Positions 1 to 64,000 of a DNA stretch of 64,000 bases are shown here, in pieces; position 1 is the first letter of the stretch; each line of letters opens with the position of its first letter. The stretch is from Marinobacterium sp. (GTDB lineage Bacteria; Pseudomonadota; Gammaproteobacteria; Pseudomonadales; Balneatricaceae): positions 10,944-74,943 of the forward strand of contig DATHZN010000083.1 of assembly GCA_035458585.1 (NCBI GenBank). Reading direction: 5' to 3'. The notes under the pieces are model-generated. The model saw only the letters and a list, made by a program, of their open reading frames with translations, made no database searches and had not been told where the DNA came from. A program made the translations under genes and the position numbers.

Positions 1-1
1 A

Positions 2-3000
2 GCCCCAGCGCTTTCAGCCTTCCGCCACGCTAAATTGCTTGCCAACGTTCAAGCGCAGGTAGCGACCGTCACCGACCTTTATGCTGAGTATGTTCACTTC
101 GTTGAAGTGCGCGCCGATCTCAGTGCTCAGGAGTCGGAGGTGCTTGGTCGTCTTCTACGTTATGGGCCGAAGGCGGAGGTTAAAGAGCCCACTGGGAAGT
201 TACAACTGGTTGTGCCCCGTCCGGGAACGATCTCTCCATGGTCCAGTAAAGCAACTGATATCGCCCATAATTGCGGATTGGATTCAGTTATCCGTCTGGA
301 GCGCGGTATTGCCTACTACATCAACAGCTCTTCATCGCTAACAGCTTCTGAGTTAAGCACCATAGCAGCGCAACTGCATGACCGTATGGTTGAGGTAGTA
401 TTCAACGACCTACAGCAGGGCGGCACGCTGTTCAGTCATGAGCAGCCGCGAGCCATGTCGCGGGTGGAAATTCTTACGGGGGGACGCCCTGCACTTGAGG
501 CAGCCAACCGCAGCCTCGGCCTTGCGCTGGCTGAAGATGAGATTGATTATCTGGTACAGGCTTTCCAGGATCTTGGCCGAGATCCAAGCGACGTAGAGTT
601 GATGATGTTTGCTCAGGCCAACTCTGAGCACTGCCGCCACAAAATTTTCAATGCCTCATGGGATATCGACGGAGAAGAGCAGCAGAAATCGCTATTTGGC
701 ATGATCAAAAATACATACGAGATGGCTGGTGACCGCGTGCTTTCTGCTTACAAGGATAATGCCGCCGTGATCGAGGGTGCCGTTGCTGATCGCTTCTTCC
801 CGAACCCCGAATCTAAGACGTACGGCTTCAGTCACGAGCCTGTGCATATTCTGATGAAGGTTGAGACACACAACCACCCGACTGCGATCGCGCCGTTCTC
901 AGGTGCTGCGACTGGCTCAGGTGGGGAAATTCGTGACGAGGGTGCTACAGGTCGCGGCGCTAAGCCAAAGGCGGGTCTGACCGGTTTTACCGTCTCCGAT
1001 CTTAACATACCTGGCTTCGAGCAGCCTTGGGAGTCTAAGTACGGTAAGCCAGAGCGTATTGTCTCGGCACTCGATATTATGATCGATGGCCCAATCGGTG
1101 GTGCTGCTTTTAACAACGAATTTGGCCGCCCCAACCTCAATGGCTACTTCCGTACGTTCGAGCAGAAGGTAAACGGCGCCAACGGCAACGAGGTGCGTGG
1201 CTACCACAAACCGATCATGCTGGCCGGCGGTATGGGTAACATTCGTGCTGATCATGTAGAGAAAGGCGAGATTGAAGTAGGCGCTAAACTGATCTGTCTT
1301 GGCGGTCCTGCGATGCTAATAGGTCTGGGTGGCGGCGCTGCCTCTTCCATGGCTTCGGGTAGCTCTTCAGCGGATTTGGACTTTGCATCTGTGCAGCGTG
1401 GAAACCCCGAGATGGAGCGTCGTTGTCAGGAGGTTATTGATCAGTGCTGGCAGTTGGGTGAGGCTAACCCTATCGCGTTTATTCACGACGTTGGTGCGGG
1501 TGGTCTATCGAACGCCTTCCCAGAGTTGGTTAAAGATGGTGGCCGTGGCGGTGATTTTGAACTGCGCAAGGTCAACAACGACGAGCCGGGAATGGCGCCG
1601 CTGGAGATCTGGTGTAATGAGGCGCAGGAACGCTACGTTATGGCCGTCTCACCTGAGAATCTCGCCCGCTTCGAAGCGATTTGTGAACGTGAGCGCTGTC
1701 CGTATGCCATAGTCGGTACCGCTACTGAAGATCATCATTTGACGTTGGGTGATACGCATTTCGAAAACAAGCCGGTTGATCTGCCGATGTCTGTGCTGTT
1801 CGGAAAGCCCCCTAAGATGCACCGTTCCGTTACTCGAGCTGCTTATGAAGTGAGTGCGTTTGACTGCTCTAAAATTGAGTTGGCAGACGCTGTTGAGCGT
1901 GTACTGAAGCTCCCAGCGGTCGCCTCAAAATCATTCTTAATCACGATTGGCGATCGCTCAATCACCGGTCAGGTCGTGCGTGATCAGATGGTGGGCCCTT
2001 GGCAGGTACCGGTGGCCGATTGTGCGGTTACCTCGACAGGCTTCAATGGTTATACCGGTGAAGCGATGGCAATGGGCGAGCGCACACCGCTGGCGCTGGT
2101 GGACGGCCCTGCGTCAGGTCGTATGGCTATTGGTGAAACACTAACCAATCTGGCGGGTACACCGATTAGCGCCATCCAGGACATTAAACTCTCGGCAAAC
2201 TGGATGTGTGCTGCTGGCCACCCTGGTGAGGATGAAAAACTTTACGACACGGTTCGCGCCGTGGGGATGGAACTCTGCCCGCAACTCGGTATCACCATTC
2301 CTGTGGGTAAGGACTCCATGTCGATGCGCACAGTTTGGCAGGATGGAGATGAGCAGAAAAGCGTAACTGCGCCACTGTCATTGGTGATCTCTGGTTTCGC
2401 ACCAGTGACTGATGTGCGCAAGGTATTGACGCCACAACTGCGGACTGACCTTGGCGAGACAGATCTGATCCTGCTGGATCTTGGGGCAGGTCAGAATCGA
2501 GTGGGCCTCTCTGCTCTGGCCCAGGTCTACAACGAAGTAGGCCAAAGTGTACCTGACCTCGATGATGTAGATACATTCGCGACCTTCTTCGCTGCTGTGC
2601 AAGAGTTGAACAACCAGGGGCTTTTACTGGCGTACCATGACCGAGCTGATGGTGGTCTGTTAGCTACGCTTGCGGAGATGGCCTTTGCCGGTCGCACCGG
2701 GCTGGATATCAGCCTCGACCTCATCGCCCAAGATAGGTCTGATGTGGTCGCAGCGTTGTTCAACGAAGAGTTGGGCGCGGTTATTCAGGTTAAGCGCGAG
2801 CATACCGAGCAGGTGCTAACCGAGCTCTCTGCTGCTGGTCTGGGCGACATCGCATCAGTGATCGGCTCGCCAAATCCAGATGACTGTCTGACACTTAGCT
2901 TCGACGATGAGGAGATCTACTCTGAGCGTCGTGTAGTCTTGCAGCGCTGGTGGGCGGAGACCTCTTACCGGATTCAGTCTCTGCGTGATAACTCTGAGTG

Positions 3001-3886
3001 CGCACAGCAGGAGTTCGACACACTGTTGGATGCTGAGGATCCGGGTCTAAATGTGGCGCTAAGTTTTGACCAGAATTTAGATGTTGCAGCACCCTATATA
3101 ACGACGGGCATACGCCCGCAGATGGCGATTCTGCGTGAGCAGGGTGTGAACGGTCAGATTGAAATGGCAGCTGCTTTTGATCGTGCTGGTTTCAACGCTG
3201 TTGATGTGCACATGAGTGACATCCTCAGCGGTCGGGTATCACTCGATCAGTTTAAAGGACTCGTTGCCTGCGGCGGTTTCTCGTACGGCGACGTACTAGG
3301 CGCCGGTGAGGGGTGGGCCAAATCGGTACTTTTCAACCCACGTGCACGTGAGCAGTTCAGTCAGTTTTTTGAACGTGAAGACAGCTTTGCCCTAGGTGTT
3401 TGTAACGGCTGCCAGATGCTATCTAACTTACATGAATTGATTCCTGGTGCTGACCTCTGGCCGCACTTTGTGCGCAACAACTCTGAACAATTTGAAGCAC
3501 GTGTTGCTATGGTGGAGATACAGAAATCGGATTCACTCTTCTTCGATGGTATGGCGGGTTCACGTATGCCAATTGCTGTCGCACATGGAGAGGGGCGTGC
3601 GGAGTTCACTGATCAAACTCACCTTGCTAATCTATCCGGCTCAGACACGATCGCTCTAAGATTCGTAAACAATCGTGGCGAGGCAACAGAGCACTATCCC
3701 GCTAATCCGAATGGTTCCCCAAGCGGTATTACGGGCGTCACCACTCGCGACGGTCGTGTCACCATTATGATGCCGCATCCTGAACGTGTATTCCGGGCTG
3801 TCCAGAACTCCTGGGCGCCAGATGAGTGGTCAGAGGATGGCGCTTGGATGAGAATGTTCCGCAATGCGCGTAAATGGGTCGGCTAA
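2..3886 (+). CDS. purL: Phosphoribosylformylglycinamidine synthase (large PurL), 5' end truncated by the window
   Basis: Frame is open from base 2 ([13 protein letters not shown], matching the PurL N-terminus); [33 protein letters not shown] and MMPHPER motifs. Confidence 0.98.
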
Positions 3887-3908
3887 CTCAGGCCATATAA
3901 GTTAGCTG

Positions 3909-3946
3909 AAAACGGCGATTAAGGGAGACTTAATCGCCGTTTTTTT
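3909..3946 (+). terminator. Intrinsic terminator of purL
   Basis: AAAACGGCGATTAAG-ggaga-CTTAATCGCCGTTTT perfect stem followed by a T run. Confidence 0.9.
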
Positions 3947-4030
3947 ATCTGAATGCCCTTTCAGGTTGAGGGGAGATAACTCCTTGTACAGCAGTGTTGA
4001 ATTAGAAAAATACAGTACATCCGATGCCGC

Positions 4031-5011
4031 TCATGTGTGATCGGGCGAAGCGCTGCGCCCCAGACGATCATTGATCGCCAGCCAGGCTGGAGTGGTAGGT
4101 GGCTGTTCAACTCTGATAGAACTCAATCCGGCGCGGTCGAGGCTAAACAGTGCGTAGTATATCTCTCGGGCATATGAAGCTGGCTCTGCATCAAGCTCAA
4201 TTAAATTGGTCACACTTCGTTTTGTCAGTATCTTTCGGAGCGCGTCCGAATAGACGATAAAACCGGTCTCTTCGATCTTCTCATCTGCCAGAGTCGCGAG
4301 TGACTCAGCGCTATCAAGAAAAACCGGCGTGCGCGGTTGATAATGGGCCTGAACGTTTCCCGGAACTACCTCTGAGTGTCTCTCGGGGACAAGCACCGGT
4401 TTGCCCAGTATGGCCTCTAGCTGTGCGGCGGTGATAGGCCCTGCACGCAGTACTCGATATGGCTGGCTGCTCATGTCTACAATGGTGGACTCGATGCCGC
4501 GACTACAACTGCCGCCGTCTAATACCGCTTCGATACGTCCGTCTAACTGATCGACCACCTGTTCAGCGCAGGTCGGGCTTAAACCCTTGTAGCGATTGGC
4601 AGAAGGTGCGGCAAGTCCAATGTCCAGCTCCCTGAGAATTCTTAGGAAAAGCGGGTGCTCGGGGACTCTAAGTCCCAAGGTTGGTAAACCAGCCGATGCT
4701 GGAGTATTGATATCAGGTCGTTTGGGTAGAATCAGTGTTAAAGGACCCGGCCAGAATGCACTTGCCAGTCGTTGCACGTCATCAGTAATCGGGTCAGCCC
4801 AACGCTGCAGATGCTCCGCTGAGGGAATATGGATAATTAAAGGGTGGTTTTCCGGACGGCCTTTAGCCGTGAAAATACGTCTCACCGCCTCTGAGTTGCT
4901 GGCATCGGCCGCTAATCCATAAACAGTTTCGGTGGGAAGCGCAACACATCCCCCGGCGCTTAATTGCGCTTTTGCTACTGATATACCGGACTCACCCTGT
5001 AAAACATCCAT
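4031..5011 (-). CDS. sua5: L-threonylcarbamoyladenylate synthase, long Sua5 form (YrdC domain plus SUA5 C-terminal domain)
   Basis: PTETVYGL, KGRPENHPLI, PSAN, GIESTIVD and PG..HYQP motifs; ATG at 5011 with AGAGG upstream. Confidence 0.92.
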   Translation of the reverse strand: MDVLQGESGISVAKAQLSAGGCVALPTETVYGLAADASNSEAVRRIFTAKGRPENHPLIIHIPSAEHLQRWADPITDDVQRLASAFWPGPLTLILPKRPDINTPASAGLPTLGLRVPEHPLFLRILRELDIGLAAPSANRYKGLSPTCAEQVVDQLDGRIEAVLDGGSCSRGIESTIVDMSSQPYRVLRAGPITAAQLEAILGKPVLVPERHSEVVPGNVQAHYQPRTPVFLDSAESLATLADEKIEETGFIVYSDALRKILTKRSVTNLIELDAEPASYAREIYYALFSLDRAGLSSIRVEQPPTTPAWLAINDRLGRSASPDHT

Positions 5012-5121
5012 GGCGTCGTGATTTCCTCTGAGTGACAGTTTCAACTGCAGCTGCAATGAACAATGCGGCCACTGGACGCGATTGTAAGCCCAGAAAGAGC
5101 AGCCGCCTAGTCAGGAAGCGG

Positions 5122-5544
5122 CTAGGGTCGAACGTAGATGTACCCCTGCTGCTGGAGTTTTACAATCTCAGGAAGACCTGCCATGACGACGTCATCATCG
5201 GAGACGTCGTATAGATCTGCATTGGTGATCTGGTACCCGGTCAGCGTATTACCACAAATTAAAAACTGGACGCCGCTGAGGCGGGCTGAGTCCAAACTGA
5301 TTTGGAGTTCATGATCCCCGACGGCTTGCATAAAGATCTCGATCGCTTCCCCATGAACCATAGCCTTGAGATCAATATTCTCCTCCCCGACAGCGTTAAT
5401 ATGATTTGCCATATTGGAGAGGGTATTGTTAAAGCGCGTCATATCGGCATAGTTTATGTGATAAATCACCTTCTGCGGTTCATAGTCAGATGCTGAGCTG
5501 ACTGAGACCTGCAGCAATAGAATCAGACTGAAGATATAACGCAT
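5122..5544 (-). CDS. Exported DsrE-family protein
   Basis: Signal peptide MRYIFSLILLLQVSVSSA; KVIYHIN, MVHGEA, ICGNT and KLQQQGYIYVRP motifs. Confidence 0.8.
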   Translation of the reverse strand: MRYIFSLILLLQVSVSSASDYEPQKVIYHINYADMTRFNNTLSNMANHINAVGEENIDLKAMVHGEAIEIFMQAVGDHELQISLDSARLSGVQFLICGNTLTGYQITNADLYDVSDDDVVMAGLPEIVKLQQQGYIYVRP

Positions 5545-5563
5545 GATTTCACCCTCTTTCAGC

Positions 5564-5590
5564 AAATAAAAAGCCGGCGTTAGCCGGCTT
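5564..5590 (-). terminator. Intrinsic terminator after the OmpA-family gene
   Basis: On the minus strand AAGCCGGC-taac-GCCGGCTT followed by TTTATTT. Confidence 0.8.
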
Positions 5591-5610
5591 CTAGTCAAAC
5601 AGACGGCGGC

Positions 5611-6201
5611 TTATTCGTAAACGATTTTGCCAACAGTGCTGTTTACGGTTACGTCAACGCGACGGTCCGGACGCAGACAGGCGATTAGCTGAGCACCCGA
5701 ACCTGTACAGTTCGCTACTGGAGCGTTTTCACCCATAGCGCTGGTGTTGATCTTGTCAGCGGCTACACCGCCTTCAACCAGCTTAGCTGCTACTGCATCT
5801 GCACGACGCTGGGACAACGCAAAGTTGTAACCTGCATCACCCAGTGGATCTGCGTGACCCACGAGGTCAACTGAATTCAGTGTCTGCTGTGAGTTAATGT
5901 ATTCAACAATGTTGCTTACACGGCCTACGACAGTGCTGTCGAAGTCAAAGTAGAGCGCATACGTTTTTGTCATCTCTTCTGTCAGATACTTAGGAGCAGC
6001 TTCTGCAGCGGCTTCGCCACCACACTCAGGTGCAACATAGTCTGCAGTCCAGTTAGGCGTTTTCCAGCAATCGCCTGAACCGTTAGTGATAACATAACCG
6101 TCTGTAGCATGAGTGGCATAACCAGGCTTATCGCCGTGAGCCATGGCTGCTGTAGAGCCGATCATCAGGGCTAGGCTGGCAGCAAAAGCAAGTTTCTTCA
6201 T
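5611..6201 (-). CDS. OmpA-family peptidoglycan-binding protein (RmpM-like, no beta-barrel)
   Basis: Signal peptide; NGSGDCWKT..W; FDFDS, GHADPLG, N..LSQRRA, RRVDV. Confidence 0.9.
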   Translation of the reverse strand: MKKLAFAASLALMIGSTAAMAHGDKPGYATHATDGYVITNGSGDCWKTPNWTADYVAPECGGEAAAEAAPKYLTEEMTKTYALYFDFDSTVVGRVSNIVEYINSQQTLNSVDLVGHADPLGDAGYNFALSQRRADAVAAKLVEGGVAADKINTSAMGENAPVANCTGSGAQLIACLRPDRRVDVTVNSTVGKIVYE

Positions 6202-6321
6202 GTTTTGAGTTCCTTTTTACAATTAGTCAGGACCAAGGATACAACTCTAGGTGTAGCCTATTAGACAATGTTTTTCCTTAATCGTGCCTAAACAATAGCT
6301 CAAATATGAAAAATTTGTAGT

Positions 6322-6621
6322 TCAAGGTAAAACTTTTTTGAATGGTTTTACGATCACCTGCTGATACACACCCGCGGCGATGTATGGATCAGCATCTGCC
6401 CAAGCTTGCGCATCCTCAAGTGAGTCGAACTCGGCAACGATCAAGCTGCCTGAAAAGCCCGCTTCACCCGGCTCTTCGGTATCAATTGCGGGGTGAGGCC
6501 CTGCAATTAATAGTCTGCCCTGTTCGGTCAACTGCTTAAGACGGTCGACGTGTGCTGGGCGCACCGACAGGCGCTTCTCCAGTGAATTTGGCACGTCTTC
6601 AGAGATAATAGCGTAGTACAT
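6322..6621 (-). CDS. yciI: YciI family protein
   Basis: [15 protein letters not shown] and DPY motifs; adjacent to yciB. Confidence 0.93.
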
Positions 6622-7172
6622 CAGTTTCCAGCCTCCTGTTCAGGCTCTTTGGCATGGCGGGAAATATAGAACCCCTGTGCCACAATAAAGACTAAGGTGA
6701 GCCCCAGCATGCCGAACAGCTTGAAGTTTACCCAAGTCTCCTCACTAAAGTTATATGCAACGTAGAGGTTGATGAACCCCAGCAAGAGAAAAAAGATCAC
6801 CCAGATAAGATTGAGCTTGCGCCAGATTCGCCTCTCCATCTCAATGCTGCTTCCCATCAAGCGCTCAACGACCGTTTTGTTACCGATAAACTGAGTCCCC
6901 AGAAAGCCCAACGCGAACATCCAGTTAACCACCGTAGGTTTCCACTGGATGAAAGCCTTATCCTGAAACATGAGGGTTGCACCCCCAAGCAGGACCACCA
7001 AAGCCAGTGTAATTAGCTGCATATTCTCTATTTTGCGCTGCACCTTCCAGGTGTAGAGCATCTGCAAAATGGTTGCAGGTATCAGAACAGCGGTCGCGAT
7101 CAGAATATCGTTGGTATACTTGTAAACAGCGAAAAAGACGATAACTGGTAAAAAATCGAGTAATATTTTCAT
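6621..7172 (-). CDS. yciB: Inner membrane protein YciB (intracellular septation protein A)
   Basis: LLDFLP, FIQWKPT and WVNFKLFG motifs. Confidence 0.95.
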
Positions 7173-7235
7173 TAGAGAGTCTCAGCGAATGTGTGGCATG
7201 AGTATAAAAGTTTGTAACATCAGAGTGAAATCTAC

Positions 7236-8081
7236 ATGAACGCCAATTTGCGCTTCGATCTGCATATGCATAGCAATATGTCAGATGGCGCGCTGGCGCC
7301 GGCAGAGCTGATGCAGCGTGCAGCGGATGCCGGGGTAGAGCTATTAGCCTTAACTGATCACGATACTATCGTCGGTCTGGCTGAGGCACGTGCTGCAGCA
7401 GAAACTTTGGGTATGCTGTTTGTTAATGGCGTCGAGCTCACCGCGGAATGGCGCGGTCGTGTGGTGCATCTGGTAGGCCTTAACTTTGACGCTTCTGCAC
7501 CAGGCTTCGATAAGTATATGCGGAATCTGATGCAACTGCGTGATCAACGCGCTCATGAGATTGCTCGCAAACTCTATAAGAGAGGGTTGCCCGAAAACCT
7601 CTACGAACTTGCCCGAGCGCATGCGGGTGATAGTCAGATTGGACGTCCTCACTTTGCTAAAGCGCTAATAGAACTGGATAAAGTCAGTTCAATGCAGGAG
7701 GCGTTCGATCGTTACCTCGGGCAGGGGACGCCTGGCGATGTTAAAGCTACCTGGCCCAGTTACTCCGAGGCAATTGAACTCATCAGCAGCGCCGGCGGAA
7801 TCGTGGTGCTCGCGCACCCGACTAAGTACAACTTCACCTTCACTAAAATTCGTGAGCTGATGACTGACCTGCTGGCGGCAGGTGCTGTTGGTCTAGAGGT
7901 CAGTTTTCCCGGTGTTACGCCCGGGCATCAACATGAGCTGATTAAATTTGCGCAACAGCGTCAATGTTATGTTTCAGCCGGTAGTGATTTTCATTCTCCG
8001 GATCAACGATGGACCTCGTTGGGGCGTTATCCGGAATTTCATGCAGAGCGCCTGATAGTCGAGCGCCTGACCGCAGCCTAA
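7236..8081 (+). CDS. yciV: PHP-domain nuclease (YciV/TrpH/RNase AM family)
   Basis: DLHMHS..SDG, LTDHDT, GRPHFA, LAHP, GSDFH; upstream of yciO. Confidence 0.88.
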   Translation: MNANLRFDLHMHSNMSDGALAPAELMQRAADAGVELLALTDHDTIVGLAEARAAAETLGMLFVNGVELTAEWRGRVVHLVGLNFDASAPGFDKYMRNLMQLRDQRAHEIARKLYKRGLPENLYELARAHAGDSQIGRPHFAKALIELDKVSSMQEAFDRYLGQGTPGDVKATWPSYSEAIELISSAGGIVVLAHPTKYNFTFTKIRELMTDLLAAGAVGLEVSFPGVTPGHQHELIKFAQQRQCYVSAGSDFHSPDQRWTSLGRYPEFHAERLIVERLTAA

Positions 8082-8090
8082 GGAGGCAGT

Positions 8091-8708
8091 GTGAGTCAAT
8101 TTTTTCAAATCCATCCCGATAATCCACAGAAACGATTAATACGACAGGCAGTGGAGATCATCAATCAGGGTGGTGTTGTGGTGTATCCGACGGACTCTGC
8201 CTATGCGCTGGGATGTCATCTCGGTGACAAGCGGGCGATGGAGCGTATTCAGCGTATCCGTCAGTTGGATGATAAACACAACTTCACGCTGGTATGTCGT
8301 GATCTATCGGAGATAGCGACCTATGCCAAGCTGGGTAACTCAGTGTTCCGATTCATCAAAGCGCACACGCCGGGTGCTTACACCTATATTTTGAATGCAA
8401 CAACTGAGGTGCCTCGACGTCTGATGCATCCCAAACGCCGGACCATCGGAATTAGAGTACCCAATAACGCTATCGCGCTGGCCCTGGCTGAAGAGCTAGG
8501 TGAGCCGATTATGAGTACCTCACTGATACTGCCCGGTGATGACCTGCCACTGACTGATCCCTACGATATTCGGGATTTGCTGCAATCTCAGGTCGATCTC
8601 ATCATCGATGGAGGCTACTGCGGAATGGAGGCGACAACCGTGGTCGATTTAACCGAGGATGAGGTCCGGATTGTCAGGGAGGGTGCTGGGCCTACCAATA
8701 GCTTCTGA
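8091..8708 (+). CDS. yciO: YciO (Sua5/YciO/YrdC family)
   Basis: MSQFFQIHPDNPQ and YPTDSAYALGC N-terminus; lacks the KxR and SAN motifs of TsaC. Confidence 0.93.
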   Translation: MSQFFQIHPDNPQKRLIRQAVEIINQGGVVVYPTDSAYALGCHLGDKRAMERIQRIRQLDDKHNFTLVCRDLSEIATYAKLGNSVFRFIKAHTPGAYTYILNATTEVPRRLMHPKRRTIGIRVPNNAIALALAEELGEPIMSTSLILPGDDLPLTDPYDIRDLLQSQVDLIIDGGYCGMEATTVVDLTEDEVRIVREGAGPTNSF

Positions 8709-8852
8709 TTAATGATGTCGTGAATGTCGTATTCTTCACTATTGCCCTTCTGCCTATGATGAGATGAATTAATATCCATCGACGTGCTGGGCTAAAATGC
8801 TAAATTTGCAGCAGGCTTTTTAACATTTCGGCGCGGCAATCAGGAGGTCAGC

Positions 8853-10094
8853 ATGAGTGCAAACGCTCAGGCTCGTCCAAGAATTCTATTTTGCGACCCA
8901 TCGGGCTCTTTTCTTCGTTGGGCTGAAGAGGTCAGTGGCGCGGGAGCCAGCTGGGATATTGATCGCGTTGATCATCTGCAGTCAGGGCTGCAGATGCTCG
9001 CCTCACGCCATTTCGATGCGGTGGTAGTGGCTGCGCCCGCCAGCCCTGAACGTGAACTCAGCTATCTGCGTCAGTTGATGCAGGCAGCTCCGAACTGCGT
9101 CCGTATTCTCTACACACCCGTGCTTTCGGCTGCCTATCTCGCAAAGGCTCTGGATGTTGTCCATCGTGTCTGCCTGAACTCGAATACGCGTGAGGAGACG
9201 GTTGCTCTGATCGATCAGGCTGTCGCATCGAATAGGCAGTTATCACATGAGAGCGTCCGTCGCTCCATGGCTGCCTTCAAACAGCTACCATCGCCGCCAT
9301 CCATCTTTCACGAGCTGACTCGACAGCTTAACTCCGAGCGTACCACCTCCCAGCACATTGCGGGTGTGGTCGCGAAAGACCCAGCCCTGACCGCCCGTTT
9401 GCTGCGTATTGTCAATTCGAGCTATTTTGGCTTACGCCAGCCTGTTAGCAATATTCAGCAGGCTGTGACGTTGATAGGTACGAGGACCTTGCGTGGACTC
9501 GCTCTGGCAGGGCATTTTGGAAGCCACTACAAACAGGCCAAGGAGTGGAACCTTTTCTCCCTTGAGGCTTTGCAGGCCCGCTCTTTAATGGTGGCTCGAC
9601 TGTCTCAGGCATTGGCGAAGGCAGCCGGCGGAGACGCGATGCTGAGAGATCAGGCGTTTTTGGCGGGTCTTTTGCTGGATGTTGGTATGGTGATGCTTGC
9701 AAACGAGCAGTCCCAGAGCTACGCCAAGATATTTGGTTATGCAGCTAAGCACAACAAACCGCTGGCTCAGGTGGAGCTGAAGGCCTTCGGTGTAACCCAT
9801 GCCCAGTTGGCTGCCAACCTTTTGACACAGTGGAACCTGCCACCAATGGTCGTTGATGCTGTGCTATACCACCATGATCCTGCTGGCTACTTTCAGAAAG
9901 GCCTATCACCCACTGCCATCGCCCATGTCGCTGATGCGCTTCTACCGCCGTTGGATTCGAGACTCAATCTACGAATTAATGCTGAAATAGACATCGATTT
10001 TCTAGCGCGCGCAGAGCTCGATCAATACCTGCCTAAATGGAAAATGGAGGCGAATGGATTTCGTCTACAGTCTGAAAGAAGTGCGACGAGCTAA
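8853..10094 (+). CDS. HDOD-domain protein with N-terminal receiver-like domain
   Basis: LPSPP, DPALTARLLRIVNSSYFG, AFLAGLLLDVG, THAQLAANLL..WNLP, YHHDP. Confidence 0.85.
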   Translation: MSANAQARPRILFCDPSGSFLRWAEEVSGAGASWDIDRVDHLQSGLQMLASRHFDAVVVAAPASPERELSYLRQLMQAAPNCVRILYTPVLSAAYLAKALDVVHRVCLNSNTREETVALIDQAVASNRQLSHESVRRSMAAFKQLPSPPSIFHELTRQLNSERTTSQHIAGVVAKDPALTARLLRIVNSSYFGLRQPVSNIQQAVTLIGTRTLRGLALAGHFGSHYKQAKEWNLFSLEALQARSLMVARLSQALAKAAGGDAMLRDQAFLAGLLLDVGMVMLANEQSQSYAKIFGYAAKHNKPLAQVELKAFGVTHAQLAANLLTQWNLPPMVVDAVLYHHDPAGYFQKGLSPTAIAHVADALLPPLDSRLNLRINAEIDIDFLARAELDQYLPKWKMEANGFRLQSERSATS

Positions 10095-10990
10095 GTCTGT
10101 GCCCGGCGCCTGCACTCTGCTTTAAGTGCACTTTTAATGCACTGTGCCAGACGTCGTACGCCGGTGGTTGCATACTCTCCATCCGTCAGAATGAGATAGA
10201 GTTCAGCACTGCGTCGTGCGCCCTCTGAGAGATTGAGTGGTTTGAGCAGGCCCTGATCAATCTGCTGGCGCACCTTCAATTCAGGCAGCCAGGCAAACCC
10301 AAACCCCGCGACGGCCGCCTGTATGGACAGTTCAGGACTGTCGAAACTCCAGCGTTGATAGGCGCCGAGCCAACCGGCGTCGAGATTGCGTTGCCCAGAA
10401 TCCTTCACCACCAACTGGCGGTATTGTCGGAGACTTTCCAGATCAAGTGGTGCGGTTGTTTGGTTCAGCGGGTGTGTTGCCGCGGCCACTGCAACAAAGT
10501 CAACCGCCAGCAGTGCCTCACCCGTGTGCCCCGGCGGTACACGCCCCCCGATGACCATATCTACTTTGCGTTGCAGAAGGGCCTCCTCTGTGCCTGATAG
10601 AACTGACTGACGTAACTCGATACGAGTTTGTGGTTGTAGTTCTGCGAACTCTGCCAAGGCATCGAAGACAACGGCCTCCGGAAAGATCGCCTCCACAGAG
10701 AGTCGAATCAAGGGTTCTGTCCCCTGGCCGTAATGCTTTGCGAGCTCTTCGGTCAGTTCAGCGCGATTCAGAAGATCACGCGCGTGTCGCACCAAGACTT
10801 CCCCGGTATCAGTCAATTTTGCCTTGCGCCCATCCAGCTTAAACAGGCTGACGCCCAGTTGGTCTTCAATTTTTTGGATAGCATAACTGAGAGTCGACTG
10901 GCTCTTACGCAAGGCCTCGGCGCCTTGGGCGTAACCACCGTGGTCGACGACAGCAATCAGGGCCTGCCACTGTTCGAGTGTAATATTCAT
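10091..10990 (-). CDS. LysR-family transcriptional regulator
   Basis: N-terminal HTH (QSTLSYAIQKIEDQLGVSLF); divergent from azoR-pirin. Confidence 0.93.
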   Translation of the reverse strand: MNITLEQWQALIAVVDHGGYAQGAEALRKSQSTLSYAIQKIEDQLGVSLFKLDGRKAKLTDTGEVLVRHARDLLNRAELTEELAKHYGQGTEPLIRLSVEAIFPEAVVFDALAEFAELQPQTRIELRQSVLSGTEEALLQRKVDMVIGGRVPPGHTGEALLAVDFVAVAAATHPLNQTTAPLDLESLRQYRQLVVKDSGQRNLDAGWLGAYQRWSFDSPELSIQAAVAGFGFAWLPELKVRQQIDQGLLKPLNLSEGARRSAELYLILTDGEYATTGVRRLAQCIKSALKAECRRRAQT

Positions 10991-10992
10991 GT

Positions 10993-11050
10993 ATCTAAAA
11001 TTTCGATATAAATGAGTGATAAATGTCTATTTATTATCGATAGCTTAGAT
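10993..11050. promoter_or_regulatory. Pair of ATC-N9-GAT (T-N11-A) boxes, probable LysR operators
   Basis: ATCTAAAATTTCGAT (10993-11007) and ATCGATAGCTTAGAT (11036-11050) are 12/15 inverted copies of each other. Confidence 0.6.
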
Positions 11051-11089
11051 CAAATAATAGTGACATGTGAAATCAATCCGGAGAAAACT

Positions 11090-11677
11090 ATGAAGACACT
11101 TCTACATATCAAAAGCAGCCTGTTCGGTGAGCAAGGTCAGTCAGCCCAGTTGGCACAGACGTTTATCGCTCGATGGAGTGCCGAAAATCCTGAATCGACA
11201 ATTATTGAACGCGATCTTGCTGCCGATCCAGTGCCTCACCTGGACGCTTTTCGCATGACTGCGCTAAATACCCCGGAGGATCAGCGCACATCAGAACAGC
11301 AGGCGGTTGTAGGGCTGGCGGATCAGTTGTTGGCTGAGGTTAAGGCGGCTGATGTGTTAGTGATCGGCTTACCAATGTACAACTTCAGTGTGCCTTCTCA
11401 GCTGAAGGCTTGGTTTGATCACCTAGCGAGAGCGGGCGTAACTTTCCGTTACGGTGAAAACGGTGTTGAAGGACTCATAGAAGATCGTCCGGTCTACTTG
11501 ATCTCTACGCGCGGCGGTGTCTATGGCCAGCAGGGTTCCGATATGCAGATAAGCTACATTAAACAGCTGCTAAGCTTTATGGGGTTGAATAATCAGCACC
11601 TCGTCGTTGCAGAAGGTCTGGCGATGGAGGAGCACAGGGAATCGGCGCTGGAGAAAGCGCGCGCGGCTCTGGTCTGA
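11090..11677 (+). CDS. azoR: FMN-dependent NADH-azoreductase
   Basis: PMYNFSVPSQLKAWFD and RAGVTFRY motifs; ATG at 11090 after GGAG. Confidence 0.92.
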   Translation: MKTLLHIKSSLFGEQGQSAQLAQTFIARWSAENPESTIIERDLAADPVPHLDAFRMTALNTPEDQRTSEQQAVVGLADQLLAEVKAADVLVIGLPMYNFSVPSQLKAWFDHLARAGVTFRYGENGVEGLIEDRPVYLISTRGGVYGQQGSDMQISYIKQLLSFMGLNNQHLVVAEGLAMEEHRESALEKARAALV

Positions 11678-11703
11678 TAGCCGTCTAAGAAGAGGAGAGT
11701 CCG

Positions 11704-12555
11704 ATGAGTAGTCGTAGTATTAAACGCCGTATTCAAGCTGTTAACAGCATGGACGGTGCTGGTGTGCGTATACAGCGTAGTGTGGGTAATTCGCAGTTTG
11801 CGCGTATAGACCCCTTTCTGATGCTCGATAACTTCTCGTCGGATGATCCAGACGACTATATAGCGGGCTTTCCGGCTCACCCGCATAGAGGCTTTGAAAC
11901 CGTTACCTACATGATCGAGGGACGTATGCGACATCGTGATCATATGGGGAATGAGGGCATTCTGCGCTCCGGCGGTGTGCAGTGGATGACCGCGGGTCGC
12001 GGTGTTATCCATGAGGAGATGCCTGAGCAGGAGGAGGGACTCATGAGTGGATTTCAGCTCTGGGTTAATCTCCCTGCGACGGAGAAGATGAAGCCGGCGG
12101 CTTATCAAAATATCGAGCCCGAAGAGGTAGCCGAGTTTGATGTCGCCAAGGGCGTTCATGTTCGTCTGGTAGCTGGCGAACTTGCGTCGCTCTCAGGCGA
12201 GCGGATAGCTGGGCCCGTGTCGGGTATAAGCCGCCAACCCCTGTTCGTCGAAGTACAGATGCAGCCGATGAGTGAATACAGTCTGCCTTTGGCGGCTGAA
12301 TTGAGTGGCTTTATCTATCTGTTTGAGGGTGCCGGCACCGCAGGACCTGAGAATCTTAACCTCGCCGAAGCAGCGGAGCTGGGTGCAGGTGAGCGGGTCG
12401 AGTTGAAGGCGGGAGCCGAGGGTGCTCGCTTATTGGTGATTGCGGGGCGTGCGATTAACGAACCAATCGCCCAGTATGGTCCCTTCGTGATGAATACTAG
12501 CGATGAGATTGAGCAGGCAATAGCCGATTATCGCGCCAACCGCCTAACCGGCTGA
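11704..12555 (+). CDS. Pirin-family protein
   Basis: DPFLMLD, HPHRGFETVTY, WMTAGRGVIHEE, GPFVMN. Confidence 0.95.
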   Translation: MSSRSIKRRIQAVNSMDGAGVRIQRSVGNSQFARIDPFLMLDNFSSDDPDDYIAGFPAHPHRGFETVTYMIEGRMRHRDHMGNEGILRSGGVQWMTAGRGVIHEEMPEQEEGLMSGFQLWVNLPATEKMKPAAYQNIEPEEVAEFDVAKGVHVRLVAGELASLSGERIAGPVSGISRQPLFVEVQMQPMSEYSLPLAAELSGFIYLFEGAGTAGPENLNLAEAAELGAGERVELKAGAEGARLLVIAGRAINEPIAQYGPFVMNTSDEIEQAIADYRANRLTG

Positions 12556-12566
12556 CACCCTACTTG

Positions 12567-12627
12567 GCACAAAGGGCCAAGCTCTTCTAGTCTGAATGGA
12601 CGAGAGGTAGCTTGGCCTTTTTTGTGT
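12567..12627 (+). terminator. Long hairpin between pirin and pilU, possible terminator
   Basis: GCACAAAGGGCCAAGCT pairs with AGCTTGGCCTTTTTTGTGT; inner CTTCT/AGAGG and GTCT/GGAC pairings. Confidence 0.5.
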
Positions 12628-12644
12628 TGAAGCAGGAAGAACCG

Positions 12645-13712
12645 ATGATCGACTTGAATCCCTATCTGAAATTAATGGTGACTAAACAGGCATCTGACCT
12701 GTTTTTCACCACGGGCGCCTGTGTTCAGGTAAAAATTGACGGTGTAGTACGACCCATAGGCGATACCCGGCTTGAGCCAGGTGCGACTGAGGTGATTACC
12801 CGCCACCTCCTGACTGATGAGGAGATGGGGCGTTTAAAAAGCGATCTGGAGATGAACTTTGCCCATGCCGCCGAGGGGATCGGTCGTTTTCGTGTCAATA
12901 TCATGTGGCAACGTGGCGATCTGGCGCTGGTGTTTCGGTATATCCGCGAAGAGATACCCTCTGTGGAGCAGCTTAAACTCCCGCCAGTGCTTAACTCCCT
13001 TGTTATGGAGTCGACAGGTCTGGTGCTGATCGTCGGAAGCACCGGTTCCGGTAAATCTACGACACTGGCCTCAATGCTGGACTATCGTAATGCGAATACA
13101 ACGGGGCATATCCTCACGATAGAGGACCCCATAGAGTTTTCCCATTCACATAAGCGTTCCATCATTAACCAGCGCGAGGTGGGGATAGATACCCACTCCT
13201 ATGGTACGGCGTTAAAAAATGCCATGCGCGAGGCGCCAGATGTGATCATGATTGGTGAGATCAGAGATCGCGATACGATGGAGCAGGCGATCCGTTACTC
13301 AGAGACGGGCCACCTCTGTCTGGCGACCTTACACAGTACATCAGCGCCACAGGCAGTGGCGCATATATGTAACTTTTTTGACGACTCAGAGTTGCGTCGC
13401 ATCAATATGGACCTGTCAGTAAATTTGAAAGGCATCGTAGCCCAGCGTTTGGTTCGCGATGTGAATCAGAAATACGTCCCGGCGACCGAGGTGCTTATCA
13501 ATACACCTTTTGTATCTGAGCTCATTGCGAACGGTGACCACAAAGAGTTGCGAGAGGCGATAGCCAACAGCTCAGACAGTGCAGCCCATACCTTCGATAC
13601 CAGTCTGTTCGAGCTGTATCAAGAGGGTCGAATTACCCGTGAGGTAGCACTCGCGAGTGCTTACTCGCGTAACAACCTTGATCTGCAGATACGTTTCGGG
13701 GGGGCAGCCTAA
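12645..13712 (+). CDS. pilU: PilT/PilU family type IV pilus ATPase (PilU-like)
   Basis: ASDLF, GSTGSGKST Walker A, TIEDPIE, REAPDVIMIGEIRD, GHLCLATLH. Confidence 0.85.
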   Translation: MIDLNPYLKLMVTKQASDLFFTTGACVQVKIDGVVRPIGDTRLEPGATEVITRHLLTDEEMGRLKSDLEMNFAHAAEGIGRFRVNIMWQRGDLALVFRYIREEIPSVEQLKLPPVLNSLVMESTGLVLIVGSTGSGKSTTLASMLDYRNANTTGHILTIEDPIEFSHSHKRSIINQREVGIDTHSYGTALKNAMREAPDVIMIGEIRDRDTMEQAIRYSETGHLCLATLHSTSAPQAVAHICNFFDDSELRRINMDLSVNLKGIVAQRLVRDVNQKYVPATEVLINTPFVSELIANGDHKELREAIANSSDSAAHTFDTSLFELYQEGRITREVALASAYSRNNLDLQIRFGGAA

Positions 13713-13718
13713 TGACAC

Positions 13719-14477
13719 TCAGTTCTTGGCGGGTGGTGGCGTAGCGGTTTGAGGATTGGCAGTCTCCTGTTGCTCCGCCAGCAGTTGCTGCTGGATCTCA
13801 CGTTCTTGCTCGGTGCGAAGCTCAGCCTGCTGTAGAAGATTCTCTGCATGTGCTAACTGACCCTCCATTTTGACGTAGTTACCCAGCTTACGGATCGACT
13901 TGATGCAGGAGCGGTATTGGTGCAGTGCAACGCCCGAGCCGCGGTTCTGTTCCAGCAGTTGGGCGTCCATCAGTTCGAGATCGAGGCGAGCACGAGCGTA
14001 AGCAATTTTGGCTTGATTCATAATGGGTTGGATTTGAGACACGGAGTAGCGTCCACTCTTCGTGAGATCTGTCAGAAATTGAGCAAACTCGCGCATGATC
14101 GCGCGTGCACTTCGAGCTTGTTCGCGGTCAGGAAATAGAGTCAAACCGGCGGCAGAGACGGGGCCCTCGCTGAGTTGCTGTGCCCTTAGGTTCAGCGCCT
14201 CGAGCTGTTTACGAGCACCTGCATTTGAATCCAGAGAGCCTATCTCACGCCAGTGCTGTTGCAGATACCCAAGTAGCAGATTATCCATCGCTGCACTTCG
14301 GAGTGGCGCCGGCAGTGCATGAAACAGGTGATCAGCACGGCGAATCTGGTCCTTTAAGGCGAGAACACGCAGGCGCTTCTGCCGGCGTTGGTTCTCTATG
14401 CCCTGCATTATCAGGGCTCCCACAATAAAGAGGCCGAGCCCTGCGAGTATCAGCAGGCCGATCTGGGTAGGCGACAT
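13719..14477 (-). CDS. Hypothetical protein with N-terminal membrane anchor
   Basis: 252-aa ORF, one N-terminal hydrophobic helix, AGGAG RBS. Confidence 0.8.
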   Translation of the reverse strand: MSPTQIGLLILAGLGLFIVGALIMQGIENQRRQKRLRVLALKDQIRRADHLFHALPAPLRSAAMDNLLLGYLQQHWREIGSLDSNAGARKQLEALNLRAQQLSEGPVSAAGLTLFPDREQARSARAIMREFAQFLTDLTKSGRYSVSQIQPIMNQAKIAYARARLDLELMDAQLLEQNRGSGVALHQYRSCIKSIRKLGNYVKMEGQLAHAENLLQQAELRTEQEREIQQQLLAEQQETANPQTATPPPAKN

Positions 14478-14600
14478 GATACGCTCCTAAGCTTCGGTAA
14501 CTACAGCATAGTCAATTTGCTGATATAGGGCTAAATCTATGATTCATGTGAAGAAATATTATTAGTAATTAGAGTGTATCTGCTCTTCTAATCTTTCTTC

Positions 14601-14669
14601 AAAGAAAAAGTTAAAAAATTTTATATACCGGTCTTGACGATCTCAGAGGCGCTCCGTATTATTTGCGCC
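14601..14669 (+). promoter_or_regulatory. Sigma70 stable-RNA promoter for the tRNA pair
   Basis: TTGACG (14634-14639)-N17-TATTAT (14657-14662), A-tract UP element upstream, GC-rich discriminator TTGCGCC. Confidence 0.8.
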
Positions 14670-14702
14670 TCCTCAACGAGGAACGCGTAATGCGAAGGCT
14701 AC

Positions 14703-14778
14703 GTCCCATTCGTCTAGTGGCCTAGGACACCGCCCTTTCACGGCGGTAACAGGGGTTCGAACCCCCTATGGGACGCCA
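14703..14778 (+). tRNA. tRNA-Glu (anticodon TTC)
   Basis: GTCCCAT/ATGGGAC acceptor stem, CCGCC-CTTTCAC-GGCGG anticodon arm, GGTTCGAA T loop, encoded CCA. Confidence 0.97.
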
Positions 14779-14782
14779 TTAA

Positions 14783-14858
14783 GCGGGATTAGCTCAGTTG
14801 GTAGAGCGATACCTTGCCAAGGTATAGGTCGTCGGTTCGAGCCCGATATCCCGCTCCA
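14783..14858 (+). tRNA. tRNA-Gly (anticodon GCC)
   Basis: GCGGGAT/ATCCCGC acceptor stem, ATACC-TTGCCAA-GGTAT anticodon arm, GGTTCGAG T loop, encoded CCA. Confidence 0.97.
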
Positions 14859-14954
14859 TTACACTCCTCTCCTACGCTTTAATGTCATCCAACTTTTGAA
14901 TAAAACCTTCTAAATCCGGTTCAGAGATCCTAATTTCCTGTCTCCATTCGATAC

Positions 14955-15155
14955 GTTGGTGGGCGCATGCCGTGGTCCCCCTGCTGTATTACAGAGCTAC
15001 TTCGAGGTTCTATCCTTGGGCTGCAGAGATTGCACGGGGTCGCGTGATCGATTCAGTGGCACCGGTGTTGGGGCGTTGACTCATACGGCCATCAAGCGAA
15101 GCCTTACAGCCCCGCCGCTCAACCAATTTATGCTGGCATGAATGTGGTCGGTGTT
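14955..15155 (+). ncRNA. Candidate structured non-coding RNA, family not assigned
   Basis: GC-rich intergenic block with nested stems whose G-U pairs work on the + strand; see findings. Confidence 0.4.
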
Positions 15156-15174
15156 ATTCGATACAGTATCAACA

Positions 15175-15594
15175 TCAATGCTTCGGTGTAGTAGTGATTG
15201 CGCCCATGATCGCATTACGCAGTTCTAGGTAATCAAATGGCTCGTTCTGGCCCTCTTTGACATAACGCGCTTCGTCTAGCGCCTGGAATTGCTCGATCTC
15301 CTCATCGTTGAGGTAATGAATACAATCCCCACCAAATAGCCAGAGCAGATCACGAGCGAGGAGTTGTGTGAGTTGTGGATAGTTGCGCACCAAACGCGTC
15401 ATCAGTATCTGCCCGAGCTCAAAAGCTTCATCGGCGTGTTCCTGATAGAGTGTGATGGTCTCCTGAAAAAGGGCGAGGAGCTCGTCAGCCTCGCTTGAGT
15501 AGCCCTCCTCAGACATATCGAAGGGGGGCTGCTTGATTAAATTGTTGTAACCAAGTTTAAGAAGATTTAAGTGGAACTGATGGAAACTGGTCAC
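15175..15594 (-). CDS. PA2817-family conserved protein
   Basis: YPQLTQLLARDLLWLFGGDCIHYL.DEEI motif; GTG start after GGAG; sits beside yadGH as in Pseudomonas. Confidence 0.8.
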   Translation of the reverse strand: MTSFHQFHLNLLKLGYNNLIKQPPFDMSEEGYSSEADELLALFQETITLYQEHADEAFELGQILMTRLVRNYPQLTQLLARDLLWLFGGDCIHYLNDEEIEQFQALDEARYVKEGQNEPFDYLELRNAIMGAITTTPKH

Positions 15595-15643
15595 CCTAAG
15601 CACTCCGCAAAACAGGTACAATATTGATAAGGGGGCATTTTAC

Positions 15644-15672
15644 CTTGAATTTCCACGTTTTGGGCCCCATCT
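15644..15672 (+). promoter_or_regulatory. Sigma32 (RpoH)-type promoter
   Basis: CTTGAA (15644-15649)-N15-CCCCATCT (15665-15672), 30 bp upstream of yadG. Confidence 0.7.
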
Positions 15673-15702
15673 CAGCGAGAAGTTAGCAGAAGGATGCACT
15701 CA

Positions 15703-16632
15703 ATGGATGTCGCACTGCGGATTAATAATCTGCGCAAGACCTATGGGAATGGGTTTAAGGCCCTCAAAGGTATTGACCTAGAGGTGAAACAGGGAGACTT
15801 CTTCGCTTTGCTGGGTCCAAACGGGGCAGGTAAATCGACGACCTTAGGAATAGTCACCTCCTTGGTTAACAAGAGTGAGGGCAGCGTCAGCGTATTCGGT
15901 CAGGATATTGATACGCACGCAACTGAAGCAAAGCTCTGCATGGGGATTGTGCCACAGGAGTTTAACTTCAATGCATTTGAGAAGGTTGAGGACATACTGG
16001 TTACGCAAGCCGGATACTACGGTATCCCCCGTAAACAGGCGATTGAGCGTTCAGCGTTTTATCTCAAAGAACTAGGTCTTTGGGAAAAACGCAGTGACCG
16101 AGCGCGCATGCTTTCGGGTGGTATGAAACGCCGTCTCATGATTGCTCGCGCTTTAGTACACGACCCGAAACTGCTTATCCTGGATGAGCCGACGGCAGGC
16201 GTTGATATAGAACTGCGACGCTCTATGTGGGAGTTCTTGCGTAAAATTAATGCGGCCGGCACAACGATTATTCTTACCACGCATTATCTTGAAGAGGCTG
16301 AATCGCTCTGTCGCAATATTGCCATCATTGATAAGGGTGAGATCATTCAGAACTCCTCTATGAAAGCGTTGTTGGCGCAGCTTAATGTGGAGACCTTTGT
16401 ACTTGATCTTGCTACTGAACTGAGTGAGCCACCAACACTGCAGGGATTTACGACACGTTTGGCAGATGGGCATACGCTTGAAGTCGATGTGCCCAAGGCT
16501 GAGGGGCTCAACGGTGTTTTTGAGCAGTTAAACAGAGCGGAGATCAAGGTGCTAAGTATGCGCAACAAGGCTAATCGCCTGGAGGAGCTCTTTGTCTCCC
16601 TGGTTGAAAGGCAGAAGGGGAGCGCGGCTTGA
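15703..16632 (+). CDS. yadG: ABC transporter ATP-binding protein (YadG family)
   Basis: [33 protein letters not shown]; alternative start at 15694. Confidence 0.92.
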
Positions 16633-17405
16633 TGAATTCACATATTATCTGGACCGCATTTTGGACCATTGTGGTTAAAGAGGTTCGCCGCTTTACCCGG
16701 ATCTGGGTACAAACTCTTGTGCCGCCGGCGATCACCATGACGCTCTACTTCATCATATTTGGTAATTTGGTTGGCTCACGTATCGGTGAGATGGGTGGCT
16801 TCGATTACATGCAGTACATTGCTCCGGGGCTCATTATGATGTCAGTCATTACCAACTCCTACGGCAACGTAGTCTCCTCTTTCTTCGGGACAAAGTTTCA
16901 AAGAAATATTGAGGAGTTGTTGGTAGCACCGGTGCCCAACTGGGTCATTCTAGCTGGCTACGTCATCGGTGGTGTAGTGCGCGGTTTGATGGTCGGTTTC
17001 ATTGTGACCCTGCTGTCGCTCTTTTTTACCGATCTCAACCTGGCGCATCCGCTGATAACTATCGCTATCGTCTTCCTGACGGCGGTTGTGTTCGCACTGG
17101 GCGGATTTATCAATGCTGTCTTCGCTCAGACTTTCGATGATATCTCGATTATTCCGACCTTTGTGCTGACACCCCTTACCTACTTAGGGGGGGTATTTTA
17201 CTCTATCGCGCTGCTGCCGGAATTTTGGCAGTGGGTATCGCAACTCAATCCGATACTCTACATGGTGAACACCTTCCGCTACGGAATTTTGGGCGTTAGT
17301 GATATCGACATTGTCTTCGCGTTTAGCATGATTTTAGTGTTTGTCGTGGTGCTCTCGGCCTTCTCACTGCACCTGTTGAATATTGGTAAGGGGATTCGCA
17401 GCTAA
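16632..17405 (+). CDS. yadH: ABC-2 transporter permease (YadH family)
   Basis: RIWVQTLVPP, PGLIMMSVITNSY, LTPLTYLGGVFYS. Confidence 0.92.
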   Translation: MNSHIIWTAFWTIVVKEVRRFTRIWVQTLVPPAITMTLYFIIFGNLVGSRIGEMGGFDYMQYIAPGLIMMSVITNSYGNVVSSFFGTKFQRNIEELLVAPVPNWVILAGYVIGGVVRGLMVGFIVTLLSLFFTDLNLAHPLITIAIVFLTAVVFALGGFINAVFAQTFDDISIIPTFVLTPLTYLGGVFYSIALLPEFWQWVSQLNPILYMVNTFRYGILGVSDIDIVFAFSMILVFVVVLSAFSLHLLNIGKGIRS

Positions 17406-18229
17406 TGTCTGAACATGAAACTGTACTGCACTCACCGCTGGGTAAGGGCACTGTCTATGTTAATCGGTACGATCCAGATCTACTCTACCCAATAGAGCGG
17501 GATATTAACTGGAAGCGTCAGGGAATCGAGCGCGCTAGTCTGCCGTTTCGTGGGGTCGATATCTGGAATGCCTACGAGGTCAGCTGGCTCAATGCCAAGG
17601 GGAAGCCAGTGGTCGCTCTTGCCGAGTTTCAGATTCCGGCCAGTTCCACTCATATCGTTGAATCCAAGTCATTCAAACTCTACCTCAATTCGTTCAACCT
17701 GACCCGCTTTGGCAGCGACTCAGAGGTCGTAAAGTTGATGCAGGAGGATCTCACCCGTGCTGCAGGAGGAGAGGTCAGGGTGAGTCTGAGTTACCCGCAG
17801 GACAACGCGTCCATCGGTAAGCTCGTCGGTCGCTGTATTGACTCGCTGGATGTTGACATTGAGCACTATGAACCTGCGCCCCAGCTGCTTAACGTGGGTG
17901 GTGAGATGGTGTCAGAGTCACTGGTGAGTCATCTGCTAAAATCTAACTGCCCAGTCACCGGCCAGCCTGACTGGGCGAGCGTACAGATTAGCTATCAGGG
18001 GCCAAAGATTGATGAACGGGGTCTACTGGCCTACCTGATATCTTATCGCGAACACGGTGACTTCCATGAGCAGTGCGTTGAGAACATCTTTATGGATCTT
18101 TGGAACCGCTGTCGGCCCCAGAAACTTAGTGTCTACGCACGATACGTTCGTCGAGGGGGCTTGGACATCAACCCTTATCGTTCAAGCTTGAACGATCGAC
18201 CAGAAAATACGCGCCTCTCACGCCAGTGA
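17405..18229 (+). CDS. queF: NADPH-dependent 7-cyano-7-deazaguanine reductase
   Basis: DIWNAYEVSWL, ESKSFKLYLNS, SNCPVTGQPDW, FHEQCVE, RRGGLDINP. Confidence 0.97.
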   Translation: MSEHETVLHSPLGKGTVYVNRYDPDLLYPIERDINWKRQGIERASLPFRGVDIWNAYEVSWLNAKGKPVVALAEFQIPASSTHIVESKSFKLYLNSFNLTRFGSDSEVVKLMQEDLTRAAGGEVRVSLSYPQDNASIGKLVGRCIDSLDVDIEHYEPAPQLLNVGGEMVSESLVSHLLKSNCPVTGQPDWASVQISYQGPKIDERGLLAYLISYREHGDFHEQCVENIFMDLWNRCRPQKLSVYARYVRRGGLDINPYRSSLNDRPENTRLSRQ

Positions 18230-18256
18230 GGCGAATACGGCACAAAGGAGAGCCTG

Positions 18257-18811
18257 ATGGAAGCGCTTGAACTCTTAACCCAACGCACCTCAACACCGGC
18301 GCTGCGAGCACCCGCGCCAACCCAAGATCAAGTGAAGCTGATGCTAGATGCCGCCTGTCGAGCACCAGACCATGGTAGTCTGCGTCCTTACCGCTTTATG
18401 GTGATCGAAGATGAGGGGCTGAACCGGCTTGGCGAGTTGTTTCTCAAAGCGGGGCTGACCAAGAACCCCCAGATGGATGAAGCTGAGCAGAGAAAGCTCA
18501 GGAATATGCCACTGCGGGCGCCTATGATCATTGTTTGCGTGGCAGTCAAACAGCCACACCCTAAAGTGCCCGAGATGGAACAGGTCATTACTGCGGGCTG
18601 TGCAGCTCATGCCATTGTGCAGAGTGCCTTTGCCCAAGAACTCGGCGCCATGTGGCGTACAGGTGCGATGACACACGATGCCGTGGTACTTGAGGGTCTG
18701 AGCATCGCTGAAAATGAAGAGATAGTCGGTTTTATTTATCTGGGACGCTCTCTGAAAGTGCGTGAAGCTCCTGAGTTCGATTCCGCTACTCTTATGCAGA
18801 GCTGGGGCTAG
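18257..18811 (+). CDS. ydjA: Nitroreductase (YdjA family)
   Basis: RAPDHG.LRPYRF, RAP, WRTG, IVGFIYLG. Confidence 0.88.
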   Translation: MEALELLTQRTSTPALRAPAPTQDQVKLMLDAACRAPDHGSLRPYRFMVIEDEGLNRLGELFLKAGLTKNPQMDEAEQRKLRNMPLRAPMIIVCVAVKQPHPKVPEMEQVITAGCAAHAIVQSAFAQELGAMWRTGAMTHDAVVLEGLSIAENEEIVGFIYLGRSLKVREAPEFDSATLMQSWG

Positions 18812-19254
18812 TGATTCAAGCTGATTTTCTGCAGTGGCTGCACCGCGAGATTCCGCTCACGGCGGCGATGCAGATAGATCGAGTGGAATTTGATGGCGAA
18901 AAACTCTCGCTACATGCGCCTCTTGCACCTAATCTGAATGATAAGGGGACCGGTTTTGCCGGTTCGACGGCGGGATTGGCGACACTGAGCGGTTGGTCTC
19001 TGATTACGCTGTGGTTGCAATCACGCAGCATAGAGGCTGATGTGATGATTGCCCGCTCAGAGATCGATTACCGTGCCCCTTTGCTGGAGGATTTGCGAAC
19101 CGAAGTAGCGCTACCGGATCGGGAAACGATGATGGAGTTTGAGTCTCGGCTCAAGACACGTGGCCGGGCGCGTCTGCCTTTGATAGTTACTTTGGGTGAT
19201 TCGCTCAATCCGATATTACAGTTGAGCGGTGATTACGCCGCGCGGCTACGATAA
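18811..19254 (+). CDS. Hotdog-fold thioesterase (YiiD C-terminal domain)
   Basis: IPLTAAM, APLAPNLNDKGTGFAGS, LSGW. Confidence 0.85.
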   Translation: MIQADFLQWLHREIPLTAAMQIDRVEFDGEKLSLHAPLAPNLNDKGTGFAGSTAGLATLSGWSLITLWLQSRSIEADVMIARSEIDYRAPLLEDLRTEVALPDRETMMEFESRLKTRGRARLPLIVTLGDSLNPILQLSGDYAARLR

Positions 19255-19274
19255 CAAAGATCACCGGAGCACAG

Positions 19275-21482
19275 ATGAGTATCCAACAATTTGCGCTGTC
19301 GAAAGTGAGTTGTGCCTCTTGTGTGCGCACCATAGAGCGTGCACTGGAGGCGGAGCCAAGTATCACAGACTACTCCGTCAATTTTGCTGAGCGCACTGCC
19401 AGCATTGAGACTGACGCTGAGCCACAGCAGATCATTGAGGTCATTGTAAAATCAGGCTACGGCGCGTCGATCATTGATGGCGAGGAGGATCTTGAGGCGC
19501 GCGAAGCACAGCAGATCGCCGAGCTCAAACAGCAGTTCCAACATGCTTGGATAGCGCTGGGACTCGGTGCGTTGCTAATGCTGCAGATGATGCTTGATTG
19601 GGTGCCACCCTTGGAGGAGGCAGAGGGTCGTATCTCCGGGGTAATCACAGCCGTGCTAACGCTGGTCGTGATGCGCAAAACAGCGGCGCACATCTATCGT
19701 GGTGCCTGGAGTTCAGCCCAACGACTGCAGTTCAACATGGATACCTTAATTGCACTGGGTACGGGTGCAGCCTGGATCTATTCATCCGGTTTGCTTATTG
19801 CTATGGCTATCGAGCCCGGTTGGATCCCTGATGTAGCCCGTCATCTCTACTACGAAGCGACACTGATGATCATCGGTTTTATCCTCCTGGGGCAGGCGCT
19901 GGAGACGCGAGGGCGCACGCAGACGGCTTCGGCGCTGCGTAAACTGATGCATCTGCAACCAAAACAGGCGTTGCGCGTGCGTGAGGGTGAGGAGCGTATG
20001 GTTAACGTACAGCTTTTGCTTCCCGGCGATCTGGTGCGGATCCGCCCAGGTGAGCGAGTGCCTGTCGATGCTGCGATTGTTGAAGGCGAGACCTATGTTG
20101 ATGAATCGATGCTCTCGGGTGAACCGGTTGCCGTGAGTCGGCGCGTGGGTGACAGGGTAACAGCGGGTACGCAGAACCAACAAGGTAGCCTGCTGGTTAA
20201 AGTGACTGAAGTTGGGTCTAAAACCCGTCTTGCACAGATTATGGATAGCGTTCGTCAAGCCCAGAATACCAAGCCTGAGCTGGGTCGACTGGCGGATCGG
20301 GTCGCGTCGGTATTCGTACCGATAGTCATGTTGATAGCGCTGCTAACTTACGCTCTGTGGACAATTTATGGGCCGGAGCCGAGTTGGAGTTACGCCATAC
20401 TGGCCGCCTTGACGGTGCTTATAGTGGCTTGCCCCTGTGCCTTGGGTCTGGCGACGCCGATGGCTGTGATGGTGGGCGTCGGTCGGGCTGCAGATTTGGG
20501 TGTGCTAATTCGTCAGGGTGATGCTCTTCAGCGAGCTCAGGATTTGACAACAGTCGTGCTGGATAAGACCGGGACGCTGACAGAAGGGTCGCCCAGTTTG
20601 GTGCGGCGCAAGGTGCTCGATACCCGTGCGGAGTCGCAGGCGTGTGCGCTGGCTCAGCGCTCCGAGCATCCATTGGCGCGGGCATTGGCTGAAGCTCTGC
20701 CCGCCTCCGATCTGGTTATAGATCAGTTTAAATCGATCACTGGTGGCGGTGTAAAGGCCGAGATCGACGGTCAGCTAATACACCTGGGTAATGAGCGTTG
20801 GCTGACAGGGGAGGGCATTGATTGTTCGTCCTTGCAGCAACAGGCGCAGGCGTGGGCTGCAGAGGGCTGCTCCCTCGTTTGGCTAGCTGACGCACAGCGA
20901 GCTCTGGCACTGTTTGCACTCAATGATGCGATTCGGGCAGACAGCGAAGCGGCAATTGATCGTCTTCACCGGGCCGGGCTCAAGCTGGTGTTGCTCTCAG
21001 GCGATCACGAGCTGGCGGTTAAAACTCTGGCCTCGCGGCTCAAGATAGATAGTTACAAGGCTGGACTGAAGCCCGAAGATAAGTTGTCAGAGATTCGAGC
21101 CTTGCAGCAGCGCGGTGAGGTGGTTGCGATGGTCGGTGATGGGATCAACGACGCGCCTGCGCTAGCGCAGGCAGATGTTGGATACGCTATGGGCGGTGGC
21201 ACTGATGTAGCGATCGAGTCAGCTGACGTGGTATTGATGCAGAATTCGCTCCAGAGTGTTGCCAATGCCATTCTGTTGTCGCGGGCGACGGTGCGTAACA
21301 TAAAACAGAATCTTTTCGGCGCCTTCATCTACAACACTCTTGCTATACCTGTAGCGGCAGGGGTGCTTTTTCCTTTTGTCGGTGTTCTGCTCAATCCAAT
21401 GATTGCCGGCGCTGCGATGGCACTCTCTTCGGTCACTGTCGTAGCTAACGCTCGGCGCCTGGCAAAAATTGGACTGCATTAA
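19275..21482 (+). CDS. copA: Copper-translocating P1B-type ATPase
   Basis: HMA CASC, CPC, DKTGTLT, SEHP, GDGIND, YN and MALSS motifs. Confidence 0.92.
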   Translation: MSIQQFALSKVSCASCVRTIERALEAEPSITDYSVNFAERTASIETDAEPQQIIEVIVKSGYGASIIDGEEDLEAREAQQIAELKQQFQHAWIALGLGALLMLQMMLDWVPPLEEAEGRISGVITAVLTLVVMRKTAAHIYRGAWSSAQRLQFNMDTLIALGTGAAWIYSSGLLIAMAIEPGWIPDVARHLYYEATLMIIGFILLGQALETRGRTQTASALRKLMHLQPKQALRVREGEERMVNVQLLLPGDLVRIRPGERVPVDAAIVEGETYVDESMLSGEPVAVSRRVGDRVTAGTQNQQGSLLVKVTEVGSKTRLAQIMDSVRQAQNTKPELGRLADRVASVFVPIVMLIALLTYALWTIYGPEPSWSYAILAALTVLIVACPCALGLATPMAVMVGVGRAADLGVLIRQGDALQRAQDLTTVVLDKTGTLTEGSPSLVRRKVLDTRAESQACALAQRSEHPLARALAEALPASDLVIDQFKSITGGGVKAEIDGQLIHLGNERWLTGEGIDCSSLQQQAQAWAAEGCSLVWLADAQRALALFALNDAIRADSEAAIDRLHRAGLKLVLLSGDHELAVKTLASRLKIDSYKAGLKPEDKLSEIRALQQRGEVVAMVGDGINDAPALAQADVGYAMGGGTDVAIESADVVLMQNSLQSVANAILLSRATVRNIKQNLFGAFIYNTLAIPVAAGVLFPFVGVLLNPMIAGAAMALSSVTVVANARRLAKIGLH

Positions 21483-22036
21483 TCGGCAATTGTGACTGAG
21501 TTGATCAGTACGGGTTGCTTCGGCACATCGCGGAAGCGGCCAACGCTGGTTGTCTCCACGGCAGAGATCGCATCAACCACGTCCATACCGCTCGTCACCT
21601 CGCCAAATACTGCGTAACCCGGGCGCGAGCCGCTACCGTCAAGGTTAGTGTTGTTGACGGTGTTGATAAAGAACTGAGATGTTGCGCTGTGAGGCGCATT
21701 TGTGCGGGCCATAGCAATAGAGCCACGGCGATTACTGAGACCATTGTCAGACTCGTTCTGGATCGGTGCACGAGTCTTTCTGGGTTGCAGTGATGAATCC
21801 ATCCCTCCGCCCTGAATCATAAAGCCCGGTATGACGCGGTGAAAAACCAGACCGTCGTAATGGCCTGCCTTCGCATACTCAACAAAGTTGGCAACGGTTA
21901 TCGGTGCACTGGCATCATCGAGTGTCAGCTCGATCATACCGGCGCTCGTCTCCATTTTCACAACAACGTCGGCACTGACATTGACGCTGGTCAGTAGGGG
22001 TAAGCTAACAGCGAGGCTAATAACAAGGTTACGCAT
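21479..22036 (-). CDS. ppiA: Periplasmic cyclophilin-type peptidyl-prolyl isomerase
   Basis: Signal peptide; FHRVIPGFMIQGGG, AMART, SQFFIN, YAVFG. Confidence 0.9.
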   Translation of the reverse strand: MRNLVISLAVSLPLLTSVNVSADVVVKMETSAGMIELTLDDASAPITVANFVEYAKAGHYDGLVFHRVIPGFMIQGGGMDSSLQPRKTRAPIQNESDNGLSNRRGSIAMARTNAPHSATSQFFINTVNNTNLDGSGSRPGYAVFGEVTSGMDVVDAISAVETTSVGRFRDVPKQPVLINSVTIAD

Positions 22037-22096
22037 GCGTCTCTCCGGATAATTGGGTTTAACGCAGACTAGCTAAATTCGACTCTCAGGCCAAGC

Positions 22097-22123
22097 TGAA
22101 CCGTAATTGCGGGCGGCTGCGTA
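22097..22123 (+). promoter_or_regulatory. SigmaE (ECF11/ChrR-type) promoter
   Basis: TGAACC-N16-GCGTA, 26 bp upstream of the 22150 start. Confidence 0.7.
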
Positions 22124-22149
22124 AAGAAGTTAAAAGCTGGAGATTTAAA

Positions 22150-22827
22150 GTGCGTGGACTTCTAACCCTTCTACTTCTTTGCCTGGGGCTGACATCAGTA
22201 CAAGGGTCAACCTTGCAGGTGAAGGCGCAGCGCTACGCTAATACGGTTCATTACGATGTTTTTCGTAATGATGAGCCGGTTGGTGAGTATAGTTTGAGCT
22301 TTGAGCCCTCTGGCGATGCGCTGAAAGTGGCGGTAGAGATGAAAATAGCGACTAGAATTTTTGGTCTGTTTAGTTATGACTATCTCTATCAAGCGACTGA
22401 AGTATGGCAATCAGACAGTCTCGAGTCGCTTGAAGTACGAATGCTAACGAACGGTGATGAAGAGGCTGTTACGGCGGTCCGGCAAGGTGATCGGCTACAG
22501 GTCGTTGATCCAAAAGGGCGTGAGCGACTGCTGCCGGCCAGTCTGTTGACGACTCACCACTGGCTGGATGACATTCTAAGTCAGCCAGAGGTCCTTAATA
22601 CGATTAACGGTAAAGCCAGTAAGTTGAGTGTAAAAGAGGAGCAGCAAGCTGTCTGGATGATCGAAGAGCGCCCAGTTGCGATTCGGGGCTTTCGCCTTGG
22701 TGGCGATTTGGAAAACACCCTCAGCTGGTACGATAGCGAGGGGCGTTGGCGAGGTATGAGCTTTAAAGCCAAAGACGGCTCTACAATTGACGTGCGCTGG
22801 AAGGGTGCTGAAACCACTCGTGGATAG
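22150..22827 (+). CDS. Exported protein, DUF6134-like
   Basis: Signal peptide; YDVFRND..VG, Y.YQATEVW, LNTING, WYD.EGRW pattern. Confidence 0.7.
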   Translation: MRGLLTLLLLCLGLTSVQGSTLQVKAQRYANTVHYDVFRNDEPVGEYSLSFEPSGDALKVAVEMKIATRIFGLFSYDYLYQATEVWQSDSLESLEVRMLTNGDEEAVTAVRQGDRLQVVDPKGRERLLPASLLTTHHWLDDILSQPEVLNTINGKASKLSVKEEQQAVWMIEERPVAIRGFRLGGDLENTLSWYDSEGRWRGMSFKAKDGSTIDVRWKGAETTRG

Positions 22828-22851
22828 CACAGCACGAGCTCAGAGGTTTAG

Positions 22852-23601
22852 ATGGAACGAATATGGATTACCGGTGGTGGCACGGGTATAGGGCGAGAGC
22901 TCGCGCTTGCATACGCACAGCGTGGCTCGCGCGTGTGGATCAGTGGACGTCGCCTGGAAGTGTTGCAGGAAGTTGCTAATGAGGCTCGGGGCTATAGCGG
23001 CGAAGTGCATTGCGCGCCTCTAGACGTTACTGATTCGAGTGCCTGTGAGCAAGTTTGGTCAACAATACTGGACGAGTCTGGGGGAGTCGAACGTGTCATC
23101 CTCAATGCTGGGGATCACAGGGAGATGCCTGTTGAGGCGTTCAGTCAACAGACGATGGAGCACCTGATAAATGTCAATCTTTTTGGTGTGACCCGGTTGA
23201 TCGAACAGGTGCTCCCCTGGATGTTACAACAGGGCGGGCAACTGGCAATTGTTGCCTCTTTGGCGGGTTATCGTGGACTACCTTTGGCGGCAGCATACGG
23301 AGCTAGCAAGGCTGCCCTGATTAATATGACTGAAGCGATGCGAGCGGAGTTAGAGGGAGGTCCAGTAGACTTACGTTTGATCAACCCTGGGTTTGTACGA
23401 ACGCCGCTGACCGACCGTAACCAGTTTGAAATGCCTAGTCTGATTGACGCCGATGTGGCGGCTCAGCGTATCATTAGTGGCCTGGATGGGAAGTGTTTCG
23501 AGATTCGTTTTCCTACAATGTTTGCCGCCACCCTGAGGCTGCTCAGCATGTTACCCTACAGACTCTATTTCGCCTTGATTCGGAAAATCACATCAAAATG
23601 A
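22852..23601 (+). CDS. Short-chain dehydrogenase/reductase
   Basis: TGGGTGIG, NAG, YGASK, INPGFVRTPLT. Confidence 0.92.
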   Translation: MERIWITGGGTGIGRELALAYAQRGSRVWISGRRLEVLQEVANEARGYSGEVHCAPLDVTDSSACEQVWSTILDESGGVERVILNAGDHREMPVEAFSQQTMEHLINVNLFGVTRLIEQVLPWMLQQGGQLAIVASLAGYRGLPLAAAYGASKAALINMTEAMRAELEGGPVDLRLINPGFVRTPLTDRNQFEMPSLIDADVAAQRIISGLDGKCFEIRFPTMFAATLRLLSMLPYRLYFALIRKITSK

Positions 23602-24029
23602 ACCACCCTCATGAAATTGTTTGTCAGGGCTACCTAGAGCTCTTTGCTAATTTGACCCCCGAGCGTATCGCAGAATTTAGTCGCTGGGTGAGTGAGGATG
23701 TTCACTTTCGTGACCCGTTTAATGATGTGCGGGGTTTGAGCAAGATGCAGGCGATACTGGCCGATATGTTTGAACGTACCGATGAACCCAGATTCCGCGT
23801 TCTAGAGCATCGCCTGGGAGGAGACACGGGTTTTGTGCGCTGGCATTTCAGTGCAAGACTCCCGGTGCTGGGTAAGCTTAATGTTGAAGGTGTTTCGAGG
23901 TTGCAATTCAATAACGACGGTTTGATTAGTGAGCATCTGGATTATTGGGACAGTGCTCCTATCTACCTTCAGCTACCGGTGATGGGTTGGGTGTTACGTC
24001 GTCTCAAAGGGAAAATGGCACTTCCTTAA
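23598..24029 (+). CDS. NTF2/SnoaL-like protein
   Basis: F.DPFNDVRG and H.DYWD motifs; ATGA overlap with the SDR stop. Confidence 0.88.
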   Translation: MNHPHEIVCQGYLELFANLTPERIAEFSRWVSEDVHFRDPFNDVRGLSKMQAILADMFERTDEPRFRVLEHRLGGDTGFVRWHFSARLPVLGKLNVEGVSRLQFNNDGLISEHLDYWDSAPIYLQLPVMGWVLRRLKGKMALP

Positions 24030-24558
24030 GTTGGTCAGCACGCTGGAAACTCAGTGTCACGGTACCCAGTGTAAAGCCCCATTTTTTTACATAGGCCCGA
24101 TTAATCATTACGCCGCCCGGCTGAAGCAGCATCCAATCGTCAAAGGTGACTCGCCAGCTCGAGTCACCCACAGGGAGATCAAGCGTGTAAGTCCAGTTTA
24201 GGGCGTTGCCCTGTGCTTCCCCGCGTGCCTCTCCCAGTACATCATCGGCAGTACCTGTGTAGCGGTTATTGCCAGCTGGTTTAATTGTCCAGACGCGCGT
24301 ATCACGCTCACCGTCGTCATAGAGAAAGCGCTCATCAAGTATGAGCCTCTGGCCATCCCAGTCGCCGTCGATTTCAACTTGAAACTGCCGACGAACCTTG
24401 CCAAAACGGTCCTCAAATATTCCCCAAGCGTAGACCTTGCCGTCGAAGTAATCTTCGATTTTCAACACCGGTGTGGGACGACTCAAGCTGGCGATATCCA
24501 TGGTGGTACAACCGTATAACGACAAAGTTATTAGAGCAATGAGGAAAAGACGTATCAT
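24004..24558 (-). CDS. DUF3833-family lipoprotein
   Basis: Lipobox LYGC; YFDG...AWG.FEDR, LDERFLYDDG, FDDWM. Confidence 0.88.
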   Translation of the reverse strand: MIRLFLIALITLSLYGCTTMDIASLSRPTPVLKIEDYFDGKVYAWGIFEDRFGKVRRQFQVEIDGDWDGQRLILDERFLYDDGERDTRVWTIKPAGNNRYTGTADDVLGEARGEAQGNALNWTYTLDLPVGDSSWRVTFDDWMLLQPGGVMINRAYVKKWGFTLGTVTLSFQRADQLKEVPFSL

Positions 24559-24559
24559 C

Positions 24560-25876
24560 TCATCTCCGATTATTTAAGCGCGCGACAATGCGCTGGTGGG
24601 TGGCTTCAGTGAGACTGAAGCGCTGCATCAATGTCACCGCAATGAGTTTGAATACGCAGGGTAAAAAGGCGTAGATCAACGCCAACGCACCGGCCTCTCC
24701 CTCACTTTGGTTAAAACCACTCAGATCCAGCAGGCCAAACGCAAGTAGTGCAGCCAATGCCAGAGCTAGTTTGGTGCATACATTCCACAGAGCAAAGAGC
24801 AGGCCGCTCTGGTCGCGTCCATAGCGTATGCGGTGCCAATCGCACACATCTGCTTGCAGGGCTTGTGGCAATGCCAGATCTGCACCGAGCATCGCACCGG
24901 TGGCAAGACAAATAATCAGAAACCAGCTGAAATCTCCGCTCCCGAGCATCGATGCAGGTAAGAAAGCGATAACGGCTACCAACATAGCACCTTGCCATAG
25001 CCGCTTGCGGCTGCAGTAGTGACTGGCAAACCACCAAAGTGGCAGCGATAGAATGGCCGCGACGAAGTAGATCAATATTAACTGAGCTCTCCCCGCTTCG
25101 TCCGATCCAAGGACTTCAGTGACATATAAGGGGAAGAGTACGCCGGGGATGCCGTTAGCCAGGCCGTTAGAAAACCAGGCGAGCATTAAGGTGCGGGCCG
25201 GGCGATTCCGTAGGACGGTACGAATCTTTCTGGTTGAAGTGATCGCCCTGTGCGCCGGCCACTGCAGCCGAAATACCAATATCCCGAGTGTCAACGCGAC
25301 AAGTACGATCGTTATATTAGTAAGCGCTCTCATTGCTTCAAGCTGCGTCTCGCCGCGAGTAATGAGATAGACAGGTATGGCGGCAGATAGCAGCAGACCA
25401 ACAACCCCCAAACCCTCCCGAAGACTGGCGACCCGGGTCCGACTTTGATGGCTTGAAGTGAGGCCCGGCAGCATTGCTAGATAGGGGATCTGTACCAGCG
25501 TCCAGCCAAAATAAAGCAAGCTAAGGGAGAGTAGTAAGGAGGCCCCTGGCCAGTTATTCACAGGACGCGTGAGCCAGAAAAGTCCCACTGCACAGATTAA
25601 CGCCCCAGTGGTCATCAACAGGCGTTGTTGGCGCGCACTGGCTCGGTCATTTAACGTACCAACCCAGGGGTCGAGCAGCAGGTCGCCGAAACGTGCTAGC
25701 ATCAGCAGTGCGCCGACGAGCGCAAGATCCAGGCCAAACTCCTCTACATAGAGCGTGGGAAGGTAAATGAATAGAACAAGTGTAGGAAGCGCTAGCGGCA
25801 GGGCCGGTAGCGCGTAGATGAGGGTTTGTGAGGGGCTGATGCCTGGATCAGCGGCTGATTTTAAATAACCCCACAT
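24560..25876 (-). CDS. MFS transporter (MelB/GPH-like)
   Basis: About 12 hydrophobic helices, RFGDLLLDP, GADLALP; start codon uncertain. Confidence 0.88.
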   Translation of the reverse strand: MWGYLKSAADPGISPSQTLIYALPALPLALPTLVLFIYLPTLYVEEFGLDLALVGALLMLARFGDLLLDPWVGTLNDRASARQQRLLMTTGALICAVGLFWLTRPVNNWPGASLLLSLSLLYFGWTLVQIPYLAMLPGLTSSHQSRTRVASLREGLGVVGLLLSAAIPVYLITRGETQLEAMRALTNITIVLVALTLGILVFRLQWPAHRAITSTRKIRTVLRNRPARTLMLAWFSNGLANGIPGVLFPLYVTEVLGSDEAGRAQLILIYFVAAILSLPLWWFASHYCSRKRLWQGAMLVAVIAFLPASMLGSGDFSWFLIICLATGAMLGADLALPQALQADVCDWHRIRYGRDQSGLLFALWNVCTKLALALAALLAFGLLDLSGFNQSEGEAGALALIYAFLPCVFKLIAVTLMQRFSLTEATHQRIVARLNNRR

Positions 25877-27083
25877 CGATGGAGCCTTCAGTGAATCCGC
25901 CCTCGCAGTAGGTCAGGTAGTAGAGCCACATCCGGCGGAATCGCTCATCGAAACCTTGAGCCTGAATGCGCGGCCACTGCGCAAGGAAGGAGTGTCGCCA
26001 CTCTGCCAAAGTACGAGCATAGTCCTGTCCGAAGAAGAACTGTTCGTCCAGGGTTAGGTGCGCTTGACTGACCTGATGCTCGAGTTTTTCTGGGCTCGGC
26101 AGCATGCCGCCGGGAAAGATATATTTCTGAATAAAATCCGCGGCCCGGGCATAGGCATCAAAGCGCTCGTTCTCAATGGTGATCACCTGCAGTAGAGCAC
26201 TCGATCCGGGTTTTAAAAGCTCCCGAACTTGCTTGAAATACGTTGGCCAGTGTTCTTGCCCCACAGCTTCGAACATCTCTATAGAGACAATGTGATCGAA
26301 CTGCCCTGACACGTCTCGGTAGTCGATCAGTTGAAATTCTGCCTTGTCTGATAGGCCAGCATCTGCGATCCGCTTCTGGGCGTACTTCAATTGCTCCTTT
26401 GACAGAGTGATACCGGTCACCACCGCGCCAAATTCAGCCGCCGCAACCTCGGCAAATCCACCCCAACCACAACCGATCTCAAGCACCCTTTCACCGGGCT
26501 TAACGTCAAGCATCTGGCAAATACGACGGTACTTGGTGAGCTGGGCTTCCTGCAAGTCATCAGTCTGCTCGTACAGCGCAGATGAATAGGTCATGCTCGG
26601 GTCAAGCCATAGCTGATAGAACTCGTTGCCCAGATCATAGTGGTAGGCGATGTTCTTGCGGCTACCCTTGCGAGTGTTGGAGCGGGCCAAGTGAACCAGA
26701 CGATTGAAGAAGTTCAGCACCGGATGACCTTTCATGACCTCGTCCATCGCGTGCTCATTGCCCAGCGCCCAGCGCACCAGTGCAACAATATCGGGGCTGT
26801 CCCATTCACCGTCCATGTAAGATTCTGCCCAGCCAATCAATCCGCCACGCAGTAGTCGCGATATAGGTTTAAGGCTCTTCAGTCTGACTTCGGCGCGAGG
26901 CTCGCCCGGGTTGGCCTGGCCAAACTGTAGCTCCTTTCCTGACGGGAGAAAAAGACTCAGCGTGCCGTACTCGAGCTCCGGCAAGCGACTGAGTACCTGT
27001 TGAAGGTAGCGGCGGCTGAGCCAGCCCTCTTCAGCTGTAGCTATCTGACTGGGTGTTGTGGTTGAGTATTCAGAGGGTTTCAT
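25848..27083 (-). CDS. cfa: Cyclopropane-fatty-acyl-phospholipid synthase family SAM methyltransferase (CfaS/UfaM-like)
   Basis: NIAYHYDLGNEFY, MTYSSA, LEIGCGWG, SIEMFEAVG, YIFPGG. Confidence 0.92.
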   Translation of the reverse strand: MKPSEYSTTTPSQIATAEEGWLSRRYLQQVLSRLPELEYGTLSLFLPSGKELQFGQANPGEPRAEVRLKSLKPISRLLRGGLIGWAESYMDGEWDSPDIVALVRWALGNEHAMDEVMKGHPVLNFFNRLVHLARSNTRKGSRKNIAYHYDLGNEFYQLWLDPSMTYSSALYEQTDDLQEAQLTKYRRICQMLDVKPGERVLEIGCGWGGFAEVAAAEFGAVVTGITLSKEQLKYAQKRIADAGLSDKAEFQLIDYRDVSGQFDHIVSIEMFEAVGQEHWPTYFKQVRELLKPGSSALLQVITIENERFDAYARAADFIQKYIFPGGMLPSPEKLEHQVSQAHLTLDEQFFFGQDYARTLAEWRHSFLAQWPRIQAQGFDERFRRMWLYYLTYCEGGFTEGSIDVGLFKISR

Positions 27084-27861
27084 GCTGCGAAGCCTCGATT
27101 GTAGAACCGAATGTGATTCGGTTGTTCTGGTCTTTTACTCTGGGTTGAAGTTTTACGCCTTTACGCCACAACTGTAGCGCTTCCCAGTGGATCCCGGCCA
27201 TCACTTTCAACGTCATCAAAGGGTATTTTACGAATACGCCGAATAACGCTTTGTCGTTTAACTCCTGCCGTTCACCTGTAAACATAGCGTGAAGCAATGA
27301 GCTCTGATTCAGGCTTTGGCGGATACATACGGCTACCCGTTCGGCGGGCGGTTGCATTCTGAACTGGTAATCTGCCTGCATAGGCATAAAAGGTGATACA
27401 TAGAAAGCTTTTGCAGCGCGTTGACGTACCACGGTCTCCCCTTCGGCAACGGGTATTAAATAGGTGTGACGTTCGCCAAAGGTGTTAGACACCTCGTAGA
27501 GTATGACTCCCAGCCTATCAGCTTGGTCATAACAGTAGTAGACACTCAGTGGGTTAAAAACAAAGCCCAGAATGCGCGGGTAGCAAAGTAGTTTAATGTT
27601 AGTCTGATATTGCTCAAGCCCGCTCTTGACCAGTAAGCGGCGTATCTGCTGAGTCAGTGGTCGGTCAGTACCATCCCCGTGATCTTTGTTGTGCCAACTA
27701 AAGAGATTAAACCGGTTGACAGAGAAGAGTCGCATTTTGAAACCGGAGCTCTCAATCTCATCCAAATCCAGTAAAGCTGACACGACCCTGTAGATAAAAC
27801 GGTGGCGTTTTGGGGCAAACCGATGATGCATGACCTGCCCAGCGTAGAGGCTGGAGCGCAT
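27070..27861 (-). CDS. DUF1365-family protein (UfaO-like)
   Basis: H.RFAPKRH.F.Y, FNPLSVYY, EVSNTFGERHTY, FYVSPF, IHWEAL.LW. Confidence 0.9.
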   Translation of the reverse strand: MRSSLYAGQVMHHRFAPKRHRFIYRVVSALLDLDEIESSGFKMRLFSVNRFNLFSWHNKDHGDGTDRPLTQQIRRLLVKSGLEQYQTNIKLLCYPRILGFVFNPLSVYYCYDQADRLGVILYEVSNTFGERHTYLIPVAEGETVVRQRAAKAFYVSPFMPMQADYQFRMQPPAERVAVCIRQSLNQSSLLHAMFTGERQELNDKALFGVFVKYPLMTLKVMAGIHWEALQLWRKGVKLQPRVKDQNNRITFGSTIEASQHETL

Positions 27862-29213
27862 CAGGCAACGGCTCCTTTCTTCCCAGATGCCAGCGCTGGC
27901 GCATGAATCCTGCTATTCGGATCATCAAGTTGCCAGGGTCTGCGAATGCGTCCCAGGTTCTCTGCTACCGCCAGGCCTGACTGCAACCCATCCTCATGAA
28001 AACCATAACCAAACCAGGCGCCGCAGAACCAGGTGTTTTGGGTGCCCTGAATTGACCAGAGCTCTCGCTGAGCATCGATGGAGTTCATGTCAAAAACTGG
28101 ATGATCGTATAGATAGCTTCCCAGAATAGTGCCATCGGCAGGCTCATCGATCGGATTAAGAGTAACGAATACATCCTTGCTTGTATTTAAAGGCTGGAGC
28201 TTATTCATCCAATAGGTAACAGCCAGATCATCGCTCTCTGCGTCGGAGCTTGCCAAGTAATTCCAGGCAGACCAGGCCGAGCGTCGTTTGGGCATTAGGC
28301 GCTCGTCAGTGTGCAGAATGGCACGGTTGCGCTGGTATGGAAAGGCTGTTAGCAGACGCTTCTCATCGGCGGTTGGTTCAGCTAATAGCGCGAGTGATTG
28401 ATCTGCATGGCAAGCCATAACAACCTGATCGAACTCTTCACGATGGCCATGGTGATGTTCTAGGATAACCTTGTTATTGAAACGATGCACCTTGTGAATA
28501 TGGGCGTTGAGTCGGATTTTTCCCTCAAGTTCTTGAGCAATTTTATCAACATAGTTGCGGCTTCCGCCCACAACTGTGCGCCACTGTGGTCGATCGTTGA
28601 GCTGAACCAATCCGTGATTCATGCAAAAACGCATGAAGGTTAGGGCTGGGTAATCCAGCATCTTATTGCCGGGCGTCGACCAAATGGCTGCACTCATTGG
28701 TATGAGGTGGTCGTAGATAAAGGTTCTACTATACCCTTCTCTTTTCAGCAGCTGTCCGAGCGACAAACTCACTATGCTCGGGTCGTTAAGCAACCTGTCT
28801 GAGTTACGATAGAAACGTAAAATGTCCGCAAGCAACCGCCAATGTCTAATGGAGCTTAGGTGGCTTCGTTGTGCAAAAAAGCCGTTCAGGCCGGAGCCAC
28901 TGTACTCCAGACGACCCCGGTCGATGGATACCCCGAAAGTCATATCGGTTTCGGCGTTATCGACTCCTAAGTGATCAAATAGATTAATTAGATTCGGGTA
29001 GTTGACAGGGTTGTAAACTATGAACCCCGTGTCTACGCCTCGTTTACCTTCGGGCGTATCAATATCAACCGTGTGCGAGTGGCCGCCAAGGCGATCATCC
29101 TTTTCGAACAGGGTGACGTCGTGGCGCTGGTTTAGCAACCAAGCGGCTGACAGACCTGAGATCCCCGAGCCGATAACTGCAATTTTCAGCGGTTTAATAT
29201 AACGAACGTTCAT
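27861..29213 (-). CDS. FAD-dependent oxidoreductase (amine oxidase-like, UfaD-like)
   Basis: GSGISG, GGHSHT, VDTGFIVYN..NYP, WSAWNY, GYGFHEDG; ATG at 29213 after AAGGA. Confidence 0.9.
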   Translation of the reverse strand: MNVRYIKPLKIAVIGSGISGLSAAWLLNQRHDVTLFEKDDRLGGHSHTVDIDTPEGKRGVDTGFIVYNPVNYPNLINLFDHLGVDNAETDMTFGVSIDRGRLEYSGSGLNGFFAQRSHLSSIRHWRLLADILRFYRNSDRLLNDPSIVSLSLGQLLKREGYSRTFIYDHLIPMSAAIWSTPGNKMLDYPALTFMRFCMNHGLVQLNDRPQWRTVVGGSRNYVDKIAQELEGKIRLNAHIHKVHRFNNKVILEHHHGHREEFDQVVMACHADQSLALLAEPTADEKRLLTAFPYQRNRAILHTDERLMPKRRSAWSAWNYLASSDAESDDLAVTYWMNKLQPLNTSKDVFVTLNPIDEPADGTILGSYLYDHPVFDMNSIDAQRELWSIQGTQNTWFCGAWFGYGFHEDGLQSGLAVAENLGRIRRPWQLDDPNSRIHAPALASGKKGAVA

Positions 29214-29251
29214 CTGATTCCTTTGGATTTCCATGCGATTGACAGGGATAC

Positions 29252-29278
29252 TACGCTGGCTGTTATGTTGGTGGATCA
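29252..29278 (-). promoter_or_regulatory. SigmaE (ECF11) promoter for the oxidoreductase-DUF1365-cfa-MFS-DUF3833 operon
   Basis: Minus strand TGATCC-N16-GCGTA, a consensus match. Confidence 0.85.
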
Positions 29279-29327
29279 TTGCGAATAAACTAGCTTGTGG
29301 GGGTAATGAGGGCTATTGTGAGTGTAG

Positions 29328-29353
29328 TGATCTAGCACTTTCATCCCACCGTA
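29328..29353 (+). promoter_or_regulatory. Autoregulatory sigmaE promoter for rpoE-chrR
   Basis: TGATCT-N16-CGTA. Confidence 0.7.
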
Positions 29354-29365
29354 TAGGAGCAGCAT

Positions 29366-29977
29366 GTGAGTCAAGATAAGCCAAAAGGAGCTGATGTGAA
29401 CGCTGCTGCCGTGCTCTTGGAAGATAAAAAGAAGCAGATCCGCGATGAGTGGTCCGCCGTTTTGAGCTCTCTTGCTGAGAGCCGAGACAAGATCGCATTT
29501 TCGCGTCTGTATGAATACTTTGCGCCGCGAGTCAAAGCCTACATCATACGATTTGGTATGAGCCCAGCTTCTGCTGAGGAGCTTACTCAAGAGTCGATGC
29601 TCGCGGTGTGGCGCAAAGCCCATCTCTACAACCGTAGTAAGGCCAGTGCAAGCACTTGGATTTTTACTCTCGCGCGCAACCAGTGCATCGACCGGCTGAG
29701 GCGCGAGAAGGCTGTGGAGTATGAGTTGCCTGAAGAGGAGGCTGATCCTGATCAGCGTCATTATGGCGAACATGCAGTTGTAGCGAAGCGTATGGAAGAT
29801 GCTATCGCTCAGCTACCTGAGGCGCAGGCACAGGTCCTTTATCTCTCATATTACGAGGGCAAGAGTCACTCCGAGATTGCAGAGCAGCTCGGAATTCCTC
29901 TTGGTAGTGTTAAATCAAGATTACGTTTGGCGTTTTCTAAGTTGAAAGCGCACTGGGGTGAAGATAGTGAAAATTAG
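29366..29977 (+). CDS. rpoE: ECF sigma factor of the sigmaE/ChrR (ECF11) group
   Basis: AEELTQE..L.VWRKA, WIFTLARN, PLGSVKSRLRLA; directly upstream of chrR; real start may be GTG 29396 after AAGGAG. Confidence 0.9.
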   Translation: MSQDKPKGADVNAAAVLLEDKKKQIRDEWSAVLSSLAESRDKIAFSRLYEYFAPRVKAYIIRFGMSPASAEELTQESMLAVWRKAHLYNRSKASASTWIFTLARNQCIDRLRREKAVEYELPEEEADPDQRHYGEHAVVAKRMEDAIAQLPEAQAQVLYLSYYEGKSHSEIAEQLGIPLGSVKSRLRLAFSKLKAHWGEDSEN

Positions 29978-30614
29978 CCACCACTTTGACGACGCAACTC
30001 TAGTAGCGTACTCAAGTGGCACGCTGACGAAAGGGATGGCGTTGCTGGTTGAGAGCCACTTAGAGATGTGTAAGCAGTGCACGGAGCACGTGCATACATC
30101 GAACAGAATTGGCGGAGATTTATTGACCAAGATAGCGCCAGTTGCCATGCAACGCGGCTCACTTGATCAGGTGCTCGGGATGCTGGACAGCGTCGATATG
30201 GAAGTTCCGGTTGAGAACGAGGTCTCCGCTTCGGGCGAGGTGCCACAGTCACTCGCAGCAATTATCGGTTGCGATCTCGATAAGTTGGACTGGAAGTCCA
30301 TGGGGTTGGGGGTTCAGCAGTTCGACCTCAAGCTCGGTGGAAGCGGTGCAACACGACTTTTGCGGATACAACCCGGTGTCTCCGTACCGCACCACACACA
30401 CAGCGGCAATGAGCTAACGCTCATTTTACGTGGTTCTTACAGCGACGAAATCGGGCGTTTTCAGGTTGGCGACGTGGCTGACTTGGATGATCAGCTAGAG
30501 CATCAACCAATCGTGGATACACGCGAGGAGTGTATCTGTCTGATTGCGACCGATGCACCTCTTAAGTTTAGCGGACTGATGGGCAAACTAGTGCAGCCAT
30601 TTATTGGTCTCTAA
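29967..30614 (+). CDS. chrR: ChrR anti-sigma factor
   Basis: N-terminal HH, HxxxCxxC zinc site, cupin HTHSGNELTLILRG, H.P and CICL. Confidence 0.93.
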   Translation: MKISHHFDDATLVAYSSGTLTKGMALLVESHLEMCKQCTEHVHTSNRIGGDLLTKIAPVAMQRGSLDQVLGMLDSVDMEVPVENEVSASGEVPQSLAAIIGCDLDKLDWKSMGLGVQQFDLKLGGSGATRLLRIQPGVSVPHHTHSGNELTLILRGSYSDEIGRFQVGDVADLDDQLEHQPIVDTREECICLIATDAPLKFSGLMGKLVQPFIGL

Positions 30615-30641
30615 AATACGAGCTGAGTATAACCTTTGAGG

Positions 30642-30671
30642 GCCGGTGCTGACGCACCGGCTTTCTTATTT
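30642..30671 (+). terminator. Intrinsic terminator-like hairpin between chrR and phrB
   Basis: GCCGGTGC-tgac-GCACCGGC followed by TTTCTTATTT. Confidence 0.7.
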
Positions 30672-30698
30672 CTGACTTCCTACTCGAGGAGTTGTCGA

Positions 30699-32087
30699 AT
30701 GAATCTAATCTGGTTTAGAAACGATCTGCGAATCCACGCAAATCCGGCCCTTCAAGCGGCTGTTGCAACCGGAGACCCCTGTATCGCTTTTGTCTGTCTG
30801 ACACCAAAAAGTTGGGATGAGCACAATGAAGGGCCTGTCCGTATGGGTTTCTGGCGCGCGCGTCTTGTTGAGGTTGCGGCCGAACTTGCTCAGCTCAACA
30901 TTCCTCTCAAAGTACTTGATGCTGGTCACTTTAATGGCTGCGCAGCAGCGGTTGTGAAGTTGGCACAACAATCCTCAGCCACCGCACTCTACTTCAATCA
31001 TGAGTATCCACTAAACGAACGCTTGCGCGATCAGAAAGTTTGCCTTGCGATGGATTCTGTTGGTGTAACCTGTCATAGCTTTCACGGTGAGCTGATTATC
31101 CCGCCCGGCGAGGTGAAGACGGGGCAGGGGACAGATTTCAAGGTTTATACCCCTTTTTCGCGTGCTTGGCGCAAGCGACTGGCCGATTTTGATCGTCCCA
31201 TTAAGGCACTGCAGCAGAAGGCGCCTGTCACCGAGATCCTATCAGACCCTGTGCCCTCTGATCTTGGCTGGCGCGAGTTGAACTATCGGGAGGATCTTTG
31301 GCCGGTCTCCAGCGAGGCTATTCGCTCACAGGTCTACCGTTTCGTTGAGCAATCTGAAGCTGACTACGCTGAGCAACGCAATTTTCCGGCTGTCGAGGGC
31401 ACCTCGAAGCTGTCGCCTTACCTGACTATTGGTGCGGTATCACCCCTTCAGCTTCTACATGTGCTTCGTAATCACTATGCTGATGAGCGTTGGTTAGAGG
31501 GTAGTTGGCTTAATGAGATCATCTGGCGTGAGTTCTACCGACACCTTCTTGTTGCGTTTCCAGAACTTAGCAAGTTGGAACCCTTTAGGCCTGAGACCGA
31601 AGCCCGGATTACCTGGATTGATGATTCACAAGCTTTTGACGCCTGGTGTCGTGGAGAGACCGGTTTCCCAATTGTAGATGCTGCGATGAAGCAATTGCTG
31701 GAGACCGGCTGGATGCATAACCGCCTGCGTATGATCGTTGCGTCTTTTCTAACAAAATTATTGGGCGTTGATTGGCGTTTGGGTGAAAAGTTCTTTATGC
31801 AGCAGCTAATTGACGCAGATTTTGCCTCCAATTTAGGCGGATGGCAGTGGTCAGCGTCAACGGGCGCCGACGCCGCACCCTACTTTCGTATTTTCAATCC
31901 AATCACTCAAAGTCAGAAGTTCGATGCTCAGGGGGTATTTTTACAACGCTGGCTGCCCGAGTTGTCTAATGTGCCTGTAAAACAGCGCCATTTGCCTGGC
32001 GCTGCTAGTCAGTTCGGCAGGCCGTTGCCAATAATTGATTACTCGAGCGCGCGCAAAAGGGCGTTGGACAGTTACAATAGCGCCTAA
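30699..32087 (+). CDS. phrB: Class I DNA photolyase
   Basis: WFRNDLR, TSKLSPYL, EIIWREFY, GWMHNRLRM, GGWQW, YFRIFNP. Confidence 0.95.
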   Translation: MNLIWFRNDLRIHANPALQAAVATGDPCIAFVCLTPKSWDEHNEGPVRMGFWRARLVEVAAELAQLNIPLKVLDAGHFNGCAAAVVKLAQQSSATALYFNHEYPLNERLRDQKVCLAMDSVGVTCHSFHGELIIPPGEVKTGQGTDFKVYTPFSRAWRKRLADFDRPIKALQQKAPVTEILSDPVPSDLGWRELNYREDLWPVSSEAIRSQVYRFVEQSEADYAEQRNFPAVEGTSKLSPYLTIGAVSPLQLLHVLRNHYADERWLEGSWLNEIIWREFYRHLLVAFPELSKLEPFRPETEARITWIDDSQAFDAWCRGETGFPIVDAAMKQLLETGWMHNRLRMIVASFLTKLLGVDWRLGEKFFMQQLIDADFASNLGGWQWSASTGADAAPYFRIFNPITQSQKFDAQGVFLQRWLPELSNVPVKQRHLPGAASQFGRPLPIIDYSSARKRALDSYNSA

Positions 32088-32144
32088 TATCGACACAAAT
32101 CTGACTAAGATATTGTGTCAGGACGTCGTGCTTTGGAGAGCTTA

Positions 32145-33464
32145 ATGGATTGGCACAAACTTCTATCACCCAAACGTTTTGGGCATGCTCAGCTAAACGC
32201 GCAAGAGCGCGGTCGGAGTCAGTTTCATAAAGACCATGATCGTATCATCTTCTCAAGCGCATTCCGCCGTCTGGGGCGCAAGACGCAGGTGCACCCGCTG
32301 GCACTCAATGACCATATTCACACACGTCTTACTCACTCGATTGAGGTGGGCAGTCTTGGACGTAGCCTCGGTATTCGTGCTGGGGAGTTGATCGCCGACC
32401 AACTGCCTCAGGATATATCGCCGGATGATCTGGGTACTATTGTGCAGTCCGCCTGTCTGGCTCATGACATCGGAAATCCCCCCTTTGGTCATGCCGGAGA
32501 GTATGCTATCCGTGACTGGTTTCGTCAGCGCCAAGACGATAGACGATTCGCTGAGCTCACCCCCGAGGAGTGGCAGGATCTATCCACTTTTGAGGGTAAC
32601 GCTCAGGGCTTCAGAGTTGTGACACGTATTGAGAACCACCTGTTCAACGGCGGTCTGCGACTTACACATGCAACTCTCGGTACTCTGTTGAAATACCCCT
32701 GGACCGCTCGTCATGGTGGAAAGAGAGGGAAGTTCAGCTGTTATCAGACAGAGCTCGAGATTCTCGAGGCACTCGGACGCGACCTTGGACTCGCCCGGCT
32801 CGAGTCTGATCGCTGGTGCCGTCACCCTCTGAGCTTTCTTATGGAGGCGGCAGACGATATCTGTTATGCCATTTTGGACCTTGAGGATGCCATAGAACTG
32901 GGCCTATTGCAGTTTGAGGAGGTGAAACCCATCCTTCTTAAACTTTGCGGTGATCTCAGTTTTGATGATGAGATCTTCGCCACTCAGGCGTCTTCTCGCC
33001 GTAAAATATCGGCACTGCGCGGCCGTGCAATGGAGAATATGGTCAACTCGGCCGTTGAGGTGTTTGCGGACCAGTTACAATCGCTCATGTCCGGTGATTA
33101 TCATGGAGAGCTACTCAGCGATGGTGATCCGATGGTCCGTGACGGGCTCGCTGAAGCGAAACGCATAGCACAACTTCGGGTATTTCCGGATACTCGCAAA
33201 GCCGAATTGGAGGTGGGGGCTTATACGATTCTCGGTGTGCTGGTGGAGGCGTTTATTGAAGCGGTGTGGGAGCAGCATGATAAAGGCGTGGATAATCTCT
33301 GTTACCGTAGCGAGAAGATCATGAGTCTGATGGGCATCCACGCCCCGTCACCAAAGGAGTCTCTGTACGCGAGCTACATGCGTGCACTCGACTTTATCTC
33401 GGGTATGACTGACTCTTATGCCAGCTACCTGGCACGGCAAATCGGTGGCGGTATTCGTGTTTAA
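32145..33464 (+). CDS. dgt: Deoxyguanosinetriphosphate triphosphohydrolase
   Basis: FRRL..KTQV, RLTHSIEV, HDIGNPPFGHAGE, EAADDICY, SGMTD. Confidence 0.93.
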   Translation: MDWHKLLSPKRFGHAQLNAQERGRSQFHKDHDRIIFSSAFRRLGRKTQVHPLALNDHIHTRLTHSIEVGSLGRSLGIRAGELIADQLPQDISPDDLGTIVQSACLAHDIGNPPFGHAGEYAIRDWFRQRQDDRRFAELTPEEWQDLSTFEGNAQGFRVVTRIENHLFNGGLRLTHATLGTLLKYPWTARHGGKRGKFSCYQTELEILEALGRDLGLARLESDRWCRHPLSFLMEAADDICYAILDLEDAIELGLLQFEEVKPILLKLCGDLSFDDEIFATQASSRRKISALRGRAMENMVNSAVEVFADQLQSLMSGDYHGELLSDGDPMVRDGLAEAKRIAQLRVFPDTRKAELEVGAYTILGVLVEAFIEAVWEQHDKGVDNLCYRSEKIMSLMGIHAPSPKESLYASYMRALDFISGMTDSYASYLARQIGGGIRV

Positions 33465-33484
33465 AAATCAGTATAGGAGAGAGT

Positions 33485-33859
33485 ATGGCCTCTTTGTCAG
33501 ATCAACTCAGCCGTTTAGTCTACTCCACCGAAAAGGGTGATCTCTGCTCTGAGTGTGGTGAGGCTAAAGCCAACTGTATCTGTGCCGAACTTGCCGACCA
33601 AGCGCGGTTAGCATCGCTGGATGGCGTGGTGCGAATCAGGCGCGAGACTGCGGGGCGAAAAGGGAAGGGCGTGACTACAATTAGTGGAGTGGCTCAGCCT
33701 GAAACAGAGCTCAGGGCGCTACTCAAACGTCTGAAGAAGAGCTGCGGGACTGGCGGCAGCCTTAGCGAAGGCGTGATCGAAATTCAGGGTGATCACCGTG
33801 ACAAGATTAAAGCGATGCTGGAAAAAGAGGGGTATAGCGTCAAGCTTGCTGGTGGCTAG
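33485..33859 (+). CDS. yciH: SUI1/YciH translation factor
   Basis: LVYST, GRKGKGVT, CGTGG, IEIQGDHR. Confidence 0.93.
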   Translation: MASLSDQLSRLVYSTEKGDLCSECGEAKANCICAELADQARLASLDGVVRIRRETAGRKGKGVTTISGVAQPETELRALLKRLKKSCGTGGSLSEGVIEIQGDHRDKIKAMLEKEGYSVKLAGG

Positions 33860-34595
33860 CCTGATCCTTGCAGTCCCCCTTCAAGCGGAGCTTTATGAGT
33901 ATCGGGATGAGAGTGGCAAGCGTATTTTTGTTGATAGGATCTACAAGGTACCTCTGCAGTACCACGATCAGCTCATCCAGCGTAAGAACCCGCGGCAAAG
34001 CCCGGAGGAGAGCCTGTTAGCCAGGCGGTTGCAACAGATTGCTGAGTTGGAGCGCTCCGTTCGGCGGATTGATCGGCTGCTCGAGAAGGCCAGTTCGCCA
34101 ATCAGTTTTACCAATAATCAGGTTGTAGTACCGGTACAGGTGAGCCGAGGTAATCGCAGCCGAGAGCTTAAACTTCTGCTCGATACCGGTGCCAACCGAA
34201 CGGTATTTCATCGGCATACGTTGGAAGATCTAGTGGCTCAACCACTGCAGATAGGTGCCGCCCGCACTGCGAGCGGAGATTCCATTCCGCTTTACCAGGG
34301 GCAAGTCGACAAACTTCAGATCGGTCCATTTGAGATCAGCCCCGCTCAGGTTCAGATGCTGGACTTCAATGGTAGTTCAGCTCATCAGGGATTACTCGGG
34401 ATGGATCTGCTATCCCAAGTAAAGTACCAATTGGATCTGGAAGCTCAGCAACTTTATTGGGCGCCAGAGCAGGTGAGTCTGTTGGGCGCACAGCGCCAGG
34501 CGCTGGTTGAGCGTGTCGAGCTTCTCAGATCCCAATTACAGCCTGAGCTAAAGAGAGTTCCATCCGCGCCTTCAATAGACGATAGAGCGCAATAG
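33789..34595 (+). CDS. Exported retropepsin-like aspartyl protease with N-terminal DUF4124-like domain
   Basis: LYEYRDESG...F.D, LLDTGA, GLLGMD; start uncertain (possibly near 33850). Confidence 0.8.
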   Translation: MITVTRLKRCWKKRGIASSLLVASLILAVPLQAELYEYRDESGKRIFVDRIYKVPLQYHDQLIQRKNPRQSPEESLLARRLQQIAELERSVRRIDRLLEKASSPISFTNNQVVVPVQVSRGNRSRELKLLLDTGANRTVFHRHTLEDLVAQPLQIGAARTASGDSIPLYQGQVDKLQIGPFEISPAQVQMLDFNGSSAHQGLLGMDLLSQVKYQLDLEAQQLYWAPEQVSLLGAQRQALVERVELLRSQLQPELKRVPSAPSIDDRAQ

Positions 34596-35481
34596 CGGCA
34601 TCAATCTCCTCTTTACGGTTGGTGATGCTCTCTATATTCAATCCCAGTGGTAGACCCAGGTGAGCGACCGCAGAGAGGATGTGGGTCAGGTTCGAGTAGC
34701 AGATGCGTTGTGATTCCAGTAGAGGATTTTTTGCATCGAGAATTCGATAGCCGGTTGCCTCTGGAATCGAGATGCCCAGCCAGCGCAAAAACTCCAGTGT
34801 TTTAGCGCTCCCACAGGGCGTGAATGTCAGAATAATGCGTGCCGGCTCTATGTTACGTTCACGACACTCCCGTGCGTAGACAGTCAGCATATCGATTGTT
34901 GCTTGCGCGTTATAGACTGCCTGGGATACGAAAAATGTACAGCCCTGTCTCTGTTTTTCGAGCAGGCGTAGATGCTCATCACCTTTCTTCTGGTGGCGCT
35001 CAGCAATGGTGACGCCGCCAATCTGTAGGTCACCCGCAACGCTGGCGACAGTTTTGTAGGCCTGCGCAAGTGTCATCTTAGCAACATCGGCCGAGGGGCT
35101 ACCCACAAAAATAATGTTCTTCTGTTGGTAAGTGTTCAGTGTCTCGTTAATCCAGTTTTCAAACTCTTCCCGTGTGCGCTGCGCAACTGACTTGTAAGTA
35201 ATGGTCTGGCGGGCGTTCAAGCTACTGATTAGCGCCGCGTACTCCCGGGAATCTCTTGTGCTGGCAAATGGGAAGGGACGTGGCTCATCGATGCGAGCAC
35301 TCTCATCCTGGATATCATAGACAACCATGCCGTCGTACTCGATATTATCCAGACGAGCCAGCAGCTTTTCTGCGATCTCGCGCATCTTCTCATCGTCTGT
35401 CCCCTCTTTAGGGGGAGTCGTTCCGATCAGATAGACCCCTAGATCTTTTTTGCTCAATTTTTCTGCCAGTGTCAGTGCCAT
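34525..35481 (-). CDS. Methylenetetrahydrofolate reductase-like FAD-linked protein
   Basis: TTPPK, YDIQDE..R...RPFPF, IAERH, FFVSQAVY, WLGI; MetR-type boxes upstream. Confidence 0.72.
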   Translation of the reverse strand: MALTLAEKLSKKDLGVYLIGTTPPKEGTDDEKMREIAEKLLARLDNIEYDGMVVYDIQDESARIDEPRPFPFASTRDSREYAALISSLNARQTITYKSVAQRTREEFENWINETLNTYQQKNIIFVGSPSADVAKMTLAQAYKTVASVAGDLQIGGVTIAERHQKKGDEHLRLLEKQRQGCTFFVSQAVYNAQATIDMLTVYARECRERNIEPARIILTFTPCGSAKTLEFLRWLGISIPEATGYRILDAKNPLLESQRICYSNLTHILSAVAHLGLPLGLNIESITNRKEEIDAAIALYRLLKARMELSLAQAVIGI

Positions 35482-35531
35482 GCAATGCCTCGTGTGAGTC
35501 GAATACCAATATTCAGGAGTCAGTATATACT

Positions 35532-35621
35532 TGAATCAAATTCAATAAATCATAAATAGTGGTGAAATATAAACATGTTCAGCTGAACTTCTCTCAAGTC
35601 AATTAAGCTGAAATCTATTCA
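35532..35621. promoter_or_regulatory. Three TGAA-N5-TTCA (MetR-type) boxes
   Basis: TGAATCAAATTCA 35532-35544, TGAACTTCTCTCA 35584-35596, TGAAATCTATTCA 35609-35621. Confidence 0.65.
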
Positions 35622-35689
35622 CTCAGAAGTGCCTTGATTCAGCCGCTAAGGTGTTTTACGAAAAGAGATTCAAGAGCCTAGGTACACCC

Positions 35690-36727
35690 ATGCAAATACT
35701 GAGTTCCCCAAACGGATACCTGCCCTCCAGTAGCCATGCTGTCAGTAATAGCACGGCTAATGGAGAGTCTAATTCGGTTCAGCAGGAGCTACTATCGAGT
35801 CTTGGTGCCTACCTCAACCCGACACAGGTTGATGAAATTGTGGCTGCTGATCAGGCCGACTTCAGTGCCGAGAAAGTCTCCAGTCGAATCGCTGATTTCG
35901 TCGCCATGGGTCTTGCAAAGGCTGCCTCCAATGGCGCCTCGCAAGAGCGCTTGCAGTCACTTTACAACAGTGCGGTAGAGGGCATGCGTAAAGGGTTTGA
36001 AGAGGCGCGTGAAATTCTCGAACAGATGCCGATGTTTACTGATTCCGTGCGCTCGCTGGTCGACGAGACGGAACAGCTCAGCTTTGAAAAGCTGGCTCGG
36101 TTGGACCCCTCCGCACCTAAGGATGAGCCAGCTTCAAGCGCAGTATCAGCGGCGACGGAGTACCGTGAATCGTTAAAACTTAAACTGGTTACTCAAGATG
36201 GGGACAAAGTTGAAGTGCGCTTTAACAGTCGAGAGTCATCGCAGCTCAGTGCGGACAATGAACAGGTTAGATTCTCCTCTGAGAGTCGTGCGCAATTCCA
36301 GCTAAAGGTGGTGGGTGAGTTGGATGAAGCCGAGCTCGGCGCAATTGAGGATTTGATGACTCAGATCAGTGAGGTGGCGGATAACTTCTATGCTGGCCGG
36401 GTTGATCAGGCATTCAATATGGCCACTGAGTTACAGATGAACGCCAGTGAGTTGGCCCGAATGGATCTCAACCTCCAGCAAAGCGTACGGGTTGAAGTAC
36501 GTGAGTATCAGCAGATCGAACAGCAAGCTCACCCCGAGCACCCCTGGGCGAAACGGATACAGAGCTGGCTCGCCTCAGTTGATCAGGTTAGCAGTGGATT
36601 TAACGAGCTTTTCGATGAACCCAGTAACAGACTAGCTGATATTATCCGTGCTGCAGTTGATGTGCGTGGTCCAGCGAAGGGGGTGCCGGCGGGCCTGGAG
36701 TCGCTGTTATCTGAGCGTTTTGCTTAG
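35690..36727 (+). CDS. DUF5610-like hypothetical protein
   Basis: DFSAEKVS.RI..F, GFEEAREIL, TQDGDKV, VVGELDEAEL; start may be 35651. Confidence 0.7.
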   Translation: MQILSSPNGYLPSSSHAVSNSTANGESNSVQQELLSSLGAYLNPTQVDEIVAADQADFSAEKVSSRIADFVAMGLAKAASNGASQERLQSLYNSAVEGMRKGFEEAREILEQMPMFTDSVRSLVDETEQLSFEKLARLDPSAPKDEPASSAVSAATEYRESLKLKLVTQDGDKVEVRFNSRESSQLSADNEQVRFSSESRAQFQLKVVGELDEAELGAIEDLMTQISEVADNFYAGRVDQAFNMATELQMNASELARMDLNLQQSVRVEVREYQQIEQQAHPEHPWAKRIQSWLASVDQVSSGFNELFDEPSNRLADIIRAAVDVRGPAKGVPAGLESLLSERFA

Positions 36728-37365
36728 CCGAGTTTACGCACTACATTGACGCCATCACGAACGGTCAGGAAAACATTTTCAACATCTGGATCCTCAGCGA
36801 TATACCGGTTGCACTCGACCAGTACATCATCGATGTCTGATTCAGGCTGCAGCACTTTGCCTGACCAAAGTACATTATCCAGCACGATAAGGCCGCCCGG
36901 AGCCGTCATCTCCTTGACCCGCAGGTAGTAGTTTAAGTAATTGCGCTTATCGGCGTCGATAAACGTGAAGTCAAACGGGCCCTCTAGGCTCTCCAATGTA
37001 TCCAACGCGCGACCGAAGATCACATCGATTTTATGGCCATGCTCAGAACGGTCGAAAAAAGTTTTAGCGAACTCGATAGCACGCGGGTTCGTTTCGCAGC
37101 ATATCAACTTTCCATCTTGCGGCATTCCCTCAGCGATTGAGAGCGCTGAATAGCCGGTAAACATTCCTATCTCAAGTGCGCGTTTGGGCTGCTTCAGTGA
37201 GACCAGTAGCTTCAGCGTGCGGCCCACAAGGCGACCCGATAGCTTCTGCGGCCACCCCATATTGAGGTTGGTCTGGTCAATTAACTCCTGCAGCAGAGGC
37301 GGCTCTTCGCCAGTTACCAAAAAGGCGTAATCCTCTATTGCTTCATCAACGAGGTAATCGGGCAT
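36724..37365 (-). CDS. Class I SAM-dependent O-methyltransferase (CCoAOMT-like)
   Basis: LEIGMFTGYSAL, FIDADK.NY, DNVLWSG, VRDG. Confidence 0.9.
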   Translation of the reverse strand: MPDYLVDEAIEDYAFLVTGEEPPLLQELIDQTNLNMGWPQKLSGRLVGRTLKLLVSLKQPKRALEIGMFTGYSALSIAEGMPQDGKLICCETNPRAIEFAKTFFDRSEHGHKIDVIFGRALDTLESLEGPFDFTFIDADKRNYLNYYLRVKEMTAPGGLIVLDNVLWSGKVLQPESDIDDVLVECNRYIAEDPDVENVFLTVRDGVNVVRKLG

Positions 37366-37374
37366 AGAGACTCC

Positions 37375-37689
37375 TTATCTGTTTGGTTGGGCATCGGACG
37401 GCATAATCACTGGGCTTCCCCAAAACATTTCGACTTCAGGCATGCCCTCCCAACGGTACTTGCAGAGCTTTAGATCCGTGATCTCACATGCCAGTTGTTC
37501 GATGGCGACTCCAGTGGGTAGTTTTTGACACCCCCGTTGCGGTTGGCTGCCAACCCCATATAAATTTGCGCTCAGTAGCTGGCGGTAGAGCGCTTCTGAT
37601 TCGCACACCCAGTGTTGACTCTCGGTTGCCAGAGTTATATTCGGACTGATCAATAACATGGAGAAGAGGTAGTTAATTGGCTGTTTCAT
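37375..37689 (-). CDS. Small hypothetical exported protein
   Basis: 104-aa ORF filling the gap, signal-like N-terminus, four Cys. Confidence 0.6.
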   Translation of the reverse strand: MKQPINYLFSMLLISPNITLATESQHWVCESEALYRQLLSANLYGVGSQPQRGCQKLPTGVAIEQLACEITDLKLCKYRWEGMPEVEMFWGSPVIMPSDAQPNR

Positions 37690-37756
37690 CAGTTAAGTCT
37701 GGAGCAAAGGGGTTGAGATTCGTACAATCACGCCTTAATTGCGGAGGATTATACTG

Positions 37757-38113
37757 ATGAACGAAGCGCTATACATCTTTCTTGCTGCTGGAGCAGTCTC
37801 CATGGCGGCTGCACTGAGCGCAAGCGCCCTGAATAAGTTGTCTGAAGAGACGCGTCCAGCTTGGATGAACTCAAAGAATGCTCAGATGTCGGTAGTCTTG
37901 GGAGGTAACTTTGCAGCACTCAGCTTAGTGGGCGCCATGGCTTACGGTTTTCAAACACTGCACTGGTCAATTCCACTCTCCTGCATGTTTATCACCTTCC
38001 CAATTGTCCAGCTGTTAGTTTTGCAGCGTATTTTGGGCGACGCTCGAACGTTGATGTTAACCCTTCCATTAACCCTGGTGGCCGATATTTACCTCTATAT
38101 AAACTGGCCTTAG
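37757..38113 (+). CDS. Hypothetical membrane protein
   Basis: About four hydrophobic segments; GGAGG RBS; terminator follows. Confidence 0.8.
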   Translation: MNEALYIFLAAGAVSMAAALSASALNKLSEETRPAWMNSKNAQMSVVLGGNFAALSLVGAMAYGFQTLHWSIPLSCMFITFPIVQLLVLQRILGDARTLMLTLPLTLVADIYLYINWP

Positions 38114-38131
38114 GTGGTTAGAGATTAAATT

Positions 38132-38157
38132 GGGAGCCGATGGCTCCTTTTTTATTT
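38132..38157 (+). terminator. Intrinsic terminator
   Basis: GGAGCC-gat-GGCTCC followed by TTTTTTATTT. Confidence 0.75.
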
Positions 38158-38190
38158 CTGTTATCTCTAAAAAACGCATGGCTAGCGCCA

Positions 38191-38318
38191 AAATATCAAG
38201 AATAAATATTGATATTTATTTTATTATTCAAGATCTAATTTTGATTTATTCGTGTTTATTCAAAATGGAGTTTTGATAAATCGCTTTTTATTCAAATTTA
38301 AATATTGATTTAAAATAA
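38191..38318. repeat. Four TCAA-N9-TTGA palindromes in exact 32-bp phase
   Basis: TCAA starts at 38196, 38228, 38260 and 38292, each followed by 9 nt and then TTGAT. Confidence 0.85.
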
Positions 38319-38615
38319 AACTATCATTGAAAAATATAATGTTCACCTGCGTCTCAATAGTCATGAGGTTTTGCCTATAAGTTACTTTAACTAATTGTAT
38401 TTAAACGGTTTGTAACTCATGATTTAGTGTTTATTCAGTCGTATTTAATAAAACAAGATTGTTGATTTTATGATCAGTGATAGTGGATACTTGTGCTAAT
38501 ATCAAATAACAGAAAGGCGCGAGTTTCGTTGTAATGACCGTTAAGAGTCAAACAGCTCACTCTAAGAGTGCCTTTAAGCGGAAAAAATCGCTAACAATGG
38601 ACGGGTTTTAAGCAG

Positions 38616-39908
38616 TTGGCAGATGCAAATATGATAGTAGCGCTTGACATAGGTACCTCTAAGGTCGTCTGTATGGTGGCCGAAGTGGGTGCCAATGGCA
38701 GTGTCGATGTTGTCGGTGTGGGTTCTCATCCGTCACGCGGTCTAAAGCGCGGTGTCGTCGTTAATATCGAGTCTACCGTGCAGTCAATTCAGCGGGCTGT
38801 TGAAGCTGCAGAATTGATGGCTGGGTGTAAGGTTCACTCTGTGACCGTAGGTATATCCGGTAGCCACATCGACAGCCATAACTCTCACGGTATCGTTGCA
38901 TTGCAGAGCCGTGAAGTTACCGAGTCCGATCTAGAGCGCGTCATTGAGGCGGCACAGGCGATCGCTATTCCCGCTGACCAACGCATACTTCATATCCTTC
39001 CGCAGGAGTACCTGATAGACAATCAGGAGGGCATTAAAGAGCCCCGCGGTATGTCAGGAGTTCGTCTTGAGGCCAAGGTACATCTGGTCACAGGTGCGAC
39101 CAATGCAATACAGAATATTGAAAAGTGTGTTCGTCGCTGCGGTCTGGAAGTTGATGCGGTGGTGTTGGAACAGCTCGCCTCGGGTTACGCCGTCCTGACG
39201 GACGACGAGAAAGACCTCGGTGTCTGTATGGTGGATATAGGGGGAGGTACCACCGATATTGCGGTATTTACCCAGGGTGCGATTCGTCATACAGCTGTCA
39301 TTCCTGTGGCGGGTGATCAGGTAAGCAACGACATAGCGATGGCGTTGCGCACGCCCATGCAGCACGCTGAACAGATCAAGATGAAATACGCCTGTGCTCT
39401 TGCACAGCTGGCGCGCCCCGACGAGACCATTAAGGTTCCAAGTGTTGGCGACCGCCCGCCGCGTGATCTATCGCGTCAGGCGCTTGCGGAAGTGGTTGAG
39501 CCCCGTTACGAAGAGCTATTTACGCTGGTCCAAGCAGAGCTCCGTCGGAGTGGCTTTGAGGATTTGGTTGCAGCGGGTCTGGTATTGACGGGTGGTACAT
39601 CGAAGATGGAGGGAGCGGTTGAACTGGCGGAGGAGATATTCCATATGCCTGTGAGGCTGGCGCGCCCCACCGGGGTGACCGGTGTTGACGACCTCCTCAA
39701 GAACCCGATTTATGCAACGGCGATTGGTCTCTTACTCTATTCAGCGGATAACGAGCTAGTGCAGTCGGTGGATACACAATCAATAGACGATATGAATCTG
39801 ACTGCAGATGAGCGCTCAGAGCATCGGACAGAACAAAAAGAGTCCCGTGATAAACAGCTGGGGAGCTGGGTATCGCGATTTAAGACCTGGGTTCAGGGTA
39901 ATTTCTGA
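38616..39908 (+). CDS. ftsA: Cell division protein FtsA
   Basis: LDIGTSKV, GMSGVRLE, DIGGGTTD, LTGGTSK, YATAIGLL; TTG start. Confidence 0.97.
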   Translation: MADANMIVALDIGTSKVVCMVAEVGANGSVDVVGVGSHPSRGLKRGVVVNIESTVQSIQRAVEAAELMAGCKVHSVTVGISGSHIDSHNSHGIVALQSREVTESDLERVIEAAQAIAIPADQRILHILPQEYLIDNQEGIKEPRGMSGVRLEAKVHLVTGATNAIQNIEKCVRRCGLEVDAVVLEQLASGYAVLTDDEKDLGVCMVDIGGGTTDIAVFTQGAIRHTAVIPVAGDQVSNDIAMALRTPMQHAEQIKMKYACALAQLARPDETIKVPSVGDRPPRDLSRQALAEVVEPRYEELFTLVQAELRRSGFEDLVAAGLVLTGGTSKMEGAVELAEEIFHMPVRLARPTGVTGVDDLLKNPIYATAIGLLLYSADNELVQSVDTQSIDDMNLTADERSEHRTEQKESRDKQLGSWVSRFKTWVQGNF

Positions 39909-39972
39909 ATACCAGTTAATGCAGCGAGTCGGCAGAGATCGAAGCAGCAATGTTAAATCCTGGAGGTGTTAG

Positions 39973-41166
39973 ATGTTTGAAATGGTAGATAGCGCGACAC
40001 AAAGCGCTGTAATCAAAGTTGTCGGCGTTGGGGGCGGCGGTGGCAACGCAGTATCACACATGGTGGCCTCAGACGTAGACGGCGTTGAGTTCATTTGTGC
40101 CAACACGGATGCTCAGGCGCTGGCAAAGATAGCTTCGCACACGACCGTTCATATCGGTGGTGAGCTCACCAAAGGGCTGGGTGCGGGTGCCAACCCAGAA
40201 GTTGGACGCTCAGCTGCACTTGAAGATCGCGAGCAGATCATGGCAGCGCTTGAGGGTGCCGATATGGTCTTTATTACTGCGGGCATGGGTGGCGGTACTG
40301 GTACCGGGGCAGCCCCAATTGTTGCTGAGGTGGCGAAAGAGATGGGTATTCTCACCGTTGCAGTTGTGACAAAGCCTTTCCCATTTGAAGGCCGCAAGCG
40401 TATGAAGATCGCGGATGAGGGTATTCGCGAACTGGAAGATCGGGTCGACTCGCTGATTATTATCCCGAACGAGAAGTTGCTGCCAGTATTGGGCAAGAAT
40501 ACCAGCCTGATCAAAGCTTTTAGCGCCGCCAATGATGTACTCAAAGGTGCCGTCCAGGGGATCGCTGACCTGATTATTCGTCCGGGTATGATTAACGTCG
40601 ACTTTGCTGACGTTCGCACTGTCATGTCCGAGATGGGCAAAGCAATGATGGGTACTGGTGTTGCGCGCGGTGATGATCGTGCGCGTGAAGCGACTGAGGC
40701 AGCTATTAAGAGTCCGTTACTGGACGATATTGACCTTAAAGGCGCGAGTGGCATCCTGGTTAATATCACCGCGGGCATGGATTTGAGCCTTGGTGAATTT
40801 GCTGAAGTAGGCGAGGTAGTGGAAGAGTACGCCTCAGACAATGCGACTGTTGTTGTGGGCACCGTCATCGACCCCGATATGAGTGAAGAGCTCAAGGTGA
40901 CCGTGGTGGCGACTGGCCTGGCACGGGCCGAACAGATGGAGGCGTTGGTGGTCAACTCTGATGTTGAGTCGGCCTCCAGACCCCAACCAACCCGCACGGT
41001 CGCTATGCCTACCGCAGGTTTTACCGATCTTGATACGCCAACCGTTATTCGTAACCGTAAGAGCGAGCAGCAGAATCTACCGCTAGAGCCTCAGGCTCAG
41101 AAGACGGGTACAGATGATATGGAGTTCTTGGACATCCCCGCCTTCCTGCGTCGTCAGGCGGATTGA
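39973..41166 (+). CDS. ftsZ: Cell division protein FtsZ
   Basis: [23 protein letters not shown]-terminal [11 protein letters not shown]. Confidence 0.99.
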
Positions 41167-41174
41167 TCCACAGC

Positions 41175-41199
41175 GGTAAGACGATAATGTCGTCTTGCC
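41175..41199 (+). terminator. Hairpin after ftsZ
   Basis: GGTAAGACGAT-aat-GTCGTCTTGCC; no strong U tract. Confidence 0.45.
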
Positions 41200-41247
41200 A
41201 TCAAATAGCTAGAGCGTTTTAAAACCGTCCAGGTTTTCCCGCCCCTC

Positions 41248-42015
41248 TCATGAGGTGGCGGGTCTTTTCTTCGCCACCATAATAAACTCCTGATTGCCGT
41301 CACCGCCTTTAATCGGGCTGGTTATATAACCCTCTACCTCCATCCCTAGCTCAGTTACAAGAGATCGAATCTGATGCTGAAGCTCTCCGAAAAGGTGAGT
41401 AGAACGAACTAGCCCGCCACGACCGATATGTTCGGGGCCAAGCTCAAATTGAGGTTTGACTAGGGTAATCAGCAGAGAATCGGGTAACAAAAGCTTAATC
41501 AAACCCGGCAGGATCAATCTTTGTGAGATGAATGATACATCCATGACGGCAATGTCAAATCTGCCGGTGGGGCTGTACGCTATCAGCGAGGCTTCGAGAT
41601 TGCGGGCGTTGTATCCCTCTATGCAGGTAACTCGTCGGTCAGCGCGCAGCTTGGGGGATAACTGATCGTGACCAACCTCAATCCCAATAACGGCTGTAGC
41701 ACCCTGCTGCAGTAGGTAGTCGGTAAAGCCCCCTGTGGATTGACCAACATCAATCGCTACCTTATCCGTGAAATCGAGATCGAATTGCTCATGCGCTGCT
41801 TTAAGCTTTAGTGCGCCGCGCGAAACATAGCGATCGGAATCGTCAGCAGTAATACGAATCGGTGTATCAGCGGCTAGCTTGAACGAGCTTTTGACTGATA
41901 CTTCCCAATTGCCTAGCAGTACCTCAACCCGCCCCTCTCTGATTACGCGCTGAGCTTGTGATCGACTGGCTACGAGTTGGCGTTCCACGAGTAATTGATC
42001 AAGTCGAACTAACAC
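41248..42015 (-). CDS. tlyA: TlyA-family RNA methyltransferase
   Basis: S4 domain RLDQLL..SRSQA, YVSRGALKL, DVGQSTGGFTD, DVSFIS, LVKPQFE, GN.EF. Confidence 0.92.
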   Translation of the reverse strand: MLVRLDQLLVERQLVASRSQAQRVIREGRVEVLLGNWEVSVKSSFKLAADTPIRITADDSDRYVSRGALKLKAAHEQFDLDFTDKVAIDVGQSTGGFTDYLLQQGATAVIGIEVGHDQLSPKLRADRRVTCIEGYNARNLEASLIAYSPTGRFDIAVMDVSFISQRLILPGLIKLLLPDSLLITLVKPQFELGPEHIGRGGLVRSTHLFGELQHQIRSLVTELGMEVEGYITSPIKGGDGNQEFIMVAKKRPATS

Positions 42016-42155
42016 CTAGAGTGCCCTCTTTAGTTGTGGAAAATGATTCTACGGGGCTCGGCACTCGGAGACCAGTCAGAGGGGAAAATGCTTGCTCCCG
42101 TGCGCCTAGCAAGGATAATGCTGAGCACAGCAAATAACCTCGAGGAGCACGATCA

Positions 42156-42545
42156 ATGTCTAACCGCAGCACCATCAGCACGCCCAATGCGCCCGCCGCG
42201 ATTGGTACCTATTCGCAGGCAGTCAAGGTGGGTAATACCGTCTACATGTCTGGCCAGATCCCCCTCAATCCAGCAACTATGGAGCTGGTGACTGAGAGCT
42301 TTGAGGCTCAGGCCGTACGCGTATTTGAGAATCTCCGAGCGGTTGCGCAGGCTGCTGGTGGAGAGCTGAACGATATCGTCAAGTTGACCATTCTTCTATC
42401 TGATATGGATTTCTTTCCACAGGTCAATGAAGTGATGGCGCGCTATTTTGACGAGCCTTACCCTGCACGTGCTGCCTTTGCTGTAAAAGCGATTCCCAAG
42501 GGTGCAGACATCGAAATTGAAGCGGTGATGGTTACTAACGACTAA
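42156..42545 (+). CDS. ridA: RidA-family enamine/imine deaminase
   Basis: [26 protein letters not shown]. Confidence 0.92.
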
Positions 42546-42557
42546 GACAAGAAGTCA

Positions 42558-42580
42558 GGGCCAGCTCTTTGTGCTGGCCC
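42558..42580. terminator. GC hairpin between convergent ridA and the CHASE kinase gene
   Basis: GGGCCAGC-N7-GCTGGCCC; weak U tract. Confidence 0.45.
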
Positions 42581-42698
42581 AACGATTAAGTTATACCCGG
42601 CGATTAAGCCACAGAAGGGGATTAGGAACCTAGTCTACAGGTTGGCTAACTTTGCCTTAAAATCGACGTCAGGTTAGGGCAAGGCTATCCTTGCACTC

Positions 42699-44774
42699 TC
42701 AATGGACTATCTCGGCACTTGCGGTCGCTGGGTCTTCACTTAACACGTCTGATGGGCACCCTTGTAGTCTGCTCTGCTCTGCGTTAGCGCGGGCAAGTGC
42801 GATCTGTTGCATACACTCATAGAGCGCTTCTGATGATAGTGGTTTAGGTAGGACGGCATCAGCCCCTGCCTGAAGCAGTTCGTCCATTTGCCCACCCAGA
42901 CTGGCGGCGGTATGTCCAATAATGATCCCTTTGAAACCGCTATTTCGGGCGTCACGTACCACCTGGTCGCCATTCTTGTCGGGCAAGAAGTGATCGCTAA
43001 CAATCATCTCAAAGGGCTTGGTCGCCAATAATTCTTGAGCCTCTCCCCAGCTTCCGGCTATGTCGACGTCTCGTGCTCGCATAGAGAAAAACTTTTTGCC
43101 GAGTAACTGTAAAACTGGGTCATCCTCAACCAGCAGGACACGCATGGAGGCGAGTAGATCCTGGGCGGTTTCGTAGCCGTCTGCATTCTGGTTGGTTTGG
43201 CTATCTGCTGTCTTGAGTGGGACCCGAATTTGGAAACATGCGCCCGTGCTGTAGGGCATTAAAACGAGCACACCACCAATTTCCTCTATCCATTCGCGCG
43301 CGAGATGAAGGCCAACGCCTGTTCCCGGTGCATCAGTTTCGCCGCGTTGGTAGATTTCGAAAATCGAATTTTGCTTTCGTATTGGGATACCTTTGCCGTT
43401 GTCGCTAATCGTAACAATTAACTCCTCTCCGTCTGATTTGATCGGTTTGATATTCCACACCACCTCTATGCTATCGCCTTCAGAATGGAGGCATGCGTTG
43501 CGTACAAGGTTGGTTATCGCAACGCGAATTCGATAGAGATCAGATACGTACGGCTTGTTAACAGCAGCGGTCTGAATTTCAGAGCTGTAACTAAAGTTAC
43601 AACTCGAAACCAAGCTGTGGGTCGAACGCTCAATTTGCCGGCTCAGTGAGAGAAGGGTAAAAGGCTCATCGCGAACTTCACGTTTGAGGTTTGGATTGAT
43701 CAGCATGCGCATGTCATCAAGCGTGTCGAGCAGAGAGCCACTCTGCAACGCGATTGTCTCGCGGTTCTCTAACCACTCTTCGAGGTTCGACTCTTTGCTC
43801 ATCATGGCGATCGCTGAAACAGGTGTGCGTAGCTCATGTGCGATCATGCCGTAGAGCTGATTACGTTTTACATTCTGGCGTTGTAATTCTTCCAAAGTCT
43901 CTTCGAGCGAGAGCGTTTTCTGGTGAACTTGTGTCTCCAATTCTCGTCGGTGAGATAGCTGTTTATACACTGCCCAGGCCGATGCGGACGATATTAAAAG
44001 CGCGAACAACCAGTAGCCGGGCGTCAATATAAGGTTGGCGGGAACCTGACCGGCGAATTGGTCGGAGACGGCTATTTGCCAGTTTCGGTTACCAAACATG
44101 AGTTCAGATGTGGTAACAGAGGTGCTAAAAGCTTCGGCGTTACCAAAAAACACTGCGCCGGCTGCACCCGTCTCATCAACCCCCCTTATGGCGAAGTGCT
44201 GCGCAAGGGACGAGTCAAAGTGATCGCTTAGGAAAAACTCCATGTCAACTAGAACGGTAGCGAACCCCCAAAACTCGTTGTTGTTAATGAAAATGGGCTG
44301 GCGTGCGATCATCGCCGTACCGCCTTGTAGGAGGTTTACCGGTCCAACGGCGATCTTTGTTCTTGTCTCTATCGCCATTTTCGCGGAGTCTCGAGTGCTT
44401 GGTCCCTCGAGCAGGTTGTGCCCGATCGCGGCTGCATTTCGTACCGGGTTTGTGACCAGTTTAACGATCCCTTCAGGTGCAAGCTGGAGACTCAAAATCG
44501 TAGGATGCGACTGTTGGTAAAACCCTGTGAATTGGTCGAAAGCGTCTTGGGTGACATTGGGGTTTGAATGAACAAGGCTTGCGAGAGCATCTGTTATCAG
44601 CAAGATTTCATCAATATGTCGCTGAAGATCGGCCTTTATGGCAAAAAGTTTGGCGCGAGCCTGCGCCTCAATAACCTCTTCTCTATTGGCTGCGTCGTTG
44701 GCGTAGACAAAAACGAAAAATGCGAAGATGATCGCGCCGATAAGGCTCGCTTTGTTTGTTGCCGTCAGCTGCAT
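42699..44774 (-). CDS. CHASE-domain hybrid sensor histidine kinase
   Basis: TM-CHASE (AIGHNLL, GPVNLLQGG, FWGF)-TM, HELRTP, NLVRNA, DNGKGI, GTGVGL, C-terminal receiver. Confidence 0.9.
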   Translation of the reverse strand: MQLTATNKASLIGAIIFAFFVFVYANDAANREEVIEAQARAKLFAIKADLQRHIDEILLITDALASLVHSNPNVTQDAFDQFTGFYQQSHPTILSLQLAPEGIVKLVTNPVRNAAAIGHNLLEGPSTRDSAKMAIETRTKIAVGPVNLLQGGTAMIARQPIFINNNEFWGFATVLVDMEFFLSDHFDSSLAQHFAIRGVDETGAAGAVFFGNAEAFSTSVTTSELMFGNRNWQIAVSDQFAGQVPANLILTPGYWLFALLISSASAWAVYKQLSHRRELETQVHQKTLSLEETLEELQRQNVKRNQLYGMIAHELRTPVSAIAMMSKESNLEEWLENRETIALQSGSLLDTLDDMRMLINPNLKREVRDEPFTLLSLSRQIERSTHSLVSSCNFSYSSEIQTAAVNKPYVSDLYRIRVAITNLVRNACLHSEGDSIEVVWNIKPIKSDGEELIVTISDNGKGIPIRKQNSIFEIYQRGETDAPGTGVGLHLAREWIEEIGGVLVLMPYSTGACFQIRVPLKTADSQTNQNADGYETAQDLLASMRVLLVEDDPVLQLLGKKFFSMRARDVDIAGSWGEAQELLATKPFEMIVSDHFLPDKNGDQVVRDARNSGFKGIIIGHTAASLGGQMDELLQAGADAVLPKPLSSEALYECMQQIALARANAEQSRLQGCPSDVLSEDPATASAEIVH

Positions 44775-45082
44775 ATCTACCGCCTCGAGCCTTGGCTCTT
44801 TTGTGTTTTACCAGAATCTACGTGTGCTTTGATCTGGTTTGGTCTTTGCACCACACACCATCTTCACACTAGCAGTTGCGGTCTCTGTTCGTTATCAGAA
44901 TAATTCCTATTTTTCAGGCTATTTAAGCGTGTTCTTAGATGGTTAGATTATAATAAAAACAAGTTTTATATAGATCGATTGTTTAATTTGCGATTAATAA
45001 ACATCAACTGTGGGGGGGGCACAGAGTCAATTGAAACGGATCAGCTCAATAAATGTCTACGCTCCCATATTTGGGGCAATAT

Positions 45083-45457
45083 TCAGCTATCCGCCTCAGT
45101 TTTGCTCTCTTTGATCTGTTGACGTACCTCGTCCATATCCAACTCGCTCGCTTTGTTGAGTAGCTCGCGCAGTGCGCCGGCTGGCAGGGCTCCGCCCTCG
45201 CTGTAGAGTAGGATGTTGTCGCGAAAGATCATCAGTGTGGGGATAGATCGGATCTGGAAGTGGGCAGCAATAGCCTGTTCGGCTTCGGTATTGACCTTCG
45301 CGAATAGTATATCCGGAAACTCTTCAGATACCGCCTCGAAGGTTGGGCCAAACGCCTTGCAGGGGCCACACCAGGGTGCCCAGTAATCGACGATGACAAA
45401 GGGGTTGCCAAATACGGTGGCTTCAAAATTCTCTTCGTTCAGATCTACTACAGCCAC
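45083..45457 (-). CDS. Thioredoxin
   Basis: WAPWCGPC, IRSIPTL. Confidence 0.93.
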   Translation of the reverse strand: MAVVDLNEENFEATVFGNPFVIVDYWAPWCGPCKAFGPTFEAVSEEFPDILFAKVNTEAEQAIAAHFQIRSIPTLMIFRDNILLYSEGGALPAGALRELLNKASELDMDEVRQQIKESKTEADS

Positions 45458-45487
45458 GCTGGGCCTCCTTTCAATGTTAACTTGCAG

Positions 45488-46030
45488 TTACCACATTAGA
45501 TCGTCAGGGATCACATATTCCGCATATGGGTCATCCTCATCCGACGCCTTCTGATCACTTGATAGGGGTATGATCACCTCAGGCCGGCGCGCTTCGATTT
45601 TTTCAGCAACGATCGCGGGTATAAGCGCGTAGGAACCCCCGAATCGCGCCACTCTTAACTGTGCCCGCGCAAGCGTCGGTAGCATCGCTTCATCGACATA
45701 GAGCGATTTGATGGTGGTACCGTCAACAAACTGGAAGCGCGTCTCCGCCCGTGGCGAAGGATTTACCCGGTACTGCTCAATTAGCTGCTTAACCTGAGCA
45801 TCAATCGCTTTTTGATCCTGCTCCGCTTTGCGCGCTTCGTTCAACTGGCGGTCGCGCTCGGCTTTCTCTTTGCGTTGTATTTCAATCGCTGCAAGACGCT
45901 GCTGGCGCTCGGCCTCTGCCTGTTGCGGTGCTTGCTTCTTCTGTTTGCGTTTCTCGATAGTCGCTTTTTTCGCCTGCTGTTTATTGGCGATACCTGCTTT
46001 AAGCAGTTGATCCTTGAGTGAACCTGCCAT
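45488..46030 (-). CDS. DUF2058 (YaiL) family protein
   Basis: SLKDQLLKAG N-terminus; DDPYAEYVIPDDLMW C-terminus. Confidence 0.92.
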   Translation of the reverse strand: MAGSLKDQLLKAGIANKQQAKKATIEKRKQKKQAPQQAEAERQQRLAAIEIQRKEKAERDRQLNEARKAEQDQKAIDAQVKQLIEQYRVNPSPRAETRFQFVDGTTIKSLYVDEAMLPTLARAQLRVARFGGSYALIPAIVAEKIEARRPEVIIPLSSDQKASDEDDPYAEYVIPDDLMW

Positions 46031-46087
46031 AGCCTCTGTGTCCGAATGCCCTAATACTGCGCTATTTTATCACAGGGCAGGTGAAGC

Positions 46088-46720
46088 ATGTTGGAGGAAT
46101 CTATGAGTTTTGTGGAGTGGTCGAGCCTAGCCCTGGTCTGTCTAATGGGTGCTGCTTCACCGGGGCCAAGCTTGTTAGTTGTGCTTAATCAGACAGTCAA
46201 CGGATCGCGCCTGAATGGCGTTGTGACCGCTTTTAGCCATGGCGCAGTGGTGGGTTTCTGGGCATTGATTACAGTCTTGGGCATCAGTCAGTTATTGTTG
46301 CATATACCCCTGCTGCAGTGGGTGTTGTCGATTTTTGCCGTGATCTATCTACTCTTTCTCGCGTGGGGTGCTTGGAACGGTGGCAAAGTGCAGATTACAA
46401 CTGTAAGAGACGTGGGCTCCAAGTCGCTGTTCTCGGCGGTGTCGGATGGTGCAGCAATCGCGCTATTCAATCCTAAGTTGGCGCTCTTTTTTCTGGCTCT
46501 TTTCACTCCATTTGTGGATACCCAACGCCAATTCAGCGAGCAGTATCTCCTGGTACTGACTCCCTGGATTACGGACACAGTCTGGTATCTCGTTATCGTC
46601 TTACTGCTGAGCCGCCCGGCGAGCCTCGCTTGGCTAGAGCAGAGACAGCAGGTCATCAACAAACTTCTGGCGATTGCACTGGTGGTTATCGCGATGCTTT
46701 TGCTACTCGGGAGCCTCTAA
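46088..46720 (+). CDS. LysE/RhtB-family exporter
   Basis: SPGP, NPKLALFF; start may be 46103. Confidence 0.88.
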   Translation: MLEESMSFVEWSSLALVCLMGAASPGPSLLVVLNQTVNGSRLNGVVTAFSHGAVVGFWALITVLGISQLLLHIPLLQWVLSIFAVIYLLFLAWGAWNGGKVQITTVRDVGSKSLFSAVSDGAAIALFNPKLALFFLALFTPFVDTQRQFSEQYLLVLTPWITDTVWYLVIVLLLSRPASLAWLEQRQQVINKLLAIALVVIAMLLLLGSL

Positions 46721-46726
46721 GTCAGT

Positions 46727-46760
46727 TTGCAATCAGTCACCCGCCTGCTTATACTGCGCC
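46727..46760 (+). promoter_or_regulatory. Sigma70 promoter of ffs
   Basis: TTGCAA-N17-TATACT followed by GCGCC discriminator. Confidence 0.75.
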
Positions 46761-46782
46761 CACCTCATATTGAGGCTGTTGT

Positions 46783-46892
46783 GGTGGCTCCATTGGTCCT
46801 CCCGCAATGATAAACCGTGAACCTGGTCAGGCCCGGAAGGGAGCAGCCACAGCGGTGGACTCATGTGCCGGGATGTGGCTGGTGGGGCCATC
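46783..46892 (+). ncRNA. ffs: SRP RNA (4.5S)
   Basis: Domain IV core TCAGG-CCC-GGAA-GGG-AGCAGC; terminal stem GGTGGCTCC/GGGGCCATC; upstream of dnaX. Confidence 0.95.
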
Positions 46893-47329
46893 TCCATTTT
46901 AGGCTTACCTATTGATTCTAAATACCTTCCAATGACCGATTGAGCTAAGTGTGAATCAAATTTCCGCATCAGGGCTGACACGAGCGCTTACACCTATCCT
47001 GTTTCAACAAGTGTGGTTGTCAACTGATGGCTTGATCAAGCGCGTGCGGATAATTACTTTCAAAACTAACAAGTCGCTCGATATGTAGCTTTTTTGTGCA
47101 GTGTGAGCAACAACCAAAGCATCTATCTGTCTATTCGTTTTCACCTGCAACACTGGGCAGAGCAGGCAATAGCCTGGGCTCCTCGAACCGCATTTCGCAG
47201 ATGTTGAATCCGATTTATTGCTTTCTGAATTCCCTACTGTCGAACCTATAATTCGCGCATCCATGCGCACAGTGTCAGAACTGATGTGATAATATTCTGG
47301 TTCGAAGAAACCGCCCTCAGGGAATTCGG

Positions 47330-49276
47330 ATGAGTTATCAGGTACTGGCGCGTAAGTGGCGTCCACGACGTTTTGTAGAGATGGTAGGACAGGAGCATGT
47401 GCTCAAGGCTCTGGTCAACGCACTGGATGACGATCGTCTGCACCACGCTTATCTGTTTACAGGCACTCGGGGGGTCGGAAAAACCTCCATAGCCCGTCTA
47501 TTCGCCAAGTCACTAAACTGTGAACAAGGGGTGAGTTCAGAACCCTGCGGTAGCTGCTCGGCTTGTAAAGAGATTGCTGAGGGGCGTTTTGTTGATTTGA
47601 TTGAGGTGGACGCTGCCTCTAGGACTAAAGTCGAAGACACACGCGAGCTGCTCGAAAATGTGCAGTATGCGCCAACTCAGGGACGCTACAAAGTCTATCT
47701 GATAGACGAGGTCCATATGCTCTCCGGACACTCTTTTAATGCGCTACTCAAGACGCTGGAAGAGCCGCCACCACACATAAAGTTCCTACTGGCAACGACT
47801 GATCCTCAGAAGCTTCCCATTACGATTCTGTCGCGCTGTCTGCAGTTCAACCTCAAGAATCTCGCCGCGGAGAGAATTGTTGAGCACCTCAGTTTCGTTC
47901 TCAGCGAAGAGCAGATTGAGGCAGAAGAGGCTGCGCTCTGGTTGTTGGCACGGGCGGCAGAGGGTTCGATGCGAGACGCATTAAGCCTGACTGATCAGGC
48001 GATTGCATTTGGTGCAGGCTCTGTACGTGAAGCTGATGTGCGCGCGATGCTCGGGACCATCGATCATCGGATGGTGTTTGAGCTGCTTGATGCTCTGGCA
48101 CAGAGCGACGGTATGCGCATGGTGCAGATTGTTTCGAAGATGGCCGAGTTCGCGCCCGATTACGCGGGTGTCCTCGCAGAGATGATCAGTATCCTGCATC
48201 GTATTGCACTGGCACAGGTTGTTCCGGATGCGATTGATAATGCGTTGGGTGATAAACAACAGGTTGTCGATCTGGCAGTCCGTATGCGAGCAGAAGAGGT
48301 GCAGCTCTACTACCAGATTGCCCTGACAGGTCGTAAAGATTTGGCTATGGTACCGCAGCCGCGAGAGGGGCTGGAGATGACGCTGCTTCGAATGTTGGCA
48401 TTCCGTCCGGCTGACCAGCGGCCGATTGAAAGCGCCTCAACAGCCACTGCGACAGTTACTGAGGCGGCTCCGGTTGAGGCCTCGCCTGCGCCGGTAGCGC
48501 GAGCAGAACCGCCACCACCGGCGACGCCAGTGTCGGCTCCAGCATCACAAGCAGCACTCCCACCCAGAGCATCGGCTGCGAGTGACACGGAGCCACCCCC
48601 TTGGGATGAGGAGCCGGTGCCTGTTGATGCCTACGGAGATCAAGATCTAAAAAAGTCTGAAACCGACACTGCAGAGGCCGCTCCCGCTGCCGCGCGGCCG
48701 TCGGCTAATGCATCTGAGCCAGGAGCCGTTGCAGAGAGATCTCTGTCTGATATGAGTGGGGAGGCTAGCTTAGCAGCAGAGTTGTATGAAACTGCGCTGG
48801 TTGAAGAGGCCGAGCAAACAATTCACACCTCCTCGACTGGTCGCACGGAGGGTTTGGCTCCCGCCCCCGCGACTGAACTTGCGGCCTTACAACTTGACCA
48901 CTGGTTACGTTTGGTTGAGGAGCTTGGGCTTAGCGGCATGACAGAGAGCCTGGCGCGCAACCTGTCTCTGGAGCAGATTGCCGGTAACCGACTGGTGTTG
49001 CACTACACGCAAGAGCAGGAGGCGATGCTCGGTGAGGTCCACCGTGAGCGTATAAGTGACGCGCTGCTAGGATACTTTGCTGAACCGCTGGTGGTTGAGT
49101 TTACGCTGGGGCAGCAACAGCGTGAGACGCCCCAGCTCTATCGTCAGCGCCGTGAACGAGAACGGCGCGCCGCGGCGTTGGCTCATCTGCAGACGGACCC
49201 AGCAGTACAACGGATTGTTGAAACCTTCTCGGCGGAGATCGTAGCTGACTCCGTGGAACCACTGAATATAGAGTAA
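47330..49276 (+). CDS. dnaX: DNA polymerase III subunits tau/gamma
   Basis: MSYQVLARKWRP, GTRGVGKT, DEVHML, SRC; Pro/Ala-rich linker; followed by ybaB-recR. Confidence 0.98.
   Translation: MSYQVLARKWRPRRFVEMVGQEHVLKALVNALDDDRLHHAYLFTGTRGVGKTSIARLFAKSLNCEQGVSSEPCGSCSACKEIAEGRFVDLIEVDAASRTKVEDTRELLENVQYAPTQGRYKVYLIDEVHMLSGHSFNALLKTLEEPPPHIKFLLATTDPQKLPITILSRCLQFNLKNLAAERIVEHLSFVLSEEQIEAEEAALWLLARAAEGSMRDALSLTDQAIAFGAGSVREADVRAMLGTIDHRMVFELLDALAQSDGMRMVQIVSKMAEFAPDYAGVLAEMISILHRIALAQVVPDAIDNALGDKQQVVDLAVRMRAEEVQLYYQIALTGRKDLAMVPQPREGLEMTLLRMLAFRPADQRPIESASTATATVTEAAPVEASPAPVARAEPPPPATPVSAPASQAALPPRASAASDTEPPPWDEEPVPVDAYGDQDLKKSETDTAEAAPAAARPSANASEPGAVAERSLSDMSGEASLAAELYETALVEEAEQTIHTSSTGRTEGLAPAPATELAALQLDHWLRLVEELGLSGMTESLARNLSLEQIAGNRLVLHYTQEQEAMLGEVHRERISDALLGYFAEPLVVEFTLGQQQRETPQLYRQRRERERRAAALAHLQTDPAVQRIVETFSAEIVADSVEPLNIE
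48635..48704 (+). other. Programmed -1 ribosomal frameshift signal in dnaX
   Basis: GGAG (48635-48638), 10 nt, in-frame A AAA AAG (48649-48655), -1 frame GTC TGA, downstream stem CCGAC..GGCCGC/GCGGCC GTCGG. Confidence 0.88.
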
Positions 49277-49285
49277 GGAGATTAG

Positions 49286-49624
49286 ATGTTTAATAAAGGC
49301 GGTATGGGCGGCATGGGTAACATCATGAAGCAGGCCCAGAAAATGCAGGAAGAGATGCAAAAAGCGCAGGAAGAGGTTGCCAAGGCTGAGGTGACGGGCG
49401 AGTCAGGTGCTGGTCTGGTGAGTATAGTGATGAACGGTCGCCACGACGTAAAACGCGTCGCTATCGATGACTCGCTGATGGACGATGACAAAGAGATTCT
49501 CGAAGATCTGATCGCCGCAGCGATTAATGATGCCGTGCGAAAGGTTGAATCCAACACCCAGGAGAAGATGGCAAAGATCACTCAGGGGATGGGTATGCCC
49601 CCTGGCTTCAAGATGCCGTTCTAG
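49286..49624 (+). CDS. ybaB: YbaB/EbfC nucleoid-associated protein
   Basis: [30 protein letters not shown]. Confidence 0.95.
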
Positions 49625-49627
49625 TTT

Positions 49628-50236
49628 ATGGCGTTGACTCCTAAACTTCAGGCGTTGATAGAAGCTCTGCGGCGCCTGCCCGGCGTTGGCCCCAAAACGG
49701 CTCAGCGTATGGCACTGCACCTGCTGGAGCGCGATCGTGATGCCGCTCTGATGATTAGCCGAGCGCTTGCCGAGGCTGCCGAGGGTATTGGAGAGTGCCA
49801 GCAGTGCCACTCGCTTTCGGAGACTCCTGTGTGTGAAATATGCGAGCATCCAGGGCGCGATCGTGCGCTGCTCTGTGTGCTTGAGTCGCCTATTGACCTG
49901 ATGGCGATCGAGCAGACGGGAGGCTTCTCCGGTCTCTATTTTGTCCTCGGAGGTCATTTGTCACCCATCGATGGCGTAGGGCCGGAGGATCTGGGTATAG
50001 ATCAGCTGCTTGATCGGCTCTATCAGGGTGAGGTGCAGGAGCTGGTGTTGGCAACCAACCCGACGGTTGAGGGTGAGGCAACCGCGCACTATATCGCTGA
50101 GCAACTCCATGATTTAGATATCAAAGTCAGTCGTATCGCCCACGGTGTGCCGGTGGGCGGTGAGTTGGAGTTTGTGGATGGCGGTACCCTGGCACATGCG
50201 CTGGCGGGGCGCCGGCAGTTGGAGCGTGGTCGGTGA
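49628..50236 (+). CDS. recR: Recombination protein RecR
   Basis: [12 protein letters not shown]4 zinc finger, [19 protein letters not shown]. Confidence 0.97.
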
Positions 50237-51417
50237 TAGGAATCGAAGATTACAACTATGCAGCGATTCTTGCGTCAGCTGAGGATCCGGTTTGGGTCAA
50301 CGACGACGCTCAACTTGCGCAGCTCTGTCAACACTGGTCTGAGTGCCCGGTAATAGCACTCGATACTGAATTTATTCGCACCAAAACCTACTACCCAATT
50401 CCGGGGCTCATACAGTTGGCAGATCAACAGGGTTGCTTTCTGATTGATCCTCTGGCGATCACAGAATGGGATCCGTTGCGTGAGGTGTTAGTCAATCCAG
50501 ATGTGCTCAAATTGCTCCATGCTCCAAGCGAGGATATTGAGTTATTTCGACACAGTTTTCAGGTGCTTCCCGCTCCACTATTCGATACGCAGATTGCCGC
50601 AGCTTTTGCTGGCTGGGGCCACAGTTGTGGACTGCAAAAGCTTTTGAAACTGGTGCTGGATGTGAATCTGGACAAGGAGGAGACTCGCTCCGATTGGTTG
50701 AAACGCCCATTGAGCTCCCAGCAGGAGCGCTATGCGGCCTTGGACGTGGCACATCTTGTCGAGCTCTATCGACATATCAAACCGAAGCTGGAGGCGAACC
50801 AGCGTGAGTCCTGGGTCCGCGAAGAGACGACTCAACTTGTAGCCAATGTTGCCAGTGCCGATAGTCATATAGACGATTACTATCTGCGCTTCACTCAGCT
50901 TTGGAATCTTCCGTCCCACCGACAAGCAGCACTGCGAGATGTGTGCGCCTGGCGCGAGCGTATTGTTCGCGAGCGGGATCGCACACGTAACTCGGTAATG
51001 TCCAACAACTCACTGGTGGAGGTGTTCAAACGCTGGCCACGCAGTATGAAAGATCTCAGTGAGATTAAGGAGATCCGCGGATCAGTTGTGGGCGAGTATG
51101 GTCATGAGGTCATGCAGATGATTTATGATGCGCGCACATCGGAGAAGATCAACCCACCGGAACTGATTCCACAACCGCTGGATTTTAAATGGCATGCTGT
51201 GGTGAAAAAACTGCGTCATTTTGGCGTGGAGATGGCTGAAAAATTGGGGATACCGCAGGAACTACTGATTCGCAAACGCGATATAGAGATGCTGATTCGC
51301 AGTGCTGACGAGACCGGTGAATTTTCCTTACCTGAGGGCCTTAAAGGGTGGCGCGAGGCAGTGATCGGTCAGCCGTTACTCGCTGAACTAAAACGAATTG
51401 AAGAGGCGAACAAATGA
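50233..51417 (+). CDS. rnd: Ribonuclease D
   Basis: [33 protein letters not shown] region. Confidence 0.93.
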
Positions 51418-51701
51418 TCATCTGTTCTATTTACCGCAGTCCTCGTAAAGAAGAGATGTATCTCTACGTGGATAAGAAAGAGGCGATGTCCCGTGTGCCA
51501 GATGCGCTTAAAGAGATGTTTGGTACGCCTGTGCACCTCATGGATATGCCGCTAACCGCTGAACGCAAGCTGGCACGTGCTGACACACAAAAAGTACTAG
51601 ACGGTATACGTGATCAGGGTTTTTACCTGCAGATGCCGCCGCCGAAAGAGGACTACATGCTGGATATACATATAAACCGCCCTGAGTCTGGTGTGCGCTA
51701 A
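51414..51701 (+). CDS. ycgL: YcgL domain protein
   Basis: CSIYRS, YLYV, GFYLQMPP. Confidence 0.9.
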   Translation: MIICSIYRSPRKEEMYLYVDKKEAMSRVPDALKEMFGTPVHLMDMPLTAERKLARADTQKVLDGIRDQGFYLQMPPPKEDYMLDIHINRPESGVR

Positions 51702-52150
51702 TGGCGCAAGAGGTCTTTTGGCGCTCCAAAACATTGGAGCAGATGAGTGAGCCGGAGTGGGAGTCGCTTTGCGATGGCTGTGCGCTCTGTTGCCTGCACA
51801 AGGTAGAGGATGAAGATACGGAGGAGGTGTTTTACACGACAGTTGTCTGTCATCTTCTGGATACCGATACCTGCCGCTGTACAGAGTATACGCGTCGCTC
51901 AGAACTCGTCCCTAACTGTGTAAAATTGCGTCCCAAAGATGTGGCAGAATTTCATTGGTTGCCCGCCAGTTGCTCCTATCGTCTGCTCTACGAGGGGCAC
52001 CAATTACCCCAGTGGCACCCGTTGGTCACTGGCGATCCTCGCTCAGTAATAGATGCGGATGCTTCGGTCTTGAGCTACTACGAAGTCAAAGACAACGAAA
52101 TCTCCGAGGAGGAGTTTATTGACTACATCATAGATCCCGATGAAGGGTGA
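51701..52150 (+). CDS. ycgN: YcgN cysteine-cluster protein
   Basis: EWESLCDGCALCCLHK, WLPASCSYR, WHPL. Confidence 0.92.
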   Translation: MAQEVFWRSKTLEQMSEPEWESLCDGCALCCLHKVEDEDTEEVFYTTVVCHLLDTDTCRCTEYTRRSELVPNCVKLRPKDVAEFHWLPASCSYRLLYEGHQLPQWHPLVTGDPRSVIDADASVLSYYEVKDNEISEEEFIDYIIDPDEG

Positions 52151-52229
52151 TAGTTGGGCATCAGATAACAATTACCTCAAACTCCCTAACTCCAAATCCC
52201 GAGCTCGCAGGCCGCTGCCTCCTTTGGAA

Positions 52230-55200
52230 TCAATGCCTTTGTGGTAGTGCTGATCTTGTTGGCGCGTTGGCAGGCATGAGCACCTCTACTTCCTCCTGCC
52301 ACACAGCGTCCCTGCTGCACAGATCAGTTATTCTCTCAGCGATCGCTCGTGCCATGCTGATCAGTTGATTGATCTCAAATGTTGTCAACGACGCTCGAGG
52401 CTGTTCGTCTATCAGCGCCAATGCACCCACTCGTCTACCCAACACGGTAATCGGTGAGCCGGTGTAGAATCGAATGCTAGCGATCTCGCCACTCGTTAGT
52501 TTGTTTTGGGTAAAGCGCGCGTCCAGTGCAGTATCGCAGACTTCGAATACCCCGTTGCTCTGTACGGTATAGTTACAGATCGCGTCGGTGCGTGGTGTCA
52601 CCTCAAGCTCTGTTCCATCGCGAATAACGAGGTACTGATGATTTGGCGCAAGGACTGTAATCGCACTGGCCTGAACATCAAATATCTCTCTGGCAGCATT
52701 AACGACCGATTGAAGAAAGATATCGTCACGGCAAATATCAACAATATCCAGCATCTCAATTATCTCTTGACGACTGCGTTCGATCATTGAAAGTGAGCGA
52801 CTATTATCCTCAATAAATTTCATGTTACTGCCGAGCAAACTGACGGGTACTGCTCGAGAGTAGTGATAACCCTGATGGTATCTGACCCCGAGCCGCAACA
52901 GCATGTCAGCCTGTTGCACCTCCTCTACGCCCTCAGCGATCAGATCGAAATCTAATTCAATCGCTAGGGTTACGAGTGCGCGAATCAAACTCTGATTGCG
53001 CTTGTTGGTCTCGATATCACGGATAAAGAATTTATCGATCTTTACGATGTCGATCGGGTACTCCGACAGCCGATTGAAATTACTGCCCTCTTTACCAAAG
53101 TCGTCCATGGCAATTTTGAAGCCAGCTTCGCGCAGTGTCTCGAGTTTTGATATGACGGCCGTCTGGTCGGTTCGTTCGTTAATCAGATCCTCCGCCAGCT
53201 CAAGCACAATGGTCCGTTCTTCGGTTAGCGGAGCAAGATCGGTGATCAAATTTTCGATTGCGCCATCAAAGATATCGCTCATGCGAATGTTGTAGGTGAT
53301 GTAGCCATCGATTCCAACTCCGATTCGATCGACAACAGATTTAAACAATCGGTGACGAAAACGACCCTTATCACTGCGGCTGGTGGCTGAATAGTACTCC
53401 TCCAAAAACAGTGCGGGCGATACAATATGTCCATCGCGATTCCAACGCGCTAGCGTCTCAACTCCGCGCAGCTCCAGTCTCTCTGCATCAACGATAGGTT
53501 GAACGTATAGATCGATTTCGTACGCCTGTATCGCCCTTTCTATCTCATCCATGCTGGGTCTGGAGAGGCGTTGTTGTAACCTGAGTTCAAGCAGCTTATT
53601 GGCGTAGCGCGCAGTGCCTCTACCCTCCTGCTTTGCGACCTGCAACGCCTCGTCTGCGATACTGAGGGTCTGCGACAGGCTTCCTACCGGTGTCAATAGG
53701 GCTGAGCCTATGCTAATCGTGCGGTTGATCAACAACCCCTGATGGTTCAGCTTGAAGTTGGCTGCGCACAGAAGCGTCTTCTGGGCCATCAGCTCAAGCG
53801 TTTCCTCATCAATACAGGGGCGCACAATAGCAAACTCTTCACCGCCTAAACGCCCAATAAGGGTATCCTCCCCAAGTGCGCCCCGGATAATGCGAATAAG
53901 GCGTTTTAAGTATAGATCGCCAGCTTTATGACCATAGATGTCATTGACTGATTTGAAATAGTCGATGTCGATCAGGAGGAGCCCATAGTCATGTAGCCGA
54001 GAGCCATCTTTCAATGCTTCCATGAAGCCCAGACGAGACTTGGCGTGGGTCAGGTGATCAGTATAGACCTGCTCCTGAAGTTGACGGTTACGCTCCATAC
54101 TGCCCTTGAGTTCTGTAACGTCTGTTACGATAATCAAGGCCCTGGCACTTTCATCGGTCACTGCAGTCAGCTCTACCGTAGCTATATGTGACAGACCAGA
54201 ATCGTCCAGAAAATGCGTCTCAATCACGCGTGAATCACTGAACTCGTCGTCGGCTAGAACAGCCTCTATATCGTCAAAAAAGTAGATCGATTCCCGCGTA
54301 ATAGAATCGCTTTCGCGGACTAGAGTAGGAAGACAATATGCCTGGAAAGCGCTTGTAAACCATAAAAGCTGACCATTACGATCAATTTGTGCCACCATGG
54401 CCCCTGAGTGCTCTATTGAGTCATTAAGAAGCCGACTCTGTTTTGCCAGCGCTCGCTCCTCGGTGACATCACGCATGATACCGGTGACGTAATGCACCTC
54501 TTTTTGAGTCCAGGCTGACAACATTAGCTCGACCAGTAACTCCTTGCCGTCGGCCCGCATCGCGGGTAGTTCAGCAGGCTTTCTACTGCCAGTCAGACCA
54601 CAGGAGCGACCAGCAAAGTAATTTTTCACTGCAGATTGGTGCGGTGCGATCATTGCCTTTGGCATGAACCTGGTAAAGTCGCCGCCGATCACCTCATCGG
54701 CCGACGCACCAAACATCAGAGTGGCGCCTGTGTTCCAGTGTACGATACGACCGTATTGATCCATAGATACAACGGCATCCTGCATACTCTCGATCATTGA
54801 CTCAAGATGGTCATGTTGCTGTAAAAACTGTCGCTTGAGTGAGAGCCTCTGCAGATGTGATTGGATGCGTACCCGGGTGGTCGTTAGGTCGTAAGGCTTC
54901 TCAATAAAGTCGATCGCGCCCAGTGTAAACGCGCGTTCACGGAAGGCTCGATCGGTGTGCGCGCTGCAAAAAATGATCTCGCAGCCAGGTTGTAATGCTG
55001 CGATCGCCTCAGCCACTTCAAAACCATCTATATCAGGTAATTTGATGTCGATGACGGCGATCTCAAAATCACTGACCCGAGCAAGTTCAACCGCTCTTTT
55101 ACCGGTGGTAGCCGTGGCCAGATCAAAATCCAAATCATCGAAAAGCTGACACAAAAGCTCAAGATTATTGGGCTGGTCGTCAATTAGCAGTATCTGTGGC

Positions 55201-55241
55201 GGAGCCTGAGAAGTGGTCAAATCTGCTGGTAAATCGCTCAT
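52230..55241 (-). CDS. REC-PAS-PAS-GGDEF-EAL-GAF c-di-GMP signalling protein
   Basis: LLIDDQP receiver, PAS, GGEEF, ETLARW and DDFG, C-terminal GAF (IRFYTGSPI..GAL.LID); ATG at 55241 after AGGAG. Confidence 0.9.
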   Translation of the reverse strand: MSDLPADLTTSQAPPQILLIDDQPNNLELLCQLFDDLDFDLATATTGKRAVELARVSDFEIAVIDIKLPDIDGFEVAEAIAALQPGCEIIFCSAHTDRAFRERAFTLGAIDFIEKPYDLTTTRVRIQSHLQRLSLKRQFLQQHDHLESMIESMQDAVVSMDQYGRIVHWNTGATLMFGASADEVIGGDFTRFMPKAMIAPHQSAVKNYFAGRSCGLTGSRKPAELPAMRADGKELLVELMLSAWTQKEVHYVTGIMRDVTEERALAKQSRLLNDSIEHSGAMVAQIDRNGQLLWFTSAFQAYCLPTLVRESDSITRESIYFFDDIEAVLADDEFSDSRVIETHFLDDSGLSHIATVELTAVTDESARALIIVTDVTELKGSMERNRQLQEQVYTDHLTHAKSRLGFMEALKDGSRLHDYGLLLIDIDYFKSVNDIYGHKAGDLYLKRLIRIIRGALGEDTLIGRLGGEEFAIVRPCIDEETLELMAQKTLLCAANFKLNHQGLLINRTISIGSALLTPVGSLSQTLSIADEALQVAKQEGRGTARYANKLLELRLQQRLSRPSMDEIERAIQAYEIDLYVQPIVDAERLELRGVETLARWNRDGHIVSPALFLEEYYSATSRSDKGRFRHRLFKSVVDRIGVGIDGYITYNIRMSDIFDGAIENLITDLAPLTEERTIVLELAEDLINERTDQTAVISKLETLREAGFKIAMDDFGKEGSNFNRLSEYPIDIVKIDKFFIRDIETNKRNQSLIRALVTLAIELDFDLIAEGVEEVQQADMLLRLGVRYHQGYHYSRAVPVSLLGSNMKFIEDNSRSLSMIERSRQEIIEMLDIVDICRDDIFLQSVVNAAREIFDVQASAITVLAPNHQYLVIRDGTELEVTPRTDAICNYTVQSNGVFEVCDTALDARFTQNKLTSGEIASIRFYTGSPITVLGRRVGALALIDEQPRASLTTFEINQLISMARAIAERITDLCSRDAVWQEEVEVLMPANAPTRSALPQRH

Positions 55242-55251
55242 GTACGATCTC

Positions 55252-57600
55252 CTATCCCAACAACAGCAGAATTCTATCGGTATCGTGTTTCTGCAAAGCC
55301 GGCTCAAGCCGTTTGTACAGAGCTTCACTGAACCCTTTATCCTGTGCGCCATTGAGAATACGTTTTATTTTGCTAACCTGTCCGAACTTGGCGGCACTCT
55401 TTATCGCATCGCACAGTGTGCGTTGCTCCTCGTTGAGGAGTTCTGGATCGAGAGTTATCGATATTTCAGGTTGAGCTTGATGAGTGCCTTCTACAACAGC
55501 GTCGTACTCGTATTGGAGGTTCAGCAGCGCCGCGATTACCTCCGTTACCTCGAAGGGATTCAAGGGTTTGGGCAGAAATGCCGCTGCTCCAAGTGCCATG
55601 CTACGTTCACGATCAGCCTCAAAGGCCGAGGCTGATGCCGCGATGATTGGAATAGTGTGTGTTTGAGGGTCTGATCTAAGTTTGTGAATGAGTTCGAAGC
55701 CATCCATGTTAGGCATCACAATATCGGTGATTATCAGGTCATATTGTCCGCTCTGGGCCTGCCTCACCGCCTCTTCTCCGCTGGTGACTGAGGTCACGGT
55801 AAAGCCTGCCCCCTCAAGTAATGTACCCAGGAAGGTCAGGTTTAACGGATTATCATCCACCGTTAGCACAGAAACGGGAGTTTTGGACTTAATACCCGTC
55901 GGTAGGCACGTTTGAGACTCTGATTGAGTAACGCTGATCTCTGTCAGCTTAATCGGTAGCTCGACAGACATTCGTGTACCCTGATTAATTGCTGATTCAA
56001 TCTGAACGCGACCACCCATGAGCTTCACCAACTGGTTGACTATGGCAAGACCCAGTCCAGCGCCATCAGACTTTGCGCTCACCTGCTCAAAAGGAGTAAA
56101 AGCCTTGGCTATCTGTTCTGGCGTCATACCGATGCCCTGATCGCTAACCTGAATCAACAGCTTTGGTTCTGTGGAGTCTATGAACTGAACACTCAGTTCA
56201 ACAGGCTTGCTGGCGCCGTATTTGAATGCGTTTATGACCAGATTTGTCACGATCTGCTTCAGCTTCTCTGGATCAATCAGCGCGCGGGCAGGGAGTTGAT
56301 TCAGTTTCGCATTGAACTCTATGTCATATTTTTGCTGCTCAATGCCGAATATACCGAGGAGATCACGGAAGAGGGCGGGAATGTCGGTATTTCTCTCGTC
56401 CAGTTCAATACGACCTGCTTCGATTTTAGACAGATCGAGAACGCGGTTAATTAGCATCAACAGGTGCTGACCTGAACTCAGAATTACCTCAAGGCTGCTT
56501 TTAGAATCGCTGTCTATACCGCCTTTTGCTAATAGCATTTGGGTATAGCCGATGATGCCATTAAGCGGTGTTCTGAGCTCATGACTCATATTGGCAATGA
56601 ATATACTTTTTGCCTGATTCTTCTCTTCAATAGCCTCCCTCTGAGTTGCAGCGGCGCGCTGCTCCATAAGGCGAGAGCGCCAGACTTGTGCTGTAACGAG
56701 TAGCAAAACGATAAGCGCAATAATGGCAACGTAGTTAATAAAGACTAGCTCTCGCTCAACAAATTTAGCGTCGGTTACCGTCGCAACGTACCAGTCCGCC
56801 TCCTTAATAGGCATGAAGTTGATATAGGCATCCAATCCATCAATGCGCGCTCGAGTCCAGTTGTTCTCGCCGGCGAGCATGCGCGATACTAACTCGCGAA
56901 GGCCGGGATCCGCGTCAGTCGTTAGCGATACAGCCTTCGTGTTGATGTTGCCCATCCTAGTCTCGTCAGGGTGAGCAATAGCGATCCCCTGAGAGTTCAC
57001 TGCAAACGCGTAGCTGTTAGGTCCTCGGTCGAAGTTACTCAACACGCTTTTGATCGTTGAGGTGTCGATCATGCCGCCGAATACACCAATAATGTCACGG
57101 GGTTCGCTATCGGATGAGAATATTGGGCTGGTCACGGCGACAATGTCGGTTCCCAGAGTGCGCGAGACTACCGGGTCTGATGCATATACCTTGCCTGCGA
57201 TTGACGCTTTAAAGTGGGCGCGATCTGACAGGTTTTGTCCGGCTGCAAAGTCGACCTTGGAGTTATAGTAAGTTCCGTCCGGATTAATATGGGCAAAGAT
57301 ATAGAACCAAGGCATCTGCTCATGTTTGGCCTTGAGAAAAGGTCCAGCTTGTGACCAATCCATAGACCTGATGACAGGGGTGTTTGCCAGCGTTGAGATT
57401 TCCGCTTTGCGTAACCCTAGCCAGTTGTCGATCTCGGCTTCGAGTGCTGTGGCGTGAATCTGGTTTGTCGAGATCTGGTCCTTGATCATCTCCTCTTTAA
57501 GCGAGGCAAAGCCAATCCATCCTAGAACTAAAACACCGGTGCAGAGTACGATCAGCGCAAAGCTGAAACGTTGATCGCTGAGTGACATTGAATATCTCAT
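55252..57600 (-). CDS. Cache-domain hybrid sensor histidine kinase
   Basis: TM-dCache (LSDRAHF, SDPVVSR, IAHPD)-TM, SHELRTPLN, NAFKY, DQGIG, GLGL, C-terminal receiver. Confidence 0.92.
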   Translation of the reverse strand: MRYSMSLSDQRFSFALIVLCTGVLVLGWIGFASLKEEMIKDQISTNQIHATALEAEIDNWLGLRKAEISTLANTPVIRSMDWSQAGPFLKAKHEQMPWFYIFAHINPDGTYYNSKVDFAAGQNLSDRAHFKASIAGKVYASDPVVSRTLGTDIVAVTSPIFSSDSEPRDIIGVFGGMIDTSTIKSVLSNFDRGPNSYAFAVNSQGIAIAHPDETRMGNINTKAVSLTTDADPGLRELVSRMLAGENNWTRARIDGLDAYINFMPIKEADWYVATVTDAKFVERELVFINYVAIIALIVLLLVTAQVWRSRLMEQRAAATQREAIEEKNQAKSIFIANMSHELRTPLNGIIGYTQMLLAKGGIDSDSKSSLEVILSSGQHLLMLINRVLDLSKIEAGRIELDERNTDIPALFRDLLGIFGIEQQKYDIEFNAKLNQLPARALIDPEKLKQIVTNLVINAFKYGASKPVELSVQFIDSTEPKLLIQVSDQGIGMTPEQIAKAFTPFEQVSAKSDGAGLGLAIVNQLVKLMGGRVQIESAINQGTRMSVELPIKLTEISVTQSESQTCLPTGIKSKTPVSVLTVDDNPLNLTFLGTLLEGAGFTVTSVTSGEEAVRQAQSGQYDLIITDIVMPNMDGFELIHKLRSDPQTHTIPIIAASASAFEADRERSMALGAAAFLPKPLNPFEVTEVIAALLNLQYEYDAVVEGTHQAQPEISITLDPELLNEEQRTLCDAIKSAAKFGQVSKIKRILNGAQDKGFSEALYKRLEPALQKHDTDRILLLLG

Positions 57601-57639
57601 CTTTTGACTCCCACTATTGGGTATGGTGCATGTTGCTCT

Positions 57640-58641
57640 CTAGTTTGTAGGTCCCTCAGGTGTTTGACTTGCGTCCGTCAGCACCTCCCAATGCTGACAA
57701 TTTCTACTCTTCTTAGCGCGATAGAGTAAGTGATCGGCCTCTGCAAATAGCCAACGTCGTTCACGCATATTGAAGTCGGGTGCCAGACTGATTCCCCCCG
57801 CAGAGGCCGTTATCTTGCGGTCGATAACCCTGTCGTCGCTACTCAGTACAATCCGAGACAGTGCGGCTCGGCACTCCTCAACCCGCTGTTGCACCGTTTG
57901 GGATGACATGCCAGTGATCGCGACGAGAAACTCCTCCCCGCCAAAGCGAACAACATGATCAGTTGGTCGTTGAAAGAACTTTTTGAGTGTCTGTGCAATC
58001 GCTTTAATTGCCTCATCACCGATATCGTGACCATAGTCATCGTTGATTGATTTGAAGTGGTCGATGTCGAAAATGACTAGAGAGAAGTATTGATCCTCCC
58101 GCCGGCAGCGAGCGACCTCACGTTCAAACCAGGAGTTGAGGCTTCGGCGGTTCTCAAGACCGGTCAATTCATCATGAAAGGCGAGTTCCTCAAGCTTCTG
58201 TTTCCTGCGGAAATTAACACAGTGAGTGCGAAGCCGTGCAGCTAGCGCCGGGTAGGATGTGCGTTTAGAGACATAGTCGGTAACTCCAGCATCAAATGCC
58301 GTCGACTCAACGGCGTCAGAGCCGCTGCCAGTCACCATGATAATGGGGGTTTCCGTGCGACTCTCTATACGCCGTATCAGTTGAGTTGCCTCGGCACCAT
58401 TCGCCCCGGGCATGTTGAAGTCGATCAAGATAGCATCAACGGGCCAGTCGACCTCGAGTAATTTTAAAGCATCTTCGACGCTCTCTTTACAAATAAGCAC
58501 AAACTCATTGCCCAACGCGCGTCTTAGCGCCCGTAGTATCGTAATCTCGTCGTCGATCGCCAGGACTGTAAACAGATTTTCGCTGTCGTTTAGCTTTGGC
58601 GGTGCCGTCGCTTCTTTATGAATTTCAGTTGATGTCATCAT
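57640..58641 (-). CDS. Response-regulator diguanylate cyclase (REC-GGDEF)
   Basis: AIDDE, IDFNMP, DIDHFKSIND.YGH, I-site RPTD, GGEEF. Confidence 0.92.
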   Translation of the reverse strand: MMTSTEIHKEATAPPKLNDSENLFTVLAIDDEITILRALRRALGNEFVLICKESVEDALKLLEVDWPVDAILIDFNMPGANGAEATQLIRRIESRTETPIIMVTGSGSDAVESTAFDAGVTDYVSKRTSYPALAARLRTHCVNFRRKQKLEELAFHDELTGLENRRSLNSWFEREVARCRREDQYFSLVIFDIDHFKSINDDYGHDIGDEAIKAIAQTLKKFFQRPTDHVVRFGGEEFLVAITGMSSQTVQQRVEECRAALSRIVLSSDDRVIDRKITASAGGISLAPDFNMRERRWLFAEADHLLYRAKKSRNCQHWEVLTDASQTPEGPTN

Positions 58642-58907
58642 GAGGACTCCTGAGTAGCAGGACTCTGCGTGAATGGGTATCCCGACCCTTTCTCTTCCTC
58701 TCTTTTCCTGATTAATCTACCCCTGGCTGTGTTTGTGTCTTGCTCAAGTCCAAGTCCAAGTCCAAGTCGAATGTTGTATCCATGCTTGTCGGTTAGGCTG
58801 AAAAACAGTCGATCAAAAGTCGGACCGTTTTCGTTTAAGTGCGTGCCATCTCCACCCGATACTGGCTTAATGAAGGGATAGGGTGTGGCAATTTCTGACA
58901 AGCTCAT
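58638..58907 (-). CDS. Small hypothetical protein (89 aa) leading the c-di-GMP operon
   Basis: GGGAG RBS before ATG 58907; stop overlaps the next start (ATGA). Confidence 0.5.
   Translation of the reverse strand: MSLSEIATPYPFIKPVSGGDGTHLNENGPTFDRLFFSLTDKHGYNIRLGLGLGLEQDTNTARGRLIRKREEEKGSGYPFTQSPATQESS
58745..58768. repeat. (CAAGTC)x4 hexanucleotide tandem repeat
   Basis: Four perfect copies; read as RLGLGLGL on the minus strand. Confidence 0.9.
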
Positions 58908-59006
58908 GGTTACTCCCAATTTTTGGTTGTTATCCGGCAGATGTGCAATCTGCGGCATTTGGGATAACTTAATTGTGAGACTAGACTTTGAGTGCGCGAA
59001 CCTCTA

Positions 59007-59022
59007 TACCCATTAATTGGTA
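59007..59022. promoter_or_regulatory. NarL-type 7-2-7 inverted heptamer
   Basis: TACCCAT-TA-ATTGGTA in the divergent intergenic region beside a NarL-family regulator. Confidence 0.55.
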
Positions 59023-59072
59023 GGCTGAGTGTGTAGCTAGAGAGACGGGCTCATTTACGGGAGATTAGTCGG

Positions 59073-59741
59073 TTGTCGAACCCTACAGGCAGGTTCAAAG
59101 TGTTAGTTCTTGAGGACAACCTTACCATGGCTGCCCATCTAATTGAGGTGCTCAAACTTTGGGAGCGCGCGCCTGATATACGCCTTTGTGAAACCGTTGC
59201 CCAGAGCATAGAACTAATCAAGTTGGAGGCCATTGATCTGTTGATCGCCGATATACATCTACCGGATGGAGTGGGTATAGAGGCGATCACTTATTTGCGT
59301 AGCTACCAGCCTCAAGCTCAGTCGATCGTCTTCTCTGCGTTGAACGAGCGGACTGTGGTGCTGGAGGCGATTAAACAGGGCGCTAGTGGTTATATTCACA
59401 AAGAGGATCAAGCGGCAGATATTTTAAGTGCTTGTGAAGAGGTGTTGGCCGGCGGATCTCCGATGACAGCCAGTATCGCACGTCTGGTGATTGAATCCTT
59501 GCAGGGGAGTGTTGGCAATGCCGTGCCTGAAAATAGTGCATCTGATATACATCTGACTCCGAGAGAAAACGACGTACTAAACGCGCTTTCGCGGGGCTTT
59601 ACCAATAACGAGATCGCTGAACTGCTGAGCATTTCACAACAGACAATCCCTGTTCATGTCCGTAATATCTATCGAAAGCTTGCAGTTAAAAGCCGCACCG
59701 AGGCGGTTTTTGAAGCACGTAAACTTGGGTTACTAAAATGA
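59073..59741 (+). CDS. NarL/LuxR-family response regulator
   Basis: VLEDN, DIHLPDG, GASGYIHK, LTPRENDVL, HVRNIYRKL. Confidence 0.93.
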   Translation: MSNPTGRFKVLVLEDNLTMAAHLIEVLKLWERAPDIRLCETVAQSIELIKLEAIDLLIADIHLPDGVGIEAITYLRSYQPQAQSIVFSALNERTVVLEAIKQGASGYIHKEDQAADILSACEEVLAGGSPMTASIARLVIESLQGSVGNAVPENSASDIHLTPRENDVLNALSRGFTNNEIAELLSISQQTIPVHVRNIYRKLAVKSRTEAVFEARKLGLLK

Positions 59742-61621
59742 GTCTCAGGGGGCAGTACCTGCGTGTAGTAGGCCTGATCGTCCTCGCGCTAACCCTGGTC
59801 GCTGTCCTGCAGCAGTTTCTTGATTCTTACCTCGCAGGCGACTCACTAAAGGCTGTCCGATTGACAGAGACGACTCAAGGAAGTGAGAAGTTGCCACAGA
59901 GGTGGCAGGTGGAACGAGGTACGATTGAGACGCGAGTCTTCAGTTTTGACGTCTATATAGATACGACCCCTGACGCGCAATTGGCGATCTATTTCCCCGC
60001 TTTTGAGCAGCGGTTGAAGGTTGAGATTAATCAACACCCTTTGGTTGCTTCTGAATTGACAAACAGTTGGTTTGGTCCCCTGACGCTGGCGACGGCCTTT
60101 ATAGAGTTGCCGGCTGGGGTTTTGCGTCAGGGACATAATGAGGTTGAGGTGAGTGTTGAAGCGGGTCCGCTCGTTTCCGCGACCTTGTCGCCGTTTTTAA
60201 TTGGAGAGACCGATGCGCTTCGCTCTGTTGCCAACTTGCGGAAATTTGTTGGTGTGGACCTTGCCGAAATGTTGTTGGGTATTCACTTTTTGATGATTTT
60301 CATGTGCCTAATCGCGCTTTGGGAACACCCGCAAGAGTCCGGGTTTAAGTGGCTCATGATTTCGCTGATCCCATCGACACTGTTTTCCTTTGGGATTATG
60401 TCGGGCTACATTCCGTCATTTTATCTGTTGACTCCGACACTGTTTATCTCATCTGTTGTGACCAGCGCAGCCCTTTACGGCTTCTCCTTTGCCGTTGAGG
60501 GTAAGTCACCACCTCGGTGGTTGATCCCTGGTGTATGTCTCTATCTGGTGGTACTGATACCCACTGCCTTGCTCTTTCCAAGTGCGCTCAGAGCACTGGT
60601 GTTTCTGCTGGTTATACCACTTTTCATCCTGTTTCTTTTTGCCGGGCTTTGGCGTTTTATTGGATTAGTGGTTCGCTACCAAGGGGTTGGATACTTTTGG
60701 ATCTGCATCGGTATAGCGTTGGTTCTATTCTCCACCTTGCGAGACTGGTCTATGAGGGCTGGGTTGATCAATGACGGTGTATTTCTTTGGACCAGTCCCG
60801 TTCGTACCCTCTTGCTCGTCGGCGTCTGCACCTTTCTATTGAGCCGTATGGGAAGTCGCACTGAGGCCTTGAGAATCAGTAACGATGAGATCACACAGCG
60901 CCTTCAGGAGCGCGAGACTGAGCTTGACGATCTTTACAGGCGTCGCCAACTTTCAAAACAGCGTGAAGCCGTGGCTGAAGAGCGTGCACGCATACTGAAA
61001 GAGTTACACGATGGTGTTGCCGGTCAGTTGGTGGTGATCTCGACGCTCGCATCAAAGCGTGAACCTGATGCAGATGCGATACGTGTCACTGCCAAAAATG
61101 CGTTAACCGACCTGCGCTCTGTGGTTACTACACTGGCGATTAAAGAGACTGACTTGCTACAGATCCTCGGCATCTTTCGAGAAAAGTACCTATCTCAGCT
61201 CGACTCTCTCGGAGTCTCCGTTCACTGGAATCTGCTGCATGCTCCTGATGTGTACGGCTTCAACTCGCAGGATGCTCTCAATCTGACACGAATTCTGCAG
61301 GAAGCGCTGAATAACGCTGTAAAACACTCTGACTTGGAATCGATTAGCGTGTCAGCAGAAGAGCTTGAGTTGAATCCTGGCAATTTGGCTGTGAAACTGA
61401 CCTTTGAAAGCCACGGGGTAGGTGGCTTTGAACCAGTAAACCTGGGACAAGGTTTGAACAACATCGCACAGAGAGCTGATCAGCTTGGGGCCAGCGTCGA
61501 CTTTGTGCCGCTTGTTGGTGGTCTGAGTCTAGTAGTATTTTTTAGGGTTGAACGTCGCGAGTCTGATAACAGGCTTTGGCTTGATAGAGCGGGCAATGAG
61601 TTTGATATGACCAGCAGCTAG
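59738..61621 (+). CDS. Multi-TM sensor histidine kinase (HisKA_3 type)
   Basis: Periplasmic domain plus about 7 TM helices, ERARILKELHDG, QEALNNAVKHS, GQGL.NI..RA. Confidence 0.88.
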   Translation: MSLRGQYLRVVGLIVLALTLVAVLQQFLDSYLAGDSLKAVRLTETTQGSEKLPQRWQVERGTIETRVFSFDVYIDTTPDAQLAIYFPAFEQRLKVEINQHPLVASELTNSWFGPLTLATAFIELPAGVLRQGHNEVEVSVEAGPLVSATLSPFLIGETDALRSVANLRKFVGVDLAEMLLGIHFLMIFMCLIALWEHPQESGFKWLMISLIPSTLFSFGIMSGYIPSFYLLTPTLFISSVVTSAALYGFSFAVEGKSPPRWLIPGVCLYLVVLIPTALLFPSALRALVFLLVIPLFILFLFAGLWRFIGLVVRYQGVGYFWICIGIALVLFSTLRDWSMRAGLINDGVFLWTSPVRTLLLVGVCTFLLSRMGSRTEALRISNDEITQRLQERETELDDLYRRRQLSKQREAVAEERARILKELHDGVAGQLVVISTLASKREPDADAIRVTAKNALTDLRSVVTTLAIKETDLLQILGIFREKYLSQLDSLGVSVHWNLLHAPDVYGFNSQDALNLTRILQEALNNAVKHSDLESISVSAEELELNPGNLAVKLTFESHGVGGFEPVNLGQGLNNIAQRADQLGASVDFVPLVGGLSLVVFFRVERRESDNRLWLDRAGNEFDMTSS

Positions 61622-61707
61622 GTGTGTTGATTAGACACTTTAGGTCAGTTAATGATTCAAGCTGGTGCTTCTGTTTCAAGTGGGTTTACGCCGGGACTCG
61701 GTTAGCG

Positions 61708-61737
61708 AAAAAAAAGAGCGCCGAGGCGCTCTTTTTC
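61708..61737 (-). terminator. Bidirectional intrinsic terminator (rpsA and the kinase gene)
   Basis: A8-GAGCGC-cgag-GCGCTC-T5. Confidence 0.92.
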
Positions 61738-61753
61738 GATGCATCAACAGGAA

Positions 61754-63430
61754 TTACTTGTTGTTCATCTGTGCTTTGATGAGGTCACCAATGGTGGTTG
61801 GGCCTTCAACTTCGATCTCTGCGTTCTGAACTGCTTTCAGCGCCGCTTTCTCATCAGCCTGATCTTTCGCTTTGATTGACAGGTTGATAGCGCGGTTGCG
61901 GCGGTCAACGTTCACGATCTTAGCTTCAACACTGTCGCCAACGCTCAAAACAGAGGTTGCATCCTCTACACGGTCAGCTGAGAGTTCAGACACTTTCAAT
62001 ACCGCTTCAATGCCTTCAGCCAGTTCTACAGTGGCTGCTTTAGCGTCAACAGCGATAACCTTGCCGGTTACGATTGCACCACGGTCGTTAGCTGCGAGGT
62101 ACTCAGAGAACGGGTCGCTGGCCAGCTGCTTGATGCCCAGAGAGATACGCTCTTTCTCTGCGTCGATGGAGAGAATAACTGCTTCAACTTCATCGCCTTT
62201 CTTGAACTGACGCAGGGCAGTCTCAGCATCAGCTTCCCAAGTGATGTCAGACATGTGAACCAGACCGTCGAGGTCATTATCTAGGCCAACAAAGATACCG
62301 AAATCAGTGATGGTTTTGATAGTTCCTGAAACTTTATCGCCTGCAGCGTTCTGCTCGGAGAATGAAGTCCATGGGTTCTGAGTGCACTGCTTAATACCCA
62401 GAGAGATACGACGGCGCTCTTCATCAACGTCCAGTACCATCACTTCCACCTCTTCATTGATCTGTACGATCTTAGATGGGTGGATGTTTTTGTTAGTCCA
62501 AGACATTTCTGAAACGTGTACCAGACCTTCAACACCGTCTTCCAACGATGCAAAACAACCGTAGTCAGTCAGGTTGGTCACTTTCGCAGTTGCGCGAGTG
62601 CCTGCTGGGTAACGGTTCTTAATGGCTTCCCATGGGTCTTCTGAAAGCTGCTTCAGACCCAGCGAAATACGGCCATTTTCCTGATCGAACTTGATGATCT
62701 TAACCGAGATTTCGTCGCCCGGTGTCAGCATTTCACTTGGGTGCGAGATGCGCTTCCATGCCATGTCAGTGATGTGGAGCAGGCCATCGACGCCGCCCAG
62801 ATCAATAAATGCACCGTAGTTAGTGAGGTTCTTAACGAAACCTTTAACCACCTGACCTTCTGCCAGAGACGCGAGGATTTCATCACGTTTTTCGCTGTTT
62901 GCTTCCTGCAGAACCGCACGACGAGATACCACTACGTTGTTGCGCTTCTGGTCAAGCTTGATCAGTTTGAATTCAAGCTCTTTCCCTTCGAGGTGATCAA
63001 CGTCACGAACGGGGCGTACGTCTACCAGTGAACCTGGCAGGAAACCCTGGATGTTGTTGATGCTAACTGTGAAGCCGCCTTTGACCTTGCCAGAGATAAA
63101 ACCCTTAACAACTTCTTCAGCTTCAAATTTGGTCTGTAGAACTTCCCAAGCTTCAGAGCGTTTCGCTTTTTCGCGAGACAGTTTTGTCTCGCCAAAACCG
63201 TCTTCAACGGCTTCCAGTGCAACTTTAACGCTGTCACCGATAGCGATTTCGAGTTCGTTCGCATCGTTCAGGAACTGTGAACGTGGAATTACAGCTTCTG
63301 ATTTCAGGCCGGCATTTACAGTAACCCAGTCGCTGTCGATATCAACAACTTCACCAGTTACCAGTGTGCCTGGAGTCATCGCAAGGTCTTTGAGGGATTC
63401 TTCAAACAGATCAGCAAAGCTTTCGCTCAT
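61754..63430 (-). CDS. rpsA: 30S ribosomal protein S1
   Basis: [13 protein letters not shown]; six S1 repeats ([27 protein letters not shown]). Confidence 0.99.
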
Positions 63431-63571
63431 GAAATTTTCCTAATAAATAGATGCCTTTACGGCTATCTAGCCTACACCATCGGCTGTGCAGGGTCGGTTT
63501 CAAATACGTCTTATCAAGGGACTCGGCCGATGTGTGTCCAAAGTCAAGACGTGAAGTGACGCAAAATTATA
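63431..63571 (-). promoter_or_regulatory. rpsA promoter -10 element and three-hairpin 5' leader
   Basis: TATAAT at 63566-63571 (minus); stems 63506-63552, 63471-63492 and 63448-63469. Confidence 0.6.
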
Positions 63572-63609
63572 CAGAAGCTGCTTGAAAAAAGGTAGTGCTG
63601 TCGGTCCGG

Positions 63610-63999
63610 TTATCCGCTGATTGCGCTCTGCATCACGGCATCCAGAGCTTCGCGAAAGCTGCGTTGGCAGGGCGGTAGAACCACATCAAGGTCCTCCTTC
63701 AACGCCTCCGAGAGAGGATTAAGATCTGGTTCCTGTAACCAGGCTGCAACCGAGCGTAATTCGGCATTGGTGTTGGCGGCGACGCTTAAGGCGTTAGCAA
63801 CGCAGAAAGTGTAGGTGGGTAAGTAGCGTCGGATGACAATTGCTTTGCGTGCATCATCTAGGATCAGGTCATAAGTGCGAACCACATGGATATACTCTTG
63901 CTGTCCGGCGATTGCCATTAACTGGATCATCAGGCTGGAGTACTGTTCGGCTTCCGGTAGAGCCCGCAGACGTTGCTCGAGCTCTTGACGAACTCTTGC
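63610..63999 (-). CDS. Hypothetical protein, 5' part outside the window
   Basis: Frame stays open to the window edge (ARVRQELEQRLRALPEAEQYSSLMIQL...); no Cmk similarity evident. Confidence 0.7.
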   Translation of the reverse strand, partial: ARVRQELEQRLRALPEAEQYSSLMIQLMAIAGQQEYIHVVRTYDLILDDARKAIVIRRYLPTYTFCVANALSVAANTNAELRSVAAWLQEPDLNPLSEALKEDLDVVLPPCQRSFREALDAVMQSAISG

Positions 64000-64000
64000 A

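Follow-up and report, generated by a model that had tools for sequence, protein, structure and literature searches.

Why would a bacterium keep four short palindromes at exact 32-bp intervals upstream of a pair of cell-division genes? The question is raised by the window, the whole stretch of 64,000 nucleotides analysed here, in which four TCAA-N9-TTGA boxes precede ftsA and ftsZ. The scores below were obtained with a PWM built from 247 boxes of relatives, and no strand is assigned to the boxes.

38196..38212: box 1, TCAAGAATAAATATTGA, 26.0 bits
38228..38244: box 2, TCAAGATCTAATTTTGA, 28.3 bits
38260..38276: box 3, TCAAAATGGAGTTTTGA, 25.7 bits
38292..38308: box 4 (proximal), TCAAATTTAAATATTGA, 27.0 bits

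The exact 32-bp phase described in the earlier note was confirmed both by reading the sequence and by Tandem Repeats Finder (TRF), which reports a period of 32 bp at the array. Box 1 has, as had been noticed, palindromic arms that are perfect over 9 bp (AAATATCAA / TTGATATTT), and the start of box 4 lies 339 bp from the ATG of ftsA. The spacer that holds the array (38114-38630) is indeed very AT-rich, with 21–28% GC versus about 52% in the flanks. The TCAA-N9-TTGA pattern matches four times in the 64-kb window, where 1.22 matches are expected, and all four lie within 113 bp of each other and in phase, with no others elsewhere. The stricter pattern TTCAA-N9-TTGAT has seven matches in the 2.9-Mb assembly, three of them inside the array. 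When the same 2.9-Mb genome was scanned with the PWM, the array boxes scored 25.7–28.3 bits and were the only sites above 21 bits. The weaker copies proposed at 38417 and 38449 did not hold up, scoring 4.3 and 4.0 bits and having no counterpart in the closest relatives.

The runner-up site, GTCAAAATGCTATTTTGAA (20.7 bits), is found on contig C44 (27728-27748) of the window's own genome (G000), between divergent maf (septum-formation Maf-like) and yceD-rpmF-plsX-fab genes. It is probably a chance match; an equivalent was not seen in other genomes. We also considered extra single boxes (this site, G018:1247479, and others) as a clue to autoregulation and rejected them, their contexts being unshared and their number at the control level.

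The first look at conservation covered the regions 5' of ftsA in 40 relatives and found arrays in sister species as well as in other genera. Two boxes 31–32 bp apart are present in 93 of the 151 sampled Nitrincolaceae genomes, belonging to 11 of the 16 sampled genera, and the reversed pattern, used as a control, has no match in any of the 151 genomes. The earlier note had named beforehand a lack of conservation in relatives as grounds for refutation; both the boxes and their spacing turned out to be conserved. A search for three phased boxes in 185,579 species genomes (one each) returned 92 stretches. Among the 80 of these 92 that were listed, 74 are of Nitrincolaceae type, including a genuine array at a locus labelled Pontibacter, and the other six consist of identical units repeated in tandem and are unrelated in sequence. 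The listed carriers are Nitrincola, Amphritea, Aliamphritea, Neptuniibacter, Neptunomonas, Marinobacterium, Pontibacterium, Osedax symbionts, and Oceanospirillales MAGs. Judged from the 80 of 92 stretches listed, the array thus seems essentially absent outside Nitrincolaceae among the 185,579 species genomes.

Each genome carries one array of three to six boxes. Exact boxes number three in 20, four in 32, and five in 12 of 64 loci, and six-box arrays occur in Aliamphritea. Adjacent boxes are spaced by 32 bp (142 cases) or 31 bp (39 cases), with a mean of 31.8 bp; the sole other spacing is 64 bp (three cases), with one box decayed in between. In all loci with enough flank, the proximal box lies 295–582 bp 5' of the ftsA start codon (median 326). 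Off-array box matches in five complete relatives stay at the level of the reversed-pattern control, and the regulon appears to consist of this single locus.

What kind of element are the boxes? The consensus of the 247 boxes is aTCAAwATTwAATwTTGAt, preceded by an A-tract and followed by a T-tract. Half-sites had been described as invariant and linkers as diverged, and this part of the claim stood, whereas the freely variable N9 interior did not, since position 5 is A in 244 and position 11 is T in 234 of the 247 boxes. Among three sister species with FtsA proteins 95–96% identical, the half-sites are identical at 32 of 32 positions, compared with 53–61% identity for the box interiors and 63–70% for the linkers. 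At all variable pairs of symmetric positions, Watson-Crick combinations are about as frequent as the base frequencies predict. The half-sites thus vary independently without covariation, which points to a site for a symmetric protein dimer rather than a hairpin. Accordingly, a structured RNA or hairpin repeat was rejected, as compensatory arm changes were not seen and an Rfam search gave no match for the array.

More broadly, the array might be a chance or selfish repeat, or a hairpin in RNA or DNA, having no protein partner at all. AT-rich spacers readily give short palindromes, and outside the family the same regular expression finds plain tandem repeats. The array, however, is conserved in 11 genera with invariant half-sites and diverged linkers, its arms do not covary, and neither Rfam nor the reversed control returned a match. 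Conservation, non-covariation, and half-site identity effectively refute this reading, to which we assign a negligible probability.

The second question concerns the target of the array. The features around it in the window are as follows.

37739..38113, plus strand: upstream gene for a small membrane protein, no Pfam or NCBIfam match
38132..38157, plus strand: intrinsic terminator, a 7-bp stem (38132-38148) with five GC pairs, then a T-run
38631..39908, plus strand: ftsA (Pfam FtsA, SHS2_FTSA), the only tblastn match in the window's own genome
39973..41166, plus strand: array-linked ftsZ (Pfam Tubulin, FtsZ_C)

The terminator had already been recognised upstream of the array, and its stem and T-run were confirmed. 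Being the terminator of the upstream gene, it would insulate the array from read-through. Homologues of the upstream gene lie 5' of the array in 37 related loci, making it the conserved left neighbour. Genes 3' of ftsAZ include no conserved neighbours among the related loci. On the minus strand, 37375-37689 encodes a 104-aa protein of no known family with conserved cysteines and an apparent N-terminal signal peptide, and this protein is found near the locus in seven related loci.

Most Nitrincolaceae genera have two ftsA-ftsZ pairs. The pair at the end of the dcw cluster (ddl-ftsQ-ftsA-ftsZ) lacks the array (L016, L017, L019, L162, L164), and the stand-alone pair carries it (e.g., G010 at 1.478 Mb, G021 at 2.876 Mb, and L165). 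The array is thus linked exclusively to one of the two operons. In the window's genus, of which G001 is a complete genome, the dcw cluster ends ddl-ftsQ-ftsZ'-lpxC-secA, without ftsA. The ftsZ' copy shares 61–65% identity with the array-linked ftsZ, and its C-terminal peptide (…LDVPTYARR) is diverged.

Contig C104:2-1725 of the window's own genome; L160 (G001:C1:1223000-1231000): dcw locus of ftsZ', adjoining lpxC

The ftsAZ operon of the window is therefore the second of two family-wide ftsAZ operons and did not simply become detached from dcw. Because the dcw cluster of the window's genus lacks ftsA, the array-linked operon holds the only ftsA found there.

The association between array and operon has also been lost in places. 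Genus g12 has kept the second ftsAZ copy without any box (L166), and most of genus g5 has a decayed array (L163). In three genomes, G003-G005, the array is absent and a gene of AsnC/Lrp type (153 aa) is inserted between the AT-rich spacer and ftsA, 35 bp 5' of the latter (L012:480-1453 in G005; also L013 and L014). The spacers of these genomes contain several GCAAA-WWW-TTTGC palindromes, such as AACGCAAATATTTTGCGTT. From its sequence, this arrangement looks like a swap of the regulatory input at ftsA. Close to the start of ftsA, we observed a four-codon upstream ORF in the window (38598-38612, ATG GAC GGG TTT TAA) and, in other genera, a conserved in-frame ATG 18–21 nt 5' of the aligned ftsA start, which would add six or seven residues to FtsA.

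The region between the last box and ftsA was aligned across genera. Distances are counted from the start of the last box.

+132 to +135, other genera: GGCAAA-NN-TTTGCC palindrome
+164 to +167, several genera: TTGnTGATTTT block
+231 to +237, other genera: sigma-54-type TGG-N9-TGC (-24/-12) element
38459..38502, plus strand, in the window: promoter block, 167 bp after box 4

The TTGnTGATTTT block may be read as the -35 region of a candidate sigma-70 promoter because a GATAMT/TAATAT -10 comes 17–18 nt later, with the hexamers assigned by alignment. In the window, the block comprises a -35 TTGATT (38462-38467), an 18-nt spacer, and a -10 GATACT (38486-38491), together with an overlapping extended -10 TGcTAATAT (38494-38502). 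The sigma-54-type element (e.g., TGGCCTGTAAATTGCT) lies at +231-237 in 31 of 64 loci and at +224-225 in two more, amounting to 33 of 64, and is spread over Nitrincola, Marinobacterium, Amphritea, and Aliamphritea. Two Marinobacterium loci, L084 and L142, have each of the three elements 10–11 bp nearer to the last box, these bases having been lost between the array and the palindrome. This deletion equals one helical turn, and distances kept constant modulo the helical repeat are the mark of a stereospecific nucleoprotein complex. An intact array without the GGCAAA palindrome and the sigma-54 element is found in the window's genus, Neptuniibacter, and the Osedax-symbiont group. The array is kept where the sigma-54 element is missing, so it can be separated from that module. 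The GGCAAA palindrome and the sigma-54-type promoter were seen to co-vary (e.g., L082, L068, L110, L116), and the palindrome core of L110, GCAAACGTTTGC, is PurR/LacI-like.

Public metatranscriptome contigs cover ftsA, and those of two independent studies (X2 and X4) end exactly at 38463, inside the TTGTTGATTTT block. We regard these ends as a weak and ambiguous hint of a start site. The RNA data are contigs rather than reads and hence map no start site, and position 38463 lies upstream of the TSS predicted by the window promoter, which counts against that assignment. In an oligo-dT run, contigs span the terminator and the array (37795-38405).

Taken together, the four boxes are probably a cooperative operator array of a putative dimeric protein that controls the paralogous ftsA-ftsZ operon. 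Each 17-bp palindrome would most likely hold a sequence-specific DNA-binding protein as a symmetric dimer. A spacing of 31/32 bp corresponds to three helical turns, which would place the dimers on one face of the DNA, where they could join into a higher-order complex of three to six dimers. Held at a fixed distance that preserves the helical phase 5' of the non-dcw ftsAZ promoters, such a complex might control their transcription. The boxes would thereby form an operator or enhancer-like array, whose effect may be activation or repression. Although we infer protein binding and oligomerisation, the earlier proposal of a cooperative array for a regulator of ftsAZ gains support from the conservation and from the known motifs tested, which do not fit. 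The array centres are about 200–300 bp from the putative start sites, which counts against this mechanism; such a distance is far for a classical activator and would need looping or wrapping.

The array might instead have a non-transcriptional role, either as a centromere-like or positioning site that tethers the ftsAZ locus or as a site where a nucleoid protein nucleates. A single locus per genome would suit such a role, and so would the AT-tract flanks and one-face phasing, features that some centromere arrays share. A positioning site, however, would not explain why the place of the array is fixed relative to promoter elements with indels that preserve the helical turn, why it accompanies one gene pair only, or why it was lost where another regulator gene was inserted, and no par-type gene is located near the locus. 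The alternative of nucleoid or septum positioning raised in the earlier note found no support, and we keep it as a rival of very low probability.

If the boxes are an operator array, which protein would bind them? The geometry brings to mind the Lrp/AsnC (feast/famine) family. An octamer encoded elsewhere could wrap the array, with its four dimers on four in-phase sites, and couple ftsAZ to the amino-acid supply. The Lrp layout at pap and ilvIH has AT-rich-centred palindromes with three-turn phasing and three to six sites, and the array agrees with the phased AT-rich-centred palindromes about 30–32 bp apart expected of this family (31/32 bp, three to six boxes). In G003-G005, moreover, the AsnC-type gene and the GCAAA-WWW-TTTGC palindromes take the place of the array 5' of ftsA. 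However, the box consensus TCAAwATTwAATwTTGA (17 bp, with other outer bases) fits neither the E. coli Lrp consensus YAGHAWATTWTDCTR, compared by eye, nor the 13-bp abcdeWWWedcba pattern. The window's own genome has five AsnC/Lrp-family genes. The presumed Lrp orthologue (C3, 165 aa) has an HTH that looks, by eye, close to that of E. coli Lrp; its preference should therefore be for the E. coli consensus, from which the box departs. No AsnC-family gene is adjacent to the array or tracks it within the genus: array-bearing G001 has two full-length AsnC-family genes, and counterparts, judged by frame length and score, are present in array-less G003 and G005. A global regulator would also be expected to have more sites, and none were found in the window's own genome or in five complete relatives. 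We consider binding by an Lrp/AsnC-type octamer unlikely.

The sigma-54-type element raises the possibility that the array is the UAS of a bEBP that activates the sigma-54 promoter of ftsAZ through a DNA loop. A good -24/-12 element is found at a fixed distance in 33 of the 64 loci and in four genera, NtrC-type enhancers are also 17-bp palindromes three turns apart, and the window's own genome encodes rpoN and four bEBPs (NtrC, LuxO-like, PAS-type, and degenerate GlrR-like). But the window's genus, Neptuniibacter, and the Osedax-symbiont group carry the array without a -24/-12 element. The GGCAAA-NN-TTTGCC palindromes, furthermore, are better UAS candidates because they co-vary with the sigma-54 promoter and precede it by about 100 bp, as a UAS usually does. 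Three full-length bEBPs of matching size are common to G001, which has the array, and to G003 and G005, which lack it, and the distribution of the GlrR-like bEBP among genomes does not follow that of the array. This enhancer reading is, in our estimation, improbable.

The GlrR-like protein is encoded on the minus strand of contig C121 of the window's own genome (12675-14072; L171:1003-2400). Its receiver and sigma-54-interaction domains have weak scores, it reaches 116 bits compared with about 230 for its paralogues, and no more than a few species of the genus have a close orthologue. By its sequence, it is possibly a degenerate bEBP. It was rejected as the array binder after a comparison of 151 genomes, since G001 has the array but not this protein, and genus g12 has the protein but not the array. 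The remaining bEBPs and AsnC-family genes were likewise rejected, since their occurrence does not tell apart the genomes of the genus with and without the array.

Other candidates from the genomes also failed. The neighbourhood has no conserved transcription-factor gene near the array. The conserved upstream families (an O-methyltransferase, a 119-aa membrane protein, RmuC, and a 213-aa protein) were dismissed as regulators, none being DNA-binding, and the 213-aa protein, of no known function, is absent from the window's own genome. Smaller ORF clusters near the loci look like spurious antisense frames or secreted proteins. A screen for the XRE family yielded a 306–314-aa HTH_3 protein in G001 and G006 that is not found in G003-G005. 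We discarded it as the binder: its sequence reads as having a kinase-like domain, and its neighbours look like a ferredoxin-reductase-type protein and a thioesterase, so we read it as a putative regulator of a catabolic pathway, possibly of benzoyl-CoA type.

We compared the boxes with further known motifs. The earlier statement that the box does not match FNR or IHF sites was borne out for FNR by order and spacing and for IHF by a missing TTR. FNR and CRP sites follow TTGAT-N4-ATCAA or TGTGA-N6-TCACA, whereas the order here is the opposite, TCAA-N9-TTGA, with TTGA-N14/15-TCAA between boxes. The WATCAA of the IHF site (WATCAANNNNTTR) is found in most boxes, but the TTR is missing 4 nt on, both in the consensus and in the window boxes. 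Against the Fis consensus (G at -7, C at +7, and an AT-rich 15-bp core), the box has C at -7 and G at +7. As for iterons and oriC, the units here are palindromic, and their neighbours are ftsA and the genes for a membrane protein, rmuC, and a methyltransferase rather than rep or dnaA. The NrdR palindrome (16 bp, acaCwAtATaTwGtgt) differs from the ftsA boxes, which sit before ftsA and not before RNR genes. The window's own genome does have canonical NrdR boxes, CTCACTATATTGGGGG and ACACTAGATGTTGTGT, 32 bp apart on contig C79 and 172-125 bp 5' of nrdA (class I ribonucleotide reductase; start at C79:5529, minus strand).

We propose tentatively, as a possibility with somewhat less than an even chance, that the array is the operator of an undescribed regulator that gathers three to six dimers on one DNA face, switches a second core-divisome operon (ftsA2-ftsZ2), and is restricted to or specialised in Nitrincolaceae, representing either a new family or a new specificity. 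Full-text literature searches returned no paper on the box motif or on ftsA/ftsZ in Nitrincolaceae genera, and we know of no description of duplicated ftsAZ operons in gammaproteobacteria. How the transcription of ftsA-ftsZ is controlled is poorly known except in a few model organisms. Here, a second ftsAZ operon is found across a whole family, and its control region is unusually elaborate and rigid, consisting of the array, a second palindrome, and sigma-70 and sigma-54 promoters. Because the operon carries the only ftsA of the window's genus, apparently a lineage with small genomes, the gene under the control of the array there is probably essential. If the proposal is true, cell division in bloom-forming marine bacteria has a transcriptional circuit of its own, which most genera combine with a sigma-54 module. 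Cultured relatives are available in Neptuniibacter, Marinobacterium, Amphritea, and Nitrincola.

By analogy, the array might work like the phased multi-dimer complexes of Lrp, NrdR, or NtrC, even though it fails the sequence-level tests of each. The Lrp arrays of E. coli pap, ilvIH, and gltBDF likewise have AT-rich-centred palindromes about three turns apart and far upstream, and Lrp/AsnC arrays in E. coli depend on helical phase and are bound cooperatively by an oligomer; unlike them, the array described here has a 17-bp box with TCAA/TTGA ends and one target locus per genome. NrdR boxes are also palindromes 31–32 bp apart that are occupied by an oligomer of dimers, but NrdR sites come in pairs, whereas the ftsA arrays have three to six boxes. 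With NtrC-type enhancers such as that of glnAp2, the array shares 17-bp palindromes three turns apart, a presumed action at a distance, and, in many genera, a sigma-54 promoter; it differs in persisting without that promoter and in lying 230–330 bp upstream, beyond a better UAS candidate. The control of ftsQAZ in E. coli by SdiA, RcsB, gearbox promoters, and MraZ is comparable as a dedicated transcriptional input into ftsA-ftsZ, although the motif and architecture found here are different and the likely target is a paralogous ftsAZ operon outside dcw.
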